Part shown: piece after piece, positions 1 to 64,000 of the stretch
How the letters are laid out: each line of letters opens with the position of its first letter
Position numbering within the stretch: position 1 is the first letter of the stretch
DNA from: Mytilus edulis
Taxonomy: Eukaryota
Assembly (NCBI RefSeq): GCF_963676685.1
Contig: NC_092353.1
Location: 12,958,001-13,022,000 of the forward strand
Direction: 5' to 3'
DNA: 64,000 nt
Notes under the pieces: generated by a model
Database searches by the model: none
What the model was told of the DNA's origin: nothing
Seen by the model: the letters and a program-made list of their open reading frames with translations, nothing else
Position numbers and translations under genes: made by a program

Positions 1-37
1 AAGGCTGCTGTTTAATCCATATCGCGCAACTTTGATT

Positions 38-118
38 CGCACCCTTTATCGTATACCCTTTATCACACCCCTACCCTTTATCGCATACCCTTTATCACAC
101 CTTTACCCTTTTTCACAC
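38..118. repeat. Short degenerate tandem repeat (about 13-14 bp, CGCATACCCTTTAT-like)
   Basis: ACCCTTTATC motifs recur several times in the first 120 bp. Confidence 0.55.
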
Positions 119-388
119 CAAACTCTAAAAGATTTCATATTTTTTGGCACACTAAATGCAACTATAAAAAATACAAAACACACAAAAAATACAAAAATAA
201 ACAAAATATTTTTAAAACAACAGCACGCAAATTGTAAGGTAAGCTAGGTGCTTTGGATAAGTAATTCAACAGTTCTTTTAAGTCCTTTTAAGGCTTTTAG
301 TAGAACTGAAGGTAACCTAGTGCTATGGATCAGAAAACAGTTCATATAATATAACTCTCCTGTTGATATATATGATAAAGCGTATAAA

Positions 389-513
389 ACATGGCAAAAT
401 CTGTATCACATGCCGTATCACCCTCGACCAATATCATTCCTCAGGCCTAAAGGTCCTTGGGCTGATATCGGTGTCTCGGGATGATACGACATATGCTACG
501 GATTTTGCCATGT
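389..513. repeat. Small palindromic (hairpin) MITE-like element in an intron
   Basis: ACATGGCAAAATCTGTATCACATGCCGTATCA at 389 is the imperfect inverse complement of TGATACGACATATGCTACGGATTTTGCCATGT ending at 513. Confidence 0.65.
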
Positions 514-542
514 ATTATTCTCTATATATTATATATACATAC

Positions 543-3500
543 ACACAGAGGGCATGGAAGAGCCTAGCATATCCTTCACACACACTGCTTTTAGATTTTA
601 GTACATCAATTGGCTCTCTAGCGGCTGATTCCCCACCAAAGTAAGCTGTGGCATTGTAACTGAAAGTAAATGTAACATATACAAATTTGTCTGACCATTA
701 TATGCTTTATTGATTCTTTTTAAACATCTTTACATAACAGCACACTGGTAAACGTAATTTAACTGAAAAAAAATTCAACAAACAAACTGCTGATGTTTTT
801 CTACAATGATTTTCTGCGAATTCATTCGCATATCGGTAATATGTTTACAAATTAAAAATATTATCGGAAGTTTATCGACACCAGCATAAATATTTTAACC
901 TGTGGAGAATATTAATCGCAGATGATCATACAAATACATATCATAGCTTTCATAACTACAGTCTCATTTCCCCCGCTTATGGCATTTCAACACAAAATAT
1001 TTCACTTTTAATTAGTAACACGACAAGGCACATTAATCTGATTCAAAGCTGCGTAATCCCTCTTTATTTTAAGTAAGTTTGGTATTTGTTCCTACTTATA
1101 CATATAATGAGTGTTCTACACATGACAATCACAGTCAATTCTGAACCTCCTCTCAAACGTGTGTTCTCAAGATCTGTATTTGTGAGGATATTTCTATTTT
1201 CTTACAAAGGCAAATTTCACTCACATCAATGTTACGTGAATTTAAATTCATGTGAATCTCACCTCAAACGAGCTTATACATGAAACTCACGTGAAATTCC
1301 GTTTTTGTGAGTTTCATGTGAATCTCATGTGGAACTCATGTGAATTTCATATGAAAATCACGTAATTTTTTCATGTGAAATTCACATTTAAAATAGAGTA
1401 TTTCAAATAACATCTAAATTTTCAAATATAATCAAAATCATGAAAAATATCAATTATTTTGTTGTAAATTTCACGTGAAATTCATGTGAAAAAATCTCAA
1501 TTCACGTGAAATTCGCATGAAAATTTTCACGTGAGTTTCATGTATAAGTTCGATTGAGGTGAATCTCACGTGAAATGTTTCTTGTGAATTTCATGTGAGA
1601 TTCATGTGAAATTCATGTGAACAAATTTTGCCTGTGTATCACTGTCGATTTCTTTCCTTTATAAAACAGCAGAACTGAGCTAGGCTTAAATATCGATCGT
1701 TTGATTGTTATCAAAATTTCCTAGACTTAATTTTATCTTACCTGATATTATTGCAGATCCACACATAAAAAGATCGGATGGTCTCTAGTTCACTTTTGGC
1801 AGGTTTTGACAGGTAGTCAGCAAGTTCGTCGATGGAGTTTTCAACAGACTTTGGCGTCTAAAGATGAATTTTGTATGTAAATGAAGTTGGTGTTAACTAT
1901 TAAATACTTGGCATTTTTTACATTTTATAAAAACTTGTATATTAAAGAAGACTAGTTATTTTGGAAACGGTTTTGTATTGAGGTGAGTGCTCCATATGCA
2001 TATTACAATTATGACATGTCATTATCCATCTTTCATACAATCTCATGTACACGTATTTATTTTGATCACTTAGTACATCTTAATTAACGATGTCATCGTC
2101 CTCAATGCGTATGATTAAAAGAGAGACAGTCAAACTCATAAATCGAAAATAAACTGACAACGCCATGGCTGAAAATTAAAAAAGACAAACAGACAAACAA
2201 AAGCACACATGACACAACATAGAAAACCAAAGAATAAGCAACACGAACCCCACAAAAAACTAGGGGTGATTCCAGGTGATCCGGAAGGGTAAGAAGATCC
2301 TGCTCCACATGTAGCACTCGTCGTGTTGCTTATGTTATAACAAATCCGGATATAGACTAATTCGGTAGGTCACATTCATTAAAGGGAAGGGGATTGTAGT
2401 TACGACGTAAGGAACATATCCTATATCATTTGTGAAACGGTTCAACCAACTTGTGATGGCGTCCGTAAAATGTACGAAGGGATGATTTCAACTTCACCAT
2501 TTGGAACTCTAGGTTTAATAGCTTCCTTTTGAGCAGCAACCCTCTATCAAGAAAATCGTGATAGGAAATGCAAGCACGGGAATATCGTATTAATTTTCTT
2601 AAATGGTTTATTTTATAATAATATATACATGTAGAACATGTATATTTGTGAATTTGTTTGCGTCAGTTGATATTGTTCTTACACAGCGTATGAGAACACC
2701 ACAACCATGATTTAGTGTCATAAAACATGGGACTGGTTTTTGATATTAAGTTATGTGATAACATTCAAGCTGCCAAGTACAGGCTTACCGAATATACTAC
2801 AACTTTAACTGAGAATTACAAAACTTTAAAAGGAAACAATACACAATGAATTGCATCGTTCTGGTAAATATATTATCACCAATTCGTAACTATTGAGAGA
2901 CTGAAAGTCATGTGGGGTCCTTTTAATCAGAAGACATGAATTTATATCTTTTATTCCTGTTGCAAGTAAACTCGGTAATTTCTGATATTTTAAAAAGATT
3001 TAATAGAAATATAGTGTGTTAATCAGATATGATTTATGCAATTCGATGCCTTGTGGTGAAATATGTTTGTGCATATGTATTCATGTTATTTAATGTATGA
3101 TACACCACAATATTAAAGGAACATTAATACAATCAATTTAAAGAAAACAGATGATAAAAACTTAAATTAAATGTATAAGAAAAGAAAGAAACTATTGTTA
3201 CAATTTGTCAAAAGATATAACATTTTAAAAACTATTGATCGAGGTGTTTAGTGAATAATCTTGTTTTTAATAATTGATAAAATATAGGGTTGTTGAGTAA
3301 CATCATGTTATGTATAGACTACATAAAGACATAAGGGGTTCAACAATATTAAATTAAAAGGTTAAATGACTAGCAATTATTATTATTATCATTAACGTTA
3401 TACCAGGAAACTTGAAACTTTGATGAGACTAAGATTTTGTTTTCATATTGCTTGGTCTGTACAATCTTAGAAATCTTCAATATGAACTACATTTTGTTCA

Positions 3501-3959
3501 TGTTAAACATGTTTATAAACATGTTAAACAAATTAAAGTATTCGCTGCGTTTAAAGTATCTCTTTGTGTGTATTTTCTTTACAAAAGCAAATGAAATAAA
3601 AGTAAAAAATTTGAAAAGAAAAGACAACAACATGACTCAACCATCGAAAGTCAATTTTGACTGAGGCGTGTTTTCCTTTTTGAAAAAATAACAAAACTAA
3701 ATACCTGTCTGGCATGTTCATCTATATCTTTGAATTCGTCGAAGTCAAGTTTGAAATCATCAGATTTTGCTGACGGTTTTACTTTATCACTGATCGGTGT
3801 TCTGGTTTTGTCATTGTTCGATGTCTTTACTTTTGACGACTTTACAATTTGTGATTTATTGACAGCTGTTGCATAATTGGGATTTCCTCCAACTTCCTTA
3901 GTTTGAACTTTTTCGATTGACTGTTCCGTGCCAGATGACGAAGATGAACCACATCCCAT
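543..3959 (-). CDS. Kyphoscoliosis peptidase/hillarin-like transglutaminase-fold protein, paralog B (3'-partial; coding exons 3959-3705, 1857-1742, 659-543; last exon lies left of the window)
   Basis: GT-AG spliced exons join in frame: MGCGSSSS...DIDEHARQ | TPKSVENSIDELADYLSKPAKSELETIRSFYVWICNNI | SYNATAYFGG...VLKSKSSVCEGYARLFHALCV. VCEGYA is the catalytic-Cys motif of the KY/hillarin/CYK3 family. The 116- and 117-nt exons match paralog A exactly in size. Confidence 0.85.
1205..1636. mobile_element. MITE with about 22-bp imperfect TIRs, TA flanks and an internal array of TTCACGTGAA/TTCATGTGAA palindromes
   Basis: Left end TA|CAAAGGCAAATTTCACTCACAT; the right end reverse-complements to TA|CACAGGCAAAATTTGTTCACAT. 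The interior is built largely of TCAYGTGA units. Confidence 0.7.
2117..2590 (-). mobile_element. 5'-truncated Penelope-like retroelement fragment (3' end)
   Basis: High similarity to 42400-42895, the 3' UTR and RT C-terminus of the long copy in this window. Confidence 0.85.
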
Positions 3960-5289
3960 GGCTACAGGTTAAATTATTAGTATCTCTGAAACAGTTAAGG
4001 TTCCCATTAGGATTTGACGGAACCAAATCGTTTAGACTGATAACATTATTTAAAATCAATTGCAATATATGTAAAGTTTAAATTCAAATATTTTGTTTCA
4101 TTATTATTCTGCATAATCATGTATTTGTATTGATTTTTAACAGATTAAACTGTCATCATGCATATTTATATAGACAAATATATGTACGTGGAATAGATAT
4201 GACTTACCTAAGATAGTAAAGGTCGTCTACATTACTGGAAACTTCTCGATATTGAAGTAAACGACGATCAAATTAAAAGCCGCTATATCTTTTAAATTTT
4301 GATGTTTATAATTATATATATATATATATTTGTTTTTCAGTTGTAAATCCTTAACAACTAAATGTGTAAAAAAACTCTCATTTACTTAAGTAAATATTTG
4401 TTAATTAGATCATGTTTTGAGATCAATTTAAACAGTTAAAAAACAAAATCGTACGAATTTAGATTTCGACTTGGTTTTTTGTTTGTTCAGGGATAAATAG
4501 TACGGTGTCAAGTAGGTTATATACATGTATATGTAAACAGAATAATAGAACGAACAGTCACCTATATTGTACATCACGAAAAACTTTAGTCTTGTTTTTA
4601 AGATAGATATCATGATATTCGATGAAAGCCTTGGATGAAGTGGTGTACATTAACATTGCCAATTAAAATTATAGTTAAGATCAATAGGGGTTTTTAAAAA
4701 TAACACTTATTAACATTGAGATGAGTAATGCATACAACATTTAATGGAATCAAGCTCCGGAAATGTTGTTTAAATCTAGTGTGTTACGTTTTTTGTCTGA
4801 TTACCAGAGCACGGTGACCTATACCCTTGCTTTACACACGTGAAAAATGACAAAATCTACAACAAATAGTTCCTGAATTTTATTCAATTTTAGATTGTGA
4901 AATGCAATAATATTTGACAACATGCATGTACATTTTAAAAAACTGTGATTAACATCAAATGAAAAAAATAAACAAGAAATGGGAACACTAATGATAAAAA
5001 ACAATTTAAGTTTCATTGAAAAGATAACTATAGTTTGGAGGCGTAAAAGGCAACAGAATAAGTATAACTCATTTAAAACAAGAACAATGTCCATTTAATA
5101 CCTTTTTCAACGTCGACATCCATGGCCACGTTTAAATGCACATAACTTAGGATATATTTTAACAATAGAAACACTTTTTAATAAATTTCAATGACATTGT
5201 CAAGTTAGTTGTTTTTTGTTTTTGTTCTAAAGTGTTACATACATTGTAAGCCAGCTTTTTTAGCCAGCTTTAGCCTATCAGGAAATACA

Positions 5290-5572
5290 AAAAAGAAGAT
5301 TTGGAATGATTGCCAATGAGGCAACTGTCAACAAGAGACCAAAATGACACAGACATTAACAACAATAGGTCACCGTACAACTGTTTCTACAGACTTATAA
5401 TCTTTCAATGCTTTTAACTGTGGCACGAAAAAGTGTTTATAATATTTCACTTCCTTTGCTGGTACGTGTACCTTTTTTAACGACCTATAGTTCAACTTGT
5501 TAATGTCTGTGTCATTTTGGTCTTTTGTGGACAGTTGTCTCATTGGCAATCATACTATATCTTCTTTTTTAT
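5290..5572. repeat. Inverted pair of a short interspersed repeat (third copy at about 63403-63590)
   Basis: AAAAGAAGAT...GATTGCCAATGAG...GACCAAAATGACACAGACATTAACAAC at 5290-5380 and its reverse complement at about 5460-5572; the same sequence occurs at about 63403. Confidence 0.7.
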
Positions 5573-5651
5573 ACATACAAATTTCGATAACTTCTCTATT
5601 GTATCTTTTGCTGTTTTAGGGCATGAACGGCTAAATGTTTATCCTCTAAAT

Positions 5652-6030
5652 TACATTTGAAAATGCCTGTACCAAGTCAGGAATATGACAGTTCTTGTCC
5701 ATTCGTTTTTGATGCGTTTTGTTATTTAATTTTGCCATGTGATTATGGACTTTCCGAATTGATTTTCCTCTGAGTTCAGTATTTTTGTGATTTTACTTTT
5801 TACAAGATTCGTTGTAAGCTCTAAGATGTATCCAAAAATGTAATTAATCTCTGTCATACATAACAGATTGAAGTAACAGAAATAGTAAAATAACAAAAAT
5901 ACTGAACTCCGAAGAAAATTCAAAACGGAAAGTCCCTAATCAAATCGCAAATTCAAATGATAAAACACATGAAACGAATGGACAGCAACTGTCCTATTCC
6001 TGACTTGGTACAGACATTCTCAAATGTAGA
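5652..6030. repeat. Inverted pair of a second interspersed repeat family
   Basis: TACATTTGAAAATGCCTGTACCAAGTCAGGAATATGACAG...TGAGTTCAGTATTTTTG (5652-5800) is mirrored at 5881-6028; a partial copy lies at about 16675-16750. Confidence 0.7.
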
Positions 6031-6870
6031 AATTGGTGAATTTAACCTGGTTTTATAGCGCTAAACCTCTCACTTGTATGACAGTCGCATCAAATTCCAT
6101 TTTATTTATAACGATGCGTGAACAAAACAGACATAATAGGTTAAATTGTCAAAATAGGGATACAGCCATCAATACCGTGTCACAATCTCCATCAGAACAA
6201 AACAAATATATAACAAAGAAGCACAAAAAGGACGATATAATGAATAAAGCGAAGAATTCGTGGGAGGTGTCATGAAACAGGGAACAAGGGAAGCGTAATT
6301 TCAATGTTTGTTTTCGATCGCCAGCTAAATTTTAGATTGGATGATTTATGTTTGATATTTCGCAGTCAAAACAATTTCGTTTGCATGAATGCGTATAATT
6401 TTAAAAAGAAACATTATATGTTTTCTTGATAACCTGATTTACATGTGCCCCGCATGAAACTTACTGTTTTATTAAAAAAAGAAAAATCACCGTTTGAAAT
6501 CTATTTACGAAATATTTTCTTCATGTCTTGATCTAAGCTCATTTTAGCATGGGTAGGCATTGTATATGACTATAATTTACCAATGGCGTTAGCTTGTACA
6601 CAAACTTTTATTTTAGCAACTAGAATATACATGTATTTATATATGTTATCAATATAAAAATGAAAAAAAACAGGAATGTAAATAGTAAGTTTTTGCGCAT
6701 GTGTCACATATATTTTGTGCTAATTAAAACACGGTTTTGTTTACAAAACGATATATGGACGTCACATTGGATATTGGAATAGTACATGAGCAGTAACAAC
6801 GATCCTTTAAGAAAAATAAATTTTACTATTGTATTAAGATGTAATTGAAATAAATGAATATGTGAATACT

Positions 6871-9800
6871 TCAATCTATCACATATTGGTATATGTAGGA
6901 ATAACTGTTTACGTTGTTGTCTGCTTTTGCGGATACAGTTACGACACCTGAGTCATTAGTCTTTAAAGTGATGTCCCATAATTGATCATTTTCTTTTTTA
7001 TACACCTTGCCATCGATTAAGAGTTCTTGAATCACAGGAGAAGACATTACAAAACGAACATTTGAATTGGACGGGATATTACGTGCAAGCGGCTCGATAA
7101 GATGGCAATTGTATTCAGCTGTAGTGGAGTATGTTTGAGGAAATGGAGTTGGAATTGTCGCTGCTTTTTTGTTCAGAACTAGAATATTCATTGCTTCACT
7201 ATATGTGTCGCTGCCTTCTAACTCGCTAAAGAGTGTAATTTTGTAGTATCCCTTACTTACAAAACGTGCTCTTACACAAACTGAATTATTCGATTGTTCA
7301 ACCATGACAAAATCTGAGCTTCTGCTTCCGTCTGTTTCAAATATATCTGCGGAACACTTAAATGTCTTATTCGTCTTCATTGTTAATTCAAATTCGCCGT
7401 TTTGACATATTTGAAAAGCTGAAATCGACTCGGAATTTGCAAAACCTCGAAGTTTACAATTATTTGACGGACCATAGAAACCACCATGTTCAGGATAAGG
7501 CATAAATTCGTTCTCTATAGACGTACATTCTATTGAATACTCTGTCAGATTAGGCATTACATGTTGTGATTCATCAACTGTACCAAATATCTGCAGCATA
7601 TACTTTCCGGTTTTCCTTGGTGTGATGGTAATTGTGTAATTTGAATTATTGTTTTTAATTATTACTACAGATTCGTTGCATAGTTCTCTGCTACTACCAT
7701 AAAGATTCACACTGACATTTGTCAAAGAGATTTGTTTCGATTCCATTGATATTGAAGCCTTTCTGTCAACTTTGACAACCTCATTTGTATAAGATGGAAA
7801 CATAACACCCCATTCTCTTGCAACATGTGTTGTTTTCAAAGTTTTTGAAAATTCTTCAAGAGATACCGGTTTTCTAAGAAGTTGCCACTCCTTGCTTCCC
7901 TCTACGTCATTATTGATGTAAGGAAAATGATCTTCTATGAAATGTTCCGGTTTTGTTAAAAAATAGAAATTTGAAAATTTCTTTACGAATGTTCTTTTGT
8001 TATCTATATGACCAGCTCCCCATGTCGTCTCTATAAATCTCCATTTTCCAGAAACGAATACAATATTCCAAGCATGATCTGTTTTGTTTTGATGAGATAA
8101 GATAGTTCCAAGCTGATGACCATACCCTTTCGAGAATCCACTGATCTTTTGGCATTTTATGTTCTTTGCCCTGAAACAAAATGCTATATATACTAATATG
8201 TTCATCGAAAACAGGAAATAGAACAAGATTGTGATAAATGTTTATTCCCCAAATTCAAACATTCATTTGATATTAAGGTAGGTCACTACACTACGATCAT
8301 TAACCTTTATTGTTTTTGTTGTATACATTATGATGATCAGCATGATAAGAGATTGAGGCAAACATATAAAATTTACTGTGTGAACATAATCAAAGAACAT
8401 TTATAAAATTAACACGATGTGATAAATTGTATACAATGACTTGATTAAATACTATGTGTTTAAAATCAGAAATTAACATTATTGAATTACAGCATTTTAT
8501 GTGCATCGTGACTAATTTAGTATATTTACGCTGTACATACACACAAAGGGCTTGGAAGAGCCTGGCATATCCTTCACAAACACTGCTTTTTGATTTTAAT
8601 ACATCACTAGGTTCTGTGACTGCGGATGTCCCACTAAAGAAAGCTGTTGCATTGTAGCTACAAGAACAGGTAAATGAAAATCTCAATATTTTAAAGACCT
8701 TCGTATGAATTATGAATAATCTTGATTTATTTGTACAAATAGAATATCATGCAATAATTTGTCTCTGTATAAATTATTTTCTCTGGCAATTTATAATCTA
8801 ACCCTATCTAGACACATTGTTAAAAATAATTAACCAACGCGATGTCGTCTATTCCGATATCTCTGTAGTTGTAGTTTAAAGTACGTCACATCCTTTAGCT
8901 CTCGGGATAAATAGAAATGTGCGTTAAAGGTGTTACAAAATTGGCATCCTTATATGTGTAGAAAAATGAGATGTTGAACGCACTCGAATGGAATACCAGT
9001 TATCAAAAATAAAAATTATATTGGTTAATCAATAGGCAAACAGGATGTATCATAGTTATTTATGGGTTATCGGAGTTTTTCCAATCTCAATAGCTAAATG
9101 ATCGATTTATAAAGACCTGGACGAGGCTCGGTTCTCAAAAATTCGAGAATTTAACTATCTCTATCTAACATGTCTAATGCTGGAATTCTCCAAGAAATAA
9201 TGTGCTACAATTTACTTTTACTTATTCAATTAATAACAAACATAAAATGTTAAGATGGAAATTACTCCATTATATCCTCCCATGTAAACAATTATTACTA
9301 CAATGGAACATACAAAATACAAGTATGTGTGACCTGTTTTACTTGACTGAGGTTTAGGGAATTCTCGAATGTCAATTCTTTCAGGAATTTTGGAAGAAAA
9401 TATATGTACTTGTAAGCAAAATCAAGATTGGGTCCAATATTTAATTTCAAAACTTTATTACTGGCTATAAAATACATGATCCTGTGTATCACGATATAAA
9501 CCTCTTCCTAACTATCTTAATATATTCAATTCATAAAAGTACTCCTATATCAAACTATAAACAAAAAGGCAGAGAAACTTATGCAGTTTTCATAAATGAC
9601 TTTTTAAACAAATACGAAATCAACAAATATATTAATGCTAAAACAGCAAATTTTTAAATTATAAAAAAAGATACATATGATCACGAATGGCTAGATATAA
9701 AAAACTTTCATGTATAGAACATTTTAGCCAAAGTTGTTGATAATGCATCTGAACACGTGGCAATAAACCAAAACAGCATGCTTACTGAAAACGAATGTAC

Positions 9801-11482
9801 AAATTTGTTGTCTCCAAACTCATGTATGCATAATTAATCAAATGAATGTTCAATGAGAATGTCGAGACTTACCACATACAATTTTAAACTAAAGTTTAAG
9901 TTTTTCGTGAGAATCAACAAAACGCATAAATTGTTCAGGACAATTGATCAATCAGCTTTAACGGTTTTCAACAAAAAGGTTAAGTTCAATTATCACAAAG
10001 TTTTAATCTTTAGGAACAGAACCGGACAAAACTGTACAATTTCCGTAATCATGGTACAATATATTTTGAAAAATGTATGTAATAACAATGATTTGTAAAA
10101 CTAACAAACTATCCTTAAATATGAATTCACTGAATAAACTCCCTGGTTATCCAGTGACTTATGCACAGGGATACTCGGCCAACTACTGTCAAAACAGCAA
10201 AGAAAAGTGCAATAAAGATATTATTTTGGGGGGAAAAAAGAAAAAAAAGGAATTCTCTCTCGCTTTTTTTTGTTGAACTAAACTATACCTACCGTTCATC
10301 TTTAACATAGTCAAGGATTACATATTATGCATACCTTATATTATTACAAATCCAAACATAAAAAGATCGAATGGTCTCTAGTTCACTTTTGGCAGGTTTT
10401 GCTAGGTAGTCAGCAAGTTCGTTGATGGAGTTTTCAGCAGACTTGGGGGTCTACAGATATAATTTGTTCAATTAAACTAAATTAAAAATATGCATTTGTA
10501 GTAATCGATAATTTGTTTTCGTCTTAGACATAACTTAAATTGCAACCAACTAGTAATACTGTATGTAAAACATGTAATAAAATAAAAATTTGAAACTGGT
10601 ACAATCTATACGTATTTCGGATCAGTGTGACCCTTGCTCCTATATGTTATTCGAAGATTCTCAAACACACACAAATCTACCATGTGTATAAAATTATGTC
10701 GTATTTGAAATGACAGTGTTTGGTAATGGTCTTTCTTATGTTGAATGTAATCAGCATTTAGCAATCTATGTTGACCAGACAGCGCCGTGCTATCCCGAGG
10801 AGACTGACACGTATTTTCCTGTACTCAAAGCAAGTGGAAATATATGATAATTACGTGTATAGTAAACACAAATACTGATGTAGTTGTCGTTGATCTACTC
10901 AGATAGCTAAATGTAGACATGCTATGGATTGCGTTTGGCATAGGAAATGTCTTATCGGGCATTCATTGGTTGTGATATTGTTTATGGTTTTGTTAATGAA
11001 GACACACGTCAGTGGAACACAAAATTAATGTGGCTTATGATCATATCAATAATTTAGACTATAAGGGTGTTAGAGAAAAAAATTGGTATCATCCATGATG
11101 TGTAAACTTTCGTCGTCACTGATAGTGTTGCCTACACGCTTACGGATATCATTTCAATCAGATGAAATATTTTCGGTAGAGGGTAAACCCCACTTGCACA
11201 GGATTTACGACAGTCGGTTTTCCATCGACGGCTTAAATGATATGCATGCCACAACCAAAGAATATACTTGTTAAGTATTATTACAGTTTGACATGGTTTA
11301 TATCAGAAAAGACAGACATGCACTCCATATTTAAATTGTTTTCCAGTTCTTGCTCTAAATTCATTTTAAATAGCTTAAACGCATTTATAAATTCAGTATA
11401 GTTTAATACCTGCAAGGCATGATCGTCTATTGATTTCAAGTCATTATATGTGATTTTCAGATCAGAGGACACATATTTAGAT
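6871..11482 (-). CDS. Kyphoscoliosis peptidase/hillarin-like transglutaminase-fold protein, paralog A (exons 11482-11410, 10450-10335, 8657-8541, 8170-6871; start exon not identified)
   Basis: Canonical splice sites with consistent phases. Motifs VCEGYARLF (Cys), GFSKGYG, DHAWN (His), WRFIETTWGAG, FYFLTKPEHFIEDHFP, followed by repeated beta-sandwich (Ig-like) segments; stop at 6871-6873. The first 18 or so residues of the 451-aa ORF-track entry are intronic. Confidence 0.88.
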
Positions 11483-12128
11483 CTGAAACTAAAATGAAAG
11501 ATTTGTTTATGGTTTTATAACAGTAATTGCTGTAGTATTATTCGATGATCTGTATTCTTCTCAATTTTATTTTTCTATATTCAATTAAATGTAAGTTTCA
11601 TTTCTGCTAATTGCTTGAACTTTCTCTGAATTTTTGTTTTGGCTTCGTGGTACTTTCACTACATGAATGATACAAAGTTTATATTGCTTGTTCCTATGGT
11701 ATTGATTAGTACTTTACTTTTGCGCGTTTCCATACAGTTCTTACAACTAAATATGGGTTATTAAAACCAACAGAAATTTTGAGTGACTACGTCACTTTCA
11801 AGAAATTTGTAATTGATGTCTCAGCATATTATGCTCGGATTAAACTGAGAGAACGATAAACATTTGCAATAGAAAACTTGCTTTTTCTAACATTGTAGGA
11901 TTTAGGCGTGTAACCTGTATACAACGTATGAGTCTCATAAAACCATTGTCTAGGCTATTGAAATGAACGGGGAAATATATCATGTAAAGGGATATGAATA
12001 CATGTGTGTATGCATTGTAAATCGTTTTAAGTAATTGAATATACAAAATGTAGTTCATGTCATTACTTTTATTTTATGAATGCTTTCTAGCACCGCTCGA
12101 TTAATTGAATTATTTAATGCATTTACCA

Positions 12129-12453
12129 TTGATTTATTGTTGTAGTGAACATAGCTTGACCGTTTTGTATACCTTTACCTTTGAATATTGTTTTAGGGAT
12201 CATAGCTTGATATACTTGTATACGTTTAGCTTTGGTGTATAGTTGTAGTGATCAAAACCTGAGCGTCTTGTATAGCTTTACTTTAAAATAAGTTTTTAAG
12301 TGGTCATAGCTTGACCGTCCTGTATACCTTTGCCATTGGTTATTGATGTAGTGAAGAAAGCTTGATCGTCTTGTATAGCTTTATTGTTGGTTTATTGTTA
12401 TAAGTGATCATAGCTTGACCTTCTTGCATACCTCTACCTTTGGTTTATTGTTT
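12129..12453. repeat. Minisatellite, about 52-bp unit, about 6 copies
   Basis: The unit CATAGCTTGACCGTCTTGTATACCTTTACCTTTGGTTTATTGTTGTAGTGAT recurs at about 52-bp spacing with divergence. Confidence 0.75.
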
Positions 12454-12659
12454 TGGAACTGTATACGTTATTCTTATACGACGACCTTTTATCGCCAGCC
12501 AGTATAATCGCAGTAAATCTACTTTCAGTGCAAGCGTATAAAACCACAAAACTGGCTGTTTCATCTTACGCCAAATTGAAGTATACTACAAGGTATTCAA
12601 TAAAGGAAAATTCTGCGAAATTTTATCGGCATGGCAACGAAACAAAGTGACGTCATATG

Positions 12660-13496
12660 TATATTTCTCCGTTAGAGATGGTATAAAGGGGGCAGCACAG
12701 CTATATATGTCAAGTATACATCCCATACACTAAGAAAGAAACAACCTCAAAATTTAAAACTTCTATTGCTCAAATAATAATAAACAGTGACATGGTCAAC
12801 ATTATAAGCCTATATGATGCATCAACAGACACAAAAGAAGATGATTATATAAATCCCTTGAATCAAATTGAAGGTACATTTATTATCTGTGGTGACTATA
12901 ATGCTCATCATTATATCTATGAGGAAGTAATATAACTGACACTATAGGTAACTCATTGCACAATGCTATTAGAAACAATAATATTATAGTTTTAAATGAT
13001 GGATCAGGTATTAGACAAAACCCCTCTGATCTACAATTGTCATGTATTGATATATCAATGTATAGTGTGCAGCTAGCACGGAAATTAACGTGGACAGTAG
13101 ATAATGAATCCTGATATGGTAATGACCATTTTGTAATTCAATTAACATTGAATCAAACCTCATCATAGCGAACAAGGGTTGATTTGGAACTATAAAAAGC
13201 TGATCGGGATGCGTTCGCCAGCTCATTTCATTAACAAGAAAGTGAGAGCATGGTTACCGACAATATTAATGAATTATGTACTCATCTCTCTAACACTATC
13301 ATTAAAATTGCTGATGAGCACACCCATTCTAAGAAAAGGAGGAAAAATAATAAACCAGAGGTACCCTGATGGAATGAAAACTGTAAAAAGGGTTGAAAAA
13401 GAACGCAATAAAGCTCGTAACAAAGTCAGACATACAGGGGTGGACATGATTATTTATCATACAAAGAAAAAGAAAATGATTGTAACGAACAACTAA
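12660..13496 (+). pseudogene. Degenerate non-LTR (LINE) apurinic endonuclease fragment
   Basis: Broken frames give GGSTAIYV, IICGDYNAHH (the APE GDFNAH motif) and VLNDGSG, with stops and frameshifts. Confidence 0.6.
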
Positions 13497-14394
13497 CGCT
13501 CAGGGTTAAATAATCGAATATAAATGCCAAAACCATGGTTAAATGAAAACACATTTACGGCTGCCATGAAATAATTCTTAAATAACTTACTTTTGACTTT
13601 GATCTACAGTAACTGGTTGTATCGTTGATTTTGAGAAACAGCATCCCATTTTTACGATTGCATTTAAATGGAGCTATACTCAATCAGCACTTCATTCAAT
13701 GCACCGATCTGCCGTATCTGATTCACTGTGTAAGATATACAATTAAGCGGTAAAGTTAATTGAAATAACGATTATCAATTGTATTTAAATATGTCTTATT
13801 TATACTGACAAACGCAAAAACTTAAGGCCTAATTTATGTACAAAATATTGATCATAAAACAAATTTATAATACAGCAATAAACGACAACCACAGAGTTAC
13901 AGGGTCCTGACTTGGTACAGGCAAATAAAAAATGTGGCGGGGTTAAACTAGTTTGAAGGCGCTAATCCTCCCCATTACCTGAGTGTTACAGTACAACAAA
14001 ACAACAAACTATAAAATCAGTTGAAAAAGGCTTTACTCATCAGATGGATAAAAATAAATTTAACAAAAACACAAGTAGACGTGGACGGGTACATGTTCAT
14101 CCGAACAACAAAAAGACACCAAGAACAGATCTAAGAGTACTAGCAGTTATTGAAAGCTAGTTCAAAGTGAATAACAACTAATACAAATAATCATGCATCT
14201 AAGACAAAATAATCAATCAGCCACATCCAACATCCAATAGATTTAAGCAAAGACGTCATAAACAGTCAGAGAAAAACATGACCTTATGCAATGCCAAGAT
14301 ATAGGTATTGATATATTGTAGAGCCATGAATGTGTATATGTATATAACAATAACATTGTAACTGAGTTAACGTTTTCACCGGTTTTGTACTTGA

Positions 14395-14630
14395 ATAAGC
14401 AACACGACAGGTGTCACATGTGGAGCAGAATCTGTGAGCACCGGGGATTACTCTTAGTTTTTGACGGAGTTTTTGTTTCTCAGTCTTTAGTTTTCTAGTG
14501 TTGTGTTTGTGTATTGTAGTTTGTATGTTCGTCTATTCGTCTGTTAGTCTCTTTCTTTGTTAGATATGGCGTTGTCAGATTATTTTCGATTTGTAAATAT
14601 CTCTAAGACATCTTGTACCTCTCTTTTTAA
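14395..14630 (+). mobile_element. Diverged Penelope-like 3' UTR fragment
   Basis: AAGCAACACGACAGGTGTCACATGTGGAGCAG...ATGGCGTTGTCAG...CCTCTCTTTT resembles the reverse complement of 42392-42625. Confidence 0.55.
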
Positions 14631-16750
14631 AGATTATAAGTGGTACTTTTATAGGTCCAAAACACAAACTTGCAAACAAAAGCTCTTTTTGTTGTATACA
14701 CAAAAATTAGGAATTTACATTTTCCTGGAAATTTAAAGTTTTAACTATTTGAATATCTTTTGTACGGATAAAACATATATGATTTTGAAATAAGTTCATT
14801 TACAATCCAAAACAAGAATTTGAAATCTGAGATGGAACTCCCAAAACGTTATGATGAATGAAGAATTAGGAAGGTAGTATAAGTAACACTCATGTCTGAT
14901 AAATTATGATATCGTTTAGTATTTGAAAGCTAGAAATTAAAAACAAAGATATTAGTTGAATATTCAAATTTATTTTTAAACAACATTCTTTAGTCGTTAT
15001 AATTTTCACCACGAGACTAGTTAAAACATTATTTAACGACTTTCCAAATTGATTATAAATTATCTATTCGTTTGATGTGTTTTGAGCTTTTTAATTCGTT
15101 ATTGATTATTGATTTTTCGTTTTGAATTTTCATCAGATATAATCAATGTATTAGTTTTAAAAGTAAAGTCTAGTCGGAGTTGTAAAATATAGATTTTATC
15201 GTTTGACAATATATGTAAGTGCACAAATATGAGTTGTTTTAAGCTCAATGATGACTTTGAATCTTGATTTCAAAGAAAACTTGCAATCTAAAAATTCTAT
15301 ATAAACTTGTCGATGGTACAACAGCCATTTTGTTTTTGTTTTTATGAATCTGGTGGTGACGAATATCATCATTTAATATGTAGATGTATTAAGAGTGTTT
15401 TTGCTGTATTGAGAAAGAAATACATTTCTATATGTTTTATCGCAGCTCATTTGTACTGAAAAAGGACGTTATCATTTAATTTGTATAACTGTTAGTTTTA
15501 TTTAGCATATTATCCTGATTGAGCACGAAACTGTCTTCACTCATGTAAATGAGTACATACACAGTTTTGTAATCTATAGAATGAACATTTTTGTTTTTAG
15601 TTTACTAATTATTTGTCATTTATTATGTTCGATTTGTAATTTGTCTTTATGTTATACATAGTTTGAGTCTGAATGTAAATACAAAATTCATTTTTACAGA
15701 TCAACTTTTTGTAGTTACTACAATCCCGAATTTCTACTTATTATGCACTTTGTGTTCAATTGTTTTCCTTGTCCAATCCAGTATTTGTTTGAATTCTTGT
15801 TGGATCGGTAATGCGTTTTTGTGCAATCTTTTGTTAAATAATGTGCGTTGTTTCGAATTCTTGATCATAGTATTGTCCAACTTTCTTCGACTGATTGTAT
15901 TTGATTTTCCCCTTAGTAACAATTTTGTACTTTTGGTGCATTTATTCTTTCTTCATTTTCTTTAGCATGTTTAAAAAGTGAGCGAATCTTGCTTACATTA
16001 TTATTACGATCGTTGTCTACTTAAGTTAACGTTAACATAATGTACAACATTCAACTATAAAAATAAAAATTATTAAATTAAAAGTGATTTTTTTTTGGAT
16101 AATAAACTTCTCACCGGTTCATTTCTAGTAGATTTAACATTTGTTTTTATTGTATTGCCTTGTTGTGTACATATACATCCTTTTTTAACTGTTATATGTG
16201 TCATAGTTTATCTAAAATGCCTGTTATACGACGGACATAAAATTATATTTCAAATTCAAGTTGAACCATTCAAACCAAATAATCATTATTTAGAAGAAAA
16301 ATATATTTAAAATTACTCCATTTCACAGTTCATGTTATTTTTAGGACATGGATTGTCTAATAGATTCGCCTCAGTTGTCTCTTGTCGGTATAGTTCAAAG
16401 AATAGTATATGTATAACATATCACATAATCATGTGTTTGTCCGGAATAGCATTTAATTCGCTACTGTACATTAAACCGCCATCCATCCGCCCATTGATTG
16501 TCTTATAAATAATTGTATTATTTAAGGAAGTTTGTCTTCTTATAATTAAGATAGTTTGAATCATATGTGGGTATTAATGTTGAAATGAAAGATATGAGAC
16601 CAACTTCCCCAAGGAAATTACCTTCACATTAGGCCAATTTTTATTCAAAATCCTTTCAATTTTATCAAAACGTACAATAACAAAAATACTATACTCTGAG
16701 GAAAATTCAAACTGAAAGTCCCTAATCAAATTACAAAATCAAATGATAAG

Positions 16751-16980
16751 TACGGATATATACTACACAATAATTTATTTACCTTTATAAAGATTGGAAA
16801 CACCACTATATGTCAGATAAATAAGTACTAATATTTTAAGTAAAATATATACCGTTATAGCTAAATGCATTTGCATATTTTACTTTGTAATTATAAGATA
16901 CGGATATACTACCAAAAAATTTATTTACCTTTATAAAGATTGGAAGCACCACTCCATTTAACACAAATAAGTACTAATAT
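16751..16980. repeat. Local direct duplication (about 85 bp, two copies)
   Basis: TACGGATATA...TTTATTTACCTTTTATAAAGATTGGAA...AAATAAGTACTAATA occurs at about 16751 and about 16899. Confidence 0.7.
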
Positions 16981-17462
16981 AAGTACATGTTTTTAAATGA
17001 CAACGCTTGGCATTTAAATTTATTTTGTTACAAATATACAGTCACATGAAATAAGTTACATAAAACAAATGAAAAATAAAATATTTATTGGTTGTAATCA
17101 TACCTGTACAAGTTTAGTCGACAAATTGCATGACATATAATTTAACTGATAACGTTGCGATATATACAATTTTTGATGATAGTTTGACTTCCTTAGCAAC
17201 CATGTATTTATAATCAGCCATGATATCTTGTTCCCAGCTGTAAAACAATAAATTATGTAGGAACAAAAAATTGAGGAAGTTTTTGTAAAACCGGTAAATA
17301 TAGATTTCAATAGTTAAAAAAGGTTCCTTATTGAATTTTATCGGTTTAGTCTTTTATTTTGAATAGAGGTGTTAACATGCATGAGAACAAATTTTGATTT
17401 GTTTCAATTCCTATGAATGGTCCAAAACTAAGCTACTTTCTATTCGATTTTATTGTTCAAAT

Positions 17463-18277
17463 GAGGGACGAAAGATACCAAATGGACAGTCAAACTCATA
17501 AATCGAAATAAAACTGACAACGCCTGGCTACAAATGAAAGAAGAAAGACAATAGAACACATGACACAACATAGAAAACTAAAGAATAAGTAATACGAACT
17601 CCACCAAAAACTAGGGGTGATCTCAGGTGTTCTAGTAGTTAAGCAGATCGTGCTTCACATGTGGCACCCGTCGTGTTGCTTATGTTATTACAAATCCGGT
17701 AAATAGTCTAATTCGGTAGGTCACATTCATGAAAGGGAAGGAAATTGTAATGACGACGTAAGGAACATATCCCATATCATCTGTGACATGGTTATTCCAT
17801 AACGGTCAACCAACTCGTGATGGCGTCCGTAAAATTTACGAAGGGATGATTTCAACTTCACCTTTGAAACTCTTGGTTTAAGCAACCTTCTATCAAGAAA
17901 ATTATGATAGGAAATGAAAGCACGGGAATATCGTATCAATTGGGAGATATATACCCCGTATGCAGGTGCTGCTGGAATGTTGCTACTTAGAAATGGAAAG
18001 TTCACAATTGGAAAGCTGAAATCATTTCTTTTGTCTTAAAGTTTTGTTTTCAACCGACCCTCATTGTAAATTTCTAGATGTAAATCAAGATATGAGGCCG
18101 ACTTTACTGTATCTGTTGTATCCTTTATTTCTAGTTCGATTGGATAAATGCGTTCAACATAGTCACCGAATTTTGAATTATTTAGTGAAAGAACGTCATC
18201 TATATAGTGGAAAGTAGAGATTAAGGATATTGCTAACTTCTTATCTTTCTTCCTAAGAAGTTCCTGAATGAAGTCAG
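17463..18277 (-). mobile_element. 5'-truncated Penelope-like retroelement fragment
   Basis: Matches about 42395-43236; encodes NFPFLSSNIPAAPAYGVYISQLIRYSRA with an internal deletion and stops. Confidence 0.88.
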
Positions 18278-18730
18278 TTTATTGTACATGTACAATCTAT
18301 ATAAGTTTTGCTTTGTATCTGTTATACAAGACTTATGACATTTACCAAATTCACAAACGCATTATCCAATTTTAGCCTTATACATGTAATTGTGAATTGA
18401 TTTGAGTTTTTCAGAATAAGTGAATACTTCAGTCCTTCAACGATTGTTTACTTTGTCTTTGGTCAAGATTTTCCCTTTCGCGCTTACGCTGTCCCATTGC
18501 CTGATTCCTATTGAAAGATACCATGGTTAAGGTCACTTGCTGCTAAAGAAAAGCTGTCAGCGAAATAGAGTAAGAGGAGACAATACATTCAATTAGTGTA
18601 CTTTTCAGAAGATTTTTATAAGAGAAAGAATTGATTTAAATATCGTCTTTGTTCAAACGTTACATTCAATAATAAATTATTGAAAATCTGAATGAAAGTA
18701 AATGGCGTTTAACATAATTGGCTATGGTTT

Positions 18731-18893
18731 TATCGTAGAGTGGTTGTTTCGGACACACATTAAGGCTTAGTAAATAAGAACGTCTGCTTGCAATGATACT
18801 TGTATTGAACTCTGAAAAGCTAACGTCACAACAACGGTGACGTCATTTTTATATAGAGTGGTAGCGGGAACACCTCATATGCAATTCTTAACA
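18731..18893 (-). repeat. 3' LTR of BEL element 1
   Basis: Direct repeat of 32591-32753; the sense strand begins TGTTAAG and ends CGATA. Confidence 0.93.
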
Positions 18894-21800
18894 TTCTGGG
18901 TGCCCGCAAATGAATTTAATTACAATAAAATGAAAATAAAATATGAAAATTTCACTTTGAATTACTGTCTCTGAAAACTTTGAATAGCTTTAACTGTCTT
19001 TGATCATGAGCACGGATAAAATAAAATTATTTTACATTTAACAGTTCATAAAATTATACGATAGTCTCATTTGGTCCACATCTTTATCTTTTCCTTTGCA
19101 TCGGTCTTCGCTCGTCTGGCGGGTAGTATTTCATCACACGGTCCTGTGTATTCATTAGATGTTAGTTCTAGAGGATATAACTTGCTAATAGGTCTAGACT
19201 TTTGACCATTTTTAGTCCGTAAAATAGCTGATCTGCTAAACCCATCTCGTCCTTGAATCAATTTGTCGATGATCCCTATATTCCAAGTTGTTCTTGAAGT
19301 TTCATCATGTATTAGAACTACCTCTCCAATATTAATATTCTGTGTGTCCACTCCTTTAGTTCGATGTTGTTCTCTAAGTGATGTAAGGTATTCACGTTTC
19401 CACCTTGTCCAGAAATTGTCAATGATATGATTTTGAATCTGTAACAATTTATTAGATGATGCTTAGGTTTTTTTTGGTGTGTTAAGGTTTTTTTTGGTGT
19501 GTTAAGGTTTTTGAATTTTCAATGTTTCCATCTAAAGTTCCGGTGTACGGTAAAATCGTAATTCTTCTTCCGTAGAGTAAATGTGAGGGTGTCAATGGTT
19601 CATTATCCGTTGGATCCGATGATAGGTACGTCAACGGACGATCATTAAGAATAGCTTCCACTTCTGTGACGATAGTTTCAAGTACACGTAAACTCACAAA
19701 TGCCTTTCCTAAAACTTTTTTTATACAGTTTTTTGTCAAACCTATTAATCTTTCCCACCAAACACCGTACCATTGTGCACGTTTCGGTATAAACTTCCAT
19801 ACTGTTCCATACGAATTTAATTGTTCATTTAAAAACGGTGACTTGGTCAGAAACTCTATTTTCTTTGCCGAAGCTACATAGGTTGTACCATTATCTGATA
19901 TCATGATTTTTGGTAATGACTTCCTGCTAGTAAATCGGCGAAACACTAAAATAAACGTCTCTTCTGTAAGATCTTCTACAATTTCTAGGAGTACGGCCCT
20001 TGTATTCGCACAAGTAAATAGGCAAATGTACGCTTTTCCTCCAACTTCATTTTTAGTTTTGATGCTCAATGCACCAGTAAAGTCAACGCCTGTTACAGTA
20101 AACGGCGGCGAATCTCTTAGTCTGTCTGCTGGTAGAGGCGGCGGGTCCGGAGTAGCCTACGGTCTTCCTGTAACCTTTCGGCAAGTAACACATTTGTGAA
20201 TAATTGTTTTCACATATTGTCGGATTGGTGGAATCCAGTAAAACTGTCGTAAAGAAGTGACAGTACTTTCTTATCCAGAGTGAAGTAGTCTATTGTGGGC
20301 ATCCATTATAATTAGAGTTGATAATGTATCCTTATTTGGCAATGATATCGGGAACTTGGCTGAAGCGGCAATAGGTGCGTTGTTTAAACGTCCGCCACAA
20401 CGTATTAACCTTTTCTCGTCCAGGTACAATTTCAACTGCTTTACAAGATTATTTTTTGACGTTTTCTGTTGTAAACTGTGAAACACATCCGGGTAAATTC
20501 GAAGCTGTGAATCCTGTATCCAAGCAACGGATGCTATCTGAATTTCCTCTACATTTACAGGTAGCTCCGGATCCAAATAAGACGGATTTGAATCGGTAAA
20601 CTGAGAGCTGACTTGTAGAGTCTGTAGGATCGGAAAATCAAAAAAAATCTAGTTACATCGCGGTCTTTTTCTTCTAAACCAACATTCAAAAGTTTCTGGT
20701 ACGCTCCATACCTATCTATATCCATGGTTTTATTTATTCCCACTGTAATACTTGTCGCTGTATCGTTTGTGTTTGTTGATAAGTTATCTTTGGTTAGAGT
20801 TGTATATATTAGAGCTTCTTCTTTTTTCCACTGAGGCCATTTTGCAGTATCAACAATCCATCCGGGGCCTTTCATCCATCATCCATTCACAGCTGTCATT
20901 ACCTCTTGAAAGTAAGTCTGCGGGGTTTGAATCAGTCGGAGAGTATCTCCAGGAAAATCCATGCGTAAGCTGATTTATTTCCGCAACTCTGTTTTTGACG
21001 AAAATCGGTACTTGTTTCTTAGTCATTAACCAACTCAGTGTAATTTGACTGTCACTCCAAAGTGTTGCTTGTGAAAAGCTGATATATGACTTCAAATGTT
21101 TCAGTAATCTACTCCCTATCATTGCTGCCATGAGCTCAAGTTTCGGAATTGTCATGTTTTTCAATGGGGCAAGTCTGTTTCTAGACATAATCAACGTAGA
21201 CTGGTCCCCGCAAACTACATATGCACATGCTCCATACACCTTTAAACTTGCATCTGTGAATATGTGTAGTGAAATATCTTCCGTTGATCTCCTTTCTTTG
21301 AAATACGGTCTTAATATTTCAGTCTCTATACATTCTTTTGTGTCTCGTTGAATTTCTTTCCATTCCATTATAGTTTCTGACGATAACGGTTCATCCCAAT
21401 CCAGTTTTTTCTCCCATAGGGTCTGCATGAACATTTTGCTCCTTACTGTTATCGGACTTATAATTCCTAGAGGGTCGTATATTTTTGAAGATTGTCTAAG
21501 AATTTCACGCTTTGTAATCAAATGATCCTCCATTTCGACGTATTCCTGTTTTGCGAAAGTAAGCGTGTCCTTGTCTGTATTCCATCTAAGTCCTAATACC
21601 TAGTACCTAATAAAGTTTGTCATTATCAAGTACATTTTCTGACGTTGCACGATCTTGTAAAGTCTTGTTGTTTGATACCCAAGAGCGTAAATTAAAACCC
21701 GCTTTTTTAAATAAGGTACGAGATGTGTCAAAATATTGTAGTAATTGGCTCTCGGCTGGAAAACTTGAAATTATGTTGTCAACGTAAAGATCCTTCTGTA

Positions 21801-21985
21801 TAGCATCAGTCCATTCACATGTATTTCACTTAGGTGCTTTTGAACAACGGCATTTAAAATAAATGGAGAACAGGTAGCTCCAAATAAGACGGATTTGAAT
21901 CGGTAAACTGAGAGCGGACTTGTAGAGTCTGTAGGATCGGAAAACTAAAAACATCTAGTTACATCACGGTCTTTCTCTTCTACCC

Positions 21986-22454
21986 AGGTTGCAGTCTTGT
22001 AATTGATTGCTCCATAGGCTTACATGCAAGACAGCTGATCTTCAAAAATTTTTTATTCAAAAATGCTACATAGAAAAAATATTTAGTCTACATATCATGC
22101 ATTTAGTAATGTTATACTATGATTTCATGCAAAAAAATGGCACCTTGCCACGAAGAATAAAAAGTTAATCAACCTCAATGTCAAAACTCCATTTTTCTAC
22201 TTTCTGTTTGCTGTTTTCATCCGACCGCACCACTTCTAGTAAACATGAGATCCTTCCACCTTCCTGTTTTAATTTCTGAAAAAAGATGCCATATTTTTGT
22301 TACATTTAAATAGTACTTTCAATTCATCACAAAGTTTTAATTAAACAGTTAATAGGCAGTGCAGAAAAAAATTCAGAAAAATTGGGACTATTTTATTACC
22401 CTCCATGTTTTGACATGCACCGGAAATTGAAAATGTAATACAAGACTGGTACCT
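21986..22454 (+). repeat. Long terminal direct repeat 1 (with its own TIRs)
   Basis: AGGTTGCAG...CTGGTACCT; near-identical to 26042-26512 and 29772-30225. Confidence 0.92.
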
Positions 22455-23140
22455 ACAACCGATTCAACATTGCTCGGAAAATTACTAAAAAATTATTTAA
22501 GAAAGAAGAACCATATTCTGACTTGTATGCCAAATTATTTTTGTATTACTATTAAATTGCGGCTAAAATTTCATTTTTTAGACTTGTACCCTTTTTGGGA
22601 TATTTCAGATTTTTTTTCTTTTTTTAACTATAGGGTCAACTCTAGTTTGTGCTTATAAATTTTTTCTATAGAAGATTTTAAGCTCAATGTGTGATATTTT
22701 TGTTCATTATATATTGATCTTACTAATTATTAAAGAAAAAACTGTATATTTTAATATTATGTAATTTTTATGTATCTTTAATTACTGTATTGTAAAAAAG
22801 TTGCTTTTTATCAAATAAAAGTTAGATTGTTTTCTTGGTGTTAGTTTTAATTCTTCATAATTAGATGACTCTGTGTAGCAGAATGTGTGTAGGTTCTTTT
22901 GACTGCTTGATGGTTTTATGGTACTTCACACCTAGGTTAGAATTGGGTCTTTAATGTCATGTGGTGGAATTCTATTGAATTGTCATTATCATCCCTAAGG
23001 TTCTAAGAGGCTGTAATATCTGGCATTTATATGCAATCAGGTGCATTTTTGTGGTGTTTTGACTTTTGACACAGTTGATTGATGATGTTGGAAAAGTATA
23101 AATTCAGAAGAATTTTCAAAATAGGCATCAGAGTTCAAAG

Positions 23141-25500
23141 ATGCCATATACAAGTAAGTCCAAAAGTGTACCGTTTAAGAAGGGAGATGATGATAGGAGA
23201 CTAATTCCTGTTGTTGAGTGGGATGAAAAGACTGAAATTAGAAAGAAATATGTCAGGCCAGATGCTGGCAAGACCAAAGAAGAAAGTTTGAATGACAAAG
23301 CCTTGACAATTTTGAAGGAAAATGTAACCAAGGTAGATAACTCAAAAAACTCAAAAGTAATATCTGTACTGAGACCAAAGCCTGGGGAATCCAGTGTGTT
23401 TGAAAGATATACAGACAACTTAATCAGAGGAGATAGGAACACCTATAGGTTTTTGCATGCAGATAGAACCTGTAAACTATTCACTAGAGCCTTTCATGAA
23501 CATTTGGAGCAGTCACCAGGCTGTTATGGGAACTTTCAATTTGATTATGATGCCGAAGAGCAGAGAACCATGTGTTGGAGAGAAAAAGTGGTTTGTACCC
23601 TGTGTAATTACGAGTCCTTGATGTACCCCTTGTATGAGGAGATAGAGGAGGAAGGAAAAAAGGGCAGGAAAGCAGGTGCTCCCAACAGAAGGTTGCAAAT
23701 TGGACTTGCAGATACAGGTATTTCAAATACTGCATGGTGCCAATTGATGCGTACCGTTAGCCATCCAGCTCCTTCAAGGACCGACATGCAGAGACAATCC
23801 AATGAATGTGGTGATATGTTGGTCGATATGAACAGGGAAGATATGAAACAGCAGCGACAAATTGTAAAACAAGCATTCTAATGCAACAACGTTTGTAACG
23901 TTCATTTTGATTGGATAACGTCACTTTCTTACATGGCATCAATTGACAATTGATGCTATGGGACGTACGCGCAAGCGCAGACGGCATATGACAGATTTTA
24001 AATACATGTTTTAACGTTGTTTTCTGTCAGTTTCATTAGAATGGAGATAACAATATTGTATTTTAAGCTCCGACGGCATCAATTTGGGATTTGATGGTCG
24101 CAAATACCCGTTTACTGTCTCCGCTAACGCGTCGCCAGTAAACTTAATTTGCGACCATCAAATCCCCACTTGATGCCGTCGGAGCTAAAAATACGATACA
24201 GTTATCTCCTAATTGGAGCGGTCAGGGTTTTCCAACTGACACACCGATACCAGCAGAATGTGACACTCGATACAACAATCCGCTGTTTGGATCTCGAACG
24301 AGGACCCCGTTTCAACCTGGGACACAAGCAACAACCACCATTGTTGAAAATGTGACAGCTAGGAAGAAGATCATTGCTGTACATGGTGCAAATAAGCTCT
24401 GCAAAACAGCCAGCTATCTAAGGTCAACTGGGGAAAATGCAATGTGTCCGGGACACAAAGGCCACTGTTCTGCAAACTTAAAACCATGGGACTCTATTGG
24501 TAATGAGGAATTGTATGGTGAATTACTGGCAGACCAATTAGCAGAAGATGAACAGCCTCTAGTTATTGGGCAATTAACAACAGATGGGGACAGCCATGCC
24601 TCCAGAGGTTTCAGCAAGAAACATAGTGAAAGTGTTAACCTGACACCAGAAAACTTGCGGGACCCACGACACTTGGCGTCAACACAATTGTGGAGCATTG
24701 ATAAGGCAGCTTTTAGTGAATTCATGTTTGACGGAAGGACGAAAGCAAACCGTGAGAAGATTCACAGGAGATTTTCCTTGGATTTAACCAACAGATGCAC
24801 TGTAGAATATAACTTTGCAATCAAGGAGGCTGCTGGGAAATTGGATAAACTTGTAAATAGACTAAGTTATGTAGCTGATTGTATTATTGACTGTTACACA
24901 GGACATTGTGGAGAGACATGCCGTGCCTATTCGTATATTTGTAAAGGGACAGAAAGTGATTTCTGGGGAAACGAGTTCTTGCCTGAACATGCCAGATGCC
25001 TTTATATGACAGAGGATGATGAAAAACTAGTGCGTGACTGTATGAACATAAGATTTGGGAGGAAAAACTTGGAGAAAACGCGATTGGGAACAAGTACCCA
25101 AAAATGTGAAGCTACAAACAGAGGATATAATAAGTCAAATCCTAAGGATATTACCTACCAGAGAAATTTTCCTGCTAGAATTCACTCCACTGCACATAGA
25201 ATTAATCATAGACCTGGAGAATCAGCTGTTTTAAAATGTGAAGCTCTTGGTGTACCACTTTCTCCAAATTCACGTCCGATCCATCAACTGAAAAGGGAAG
25301 ACGAAATTTATGAATACCACCAGTTGTGTAAAAAAAATCCTGTTGTTAAACATGAACGAACTGTTTCGAAACTTGAAAGATTTGAACTTTACGATGAAAA
25401 ATCTGTAGAAAAAGAGACATATCAGAAAGATCTGTTGGATTCAGAGAAGACTTTAACAAGTAAACGGAGAACTCGTGCTGATTTTTCTTATACAAAGTGA
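23141..25500 (+). pseudogene. DDE transposase, unit 1, split by a 334-bp insertion
   Basis: The 246-aa and 382-aa ORFs are the N- and C-terminal parts of the 676-aa protein of unit 2; the foreign sequence occupies 23878-24211. Confidence 0.9.
23878..24211. mobile_element. Non-autonomous double-hairpin insertion with apparent ATT target duplication
   Basis: Absent from unit 2 (GCATT|GGAGCG). Flanked by ATT at 23875-23877 and 24212-24214. Contains a long inverted repeat at 24043-24209. Confidence 0.8.
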
Positions 25501-25529
25501 TATTTCTGTATTTTACTTACTTACTGCAA

Positions 25530-25933
25530 CTAAATTATGCATTCTGGGTACATTCCATGTGTCTGACAGGTTTGTGGAACTAAATGTTTACATACTTGTC
25601 TGCTATTATTTATATTGGGAGGTTCTAGAGACAAATGTTCAGGATTTATACACAAACTATTGTGACATAGGTGCGAAACATGTAAATCCGCAGCCATCTC
25701 TGTTAGATCATTTTGTAACATAAACATGAATCTATGGGCCAGATAAAATTTTGTTCTTCCATTTGGCCACTTTACTTTAAGGCGACCATATTTTGGACCA
25801 CGAGTTAAACCCCTTTCTCTTTGATTGACCGAAAATAATGTCGACCAAAATTGACAACCCTTGGAATTTTGGACATTTGATCAATTTTTGAAATTAAGCC
25901 TGTTAATTGCACAACTTTCCACTGAGGATCCAT
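25530..25933 (-). pseudogene. His-Me finger endonuclease, unit 1 (1-bp frameshift near 25875)
   Basis: GGACATTTGA here versus GGACATTTTGA in unit 2 splits the ORF; the C-terminal SHLCHNSLCINPEHL...CQTHGMYPEC is intact. Confidence 0.85.
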
Positions 25934-26041
25934 TTTAAAAATACCATGAGGTAGTATAGTACCCAGAATATGTAAATCAGTTGCAGCATCCTGGGAAATT
26001 TGCATTTTTAACATGAAAAAAAATTCCAAAAATAACTACCC

Positions 26042-26512
26042 AGGTTGCAGTCTTGTAATTGATTGCTCCATAGGCTTACATGCAAAACAGCTGATCTTCA
26101 AAATTTTTTTATTCAAAAATACTACATAGAAAAAATATTAAGTCTACATATCATGCATTTAGTAATGTTATACTATGATTTCATGCAAAAAAAATGGCGC
26201 CTTGCCACGAAGAATAAAAAGTTAATCAACCTCAATGTCAAAACTCCATTTTTCTACTTTCTGTTTGCTGTTTTCATCCGACCGCACCACTTCTAGTAAA
26301 CATGAGATCCTTCCACCTTCCTGTTTTAATTTCTGAAAAAAAGATGCCATATTTTTGTTACATTTAAATAGTACTTTCAATTCATCACAAAGTTTTAATT
26401 AAACAGTTAATAGGCAGTGCAGAAAAAAATTCAGAAAAATTGGGACTATTTTATTACCCTCCATGTTTTGACATGCACCGGAAATTGAAAATGTAATACA
26501 AGACTGGTACCT
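26042..26512 (+). repeat. Long terminal direct repeat 2 (shared middle repeat)
   Basis: Same sequence as LTDR1 with a few substitutions; lies between the endonuclease of unit 1 and the transposase of unit 2. Confidence 0.92.
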
Positions 26513-27198
26513 ACAACCGATTCCACATTGCTCGGAAAATTACTAAAAAATTATTTAAGAAAGAAGAACCATATTCTGACTTGTATGCCAAATTATTTTT
26601 GTATTACTATTAAATTGCGGCTAAAATTTCATTTTTTAGACTTGTACCCTTTTTGGGATATTTCAGATTTTTTTTCTTTTTTTAACTATAGGGTCAACTC
26701 TAGTTTGTGCTTATAAATTTTTTCTATAGAAGATTTTAAGCTCAATGTGTGATATTTTTGTTCATTATATATTGATCTTACTAATTATTAAAGAAGAAAC
26801 TGTATATTTTAATAATATGTAATTTTTATGTATCTTTAATTACTGTATTGTAAAAAAGTTGCTTTTTATCAAATAAAAGTTAGATTGTTTTCTTGGTGTT
26901 AGTTTTAATTCTTCATAATTAGATGACTCTGTGTAGCAGAATGTGTGTAGGTTCTTTTGACTGCTTGATGGTTTTTTGGTACTTCACACCTAGGTTAGAA
27001 TTGGGTCTTTAATGTCATGTGGTGGAATTCTATTGAATTGTCATTATCATCCCTAAGGTTCTAAGAGGCTGTAATATCTGGCATTTATATGCAATCAGGT
27101 GCATTTTTGTGGTGTTTTGACTTTTGACACAGTTGATTGATGATGTTAGAAAAGTATAAATTCAGAAGAATTTTCAAAATAGGCATCAGAGTTCAAAG

Positions 27199-29229
27199 AT
27201 GCCATATACAAGTAAGTCCAAAAGTGTACCGTTTAAGAAGGGAGATGATGATAGGAGACTAATTCCTGTTGTTGAGTGGGATGAAAAGACTGAAATTAGA
27301 AAGAAATATGTCAGGCCAGATGCTGGCAAGACCAAAGAAGAAAGTTTGAATGACAAAGCCTTGACAATTTTGAAGGAAAATGTAACCAAGGTAGATAACT
27401 CAAAAAACTCAAAAGTAATATCTGTACTGAGACCAAAGCCTGGGGAATCCAGTGTGTTTGAAAGATATACAGACAACTTAATCAGAGGAGATAGGAACAC
27501 CTATAGGTTTTTGCATGCAGATAGAACCTGTAAACTATTCACTAGAGCCTTTCATGAACATTTGGAGCAGTCACCAGGCTGTTATGGGAACTTTCAATTT
27601 GATTATGATGCCGAAGAGCAGAGAACCATGTGTTGGAGAGAAAAAGTGGTTTGTACCCTGTGTAAATACGAGTCCTTGATGTACCCCTTGTATGAGGAGA
27701 TAGGGGAGGAAGGAAAAAAGGGCAGGAAAGCAGGTGCTCCCAACAGAAGGTTGCAAATTGGACTTGCAGATACAGGTATTTCAAATACTGCATGGTGCCA
27801 ATTGATGCGTACCGTTAGCCATCCAGCTCCTTCAAGGACCGACATGCAGAGACAATCCAATGAATGTGGTGATAGGTTGGTCGATATAAACAGGGAAGAT
27901 ATGAAACAGCAGCGACAAATTGTAAAACAAGCATTGGAGCGGTCAGGGTTCCCAACTGACACACCGATACCAGCAGAATGTGACACTCGATACAACAATC
28001 CGCTGTTTGGATCTCGAACGAGGACCCCGTTTCAACCTGGGAAACAAGCAACAACCACCATTGTTGAAAATGTGACAGCTAGGAAGAAGATCATTGCTGT
28101 ACATGGTGCAAATAAGCTCTGCAAAACAGCCAGCTATCTAAGGTCAACTGGGGAAAATGCAATTTGTCCGGGACACCAAGGCCACTGTTCTGCAAACCTA
28201 AAACCATGGGACTCTATTGGTAATGAGGAATTGTATGGTGAATTACTGGCAGACCAATTAGCAGAAGATGAACAGCCTCTAGTTATTGGGCAATTAACAA
28301 CAGATGGGGACAGCCATGCCTCCAGAGGTTTCAGCAAGAAACATAGTGAAAGTGTTAACCTGACACCAGAAAACTTGCGGGACCCACGACACTTGGCGTC
28401 AACACAATTGCGGAGCATTGATAAGGCAGCTTTTAGTGAATTCATGTTTGACGGAAGGACGAAAGCAAACCGTGAGAAGATTCACAGGAGATTTTCCTTG
28501 GATTTAACCAACAGATGCACTGTAGAATATAACTTTGCAATCAAGGAGGCTGCTGGGAAATTGGATAAACTTGTAAATAGACTAAGTTATGTAGCTGATT
28601 GTATTATTGACTGTTACACAGGACATTGTGGAGAGACATGCCGTGCCTATTCGTATATTTGTAAAGGGACAGAAAGTGATTTCTGGGGAAAAGAGTTCTT
28701 GCCTGAACATGCCAGATGCCTTTATATGACAGAGGATGATGAAAAACTAGTGCGTGACTGTATGAACATAAGATTTGGGAGGGAAAACTTGGAGAAAACG
28801 CGATTGGGAACAAGTACCCAAAAATGTGAAGCTACAAACAGAGGATATAATAAGTCAAATCCTAAGGATATTACCTACCAGAGAAATTTTCCTGCTAGAA
28901 TTCACCCCACTGCACATAGAATTAATCATAGACCTGGAGAATCAGCTGTTTTAAAATGTGAAGCTCTTGGTGTACCACTTTCTCCAAATTCACGTCCGAT
29001 CCATCAACTGAAAAGGGAAAACGAAATTTATGAATACCACCATAATGGCCAGTTGCGTAAAAAAAATCCTGTTGTTAAACATGAACGAACTGTTTCGAAA
29101 CTTGAAAGATTTGAACTTTACGATGAAAAATCTGTAGAAAAAGAGACATATCAGAAAGATCTGTTGGATTCAGAGAAGACTTTAACAAGTAAACGGAGAA
29201 CTCGTGCTGATTTTTCTTATACAAAGTGA
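27199..29229 (+). CDS. DDE transposase (Kolobok/Mutator-like fold), 676 aa, uninterrupted
   Basis: Putative catalytic motifs AECDTRYN, TTDGDS and TQKCEATNR; DPRH motif; N-terminal H..C/CxxC zinc-binding cluster; located inside TIR-bearing repeats. Confidence 0.85.
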   Translation: MPYTSKSKSVPFKKGDDDRRLIPVVEWDEKTEIRKKYVRPDAGKTKEESLNDKALTILKENVTKVDNSKNSKVISVLRPKPGESSVFERYTDNLIRGDRNTYRFLHADRTCKLFTRAFHEHLEQSPGCYGNFQFDYDAEEQRTMCWREKVVCTLCKYESLMYPLYEEIGEEGKKGRKAGAPNRRLQIGLADTGISNTAWCQLMRTVSHPAPSRTDMQRQSNECGDRLVDINREDMKQQRQIVKQALERSGFPTDTPIPAECDTRYNNPLFGSRTRTPFQPGKQATTTIVENVTARKKIIAVHGANKLCKTASYLRSTGENAICPGHQGHCSANLKPWDSIGNEELYGELLADQLAEDEQPLVIGQLTTDGDSHASRGFSKKHSESVNLTPENLRDPRHLASTQLRSIDKAAFSEFMFDGRTKANREKIHRRFSLDLTNRCTVEYNFAIKEAAGKLDKLVNRLSYVADCIIDCYTGHCGETCRAYSYICKGTESDFWGKEFLPEHARCLYMTEDDEKLVRDCMNIRFGRENLEKTRLGTSTQKCEATNRGYNKSNPKDITYQRNFPARIHPTAHRINHRPGESAVLKCEALGVPLSPNSRPIHQLKRENEIYEYHHNGQLRKKNPVVKHERTVSKLERFELYDEKSVEKETYQKDLLDSEKTLTSKRRTRADFSYTK

Positions 29230-29258
29230 TATTTCTGTATTTTACTTACTTACTGCAA

Positions 29259-29663
29259 CTAAATTATGTATTCTGGGTACATTCCATGTGTCTGACAGGT
29301 TTGTGGAACTAAATGTTTACATACTTGTCTGCTATTATTTATATTGGGAGGTTCTAGAGACAAATGTTCAGGATTTATACACAAACTATTGTGACATAGG
29401 TGCGAAACATGTAAATCCGCAGCCATCTCTGTTAGATCATTTTGTAACATAAACATGAATCTATGGGCCAGATAAAATTTTGTTCTTCCATTTGGCCACT
29501 TTACTTTAAGGCGACCATATTTTGGACCACGAGTTAAACCCCTTTCTCTTTGATTGACCGAAAATACTGTCGACCAAAATTGACAACCCTTGGAATTTTG
29601 GACATTTTGATCAATTTTTGAAATTAAGCCTACTAATTGCACAACTTTCCACTGAGGATCCAT
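29259..29663 (-). CDS. His-Me finger (His-Cys box/I-PpoI-like) endonuclease, about 134 aa from MDPQW (frame open upstream to 29759)
   Basis: CQFW...KYG...YLAHR...VSHLCHNSLCINPEHLSLEPPNINNSRQVC is the zinc-binding loop/beta-beta-alpha-Me signature of His-Cys box homing endonucleases. Confidence 0.88.
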   Translation of the reverse strand: MDPQWKVVQLVGLISKIDQNVQNSKGCQFWSTVFSVNQRERGLTRGPKYGRLKVKWPNGRTKFYLAHRFMFMLQNDLTEMAADLHVSHLCHNSLCINPEHLSLEPPNINNSRQVCKHLVPQTCQTHGMYPEYII

Positions 29664-29771
29664 TTTAAAAATACCATGAGGTAGTATAGTACCCAGAATA
29701 TGTAAATCAGTTGCAGCATCCTGGGAAATTTGCATTTTTAGCATGAAAAAAAATTCCAAAAATCACTACCC

Positions 29772-30225
29772 AGGTTGCAGTCTTGTAATTGATTGCTCCA
29801 TAGGCTTACATGCAAAACAGCTGATCTTCAAAAATGCTCATAGAAAAAATATTTAGTCTACATATCATGCATTTAGTAATGTTATACTATGATTTCATGC
29901 AAAAAAAATGGCACCTTGCCTCGAAGAATAAAAATTTAATCAACCTCAATGTCAAAACTCCATTTTTCTACTTTCTGTTTGCTGTTTTCATCCGACCGCA
30001 CCACTTCTAGTAAACATGAGATCCTTCTACCTTCCTGTTTTAATTTTTGAAAAAAGATGCCATATTTTTGTTACATTTAAATAGTACTTTCAATTCATCA
30101 CAAAGTTTTAATTAAACAGTAAATAGGCAGTGCAGAAAAAAATTCAGAAAAATTGGGACTATTTTATTACCCTCCATGTTTTGACATGCACCGGAAATTG
30201 AAAATGTAATACAAGACTGGTACCT
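29772..30225 (+). repeat. Long terminal direct repeat 3
   Basis: Same sequence, with a deletion of about 15 bp between two TTCAAAAAT micro-repeats. Confidence 0.92.
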
Positions 30226-32590
30226 AAACCAACATTCAAAATGCTTTTTCAATATCTGTTGAAACTGCCCATTGGTTTAATCGAAATCTAAGTAAAATAC
30301 CTGTTAACTCGTTTGGATCAGGTGGTGTATCCATTAAACAGTCGTTTAAGCTAGGAGTTTCTTGTCTTGCTCTACAGCTACAGTCAAACACTATCCTAAT
30401 AGGTGTAGTCGACGATTCTTTTTTGACGGCATGATGCGGTATGTAGTGTACTGTGTTATTAGTCGCTGTGTCTTCTCCTATCTTCTCTATAAATCCTATT
30501 CTTTCTTGTTCACCTATTATTTCTCCGTATTTCTGTAATAAATGCGGTTCCTTCTTCAGTCGTTTAATTACGTTTTCTGTTCTGCAATGGGCTATTTCTT
30601 TGTTCATTGGTAATGGTGGATGCTCTTCTTTCCAGGGTAATGTAGCAAAATATCTGTTGTCATGGTAACTGATACATGTCTTCTCATATACTTCTTTTAA
30701 TTCCTTGTTCCCTGTTTCCTTCTCATCTATTTGCTCAATTCCAAGTGTTTCTAACTTCCAAAACTTCTCCAGGTCGCATTCTTCTGTCTTTCTTGATGTC
30801 ATTACATTCATCATAGATGTTGGCTGGTCATTGTAACTTAGTGTACCGTGAAGTGGTCCTACAGTAAATAACCTATTTTTGATTTCACGGCAGTAGGTTC
30901 CTCACCTCTAATGATATCGTTTTCTATAATTGACCAATAGTAGTCGGCTCCTACGAGTACTGAGACTTGGAAATTGTCGTTCGCGGTAACTGGATGTGCG
31001 AGTTTTATCTCGGATAAATATGACAATTTAGCAGCTTTGCGGATGTAAGTTTGGAGTGGTGCGGCGATTTCCGATACTATCAATACTCTGATCGGCAGTT
31101 TTCTTTCGTCTGTGAGCAAATAAATAGTTCCAGTTTTTAAGTGTCTAATTTTCGTACTTTCTGCACTGTCCCCGAACCCGGATAAATTTTTCTGTGCCAG
31201 TTATTGATAACTGCAATTTAGCGGCTAAGTCTTCTGTGATGAACGACCTCTGTGCACCTTCATCAAAAAGAATGTTGGCTTCTAAAGATTGTAGTCCTGA
31301 ACTTACAGGGTTTATTGCGGTTTTGAGCATTACATTCGTGGTTGCCTGTGAATGTAAAATTGTGTCCGTTTCCTTCGCGCTGTGTTGAATGGTACTTACG
31401 TTCACACTATCTTCTTTATCTATTTGTGCATTATCCTTACATAAACTCGTGTGATGACGCTTATGACATTTTCTGCATGTTTTATTTGACTTACAATCAA
31501 CCAAGTTATGATGTCCTAAACAGTTGAAGCATAGGCGGTCTCTTTTTACTATTGACATGCCGTCTTTATATTCAGTTACTTTGGTACAATTTACAGAGGC
31601 GTGTGATTCGTGACAATAATCGCACTGTTTAGATTTGAAGTTAGTGTTTTGGTGATTCTTATTTTGGTGGCTGTGACTTGCTAGGTTTTTTCGAATTTCC
31701 CCTGGTAGTTTGTTCAATATTATTGGCACTAACAACGCTCCGTATGAATCATCAGTTTGTCCTAGTGATTCTAAACCTCTTATGTAAATTTGAATGTTGT
31801 CATAAAAATGTCGGAGGTTGAAAAGTGTGTACCTATGAGACGTAATATCAATAAGTTCCTGCATATACCTCTGTGTAATTTTATGTTGCTGACCATATCT
31901 TTCTTGTAATAGGGAAATTGCCTTTTCATAATTTGCATTAGTGAGGGCAAAACCTGTCATTGATTTTAGAGCTTCATCATGAAGTAACGATTTCAAATAA
32001 TTGAATTTTTGGACGTTGCTTAAGGTTGGGTTCGTATGCACGGCTGTCTCAAATGAGTCCCCAAATGATTGCCATTGAAGTATATCTCCATCGACAGTAG
32101 GGAGATTCAACTTGGGTAGTTTGTTGTATTCACTAGTTGAGCTAAAGGATGGGCGAAATTCTGACAAACGGTAATTTGAGTTGTTCTGGTGTTCTGAATA
32201 TGAAGAGTTTATAGTATGAACGGGTTAAGTAGTTTCTATTCGTAGAGTAAAAACTTTCTGCGTGTGTATTCAACGATGTAGTTTTGACTAAGATGAATTT
32301 GTTGACTTCACGAATTTTACCTTCTAAGTTAAATGCATACTCATCTGCTTCAACGATCTCTGTTTCAATATCTCCGTCGTCCAGTTCCTGTACTGTGTCC
32401 TAATCTAACTTGCGTAATATTTCTTGCTTCCGTTTCAGACTATCCAATAAGTATGACAAATCCTCCGTGTCCACGGTTTCATCATCTTCCTGTTGAACAT
32501 CTTCAAATTTCTTTATCAGTCTGGAAACTGCACTTCTATGTCCTGCTCGTATCGAACGTAGCTTCAGATTCATCCTGGTCTCGGTACCAA

Positions 32591-32753
32591 TATCGTAGAG
32601 TGGTTGTTTCGGACACAAATTAAGGCTTAGTAAATAAGAACGTCTGCTTGCAATGATACTTGTATTGAACTCTGAAAAGCTAACGTCACAACAACGGTGA
32701 CGTCGTTTACATGGAGAGCGGTAGCGGGAACACCTCATGTGCAATTCTTAACA
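32591..32753 (-). repeat. 5' LTR of BEL element 1
   Basis: Followed on the minus strand by the PBS and the gag ATG at 32573 (MNLKLRSIRAGHRSAV). Confidence 0.93.
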
Positions 32754-35700
32754 GGTTTAAATACACTTTTTGAACTTCTGAATGCCACAATCTCATTTGT
32801 TTTATTCTTTGGTTAACACTGGAGTATGAAGTTCACAGTGTAAAAATCATAAATTTGGTATCTTGTACTGACCATCTCAGTTGTTGGTCACATGAAGTTT
32901 ATGATATAAAATAAAGTTTACTATTTAAATATTTGTCTTATGTTTTCTGTCGTTAGATGGTATTTATTTCAGCAATAAAATAAGACAGGTATATATGTGA
33001 TCTCGCATTAATAGTTCATGACAAAATTATGTTGTTTACAATGTATGTACCTGGTCAATAAAACAAATGTAAAATGATAACTCAAGATGTTTAAATTTTA
33101 AGCGCTATTACTGTATTGACTAACATTTTTCCATGGGTCGTGTCAAATTTTCATATCACTTAGAATACTAAAATTTGCATCTCAATGACGATATATACAC
33201 AATGAGTTCAGGTAAAACAAAATCAGTACTAAACTCATCTGAGGTATCAGACGAATAAAACAAGTGCTTTCAAAACGAAACGCAAACGAATCAAGCCATC
33301 GTTGATGGTAAATAAAATTAGAGAGACAGTCTTTGATATTTATTTAGTCTGAGACTAAGCAAAGACAACATTTCCTACAACAGGATTTTGGTTAGATGAT
33401 TAACATTTTATAGCCGTTCTTTTATTTAAACTCTCAAATGTTTAATTTTCTGTTTTTAAATTTATATGCATTTTAGAATAAGTTTTGCATTGTTTTCATA
33501 ATTCCTTTTTTATTCTTCCGTTTTTTTATTTTATTAAAAGGTAGGATTGTTATTAATTTGACATTTTTGATTTTCATTTGTACTATTTGGTTGAGGTTTA
33601 TATTATATACTTGAATTCAAAGGAAATCAGAGTTGGTGGGAAAAAATAAACTGAAACATTATCTTAAAGATTATAAATATTGAATAAATGGGGACAAATA
33701 ATCAGAAACCGAAGAAAGACATACACCTGTCAGTTGTAATATGATTATTTAAGTATTTGACTCAACATCGTGTTATTCTTTTTATCAAAGTCAGAATTAA
33801 GCTACTTTTTTCTTTATTTACGACTGTCACTTTTGGTTCATTATCTAAATGTTATGATATACACTAACTTTTTTTTAATGATTAAACTCATTGGAGTTAA
33901 ATAAACTTTTTTAGTGAAAATAATTCCTACTTCAAATTTTCTCTATTTGAATTTAAACGTTAAATCTATGTTCCTCAATGCAACATATATAGGCTATATG
34001 ATTTGGAATATTTGCTCAATTTGTTAAGTTACAGGTCTACATAAGGAGAAATAGTTAACTTTTTCCCTATTCTGAAATAGACGTGGGTTATAACAGATAC
34101 GTGTGCTCTGTGACTTTTGTCATGCTTTTCCCTTAGATCTATATATTATTCTTTGGAGGCAGGCTTCGAAAGACGGATTGATGATGACAATGATCATGAA
34201 GTCTATATTTTACTCTTACCTCACTTTCAGCTATATACATATATGACCTTAAGTTATTATTTGAATTGAAGTCTTTTGTAATAACAACAATCCCATTTAA
34301 AACAAAACAAATATAAGGTCGGCTTCTTATTAGCAACTGAACTCCTTTGTTGAAAACTGACCTTATAACTCAGTTTTATATTGCTGTTGTAAGCTTTGAA
34401 ATTTAAAGTTGTGACATGCCAGTAGCACCTGTATGTCGAGGACCTGTCTTCAAATTGATAAAATAATTGCTTACGTGTTTTAGGCTGCAAGTTTGAACCT
34501 TCATGTTTTAAGAAATGATTATACTTAATATCCATGTATTTTTTTGTGAAACATTGAATGTTATAATAGGGCTAATTTTCTGTATAAATCTATTATCATG
34601 TAGACTTCGGAAATCCAAGCTTCTATTGCCTTTTTTTAAATACGCAAATGATTTCGAAAACTGTACCAATACAGAACAAAATGTTATAGCAAACCTTTTG
34701 GTTGAAAAATTATTATGCTCTATTGCAAAACAATTAACTTAACATATCTATCATTTCTTACTCATATTAGTTATTATGATGTGGACCGGCCATTGTTTTA
34801 AAAACAAAATCTGTCCCTCTATAAATCTATCATAACAAATGATTCCTAACAAAAGTTGTCAGTCTATGAAGTCAAATTTGTCAATCTGCCTTTTTTTGGA
34901 TCTGTCTATTTTTGGACATCAAAATTTAATACAATCGTGAAAGAGTCAATTTTGTCAACCTAACAAATTCTTTATAAAAAGTGTAATAGCATTTTGTTAG
35001 GGAATTCAATGTTTGCTATATCACGGTTGTGTTCAATGCAATTAATGATAACGCCACTATACCCATCCAAATGCTTTTTCAAGAGGCATAACATGCAAAT
35101 ATATATATATATTTTGGTATCCATTGTACTTAACTTTGGCAAAGTAGAGGAAATATATATATTTTTTTTTAATTCCGTACCATTTCAAGGACAATAACTC
35201 TTAACAAAAGACATCTGACAATTCCGTCTCTGCTCACCAATTTTAAACTAAGTCTTGCTTCTCAGATCTCATGTAAAGTTGTCAACTTTCTGTAATATCT
35301 CTTTTTTTCAAAATTAAATGCAACACATACACTAGGGTAATCATTGTAAATATAAGACACTAATTCGTACAGCAACAATTATCTATATTTACGTATACGT
35401 AGATCTTGGCTTGTTGGTCAGTTTTGCTATTTGACGCTTCTTTCTGTCGATTATGGTTTTAAAAATATTTGCCGATAACAGAAAAATTATAAAAATCAGC
35501 AATAACTTCCATTCGAAGTAAACTGATATATATATATTTTAATGTTGACTCATTTGTAGATGTTATCTTGCTGATCTTTTTTGTTAATATATAAGGCTTT
35601 TGTTTATTAATTTTCATGTTTAAGGGGCCGTTGAATATTTATAAGATGGATGGGCCGGTGCAAAATGGGGCAGGGCAACCACTTTTTTTGCGGAAATATT

Positions 35701-38672
35701 TGGATGAGCAAGATCATATTTTATAGGAAAAATGTTGCTATCAATTTTATTGGTGTGTAGGATATTTATTTTGCGGGCACTCAAAACATGTCTCAACAAA
35801 CTGGTAGCTTGGCTCATTTCTGTCAATTTTAAGAATTTAATTAAGGAATAAACCTTTCCATACACAATTGCAATGAATATTAGATAACAACTAAAATACC
35901 TTATAGCAAATTTGTTTTAGCAAAACAGCATGGATTCTGTTTTTTCATTCAATTTTTCACCCCAAAAATAAAAAAAATCATCCTAAAATAAACTGTTTCG
36001 ATAAAGTGAAACACTTTTAAAAAAAGAGGGTAATTTTTAACTTTAAAAGAAGTATTTTTTCAAAACAATCATTATTACAAGCATCAAAACTATAATAAAT
36101 GAATATAAAATACGAAAAAAACATGCCTGCTTTAAGATAAATATCTTTTATTACCCAATATAAGTTAAACAATTAAGTTTTGTACACTAAGGATACGGTT
36201 GGTAAATTGACAACAAACTCTCTAAACACAGACTGGTATGTGGCTTTAAAAAAACATTTTGTATGTTAAACCATGCATTACAAGGAACACAAGTCATCAC
36301 AGAACATATACACAATTGTAAGTATTTTGGAATACTAAAACTGCATTGTTTTCTGTATTTTATGCAGATTTCTGATTTGTAATTCCAACGATACCACCTG
36401 AACCCTTTGAATCTTTTATGATGTTTTTTTCAGTGCCAACATCACTCCAAATACCATTGAATGTGCTTTGCTTTTGTCTGATAGAAAACTCTCCTAGTTT
36501 AAAAGCTGATTCGATCTTTGCTGGTTGTGTGGAATAAACTAAATAAGTCGTATATGTACTTTGCGTTGTGTTTACTTTGCGTATAATATTTACAATGGCG
36601 AAGCTCATGCAAGGTGTAAGAAACGTCACAAACATGTGAACGTAAATACGGGAAACGTAACGTTATAACTTCGAACTATTCTCAACATACTGGGGCCCGC
36701 AAAGTGTATTTATGTACAAAACAATAGAATATTACTTTAAATGTTCATCAATAAAGAAAAGAAATTTAATTTTACACTTGCAGGAATTACTGTCTCTTCA
36801 AAACACAAAAATAGGAATCTACATTAAACTTTAACGAGTCCATGATTTTATTCTTTCCTTTGCACGAATGGATGCCTTCCGCAAGGGCAATGTTCTTGTC
36901 GGTATTTCTTCGTTGTTTTGTTCTTCCACATATTCATCAGATGGTGTTACTTCGTTTATTTCTTCTTGACGGGGTGATGCGGGATATAATGTACAATACC
37001 TTTACTAATATCGAGATCCTTAACCTTCTAAATAAATCCTCGGCGTTCTTGATCCTTGATTATCTGTCCATATACCTTAAGCATTTCGGGATCTTGACTT
37101 AATTTTCGAATGACGTTTTCAGTTCTTCGTTTTGTAACGAAGAAGTTGGTAGGCAAGGGTTCGTGATCTGGTTTCCATGGCAACTTTGCTATATACTTGT
37201 TTTCTCGAAATTCGATTGCTGACTTTTGATATGTTTCCATATAGTCTACCGTTTCAACATCTGTCGTGTTGTTATCTATTCCTAACGACTCTAATTCCCA
37301 AAATCTTTCTAAATTCAACTCCTCTGGTTTGTGCGATGTCAATATGTTGTACATAACTACATTACTCTGTTGACGATCAGACAACAAATAACCAAGTTTT
37401 GACTTTACGGCGGTTGGACCATTTCCTCTTAATATTGTATCCTCTACGAAATCCCAATAGAAATCAGCTCCAATGAGCAAGGAGATTTCAAAAGAAGAGT
37501 TGTCTTCTGTAAACGGATGAGCTAAACGTAATCCTTTCAGGTACTTTAATTCTCGTATACCATTACCGATGTAATTGCTTAAAGGGCTGGCGATGTTCGG
37601 TACTACTAGAACCTCAACTGGAATTTTCGTTCTATTTATCGACTCTACGTATACGCGTGCTCTTGACAAATGACGGACTTTGCTGTCGGTACTTTCAAAT
37701 GCCGATAAATGTATGGTTTCTGTTCCTAGTATTTCTAAATCTATTTTCGACGCTAACTCCTCGGTAACAAAAGAGCGCTGTGCTCCTTCATCAAACAAAA
37801 TGTGCGTATCAACATATCGATTTCCCCCAACTGGTGCAACGGCAGTTTTTAGAAGCACGTTCGAACGGGATTTTTCTTCAGACGAATGAAAACTTGCGGC
37901 GATCAATGTATTTTCGCTATCATCAACTACGGCATTAACTGACATTTGCTGATCATTAGTACATGTATTTCCATGGCAAAGACTTGTGTGGTGCTTTTGA
38001 TGGCACTGGCGGCAGCGAAATTTCGATTTACAATCTACGGAACGGTGTGATCCTAAACAGTTAAAACATAACTTCTTTTCTTTGACGATTGATAGGCGTG
38101 TATCGTGATCTGTAACATTTGGGCATTTTGCAGGGTCATGTAAATTCTGGCAGAATATGAAAGGTTTTTGTCGAATATTTTGTGTTTGTCTCTCACGGTT
38201 ATCGAATGTAACTACTTTACTCGGTTCACCTTTTCTATTAGCGCATGTCAAAAACGATGCGGTCATTGTGGTAGGCTGTATTGAATCCATAAACGACGAC
38301 GAGCGTTGTCCAGCTTCAATTATAGTGATTTCTTTCAAAATTCCACGTCTCAAATCAATCAATTCCCAATTATCGGAACCGTTTTCACGAGCTAAGTGTT
38401 GTCGTATTTCTGACGGAAGCTTGTTCAGTATTATCGGAATAAGTAATGCACCATACGATTCTCCGGAGCGGCCTAACGATTCAAGACCTCTTATATATGC
38501 CTCTAACTTGTCGTAATAAACACGTAGACTGAGTAGGTTGTTTTGTGGTGCTCTAAGTTCCAGCATAGCTTGCATATAAGCATTTGTAATGTTATGCGAT
38601 TGTCCGAAACGCTCCTTTAAAAGTTAAATAGCTTCCATGTAATTTGAGTTTGTGAGCGGTAACCCGTCAATA

Positions 38673-41600
38673 TAGTACGGTGACCGAGTGAGGAAACGTC
38701 GCTTATTTAAGGAGTTTAATTGTCATTCGGACTATACGGCTATAAATCACAGTATTGGTAGTTCAAAGGTTAAACTTAACATTTTGACTTGTCGTCAAAA
38801 AATCGTACGGTGCAATTTTCGTAAAATGGGCTTTGAAGTACGTTAATTAACTTGAACGAAAAATCGACTAAGAAAAGTTTTGAGGTCAACATTGTAAAAT
38901 AACATCTGTGATATGATTTCTGTTATTATATACATTGTTGTTACACCTTATTCATATTATTTTAACGATTTCAAAGAAAAGTTAGCAAAATTAATTCGTT
39001 ATTAAAGAGTTTTTTGTAAAAGTTTAACACTACGAATACTTTGCATTTAATAGAGTGTTCCAATTTAATTTCCTGATTTCTTTTACGCAAAATGTAAAAT
39101 AATTAACATTTATATGTTATTCCATACATTTGTACCTTTATTAATCAATAATATGAAATTAATTTGTCTCAGAAGCACTATTTCAGCAATTCAAGCCAGA
39201 CAAAATTCATAACGCTCATATGACGGAGCTATTCGAAGCTCATATACAGCCTCTTATAGATACATATACGCTATTTGGATGTGATGTATTACTTACATTT
39301 ACATACTGGGATATGTTCCCTGAAGCAGTAGACATTTAGCAGTCAAATGTTAGAGCAGAACGAGAGGGAAATTGGTCTCTTCCTTGAGATCGTCATCTCA
39401 AATGTAAAATTATATTTTTGTAACCAACCGTACTCCACGAAGGTGGATGCCATTTTACATACTCGATATGCTTCAATTTTCTGTGAACATTTGATCACCT
39501 TTTATTAATGGCCACTTTGCTTTTTGGACAGATTCCTGGACATTTTAAAAGTACTATGACATGGCAACAGAAAAGACCGTTATAAAAGCCTAAAGGGGAT
39601 TAGGTGGCACTGTAGACCTAACAATTCAAAAGTCTGCGCTTGTTGGATGGGCCCTTACTAGACATTTCATAGAATCCATTAGTCGTGTAATACTGAAAAG
39701 GGATGGAAATGCTGAAAATTATACAAATTCACAGTAAGAAACAAAGCCAACAGCAATGAACAGAGATGAAGAACATGTTATTGCCATTGTGAACCATCTA
39801 AATGATTCATGACTGATCCCTTTGGTGTGGAATCCCACCCTCAATGTCTTATCAATATCTCTTCTTAAATGCATGCTCAAGACATATTCGAGGTTCTTTG
39901 CTCACAGTTGTCGAGGAAGGCTTGAAAATGTCTAAACATTTTATCAATAGTGCTCTTTCTTAAGATTACAAGGAGTTTTTATAGTCCAATATCAAACACA
40001 AACCTGAAAAATAAATCGGGGGAAATACTTTCAGGTCGCATAAATCCATGACTTGTAATTAGACGTGCACTTATTTCGGCAAAATGTAGAGATGATGTTA
40101 TCATAGAACATGTGTTGTCGCACCCATTTCATTATCCCCTTTTCAAAATGACGGCACCATGAGAAAATCATGCAAGTCGGATTTTGTGAAGCAATTCGAA
40201 TCTTAAGTCTCTTGTGCACTTTCCCTTCCTCCCTTAATATCATCGTTCACAACTTACATAAGAGATGGTATGGCATTGGTTCAATTTATTAATGCTAAGA
40301 AAGGTAAAACATGCGGCGACCTTGCAGCTTACTATTAAAAAATATGTCCCAATGAATTTCTATGGCGCACATAGTAACACATGTTTTTGACCGCTACGAC
40401 ACGAACAACTCTATAAAGTCTGCCGAAAGAGAACGCCGCACAGAGACTACAGCTTACATCAAAGTGTATCAGATTATAGAGCGGAGAAGTATTCCTGACT
40501 GGAAAACCTTGACAAATCCGATAAGATTCCACCTGATGTGAGCTTTACATAGTCAGAACGTTTGAAACTTAGTTAGTTTAATGTGACAGAGTGGAAGAAC
40601 AATCACACAGACCTCTGATACAATTGTAATTGTTTTGTGTGTTCGCTACTATAAAAATAGGACACATACAAGCGAGTTGTGGTTGCGGATGTTGAACATT
40701 AGCAGTGTAAATAATGGGCGGAGATTTTCACCCATTCAATAACTATGTGTCTGTCTTTCCCCAACAATTTGTAAACTATTGCCTGTTGCACATGTACTTA
40801 CCGGATGCGACGCAACTTCGTCTCTATTTGGAGTAAGTATACAAATTGACATCAAGACTTCGAAGGACACGCACGACTATTTCAGTTGTGTTTAGAGTTT
40901 CGGTAATATTGACAATGATAAAGCCCTTGTTTTTGGCATGAAAGATAATTTCAAAGGTTTATGATCAGAACTATCTCTTTAAAACCACTCCATCATAATA
41001 ATTATTCAAGTTTATCACAAGTAAGATGTAAGTTTAGTCAGGTTACCTTCCTGCGAGACGGCACTGAAACAGTTTGTTTTACGTACTGCGTTTCAAACTT
41101 AAAATTTGAAACGCATTACACATTGCTAAACCCCTATCCGGTCACCTTTAGAAGACGGTTGGCGAGAGTAAAATGATTCATTACACCCCGTGTATTTTAA
41201 AAGGCATATTTCAGCAGAGTTCTTGCAGGATCTTGTGTCTTCATTGAAGGAAAATCTGCCTGTGAAAGAGTCATGTGTTTGTTCACTACAAAACCTTACA
41301 TGTCCGGGGCTTTGGTCCTGTAAAGGGTCAGAATTATGTAGAAATTTCAAATCATGTTCCTTGACAATTAACCAGAAGATATAATTCTTTTGTGTGGATC
41401 TCTTTCATTGGAATGTTGAATTGTAACTATTTTCGAATAATTGAGTGCTTTTTAGTTTTAATGAATTCCATGCAAAATATACCTTCATGACAGAAGGATG
41501 CAGGTAAAAATAATAATCATCATTTATTGATGAGGTTGGATGTTAGCCGGCAAGGTAACTACAGTAATTTTAACAGACTATGTGTTGATCTTGTGTAATA

Positions 41601-41951
41601 GAACAAATATTTGAAAAACGCCAATTTCCAGAATAAATCGATTTCTTTTTCATTTTTTTTTTTAACATTTTCGAGATGATTCATTGAAAATTGATATAAG
41701 AAAATGTATGTATCTAGAATTTAACCTAAATTGTTGTATATTTCTTCAAATTTTGAAAGTATAGAAGAAGAAAAAATCAAAACAGAATTTGATCTTTGAC
41801 CTCATTTTATGCAAAACTGTTACCACATTTATTTTTGACGACATCGATATTTCAATAGTACTCATTTTTCCGAATCCAATGATATATAATATAGCCATAT
41901 AGTATGTTTGACGATTAAATCTAAAAAATATTGGGTCTGGTCACCGTACTA
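38673..41951 (+). mobile_element. Academ-like DNA transposon 2 (non-autonomous, internally deleted, coding decayed)
   Basis: 13-bp TIR TAGTACGGTGACC at both ends and 3-bp TSD ATA; BEL gag resumes across it (AARTI|DGLPLTNSNY). Remnants: VRAEREGNW, HVLTGCDATSSLFG (XPG-type H3TH motif) and a Cys-rich tail CVCSLQNLTC..SCKGSELCRN. Confidence 0.8.
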
Positions 41952-42390
41952 ATAGTTCTTGCAGCATCATTAACAAGCTGAGATTTTAAATAACTAAATT
42001 TCTGTGCGTCTTTGAGTGTTACATTGTAATGGACGGAAGATTCAAAAGAGTCCCAAAATGTTTGCCAAGTCAAAATTTCTCCGTTAAACATGGGTAGTGT
42101 AAGTTTCGGCAAATTGTGATTTTGGTTGCTAGGTTGCTGAACGTGAGAAGGTAATGCGTGATCATGCGGTGGGATATCATTATCAGTACATAATTTGTTT
42201 GCGAATGTTTTCCGTAAATGTCGTATTTTGGTGTTCAGAAAGAATTTGTACTCATCTGCATTTAAAATTTCTTCCTCGATGTCCTCCTCCTTTAAAGAAT
42301 TTATAATATCTTCGTCCAATGCACTTATAATTTTCTGTTTTTGAATTAATGTTTCTAAAAGTTCAGCACTTTCTTCATTGTCCAAGTTTG

Positions 42391-45300
42391 AAAAGAGGGA
42401 CGAAAGACATCAAAGGGACAGTCAAACTCGTAAATCTAAAACAAACTGACAACGCCATGGCTAAAAAGGAAAAAGACAAACAGAAAAACAATAGTACACA
42501 TGACACAACATAGAAAACTAAAGAATAAACAACACGAACCCCACCAAAAACTAGGGGTGATCTCAGGTGCTCCGGAAGGGTAAGCAGATCCTGCTCCACA
42601 TGCGGCACCCGTCGTGTTGCTTATGTGATTACAAATCTGGTAAAAAGTCTAATTCGGTAGGTCAAATTCATGAAAGGGAAGGGGATTGTAGTTACGACGT
42701 AAGGAACATATCCGATATCATTTGTGAAACGGTTATTCCATAACGGTCAACCAACTCGTGATGGCGTCCGTAAAATTTACGAAGGGATGATTTCAACTTC
42801 ACCATTTGGAACTCTTGGTTTAATAGCTTCCTTGTGAGCAGTAACCCTCTATCAAGAAAATCATGATAGGAAATGCAAGCACGGGAATATCGTATCAATT
42901 GGGAGATATATACCCCGTATGCAGGTGCTGCTGGAATGTTGCTACTTAGAAATGGAAAGTTCACAATTGGAAAGCTGAAATCATCTCTTTTGTCGTAAAG
43001 TTTTGTCTTCAACCGACCCTCATTGTCAATTTCTAGATGTAAGTCAAGATATGAAGCCGACTTAACTGTATCTGTAGTATCCTTTATCTCCAATTCGATG
43101 GGATAGATGCGATCCACATAGTCACCAAATTTTGAATTGTTTAGTGAAAGAACGTCATCTATATAGCGGAAAGTAGAGTTAAAGGATATTGCTAACTTCT
43201 TATCTTTCTTCCTAAGAAGTTCCTGCATGACGTCAGCCTCATAATAATAAAGAAACAAGTCAGCAAGTAGAGGGGCACAGTTTGTTCCCATTGGGATGCC
43301 GACAGTCTGTTGAAAAACACGTCCTCCGAACGTAACAAATATGTTGTCAATCAAGAAATCAAGCATCTTGATAATATCGGTTTCAGAGAATTTTTTGTTT
43401 GAATCAGAATGATTCTTTACAAAGTATGATTTATCCCTCCCTAAGACAAGATACTTGTATCTACGTTGGCCATTCTTTTTTATGAAGCAAAGTAATACCA
43501 ACTCTTTTAATTTGTCTTTTAGTTTGGAATGTGGAATACTTGTGTAAAGAGTAGAAAAGTCAAATGTTTTAATACTGTTACAAGATGAAAGAGAGTTAGA
43601 TTGTATGTACTCTAAAAGATCTTTGGAATTTTTAAGTATCCACATCTGATTCACGCCAGCTCTAGAATAGGCAGTTTCACAATAACTTTGAAGCCCGTCT
43701 TTGATTGCTGATAAAATGGATGTTAATAATTTAGAAAGGGGTTTCGTGGAGCACTTGGAAGACCCAGCAATATACCGTTGTTTGTAAGGACACTTATGTA
43801 GTTTAGGTATCCAATACAGTGATGGAAGATCCAGTTCTTCATCTTTGGTTGAAATACCAAAGGAACAAAGAACAGACCTATGATTATCCAGGATTTCCTC
43901 TTTGGTAAGTGTCGTGAGGGTATATGTTGGGTTTCCAAGTGAATTGTCTATACCTAATTCGTTTATCAAGCAATTAATGTAATGACTTTTACAGATAAAA
44001 ACGATGTTATTTGGGGCTTTGTCTGCGGGGACAACAACATATTCATCATGGAGGTCAGATAGGTGTTTAGCAACATTTGGATCTTTGAAGATTGACGTAG
44101 CATGGGCATTGATGGACCCATTCAGTTTCTTAATTCTGATTTGTATTAACGACCTCACTGCCTTAATCCATTCGGATAGAGTGTCTACGTCTTCCTTCTC
44201 GCGCTTAGCCCATTGCCTGGCATAATCCTCGACTGAATCCATCAAAATTTTAAAGTTTTGTTTCCAATTGATGGATTTAGGCTCACGATATTTCGGACCT
44301 TTCGATAACACGTTTCGTAGAGAAGTGTTATTAACAATGTTAAGGTCACCGGTAATAACGTGGCCAGCAGGATTATATGTGAATTGGGAACTAGCACAAG
44401 TGCAATCAGGAGGTTTAGACTTGAAGTCGTCAATATCGAGATCCTGCAAAACGCGTTTGTAATTGAAAATTTTAGTTGCAATAGGTTTGGTATAGGTATA
44501 AGAAATTATTGGTACAGACTGGTCTTTGAAATAAGGAGGTATTTTCGATTGAACTGATTTATGATGAAGGATATTGCCTAGGTTGACGCCATCGAGACCT
44601 TTGTTGGCAAAGGAAAGATTTAGAAAAGATCTTTTCTCTTTTTCATCTTTTCCAATGCGAACTGGCTTGAAAAGTCTGTGACTAGCAATATCCGAAATTA
44701 TAGCTTGTAGTTTGTATTGGTTTGAATGAGGGTTTGTTACAGTGGATTCCAAACATAAATTGAACAGAGAATGAAGTTTTGAAAGGGGTAATGAATAAAG
44801 TTTCGTGCGAATGTGATGAATACCTAACGGTTTTTGTATGCATGGCAGCAAGTCATTAATAGAGACATCATGCAGAGAGGGTGATGTATAATGACGATGG
44901 CCATGACTACGTCTACGTCGAGGAGTCGAGTTGAAAATATTCATCACATTCACCGAGTTACACGAAGGACTAGATAGAATACCTATACCATCAATTTTGT
45001 CATTGCAGCCATACGGTGTTGCAGTTCCCAATTGTCTAATCCAGTAGTCTTCTTTTTGTCTACGGAGAGTCGTTGAAAGATTAGGATTGTTCGAGCTATG
45101 GTATATTTTTTCAATAATTCGAACTGTCATAGAAACGATGGAATGATCGGGCTGATTGAAATGCTGGTATAGAATGTCGTTAGCATTGAGGTTAATGTCT
45201 GATCTATGACCGCACATACGTTTGTTTAGCCTTCCTTTCGTTTCACCGACGTATACCAAGCCGCAAAGATTGCACTCTAATCCGTAGACGACATTTATCG

Positions 45301-45443
45301 ATTTACAATTCAGATCATCGTAACTTCTGGTAAAATATGACTTCTTGGTCAAATTGCTAGTGAATTCAGCATCTGTAATTAAAATAGCACAAGTTTTGCA
45401 GCCTTTGGTCTCACATTTTGAAATGCGACAGTGTTGTACTGTG
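42391..45443 (-). mobile_element. Penelope-like retroelement with N-terminal GIY-YIG endonuclease (Naiad-type domain order), 5'-truncated, inserted in BEL2 gag
   Basis: Interrupts gag between ..SAVKRLLR and FSNLDNEES..; its 3' end (..CGTCCCTCTTT) is shared with the other copies in the window. Confidence 0.9.
42692..45443 (-). CDS. GIY-YIG endonuclease + reverse transcriptase ORF (886 aa from the ORF-track start; frame open to the 5' junction)
   Basis: CETKGCKTC knuckle; NVVYGLECNLCGLVYVGET..R...H (GIY-YIG); KEDYWIRQL; PADKA; YWIPKLHK; FDFSTLYT; GIPMGTNCAP; FRYIDD; LYDKRDDF. No internal stops. Confidence 0.92.
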
Positions 45444-48400
45444 TCGTAAAAGTCTCTTTACTGCACTTTTGTGACCAGCTCTGACTGCTTTTAGCTTGCT
45501 GTCCATCTTACCCAATGGTTACGACACCATAAATGTGTGGAATAAACTAAATAAGTCGTATATGTACTTTGCGTTGTGTTTACTTTGCGTATAATATTTA
45601 CAATGGCGAAGCTCATACAAGGTGTAAGAAACGTCACAAACATATGAACGTAAATACGGGAAACGTAACGTTATAACTTCGAACTATTCTCAACACTGGT
45701 AGTTCGAGCATATCAAGAATATATACAGGCATCCGTCTAAGGTAATTTGTACGGTTGGTAATGTAAAAATAGGGCAGCATTTTGGATGAAGACATCAAAT
45801 GTGCTGACCAATTACCTTCTCGTTCTGTTCGTACATTTGACAACATAATTTGAACGGCAACGAGGAACATGTCCCATTGTTTGACAGTAGGTGATGCATC
45901 GTGACCCCATTCTTTGAACAGACCAATAAGAGGCTGTACATGGTCTTCAAACAACTTTTCCAGTCTAGTTTTAATGTCTGAGGCTTGGTCCGTTTGATCA
46001 CATATACATGTATGAAACTCTAACAACACATTCCAAAACGCAGCTGGTATCTGATCGAAGTAATCAAAGGTCCTACACCTGTGTATAAATGCTAGGATAA
46101 AAAGAACTTGTAGGGCTTCAAACACAAGCGTGAACCCTCTGACAGCCCTGTTAAACTCTTTACCATTCAACATAAGTTCGGCTGTATTTCCAGCATACAC
46201 ACCAGAATCTACCAACAAATCGCAAAGACCACATCGGCCCAAAGTTTCCCGATAGAGGCTAAGAAACACGACAAACTGTAGAAATCTCCAAGCCTGAGAA
46301 TATGGCGATTAAAAATGTCAGGCTTCGACCATTTGACTTGTTGTGCGATTGCATAGAGTTGCTGGTCAAATGTTTCAATAGCGTAATCCTGTCCGGCATC
46401 ATTAGACATGTCATGACATTTCTGCATGGCTGTATACACTGTGGCCATATCATTCGATTTAGAATCTATAATTGGAGGATATGCTATAACTGTAACATCG
46501 GCGCCCTTTTTAGACAAAAGACAATTGTAACCTGTCCAAAAAGGAATCTTTTGCTCATTCACTTTTATTTCCATTGGGAACTCTATACCATTCCTTGACA
46601 ACAGTCTAGAGAACATCCATATCTGATCAACATCATTACTCTTATTTTAATCCCATAATTTAAGTTTATCGAAAGCATCCGATCGTCGTGGAGGTTCTGA
46701 TCTACATTTTGGTTTAAGGTAAGGAATGGCATCGGTCAATGATGCTGTTGTATCATCTATAACCAAAGATCTCTCTATTCCTCGTTCTAAACCATAGTCA
46801 CGAACGCCAGCTGATCTGGTTTGAAATACAGCCCTAGCAAGAGAATTGAAGGTGGTTTTTCCATTTATTGTCTCGGCGTTTATGTCAATATTATCAGAAC
46901 CCTCTTGAATCAATCGACCTCCTTCTGAAATGGGACGAATACCTTCTGGGATGTATCGATCGCCACTGATACGACTTATCTCATGGTTTGCAACGCTGTT
47001 AAGGTATCTCCGCAATTCAGTAACGCAAAACCCATGCGCGTTCAGAATTTCAATAAGGCGCTTCGACCCAAACTCGTGGTAAACTTGAATTGCAAGACCA
47101 AGATGAAAAGGTGTAAAGATACTGCGGCTAGTTGCAACAATACATTCCGTTAAAGCTAGCCAAAAATTTCCTCACACTTTCTATTTTGATATTAGAAGGA
47201 ACAGTGCAAGTGCTAAAGGCCTTTTCATCCGTAATCAAACTAAGTAGTTTGACCAAAGAAACGGGCATTGACTGTAAAGAACTTTCGAATGATATTACCT
47301 CTGTTGAAGTTGGGTAGTGTTCTTTAAAAATTCTTACTTTTTCAATGTCTCTCCGAATTATACACGCTATTGAATAAAGGAGTTTGTCATAATTTGTTCG
47401 CTATACATACGTCTCGTTTGTTTTTCATTTGACCATTTTAACTCAGTTTTCAAATTACTGGTTGCTTTGATCGCATCCCCTAGTGGTATATTGCTACTCA
47501 TTATGATGTTGGACTTACCCTGACCTTGTTGTGATTGAATGACAACAGAATCATCGTACTTGTTTTCCAAATATCGCTGCAGTTTCCTTGTTGTAAAGCT
47601 TGTAGGCATATTTTCTGGTACGTATGAAACAAACCTCTCAATTAAAGAGGATAATAGAAATGCTTTTTTATTCTTTAATAAATCATCCTTTATGCTAGAG
47701 GTTAATTTGGAAAAAACAGCTGGATTTATGGATTCACATTCTGAAGTTGAGTTACCAACGATCTTAATATCTTTTTTTTTAAATACGTTAGATATTTTGT
47801 TAAGCACTGGTTTATATGGTAAAAAGCTTGTTTTTTTTTAATTGTCTTAACTAATTTTATGTAGCAAGTTTGAATCACCGTTAAGGTTTGCAGCGTCTGT
47901 AATACGACTAACCCTTTCATCCGATTCTATTTTCAAGTTTTTTGTCTTGCTTGTAGCTTTTCTTATTTCAAAATATACAAGCACTCCAATTGATAGGAGA
48001 AGACAAAGATCGAGTTAAGATACTCGTGACTGGACAGGACTGGACTGAACATTCCGCTACTTCATCATCTTGTCTCTTGTAGCAATTTTTCCAAACTGTC
48101 ATTCGATGATTCATTCGGTATATCACCGAATGAATCATATTCACTAATCAATTTCAAGTAAATATCATCTTTAAGCTTACCAGCTGCAGCAAAAAACCGC
48201 GATTTACTGTTATGTGTAAATAAAACTACTGTTTCATTACTGCTTTTCTGGCAAATTACACATTTTTCTAATTTTAAACTTGGTTTCAGCCGCTTTGCAG
48301 TTCTTGGGCAGTGGACTCCCCTGTTGTGCCATCTTTTGGGGTTAGGCCAGACCTCAATTTCTAAAAATAACTTCCAACTAAATAATTTATATTCCTCTTA

Positions 48401-49870
48401 AATAAATTAAACCTAATCAACACAACCTCAAAACTGAACAACCAACAAATAAAAATATCTAAAAATCCAAAAACTTGACCAAACACAAGTTATATCAAGT
48501 GATAATTACTATATAGTAATCAAACATGTAGTGCGCTCGAAGTTCAAAATCAATAAGGTTTATGATATCATATCACCCGTACCTGACACGACTTTCCGGA
48601 AAATGAAGTAAGATTGTATTTTAATAGTGACTTTTTAAATGCTATTTTAAATCTTTTAGTGAAATTTGTTATGATAAAAAATTATGTCACTGATAAGAGT
48701 TTGCTGAATTTTCACATTGTATAAATTAGTTTATAATTTTAAGATACGTGCGTTTTTGCAAAGTATTGAAATCCGGTGAAGCGACAAAATGTCCAAAGTT
48801 TTAGAAATTTGTATTTCCATATTTATTGAACAAACGACTTATAATGTTACTTTTATTGCTTAATGAATAACGTATTATATGTGCTATTTAAATCCTTTAC
48901 GAAATACATATATTTGGCAACGATTTAAAAAAAAATGACGAAATTGCATGAATCGTAGAGTCCACATTTCGTGTAATTTTTGCTAACAAAACGGCAAATT
49001 AAAAAAAATTCTCCACTGTACGACTTTTTGATGACCAGTCTAAAATAAAAGTAAAATCATTTCTCTATACGTATATCAATTTGTAGCCGTAAACCCGACA
49101 GTGAAATTAAACTCTGTTAATAATCGCCTTTTTACTATTCCGTCACCGTACTATATGCTCTAGGCTGGTGTTTCTTTGACATTTACAAAATTTCTTTTTT
49201 TTTAATTTTAAATTGCATGTTTATGTGACTTAATATCTAAACAGACAATAATTGAAATCACGTAATAGATTATCGTTGCCTCAAGTGACCTCATATTAGT
49301 TCTACTGTGTCCGCTTATTTTCATTTGTTGCATTACCGAAGGAAAGTAATCACTGAACTATTATTATTATTATACCTTACATATATTACAAACAATTCTA
49401 GTGGATAACAACTTATCACGTGTCATGGAATAATTCGGTAAATTTACATTTAATTGCAAGGTAGGACAAATAACCCCTAGAATTTACACCAGCGGTTGAT
49501 TACCTATTATTCACCGGCAAATAACCTTTTTAGTGTCTAGATTTGCACTCGAGATACCTCCCATGAAAATGACGTCACAGACGTAAATTCACAAGATGGT
49601 AGCGTTCACGTTACACTGACAGCCCATCGAGAGACGAGGAAATAAGTCTTTGGAATTGAAGAGTGCCAGCAGCCGATGATATATCTTATAAACGGTCCTT
49701 TTCAAGGCCATTAGTATTTTACAAAACGATTCTACCTTTGTTGTACATCCACGAAATTCTAGAACACAAATGTATTTTCCAGAGTTTTTTTCAAACGTGA
49801 GCTTGTGTTTGTTATGTAAAACATATAGCAAGTGTTTAAAAGGCCCTTCCCCTGTTAGTTCGGTATAATA

Positions 49871-50017
49871 AAACAATTGTTGCCCCTTAGAATCGATGAA
49901 TATCCAAAATTGTCAACCCTTTAAAGTTATTTCACTTCGGGCTAAGACACATTGAAATAACCTTCTCGTTTTGACAATTTTGTATAATCACCTTTTCAAC
50001 GGGCCATAATTGTATAT
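49871..50017. repeat. Small degenerate palindromic element
   Basis: ACAATTGTTGCCC..AAAATTGTCAA..GTTATTTCA is mirrored by TGAAATAAC..TTGACAATTTT..GGGCCATAATTGT. Confidence 0.5.
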
Positions 50018-50420
50018 TATTCGCAACACATTAAGTAATACTTTTAATTCAGAAGCTGTTTATCCGTCCGGAGCACATGAAGAGAATTTTGTTTTTTTTT
50101 TCTCGCTGAAATTTTACTTTTTTCTTTACTGTTTTGTTCACTGGTTTGTTTACTGTATTTTTTTAATGTTGGACTTGCGGGTTTAAAAGGCGACTATTTG
50201 CACATTCTTCGTTTCACATATTAAACATTTCAACTACAACTGTTACAATGATTGTAACTACTTCATGTTTAATGATCAATTTCTTTTTGTATTAAATGAT
50301 AATAATAATAATAATAATGATCTTTATTTACCAGTCATTACAACTATAGACATACAGCATATTAACTACCCAATGTATACATATAAATAGCAAAAGGTAG
50401 TGTGAAATATATTGCAACAC

Positions 50421-50909
50421 GTTAGATCTTAATTTGTGTGCATGGAATATAAATTTACTCAAACTACATAATTCTCTAAGATAATTAGAACTCATTAATG
50501 GTATATATACATAAAAGGTTTTCTCCGATAATATGCATATGGTTTGATAAAACATGATCTACATGTAAGACATTTTAAAATAAAATGCTTCTCATCTACA
50601 ATGTTATATTTTTACAAAAACTACATAGTCTATTATCTCTTGGAATCGCAAAAAAAGCTATACAAAGTATACATATATGTTACCATGTTAGATCTAATTT
50701 TTTGTGCATGAAATAGATATTAATAAAACTACATGATTCTCTAAGATAATTAGAACTCATTAATTGTATACATTAATACATAGGTTTTCTCCAAAAATAT
50801 GGTTTGATAAAATATGATCTACATGTACATTTTAAAATCAATGCATTTCATGTTCAATGTTATTTTTACAAAAACTACATATATTATCTCTTGGAATTGC
50901 AAAAAAGCT
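50421..50909. repeat. Local tandem duplication (about 230-265 bp, two copies)
   Basis: GTTAGATCT..AAACTACAT..CTAAGATAATTAGAACTCATTAAT..TATTATCTCTTGGAAT occurs twice (about 50421-50659 and 50687-50909). Confidence 0.8.
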
Positions 50910-53666
50910 TCCATGTTCTAAAGATTCATTACTACAAAGTCTAAATTTGGTAATACATGTCTTATAAATAACTGGTCCGAGACCACAGTTATTCCGTAGT
51001 GCAAATCATAGAGACAATAAATGAATTAAAAAATCTAATCTTTCTGAATAATATTTTAAAAATGTGTTGTACTACTTTTGGGACAAATTTTATCAGAGTT
51101 TTAGAACACTGCATCGCTTTTTACTCAAAATATGGATGCATTTATGTTAAAGGAGCCTTAAAATCTGTCTTACAGCTTCCGAAATGCTAATTGTTTACTT
51201 TTAAGCTGGACCAAATCACTACTTTACTTTCGAATTTATGACCAAATTTATTTTCTAAAAGTGTAATTGCATTATATGTGAGAAATAAACATGAAGAAAT
51301 GCATTTGGAAGGGATATGTGAGACATAAACATGAAGAAATACATTTGGAAGGGATATAAAACAAATTGCAAGTAACACACAGTCAACACTAGGGACTGAT
51401 TATCAGTAAACAGTACTGGAGAGGTTACATGTACAACTAGTATCTAAAAGTTATCCTTGGTTATACCAAACTCATTTTCAATAAAATACAAATACAACCA
51501 ATTTGTCTTATGACTAGGCCATTTTTGTAAATCAGCATATAAAAAAATGTTAAATCTAACAAACATGAAATTCCTTATTTTCTTTATAACACAATTCGTT
51601 AGAGATTTAAGCATGTTTGATCCTGTGTTTCAAAATAACCTTTTAAAGACAATAACACATAGAAGATGATTAATGACAGATATTTAAAAAGAAGAAAAAT
51701 ATGTAAAGGTCAGTGTCCATGTTTCCTCTTGATATTTTCTCTCGATATTTCATAATTTTTACATTGGCATCTTTTGCTTTCACAAATTATCACGAAATAA
51801 CAAGGATTTAAAAAAAAAACTTTTGAACTATTTAAATAATGTTAATAAAAGAAGAGATTATTGAGCAAAATTGGTATTGGCAATACATAGATAAAACTAG
51901 AGGATTCTAGATAACTGACAAAACCTATAGAAGCAAACAATCCAAAAAAAGGTTGTCTATTCAATATTAAGAATGAACAAATAACCATGATAATGGTAAA
52001 TCGACTTGGAAAATGATGGTTTCGAGAAAGAATCTTTAAAAACTATTAACCAAGTCTTAAGACAAAAAGAAAAATACTTATGTATCCCTACAAAACAACA
52101 AATTTCTTCATTCTTTGTTTTGTTTCTGATAAGATTTTCCCTGAATGATTGATAAAATTAAATAATAACTAACAGATGAGCATATATGTTACTCAAAACT
52201 GGCTTTTATTTCAACTTGGAATTATTTTTGATTATGAAATTTACAAATTTTCTTTTGTTTGAAATGTTTAATAAATTACATGTTTATTCTGTTCATAAAT
52301 GTTTTTTGCTGTACACAACACTTTCTATTACAAAGAGGATCAAAAATGTTCAATAGAATGCACTGTAACACGCACAACACTATCTATACAACATACATTG
52401 TATGGAAAGTGTTAGTGAACCGCTCAAATCATTATACTACCAAATAAACATGGAATTTATTAGAAATTTCAAGCCCATTAAATTATACAAATTCCATAAT
52501 TAAAGATAATTCCAAGTTCAAAAAATGATAGCCTGTTGTAAGCAAAATGCATATCAGACTATGATATATAATTAACAGTCCTGTGTAGAAATATAATATA
52601 TTTGTAACCTGAGAATCTAGAATTTCAAGGAGACTTTCTGTTAAAATAGTCCTACAAAATACATGTATTAACATCTTTCTTCTAGAAACTCCTTTCAACC
52701 AATTACTGCCAAATGATGTTTTCCAAAACGTAATGTGATTCTGTCTTTTAAAGATCACCCTATGTATCATTTTTTGTACACATACCAATAAAACAACAAG
52801 CAAACTTAAAACAAAATAATTACGATTCACCCGCTTCGTGTGGACGAATCTTTCCAAAGTTGGCGGTTGTCTTATGTCACATTAATTTATTTCATTTTCT
52901 AATAAATCTTTGACAGATCTTTGATAATATCTGTTATGTTTAATCCAGTACTGGTAGTTTTCATCAAGGGCATACGATACAGATTTGATCCCACGGAGAT
53001 TTTTAATACGAACATATTTACCTAGTCAATTTAAATATACAATAAACAACAAACCTGCATGTACGTCTTTAAGAGATACATGGGTCGAATATTTTGGACC
53101 TTAATACAAATTTTCGTTTATTTGAACAGTTCCATCCTTTGGATAGACAAACATTACTTGTTTTGCTGAAAATATTAACACAAGTGGAGTTTTGTAAAAA
53201 TACATATTTAAAATCTTCTTTATATAAGTATGTTGTAAATTTGCAAAACTGTTCTTGAGAAATAATTAATTTTTATCAGAGTTTCATGACATTAGAAAAT
53301 AAAATCATGTTTACTGTATGCATTTATCTGATTGATAAAAAAAACTAATTAATCGGCGACTTTTTCTTTTAAAAAAAATGGTACAATAATCTTCACACGA
53401 AATCAAACGTTATGTCATGGTAAAAACGAGGGGTCCATGAACTCGTTTTTCAATTAAAACAGTCTGAATGATAAAAGTCGGCCGAAAAATACATCTTTTG
53501 TCGATATATCACCGTATGATGTCGCGAAAAATAACATTTTACGTTAGCAATGTCATTACCTCCCCTGGAATTGTTTCGTATGCCCTAAAATGTTGGTCAA
53601 TTAAATACATTAACATTTATAGAAAGCATCTCATAAATATAAGCTGTTTGCTTATTTATCGTACTT

Positions 53667-56600
53667 TCACCATGTTTGAAAAGGTGGAAGGTTATCTGTA
53701 TGGAAACATATTGTTTGTCCATTATTCTTGAATGATGCCCAGCAAAATATTTTTTTTGCAGATACTTTGTGACCAGTGAGAACTCCACATTCACTACACA
53801 GGTGGTAAAGTTCAGGATTTGAAAGCTGTATATCAAATGTAACCGTTTGATCATAAACTATAAGCTTCTTATATGGATCGTAGTAACCATATTCTCTCCC
53901 GGACAGAATTTTCACTATAAATCGTGTTGAACTGCTTTTATCCGGAGGAGTTCCTTTTCCTATGCCTACTAGTTTTGGATTGTATGTTCTTAGACATGCC
54001 CCATATGGCTTTTCATGTTCTGTAGGTCTTTCAAGATCATTTGGTTCTGTATCACTCATTTGAACTTCAACAATATATGATGCATTTAATAGCTTACACA
54101 TGTGTTTATGGTGTATCCAGTGGTTAGTCTGACACTCTCTAGAACAATATTTTGCCTTCTTGCATCTTGAACAAAATTTCAAGTGCTGAGATATTTTTCT
54201 ACAAAAACAACAGGTTTCGGTCATACAGAATATGTCCTGTGGGTGTAGTATTCCTCTTTCGTTGTTGTTTAGCACATTAGTACTAAATATAAAAGGATTT
54301 CTTGATTCTCCGTCCTTTTCACCATCTCCTACAAGAATGGGTTGTATTTTCAAACATGTTTTTAATGAGTTTTCAATAGAACTAACTGTATAAATTCCTG
54401 GACCAATATGATCTCGTATGGTGTTTCCATTAATAAAAACTGCTGCAGTATAGTTGATTCCAATTCTAATCCCACCACATTTGTTTTCAGAAATATCATT
54501 ATCTAGAATATAGCTGTAAGATCTCGATTTCACCATCATCCCCCAGAGCCAGTTAGATATTATTTTATTTCCTTTGACTTCAAAGTAACCGCCATCGAGT
54601 GAAATGCCTGACAAACCATTTTGTCTGATAATATTATCACAGAGAACAGCTCTAGAAGCACCTTCTTCTTTCATTTTCATTGAATCATCTTGTGTATAAT
54701 TTCCACCACTCCAGACTCCTTCCGCTCCATTTCCCTGAATTATATTGCCACTTATATATCCATATCCATTTGGTCCAATAGCAATACCATGAGTCTGATT
54801 GCCTGAAATTATATTATTTATAGCTCTGATTGTACCACCTTCTCTTGTTTCAATTCCTACTTGCCTCATATTACGTATAATGCAGTTCCTGATTTCCGTT
54901 AATGATCCATTCCCGCATGACAAAATACCACCACCGCCACATCTGTCTAAAACACACGATTCTACATATGCAATTCCACCGTCTGATATACAAATACCTG
55001 CAAAACCAGTTTCTCCGACACTTTTATTAGCAAAGGTCAAAAGGCCTAACTGATAATTCATTTTGCATAATGATTGATTTATGCACCCTTCGTCCCCTTT
55101 GCATCTAGGAAAATATTCACAACCTTTTTGTCCGTTTGAAAACTTGCATTTGTAAAATGATGCAACAGAATTGTTGCTTACTGTTATCTGACACCCTCCT
55201 TTGAGAAATTTGATATTTTCAAAATGCGCATGAATAACTTTTTCAGGTTCAATATCTACTGTTAAAATATCCTCGGGTAGTCGACAAATATTAAAACTTT
55301 CTCCTGTATCAATTTCAACACCTTCTTCAACGCCAATGACTAAAATGCTTTTGGTGGTGGTTAGTATTTCTTTAATTTCATAAAGACCTCGTCTCAACAT
55401 GAGGGTTGTAAATGGTCTATCTATTAGGGACATTATTTCGTGACATAACTGTTCTGGCTGCTCAATCATTTTATAATTTATTATTGGATAACAAATTTTC
55501 ATCTTATATTCACAAAGACAAAGTTTATTTTTATATACTGCAATGCAAGCAGAGGCTAAGCCGATAGCTTCTAAATTTGAAGAAAGTAATCCTGTCTCTA
55601 CCAATCCGGAAACTGAATAAGCTTTCCAGCAGTATCCTTTCCAATTATCTGGTGCAATCTCAATGCATCTACTGGCGTCGAGCAATGCATGTTCATAATC
55701 TTTGATATTAATGTATGATAAGCTTCTATTCGCGTAGAGTCTACTATCAATATTGTCTGTAATACAAGACCGTATTCCCTCAGTATAATACTGAATAGCA
55801 TCATGGTACCTATGTTCTTCAAAAGCTTTATTTCCAATCTCTCTTAATGTTTCTGAATTGTACATGACAACAGATGATGACGAATCAATTATTTCTTTAC
55901 TGTTCTTATGTATTACGGACGCCAGACATTCTAGAATCATCTCCCTGTCTTTCTGTAATAATGGAATTGTTACGCTCGTTGGCTCATGGAAGTATTTAGT
56001 GTCAAATTTTAATTTTGGAATAAGTTTAAACATTTGTTCTTGATCAGCAAGTGCTAGCGCTTGTCGCTGATTTATACTATGGTAAAGAGCTGTTGTTTGC
56101 AGTATCTTTAACATTTGGTCATTAAGGCATATATTTTGCCTCATTTTATTGTATTTCACAAAATGTGACAAATGTAATTTAAGTGTATTGGCATTGACTG
56201 CTAACTTTCTCCATTTAAACAGAGATCCGCGTGTCGTAACTTTGTTATTATCCAGTTGAAGTACGTGATTTGGAGAAACGCTTGAGTCTATTGCTTTTTT
56301 AACCATACGTAAAGCATGTTGAAGAATACAATGACGACGGTTATTATTCATAGTGTCTCTTATTAGCTCTTGAACGAGTCTGTGTATAGAAATGCTCTTA
56401 TCTTTAACAAATTTGAATAATGAGAATCTAGTTAATATTTCAATAACTTGTCTGCATCCAATATCATCATAGAGTTCTTCTTTGAGATTGCAATCTGCAA
56501 CGACCGTATGCCCAATATTGAACATGTCTGTCGGGATATCATCGGCAAACAAATAAGATGCTATTTCCATGACGGTTATAGCAGCTGATCCCAATATTTC

Positions 56601-59600
56601 AATTTCTGATATGTATTCGATATTAAGTTGCCAAGTAGTTGCAACTGCAAGCTTATCCTTGCTTATTTTCTCCAGAGGTGGAGTTGTTTTTAGCAGCTCC
56701 ATTCTTTTTTTCTCGAATTTATTGAAATAGTTAGCAAATGAACATTTTATACTTTTAATATGAGCAGCTGCTTGTTCTAATGCTAACGGTAATCCACCAA
56801 GCTGATCAACAAGTGATATGACTGTTCTGTCTTCTCTGTTGTCACTTTTACTTGCTCTCATCTTTACAAATTCTAATGCTTCTGTTGTGTCAAATAAAGG
56901 GAGGCGAATACAGTCTTCCAGCTTGACCATCATTGACTCTAAAATTTTCTTTGCGTCTAGTCTCGTAGTAATGATGATATGTCCATTAGTATTCACTCTC
57001 CATTGTCCTACCAATAACTCTTTTGTATAATCAGAAAGATGTTCTTCATCTGCATTGTCAACGATCAAAAGCCATCTTTGATTTAAATTTGAAAACCAAG
57101 TAAGAGTCCTCTTAAATGTTTCCCTAAAGTCTTTCCCTGATGTGCTTACATCAATTGAAAGTGTTGTAATCGAATCCAATAAATAATTTTCAGATTCTGC
57201 AGACATCCAAAAAACACCACCGTCATAAAATTCTTGAGATCTCCATGCAAATTCTGCGGCAAGCGTTGTTTTGCCACATCCACGTACTCCGCATAAAACC
57301 AATGTATGGCTGCTGTTTCCTTTTTCGACAAACCTGCGGTTAATTTGACTCATTTCTTTTTCGCGAGCAACAAAATATTCTGACCGATTGGGTGGGTAAA
57401 AAAAGATTTTACCCATAGGTTTAGTTTTCGACATATAGATTTGAAAATCGCCAATGTCCTTTTTCATTGCAGTAATGTCACTCTTAATATTCAATATATC
57501 TTCAGTTGTCTCTATTACGTCATCTGCAAGTTGTTCTACTATATTCATAACTGGTGTGTCCTTAATGAGTTTGTCGGCACCTTGAGTAACATCTGGTATT
57601 TTGGTTATTCTACCAAGACACTGGCCATGTTTTGGCTTAGTATTTTCAGACGGTCGTTTATTAAAGATGGTAACAGCTTTATTCATTTCATTCAATGATT
57701 TGATTTGTTCAATTTGTTTATATTCAATATCATCGACACGCTGACAAACAGAATCCATTTTACCATTTATTCTTAATAAAGCCTCGTGTACTTTCATGTA
57801 TGTTGAGTCCTGACCTGATCTCATTTTGACCGCGTTTTCTGTAAGAACCTGTGTTTGTTGTGTTAGTTCAGTAACAACATGTTGGTCAACAGCATTACCT
57901 TGCAAAAACATAAACCCTGAAATAAAACCAAAATCATCAAAAGTCCATTGTCTAAGTGAAATATCTGTCTGATCTAATTCAAAGATATAATTATTATCGT
58001 TTTGCATAATAACATTACATTAGTAGATTGTGAGATAATATAACAACCGTTAAAGAGAAATAAAACTTTCATAAGAGGGCAAAGTAACAATAAATTGTTC
58101 CTTGCATATAAAGCAATATTATCAAGTTTGCTGATCATTTAATTGAATCAACTAATTACGAATGATGTGGCTTGATGTTCCTGCACAATATTTTTGGGAA
58201 AAAATGCCAATATTATCAGGAGTGCAACACTTTTTTGTGAGAATTTGAAAAAAAACCTTTTTTTAAAGGCACAGGAAATTGTTGTATGCAGGTATGAGAT
58301 TTAAATTCTTGTTTGTTTTACAACTATTATGCCTAAGTGATGAAAGAGTTTATAATGAAGCCTTTATATTAAACCGTTTTGATACAGATGTGTTTGAAAA
58401 AAAAGCCAATATGTTGTTCTGTTGTGTTTTTTTTTCTTCTTCAAAAGATACACGATTGCCCTTCATAAAGTACCCTGATAAGACAAGGATTTTTTTCTGT
58501 TTGAACCATTTCTTTGATGTCACGAGTGCATCATTTTTAAAATGTGATTTTCTTGGACTTTGGATTTTAAGAGAATCGCTGCTCCTAGTGACCTGTTTAT
58601 ATCTTAACATGTTTTCGTACCATTTAGACTACATGTACATGTATGAGTTAAAATAAATTCATAAAGGTGAATGTCAAAGCAGGTCTTATATCTAAGAATT
58701 ATTGTTTGTCACAAGCCAAAACATCTCAATGATGAATTTACAAATTATTTTCATATTATTACAGCTTGTTGTTTTAATCTTTCTTTTTTTACTAGGAAAT
58801 AATCATAATTTAATTTAAAAGTTTTATTATGGTTTTATGTAAGACTCGGCAAATTGTTATAATTGTAACAAACAATTAATTTTGTTGCACTCCTGACATG
58901 AATTTACCATGACAGTTTTTTACATTTGCAAGTTAAATATTTATGATCTAACCTTTGCACGAATGAGAGATGGGAAAGATGGTTGTGAAAGTGAACGTAG
59001 AGCAAAAGCAGACAAGCTAAGTGCATACAAACCTATTGTAAAATCATGTCAGGAGTTCAACACAATTAATTGTTTGTTATTGCAGTTATAACTTAACTAG
59101 TATAAAATGACATGCATAAAACCATTTTGTTTTTTGAATTGAAATATGGTTATATCCTAATCAGAAGACAAAGATTATGACAAATGGCTTTCTAAATTTG
59201 AAAATAAAAATGCATCATTCAGATATTATTGCTTGTGACAAACAATAATTTTGGATCAAAGTCCTGCTTTGAAATTCACCTTTAACAATTTATTATAACT
59301 CATACATGAAGCCTCAATAGTAAGAAAACATACTTAAAGTCAAGTAAGTCACTAGTAGCTGAGATCATCTTAAAATGTAGGTCAAAGACAATAACATTTT
59401 AAAAATGTTGCATTCCTGACACCAAAAAAATGGTTCAGAAATAAAATACACTTGTCTATCAGGCAACTCTTTGTGTGCGATCTTGTATCTAGTGTAGTAT
59501 CTTTTGAAAAAAATAACAGAAACGTATACTGACTTGTGTATTTATGCAATGTGAGTCTTTAAACTTCAAAGTTGCACTCATGGCATTTAAAATACTTTCA

Positions 59601-62571
59601 AACATTATGTATATCAATAATCAGGTTAACAGTATTTATTATAGAAAGGACATAGGTGTTTTTTACAGGATTGACTTGGGTTTATGTTAAGGTGTGATTT
59701 ACGATATACCCATGCTTCCATTTCCTATCATGATTTTGTTAATAGAGAGTTGTTGCTCACAAGAAAGCTATTAAACCAAGAGTTCCAAATGGTGAAGATG
59801 AAATCATCCCTTCGCAAATTTTACGGACGCCATCACAAGTTGGTTGACCGTTATGGAATAACCGTTTTACAAATGATATCGGATATGTTTCTTACGTCGT
59901 AACTACAATCCCCTTCCCTTTCATGAATGTGACATACCGAATAAGACTATATACCGGATTTGTTACTACTTAAGCAACACGACGGGTCCCACATGTGGCG
60001 CAGGATCTGCTTACCATAAAGGAGCACCCGAGATCCTTATTCTTTAGTTTTCTATGTTGTGTCATGTCTTCTATTGTTTTTTGTTTATCTTTTTCATTTT
60101 TAGGCATGGCGTTGTCCTTTTATTTTAGATTTATGAGTTTGACTGTCCCTTTGGTATTGTTCGTCCCTCTTTTACATATTATATACATCTGTGGTACTAA
60201 CTATTGTGTTCACTTGTGTTGACAGGACAACACTTTTTTCAAAACACATCGGTATCGATCAATGGACAGGCGTCATTTGTAGCTAAAATCATCACTTAGA
60301 CATAATAATAGTTGTGATATGAATAAGCATATATGGCACATGTCATCATATTATAAGTTGTTGGGTCTTTATAAAAATGTCAAGAAAACGTGTTTAACTC
60401 CTGACAATTTTGGCATCTTTTTTTACATCATTTCTCAATACTTGAGATTTTCCAAAGATGTTTTCGGGATAAAAAAAAGGTTCTGACTGCTGGGCTGGTG
60501 ATAGTATCACCAGCCCAGCAGTCAGGACCTTTCCCTCTGGGAAATAAATCTCCACCAGCAGTGGCATCGACCCAGTGGTTGTAAATAATCTCATCATAGA
60601 TACCAGGACTAAATTTTGTATATACACCAGACGCGCGTTTCGTCTACAAGATTTAGTTTTTAGTTTGGTAACTTAAACTCATTTTAATAGTAATGTGTCA
60701 GAAAAAAAAACCAATTTAAATATGATCTGAAATGCATAAGATGTACAAGTTAAAATAGAAATAACATTCAAATGACAGATTTATGTCTTTATAAACCAGC
60801 AATGACAACAAATTTTAAAAACTCATGAGCATTTTGCTGTAGTTTCGGTAATTAACGTTTGTGTTGTGTATAATATATCAGGAGTGCTACATAAAGAGGG
60901 GACATTTGATTAATGGTCTCTTTGATATATCTGCTTAATTTTAAGATTTATCAATCAATTTCTTACCTCGACGAATTTTAAAAGGGGTTAACTCTAATAT
61001 GGAGAAGTGTTTGTTATCAACTCATTGAATAATTACTTTTAATCAAACTTTTTCAATCAACTTTAAATGAGTTGATAACAAAATAGCCAAAGACATATAA
61101 AAAAATGATAATCCGACAGAAGATTAATAATCTCTGTATCAAAAGTAATGTTTGGATCTCTGCAATCATTTAGGGTGAAAAAAAATTTGACAGTGTTCAT
61201 CTTAAATCACATTCCAAATTATGTATACTTGATATGTATTTTGGTTATTGGTTTATGTCAATAAAGCCAAATAAGGAATAATAGAACAAACTTCAAAGTC
61301 TCCCGCCTCATAGATACTTTAGATATATTCAGGGCCAATAACAGCAACAAAAAGAGATTTTTTTAATAATATCTAAGAGAAACAAAGGCTATAATGACCT
61401 TTAGTATAGTCGTTAACCTTTATGTTATTTGGTATCAGGTTGTCGTATTAACAATCATACTACATCGTCTCTCTTTTTTATATGGACGGCATATGCAATG
61501 CAATTTCTATTTTAAAGGAGCATACCTATTCTCAAAAATAAATACATTGATTTTCGAACCCGTCAAAGACATTGCCATTATGAACCTATGATATAAGGTT
61601 AATCAAAACCAGCATATGTACACATGAAAGGACTAATAATGCGATTTGCAATATAATAGATATTTAGAAGAGGCATAACTCTCTCAAAAGAAGTTGATCA
61701 GCAGTGATTTTCGATCTTATCCGAGACATGATTGTTGACATAAAAATTACGCCGATTTGTTACATTTAAATAGATTTATGACTACTGGATACTAATATTG
61801 TCTTTATATATATTTGATTCAAGTTTTGTAGGAATCTGGCAAGAATTTGTCGCTAGAGAGCCCTACAAATTAAACTTTTCATAAAATGTTACAAGATCGT
61901 ATATTCTAAAAGAAGAGCACGATACAATTTAGTAAAACCATGTCCTGTGCATACAAATACAGAGATATGGTATGTTTGGCAACGAAACAACTATTCGAGA
62001 GCCGTGATGTAGTGGCTAGTGACCTAATGCATCATTATTAAAAAAAAATGTTTAAACTAAATGAAATATCTATCCAACAAAATTCAGAAAAGTGGATAAA
62101 AACTGTTGTAGACAATAGTACGACCTTCAAAAACCCATTCCATTATGTCGGCTAAAACACGTTATTGTCATCGGTGAGTATTACCGTTGTCATTCTTACC
62201 TATGTTTTTTTTTAAAGAAAACAAAAACGATTAATGCCATGTAAGCTAAGACAGGGAATATGAATTTACTGCGGTATAGATGTATATGCATAGCTTCAGA
62301 TGTTGCTTGGTTACTGTCTCATTGCTTTATACTTCAATTATTTGTATTTAAAGATATATTTTTTACCATCATTCGAAATTTTACACGAACAGAGTATTAA
62401 GAAAAAACTTACCATTTGTTTCCCATTTAGTTAAATCTTCTAACACAAGTTTTGTGTCTGGTTCGTTCAAATTCAGACATTTTATGAGCTGGTGCATTAA
62501 TTGAAAGGACCTCTGATATGTAACAGTTACCCATTCGTCAAAGTCACAATGTGCCCAAGGATTCCGCACAT
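53667..62571 (-). CDS. NLR-like STAND NTPase: HEPN-like N-terminus, coiled coil, NB-ARC, TPR, right-handed beta-helix, MYND zinc finger (5'-partial; exons 62571-62413 and 57916-53667)
   Basis: Walker A GVRGCGKTTLA, Walker B WLLIVDNAD, IIITTR, GGLPLALEQAAA, IHRLVQ; TPR LREIGNKAFEEHRYHDAIQYYTEGI..LYANRS; repeated N.I..N...GI parallel beta-helix; MYND CCFC..CSRCKKAKYCSRECQTNHWIHHKHMC. The upstream exon (cag|AT GTG CGG AAT CCT TGG GCA CAT ... AAT G|gtaagt) splices in phase 1 to tttcag|GG TTT ATG at 57916. Confidence 0.88.
58580..59420. repeat. Large imperfect fold-back (inverted repeat) in the NLR-like gene intron
   Basis: 58581-58716 mirrors 59233-59358 and 58856-58900 mirrors 59043-59092; the motif TCAGGAGTGCAACA recurs. 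Confidence 0.65.
59700..60172 (+). mobile_element. 5'-truncated Penelope-like fragment
   Basis: Encodes ..LLTRKLLNQEFQMVKMKSSLRKFYGRHH..DMFLTS followed by the same 3' UTR as 42392-42690. Confidence 0.88.
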
Positions 62572-63402
62572 CTGAAAGAATCTGAAATTAATTGGTACAT
62601 ATAGTATAGCTTTTAAGAACCGAACATTAATGATGAAAGTAGATGATACATGCATGTAGCATTGTTTTAAAGATACGTTAACTAATACAAATAGTAATTG
62701 TACAGGATTTATTCATAATGCAGGACCACAGGTTATATGTATAAGCAAATTCCTGTGTAATAGTACAGTGACCAAAGACGTAAAAGGCATCTTAATTTAA
62801 AATTTTATGTAACCAAACAACACATGACCAAATACTATATTTCAACGGAAATTATCATACTTTTAGAACAGTCCTGTCATGAAAATTAAATAATCACGGT
62901 TTGTAATTATGGTTGAACTTAAAATTTAAAGTTTTAAAGTACCCAAGACAATAATGAATGACAAAAAAATATCGAATTATATTTCTTGAATTTGAATAAC
63001 AATCGTTAAGTCAAAATGAAGTTTCAAGCTTTAACACATATTTTATATATGTACGCGTTTCTTACTATCTATATTTATATTTGTTTGTTGGTAATCTGTT
63101 TCGTTAAAAAACTTTCGTATGTATGACACGGCGACATGGATTAACTAAACACATGAATAGACAGACCTATCACAAAGGGTAGGTATCGAAATGCTAGCTG
63201 TACCACAAACTATATCTATCTGACAGTTATAATTCAAATTTGTTTTTCAAAATTGTGTACTGGATTCTGTTTTGGGATCATCAATTTTTTGTATAAATTT
63301 CATAAAATTTAATTTCAAATTGACAAAGTTATTGATGTCTAAATAACTTTAAAAACAGACTGAACCTAAATATAAACGACACCGACTCCACCGTCGAATA
63401 TA

Positions 63403-63590
63403 TAAAAAAGAAGATGTGGCATGATTGTCAATGAGACAACTATCCACAAAAGACCAAAATGACACAAACATTAACAACTATAGGTCACCGTACGGCCTTC
63501 AACAATGAGCATATCCCATACCGCATAGTCAGCTTTAAAAGGCCCCGATAAGACAATGTAAAACAATTCAAACGAGAAAACTAACGGCCT
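63403..63590 (+). repeat. Short interspersed repeat copy
   Basis: Same family as the inverted pair at 5290-5572. Confidence 0.65.
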
Positions 63591-63664
63591 GAAGTCTGAA
63601 TCTAGTAGTTTGGTATCACCAGCTTAGTATTGAATCTTGTACATGTACATATACCGTATATTTA

Positions 63665-63790
63665 AGAGATAACTGAATTGTATTTGAAGCTTTAAGGACG
63701 TCCATCGGTAGTTTTACTGTCGTAAATTTAGTTTACCTGGCGACGCGTAGCTTCAAATACAATTCAGTTATCTCTATTATAATGCAAAAC
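63665..63790. repeat. Hairpin element related to the 23878-24211 insertion
   Basis: 27-bp perfect arms AGAGATAACTGAATTGTATTTGAAGCT / AGCTTCAAATACAATTCAGTTATCTCT; the loop GTTTACCTGGCGACGCGTAGC matches the reverse complement of the insertion's loop. Confidence 0.7.
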
Positions 63791-64000
63791 AAGTTCATAA
63801 TTAAATTTTAATCATTATTTCAGTGTAAAATCTTCATTGTTGTCTTTAGAAAAGATGTCATCTTTTTTGGTCCCTAAATTAGGTGACGTCATAGTTCTGC
63901 TGCCGGCGTCAAACATAAGCACCGTTTTCTGGCTTCTGGGCCGCTTCAGAATGACATAACATTTGATAAAAAAAAGAAGATGTTAAGGTGCAACATGTAA

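Follow-up and report, generated by a model that had tools for sequence, protein, structure and literature searches.

The window analysed here, a stretch of 64,000 nucleotides from Mytilus edulis (assembly GCF_963676685.1, contig NC_092353.1, positions 12,958,001 to 13,022,000 of the forward strand), contains between positions 21987 and 30224 a block with the layout LTDR-INT-LTDR-INT-LTDR, in which two tandem units have the middle repeat in common. The block interrupts the reverse transcriptase (RT) region of a BEL/Pao LTR retrotransposon, and its features are as follows, in window coordinates.

19482–32167, minus strand: BEL/Pao LTR retrotransposon, host of the insertion, with gag, RT, Peptidase_A17/RNase H and integrase ORFs
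21981–21986: left target-site duplication, damaged; TA + CCCA where TAAA is expected from six BEL empty sites
21987–22453, plus strand: LTDR1, 467 bp, ends 5′-GGTTGCAGTCTTGTA...TACAAGACTGGTACC-3′
22454–26042, plus strand: INT1, internal region of unit 1, defective by alignment of the units
23141–25500, plus strand: transposase pseudogene of unit 1, ORFs 23141–23881 and 24352–25500, split by an inserted repeat
23876–24212: insertion of 337 bp in unit 1; a short repeat of very high copy number, missing from unit 2
25530–26029, minus strand: pseudogene of the unit 1 His-Me nuclease, broken by a 1-bp indel near 25875 into ORFs of 65 and 74 aa
26043–26511, plus strand: LTDR2, the shared middle repeat, 469 bp
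26512–29772, plus strand: INT2, internal region of unit 2, both genes intact
27199–29229, plus strand: predicted DDE transposase of unit 2, 676 aa, intact; Pfam PF20700, 2.4e-44
29259–29744 (166-codon ORF to 29759), minus strand: predicted His-Cys-box His-Me finger nuclease of unit 2; PF05551 zf-His_Me_endon, 3e-13
29773–30224, plus strand: LTDR3, 452 bp, with a private 16-bp deletion and 5 private substitutions
30225–30228: right target-site duplication, TAAA, intact

Three copies of the ~470-bp repeat, each with its own terminal inverted repeats (TIRs), were located, in agreement with the layout originally predicted for this locus; the ends proposed there, 21986 and 30225, each lie one base outside the true ones. 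All three LTDRs are in direct orientation, start with GGTTGCAGTCTTGTA and finish with TACAAGACTGGTACC. Their TIRs are imperfect and 15 bp long, not 16 bp as first proposed, with GGTTGCAGTCTTGTA matching the reverse complement GGTACCAGTCTTGTA at 13 of 15 positions. Over ~3,720 aligned bases, unit 1 (21983–26038) and unit 2 (26039–29768) differ by 31 substitutions (0.83%), to which are added the 337-bp insertion in unit 1, one 9-bp indel and four 1-bp indels. Divergence among the LTDRs (1.5–2.1%) is of the same order as that between the INT regions (0.8%). When polarised with four outgroup copies, every difference between LTDR1, LTDR2 and LTDR3 is a private derived change. A chimeric LTDR2, LTDR3-like at its 5′ end and LTDR1-like at its 3′ end, had been considered as a signature of unequal crossover and was discarded on this polarisation; since all the changes are private, they carry no signal for or against a chimeric middle repeat.

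The INT region encodes a transposase and a nuclease only. The element contains no RT, as had been predicted, and the RT, RNase H and integrase ORFs around it are part of the minus-strand BEL/Pao element. An LTR retrotransposon identity, for which RT and integrase are expected between the direct repeats, was rejected, as the nearby RT and integrase ORFs are those of the interrupted BEL/Pao copy. The transposase of unit 2 is the only uninterrupted one of its family in the assembly. Its catalytic candidates are D262, D369 and E544, with a DxxH motif at residues 395–398 (D395, H398); these residues, the DxxH motif and the cysteine clusters are invariant across 9 paralogues in the genome. A CCHC cluster (C308/C323/H326/C330, of which C308 and C330 are invariant across the paralogues) follows the first aspartate, the invariant C472, C481 and C488 ahead of E544 mark a zinc finger between DxxH and the glutamate, and a further cluster (H121/C128/C152/C155) is found in the N-terminal region. 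Over the full length of the protein, these motifs agree one by one with those of the KolobokP transposases aligned by Kojima & Bao (PMC9587614). The sequence evidence that the 676-aa protein would be an RNase H-fold DDE transposase is strong. PDB sequence and profile searches with the transposase returned nothing meaningful and matched no solved structure, and an AlphaFold2 model built from a 10-sequence alignment (pLDDT 52, pTM 0.37) was too poor for a fold call.

The nuclease of unit 2 comprises ~161 aa from the first ATG at 29744, with this start at a distance of 29 bp from LTDR3. The nuclease and transposase genes converge, their stop codons 29 bp apart, and a convergent nuclease ORF follows the transposase at all 10 paralogous loci examined. 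Comparison with I-PpoI (E about 1e-3) places equivalents of S97, H98, H110, E114 and N119 at identical spacing, and the motifs also agree one by one with those of the KolobokP nucleases in the published alignments (PMC9587614). The top PDB matches of the nuclease, to TAL effectors, were set aside as an artefact of a 22-aa tail aligned to TALE repeats with summed scores; against each repeat taken singly, the E value is above 100. A 10-bp palindrome in the LTDR, TTTAATTAAA, was likewise dropped as a candidate nuclease site, since it is absent as a conserved feature in a sister family of 80% identity.

The two units had been described as alike, which is true of their layout, but unit 1 has decayed and unit 2 is the one intact copy. 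The 337-bp insertion of unit 1 has a read depth of about 370, compared with about 3–6 across the rest of INT; the copies from other samples lack it, and contigs from runs X1, X15 and X7 skip it. Judged from its sequence, LTDR2-INT2-LTDR3 is a structurally intact, putatively autonomous monomer.

With high confidence, the block can be assigned to KolobokP, of the Kolobok superfamily, as a (LTDR-INT)2-LTDR dimer inserted at TAAA inside a mollusc BEL/Pao element. KolobokP is a lineage of mollusc DNA transposons described in 2022 (Kojima & Bao, Mob DNA 13:24; PMC9587614) and reported to be especially common in bivalves (PMC9587614). Its LTDRs are about 450 or about 660 bp long and carry their own short TIRs, the short class spanning 445–480 bp in the published table; target-site duplications (TSDs) are of 3–5 bp, and of 4 bp in most families with ~450-bp LTDRs (PMC9587614). 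Here, INT1 and INT2 lie between LTDRs of 467, 469 and 452 bp, whose termini, 5′-GG...CC-3′, fit the 5′-RR...YY-3′ pattern of KolobokP. The original prediction had named KolobokP from the layout, and that layout, the gene pair, LTDR length, the TSD length of the family, solo LTDRs and multimers all match the published description (PMC9587614). The likeness extends to the ~450–470-bp LTDRs with 15–16-bp TIRs, the 4-bp TSD of the family (intact at this locus only on the right), the DDD/E transposase with its CCHC cluster and second zinc finger, the convergent His-Cys-box nuclease, the solo LTDRs, multimers and LTDR-less INT-INT junctions, the mollusc host and a monomer of about 4.2 kb, whereas the left junction of the present copy is non-canonical. 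The class is already known and nothing categorical sets the element apart from published KolobokP. KolobokP as a class gains nothing from it, layout, nuclease cargo and multimers having been published in 2022; only the odd left junction of the dimer is a small new detail. Searching the text of the 228 published consensus sequences (PMC9587614) for the TIR core of the family gave no match; line breaks in that text weaken the search, and the family is at most tentatively uncatalogued. Exact peptides searched against the same supplement recovered only shared motifs (PMC9587614).

A Mutator-like (MULE) identity, suggested by the Pfam name, is a highly improbable alternative to Kolobok. The sole Pfam match of the transposase is indeed PF20700, ‘Mutator-like transposase’, and Kolobok is treated as a close relative of MuDR, P and hAT (PMC9587614). 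However, no classical MULE/MuDR Pfam family is matched at E values up to 1, the TSD is 4 bp long and TTAA-like instead of 8–10 bp, the TIRs are of 15 bp where MULEs have long ones, and the ends are 5′-RR...YY-3′. The zinc finger between DxxH and the glutamate is absent from MuDR, P and hAT (PMC9587614), and the motifs agree over the full length with those of named KolobokP proteins.

Canonical Kolobok elements share with the present one the transposase superfamily, RR/YY termini and a T-rich 4-bp duplication (TNNW, often TTAA, TAAA or TTTA), but they have a single TIR pair with a TTAA duplication, and neither LTDRs nor a His-Me nuclease. Bacterial composite and IS26-type pseudo-compound transposons are also units bounded by two smaller self-mobile elements, a likeness that extends to possible translocatable-unit circles; here, in contrast, the transposase is encoded internally and not by the flanking repeats, which are always direct, and the host is eukaryotic. 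I-PpoI and other His-Cys-box homing endonucleases of group I introns show an identical S-H/H/E/N spacing and similar Cys/His zinc ligands, whereas the nuclease described here is not intron-encoded and is transposon cargo. Tandem arrays of LTR retrotransposons and TRIMs likewise consist of repeat-internal-repeat products of terminal direct-repeat exchange and leave solo repeats, but reverse transcription is not involved here and LTDRs have TIRs and transpose alone.

Many KolobokP families are present in the same genome, and some of their arrays number at least 11 units; arrays lie on C2 (12 LTDRs, 11 units), C3, C4, C5 and C8, and solo LTDRs on C1, on C4 and in the sister family. An LTDR-less INT-INT junction occurs on C5. 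The C2 monomer is flanked by TTAT on both sides, the C6 monomer by TATA/TATA and the C4 array by TTCA/TTCA, and INT-like nucleotides are found outside both terminal LTDRs of the C2 array. In the sister family, perfect 4-bp TNNW TSDs flank 10 of 12 solo LTDRs and all three monomers, which supports the earlier suggestion that LTDRs could be mobile units. The LTDRs themselves are TIR elements in miniature. The end signature of the transposase family (5′-GG...CC-3′ with a 4-bp T-rich duplication) is common to solo LTDRs, monomers and multimers of the genome, indicating that a mobile unit can be bounded by any left TIR and any right TIR.

The insertion site can be read from six paralogous BEL copies, which have the empty site TCTTC-TAAA-CCAAC and show that the entire 8.2-kb block is one insertion. 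On the left, the CCCA that precedes LTDR1 corresponds to the last 4 nt of INT, as it does before LTDR2 and LTDR3; in the copies inspected on C1, C2 and C4, CCCA is not part of the LTDR. An initial reading of the TSD as CTA, with element ends CCC...GTAC, was replaced after family-wide comparison. For the left junction, TCTTCTA-CCCA-GG, the preferred reading, drawn from this one instance, is a scar of repair or template copying, and the damage hints, in a small way, at repair-synthesis models.

Solo LTDRs and (LTDR-INT)n-LTDR multimers are known in KolobokP, with dimers common in the census (PMC9587614). Circles, nuclease-stimulated recombination between LTDRs and LTDRs as mobile units, the mechanistic ideas of the original prediction, are among the published models (Fig. 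5 of PMC9587614), and the same paper proposes unequal crossover as well. According to a 2026 review, the nuclease model ‘awaits experimental confirmation’, a wording that makes it fair to have called the mechanism and the role of the nuclease unresolved. We suggest that the dimer may have formed during insertion or shortly afterwards, either by homology-directed repair with misaligned copies or by unequal exchange involving the LTDRs. At the left junction, a broken end would have been repaired by copying from an internal INT-LTDR junction, and the new strand would then have been rejoined to the flank via CTA microhomology. Either the transposase or the His-Cys-box nuclease, whose role is putative, could have caused the break (compare the ‘induced unequal crossover’ of Kojima & Bao). 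The left junction fits such break-induced templated copying better than a plain reciprocal crossover, which fits less well because the duplication would stay intact. As a tentative possibility, break-induced templated copying from INT-LTDR junctions, in place of a simple reciprocal unequal crossover, may be how KolobokP multimers in general grow or become mobile. This reading draws on the CTA microhomology at the left TA + CCCA and on the INT-like nucleotides flanking the 11-unit C2 array. The published census took in only insertions with recognisable TSDs (PMC9587614) and, if the reading is true, would have missed this class of scar junctions.

Two other explanations of the dimer were considered. 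It may, though this appears rather doubtful, have existed as a dimer, or as part of a longer multimer, at a donor site and been moved whole by its outermost TIRs, taking along CCCA, 4 nt of the donor INT, on the left. The nucleotides left of LTDR1, CCCA and possibly CTACCCA, do equal the 3′ end of INT, KolobokP excision is reported to take 1–5 flanking bp on one side (PMC9587614), the three LTDRs were identical when formed, and the C2 array too has INT-like nucleotides beyond both terminal LTDRs. Such a transfer, however, predicts TAAA + CCCA at the left, and as only TA + CCCA is present it needs an additional 2-nt loss; an 8-kb substrate is moreover long for a cut-and-paste enzyme, and no donor multimer of the family is left in the assembly. 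The tandem arrangement itself is read from the assembly, a 470-bp LTDR being beyond the span of short reads and k-mer contigs; the single raw-read run comes from an individual without the private variants of unit 1, and read depth is uninformative at the flank, which is itself a repeat. An artefact, in which a single heterozygous LTDR-INT-LTDR monomer, with and without the 337-bp insertion, had its haplotypes threaded in tandem through the near-identical LTDRs, would agree with a unit divergence and a presence/absence indel within the range of bivalve alleles and with the lack of a second allelic copy of the family elsewhere in the assembly. It is nevertheless improbable: the window has no N or gap, the 8.2-kb block is well inside long-read length, and each of the three LTDRs has private changes. 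Furthermore, the same genome has many KolobokP arrays with identical units, numbering up to 11 or more, which cannot be allelic, and dimers are common among published insertions (PMC9587614).

LTDR2-INT2-LTDR3 is an intact and apparently young copy that adjoins a dead sister unit and has precise empty sites, and it would be convenient material for experiments on the cutting target of the His-Cys-box nuclease and on multimer formation. Runs under three species labels contain contigs with at least 99% identity to this copy.

A direct repeat of about 470 bp is found in three copies (LTDR1-3; 21987-22453, 26043-26511 and 29773-30224) by repeat search, three-way alignment and exact pattern matching. 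Two internal regions (INT1 and INT2) separate the copies, in the tandem dimer layout that had been proposed from the sequence. Every copy starts with GGTTGCAGTCTTGTA and ends with TACAAGACTGGTACC, which are inverted-complementary at 13 of 15 positions. The original prediction had assigned 16-bp terminal inverted repeats (TIRs) to each repeat and a span of 21986-30225 to the element; the inverted ends are present, but copies of the same family on contigs C1, C2 and C4 of this assembly and the target-site duplications (TSDs) of a sister family fix the true 5′-GG...CC-3′ termini one base further inside. Inverted motifs also occur in subterminal position in the LTDRs, approximately 40-55 nt from each end (CATGCAAAACAG on the 5′ side, CATGTTTTGACATG on the 3′ side); they sit in the blocks best conserved between this family and its 80% sister family and are candidate transposase-binding sites.

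Aligned as repeat plus internal region, the defective left unit (unit 1) and the intact right unit (unit 2) differ by 31 substitutions over ~3720 bases (0.83%). Unit 1 also carries an insertion of 337 bp at 23876-24212, and one 9-bp indel and four 1-bp indels further separate the two. The insertion splits the unit 1 transposase, and a 1-bp indel breaks the unit 1 nuclease ORF in two. The inserted sequence is a very high-copy short repeat with an internal 63-nt inverted repeat (24043-24105 / 24147-24209). Unit 2 carries two convergent genes:

27199-29229, plus strand: uninterrupted transposase ORF of 676 aa
29259-29759, minus strand: convergent nuclease ORF of 166 codons, first ATG at 29744

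Consistent with the predicted pairing of a DDE transposase with a convergent homing-endonuclease-like gene, a Pfam search matches the 676-aa protein to PF20700 (2.4e-44), with no classical MULE family reported for it, and the nuclease to PF05551 (zf-His_Me_endon; 3e-13). Alignment of the transposase with nine paralogs from the same genome (32-36% identity) reveals invariant D262 (D-x-Y-N-N), D369 (T-T-D) and E544 (T-Q-K-x-E-x-x-N-R), the D395/R397/H398 residues of a DxxH motif, C308 and C330 within the C308/C323/H326/C330 cluster of this family, C472, C481 and C488, and an N-terminal H/C cluster. The AlphaFold2 model of the protein (pLDDT 52) is too poor for a fold search, so the putative RNase H fold is assigned on sequence evidence. 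The nuclease is matched by I-PpoI chains at E ~1e-3, and alignment of its stretch VSHLCHNSLCINPEHLSLEPPNINN to a 24-residue segment of I-PpoI provides equivalents of S97, H98, H110, E114 and N119, all at identical spacing. TAL-effector matches ranked above I-PpoI are an artefact of summing weak matches to each TALE repeat: the C-terminal 22 aa of the nuclease (29259-29324; ...VCKHLVPQTCQTHGMYPEYII) weakly resemble one such repeat, and the summed scores reach a spurious E near 1e-21 against multi-repeat TALE chains.

This organization is that of KolobokP, a lineage defined by an LTDR-INT-LTDR structure with LTDRs of ~450 or ~660 bp, each with TIRs of 11-18 bp or longer and 5′-RR...YY-3′ ends, by TSDs of 3-5 bp, and by a DDD/E transposase with a convergent His-Cys-box nuclease (Kojima & Bao, Mob DNA 2022, PMC9587614). 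Its host range is centred on bivalves, and solo LTDRs, (LTDR-INT)n-LTDR multimers and LTDR-less INT-INT junctions are all described (PMC9587614). The residue arrangement of the 676-aa protein is the same as that published for KolobokP transposases, in which the first D is followed by a CCHC finger, and C/DxxH is separated from the last E by a zinc finger that MuDR, P and hAT do not have (PMC9587614). Text searches of the supplementary alignments of PMC9587614 recovered the overall layout and the motif strings D-G-R-Y-N-N-P-L-F, T-T-D-G-D-S-H-A and T-Q-K-C-E-A-x-N in named families including KolobokP-7_GiAe, KolobokP-1_MeMe, KolobokP-2_MiYe and KolobokP-2_PeMa. The evidence thus supports the earlier recognition of the element as a member of this published class; the class is already known, and the observation itself is confirmed. 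The mechanisms listed in the prediction are likewise those already proposed, namely unequal crossover, LTDR-INT circles and nuclease-induced misaligned repair (PMC9587614), and its view that mechanism and nuclease role are unsettled agrees with a 2026 review, according to which the nuclease model still awaits experimental confirmation. Only two points go beyond the literature: the left junction is damaged, an irregularity with a counterpart at an array on C2, and the locus offers an intact unit next to a dead one, with its empty sites defined.

The element is flanked by a minus-strand BEL/Pao retrotransposon, among whose ORFs are Peptidase_A17, rve and an RT fragment. The uninterrupted site ...CGGTCTTTCTCTTC-TAAA-CCAACATTCAAAA... 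is retained in six BEL paralogs at other places in the genome, and the 8.2-kb block is therefore one insertion. On its right side the junction is canonical (...GGTACC|TAAA|CCAAC). At the left junction, TCTTCTA-CCCA-GGTTGCAG, CCCA stands in place of the 'AA' of the expected TAAA. These 4 nt are those of INT that precede LTDR2 and LTDR3, CTACCCA|GG being present at all three LTDRs, and the ends fixed by the family copies and sister-family TSDs place CCCA outside the LTDR. The host BEL/Pao copy also holds, at 20572-20691, a second, uninterrupted copy of the ~120-bp RT segment containing the target site, a local 'empty site' 1.3 kb from the filled one, which indicates an internal rearrangement of the host copy.

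Searches of the 1.37-Gb assembly identified unit 2 as the only uninterrupted transposase of this family, along with numerous KolobokP transposases that are more distant (32-40% identity) and often spaced regularly at 3.6-4.8 kb; a convergent nuclease ORF follows the transposase in all 10 paralogous loci examined. The sister family is nonautonomous (LTDRs 80% identical; at least 733 candidate copies). Its 5′-GG...CC-3′ ends are immediately flanked by perfect TNNW TSDs of 4 bp in 10 of 12 solo LTDRs and in each of 3 monomers. Three further places were examined for the element's own family. A decayed C2 copy is bounded by TTAT at either end and is disrupted by ~12 kb of other DNA; a C1 solo LTDR (L007 5286-5752; C1:89145285-89145751), 99% identical to LTDR1, has no TSD (CACA versus TTAT); and a C4 solo LTDR is ~89% identical. 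The left flank of the C1 copy, ACCCACA, bears a loose likeness to the INT end.

Other KolobokP families form arrays. On C2 (C2:54190294-54235578; L046, L030, L040), 12 LTDRs delimit 11 near-identical units of 4074 bp; the outer 4-mers are mismatched (AAAA versus TATA) and each terminal LTDR is immediately bordered on its outer side by INT-like nucleotides (CTCT at one end, A+GGGAG at the other), so that the ends are non-canonical, like the left junction of the dimer. A C4 array is flanked by TTCA/TTCA and a C6 monomer by TATA/TATA. The C5 array (C5:27615717-27632611; L034, L042), one end of which adjoins an assembly gap, contains both 4030-bp units and units of 3576 bp, 454 bp shorter and without the LTDR, matching the published INT-INT junctions (PMC9587614). 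In the L030/L035/L039 family (C2, C4, C6), a TATA spacer occurs at every LTDR-INT boundary and INT has at both ends a degenerate TIR-like sequence (GGGAGAATTT... / ...AATTGTCTCT) similar to the LTDR TIR GGGGTAAATTC; the arrays of this family therefore read as alternating TIR-bounded modules with 4-bp spacers. The family of the dimer shows no INT TIRs of this kind.

Polarized with four outgroup LTDRs, all differences among the three LTDRs are private (two changes in LTDR1, five in LTDR2, and five plus a 16-bp deletion in LTDR3), which leaves no signal for or against the chimeric LTDR2 that a first look had suggested and implies that the three started out identical. These differences fit crossover, integration of a circle and transposition as a dimer alike and cannot tell them apart. 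Divergence is of the same order in LTDRs (1.5-2.1%) and INT (0.8%), indicating that dimer and insertion are of roughly equal age. The left junction speaks against a clean reciprocal exchange being the full explanation. In the simplest one-step reading, a break at the left end of the element would be followed by repair synthesis that passes out of an internal LTDR into the final few nucleotides of INT, and the new strand would be rejoined to the flank at the CTA microhomology.

A haplotype mis-join in the assembly could also have produced an apparent dimer. The available short reads and contigs do not reach across an LTDR, the flanking sequence is itself repetitive and the unit 1 variants are absent from the individual with raw reads; reads therefore neither confirm nor refute the tandem arrangement, which rests on the assembly. 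A mis-join is nevertheless quite improbable, given that long arrays of identical units abound elsewhere in the genome, dimers are frequent in the published record, the window is gap-free (zero N) and all three LTDRs carry private changes. Contigs at least 99% identical to INT, without the 337-bp insertion, occur in runs under three species labels, and the family is thus common to close relatives and probably young. At sites differing between the units, the same runs show a mix of unit-1-type and unit-2-type states, and hence private changes in both units. Read depth over the inserted 337-bp repeat is ~370, whereas the remainder of INT has ~3-6. Runs labelled 'mollusc metagenome' likewise contain contigs that match the whole INT (22424-26090 compared) at 99% identity or more.
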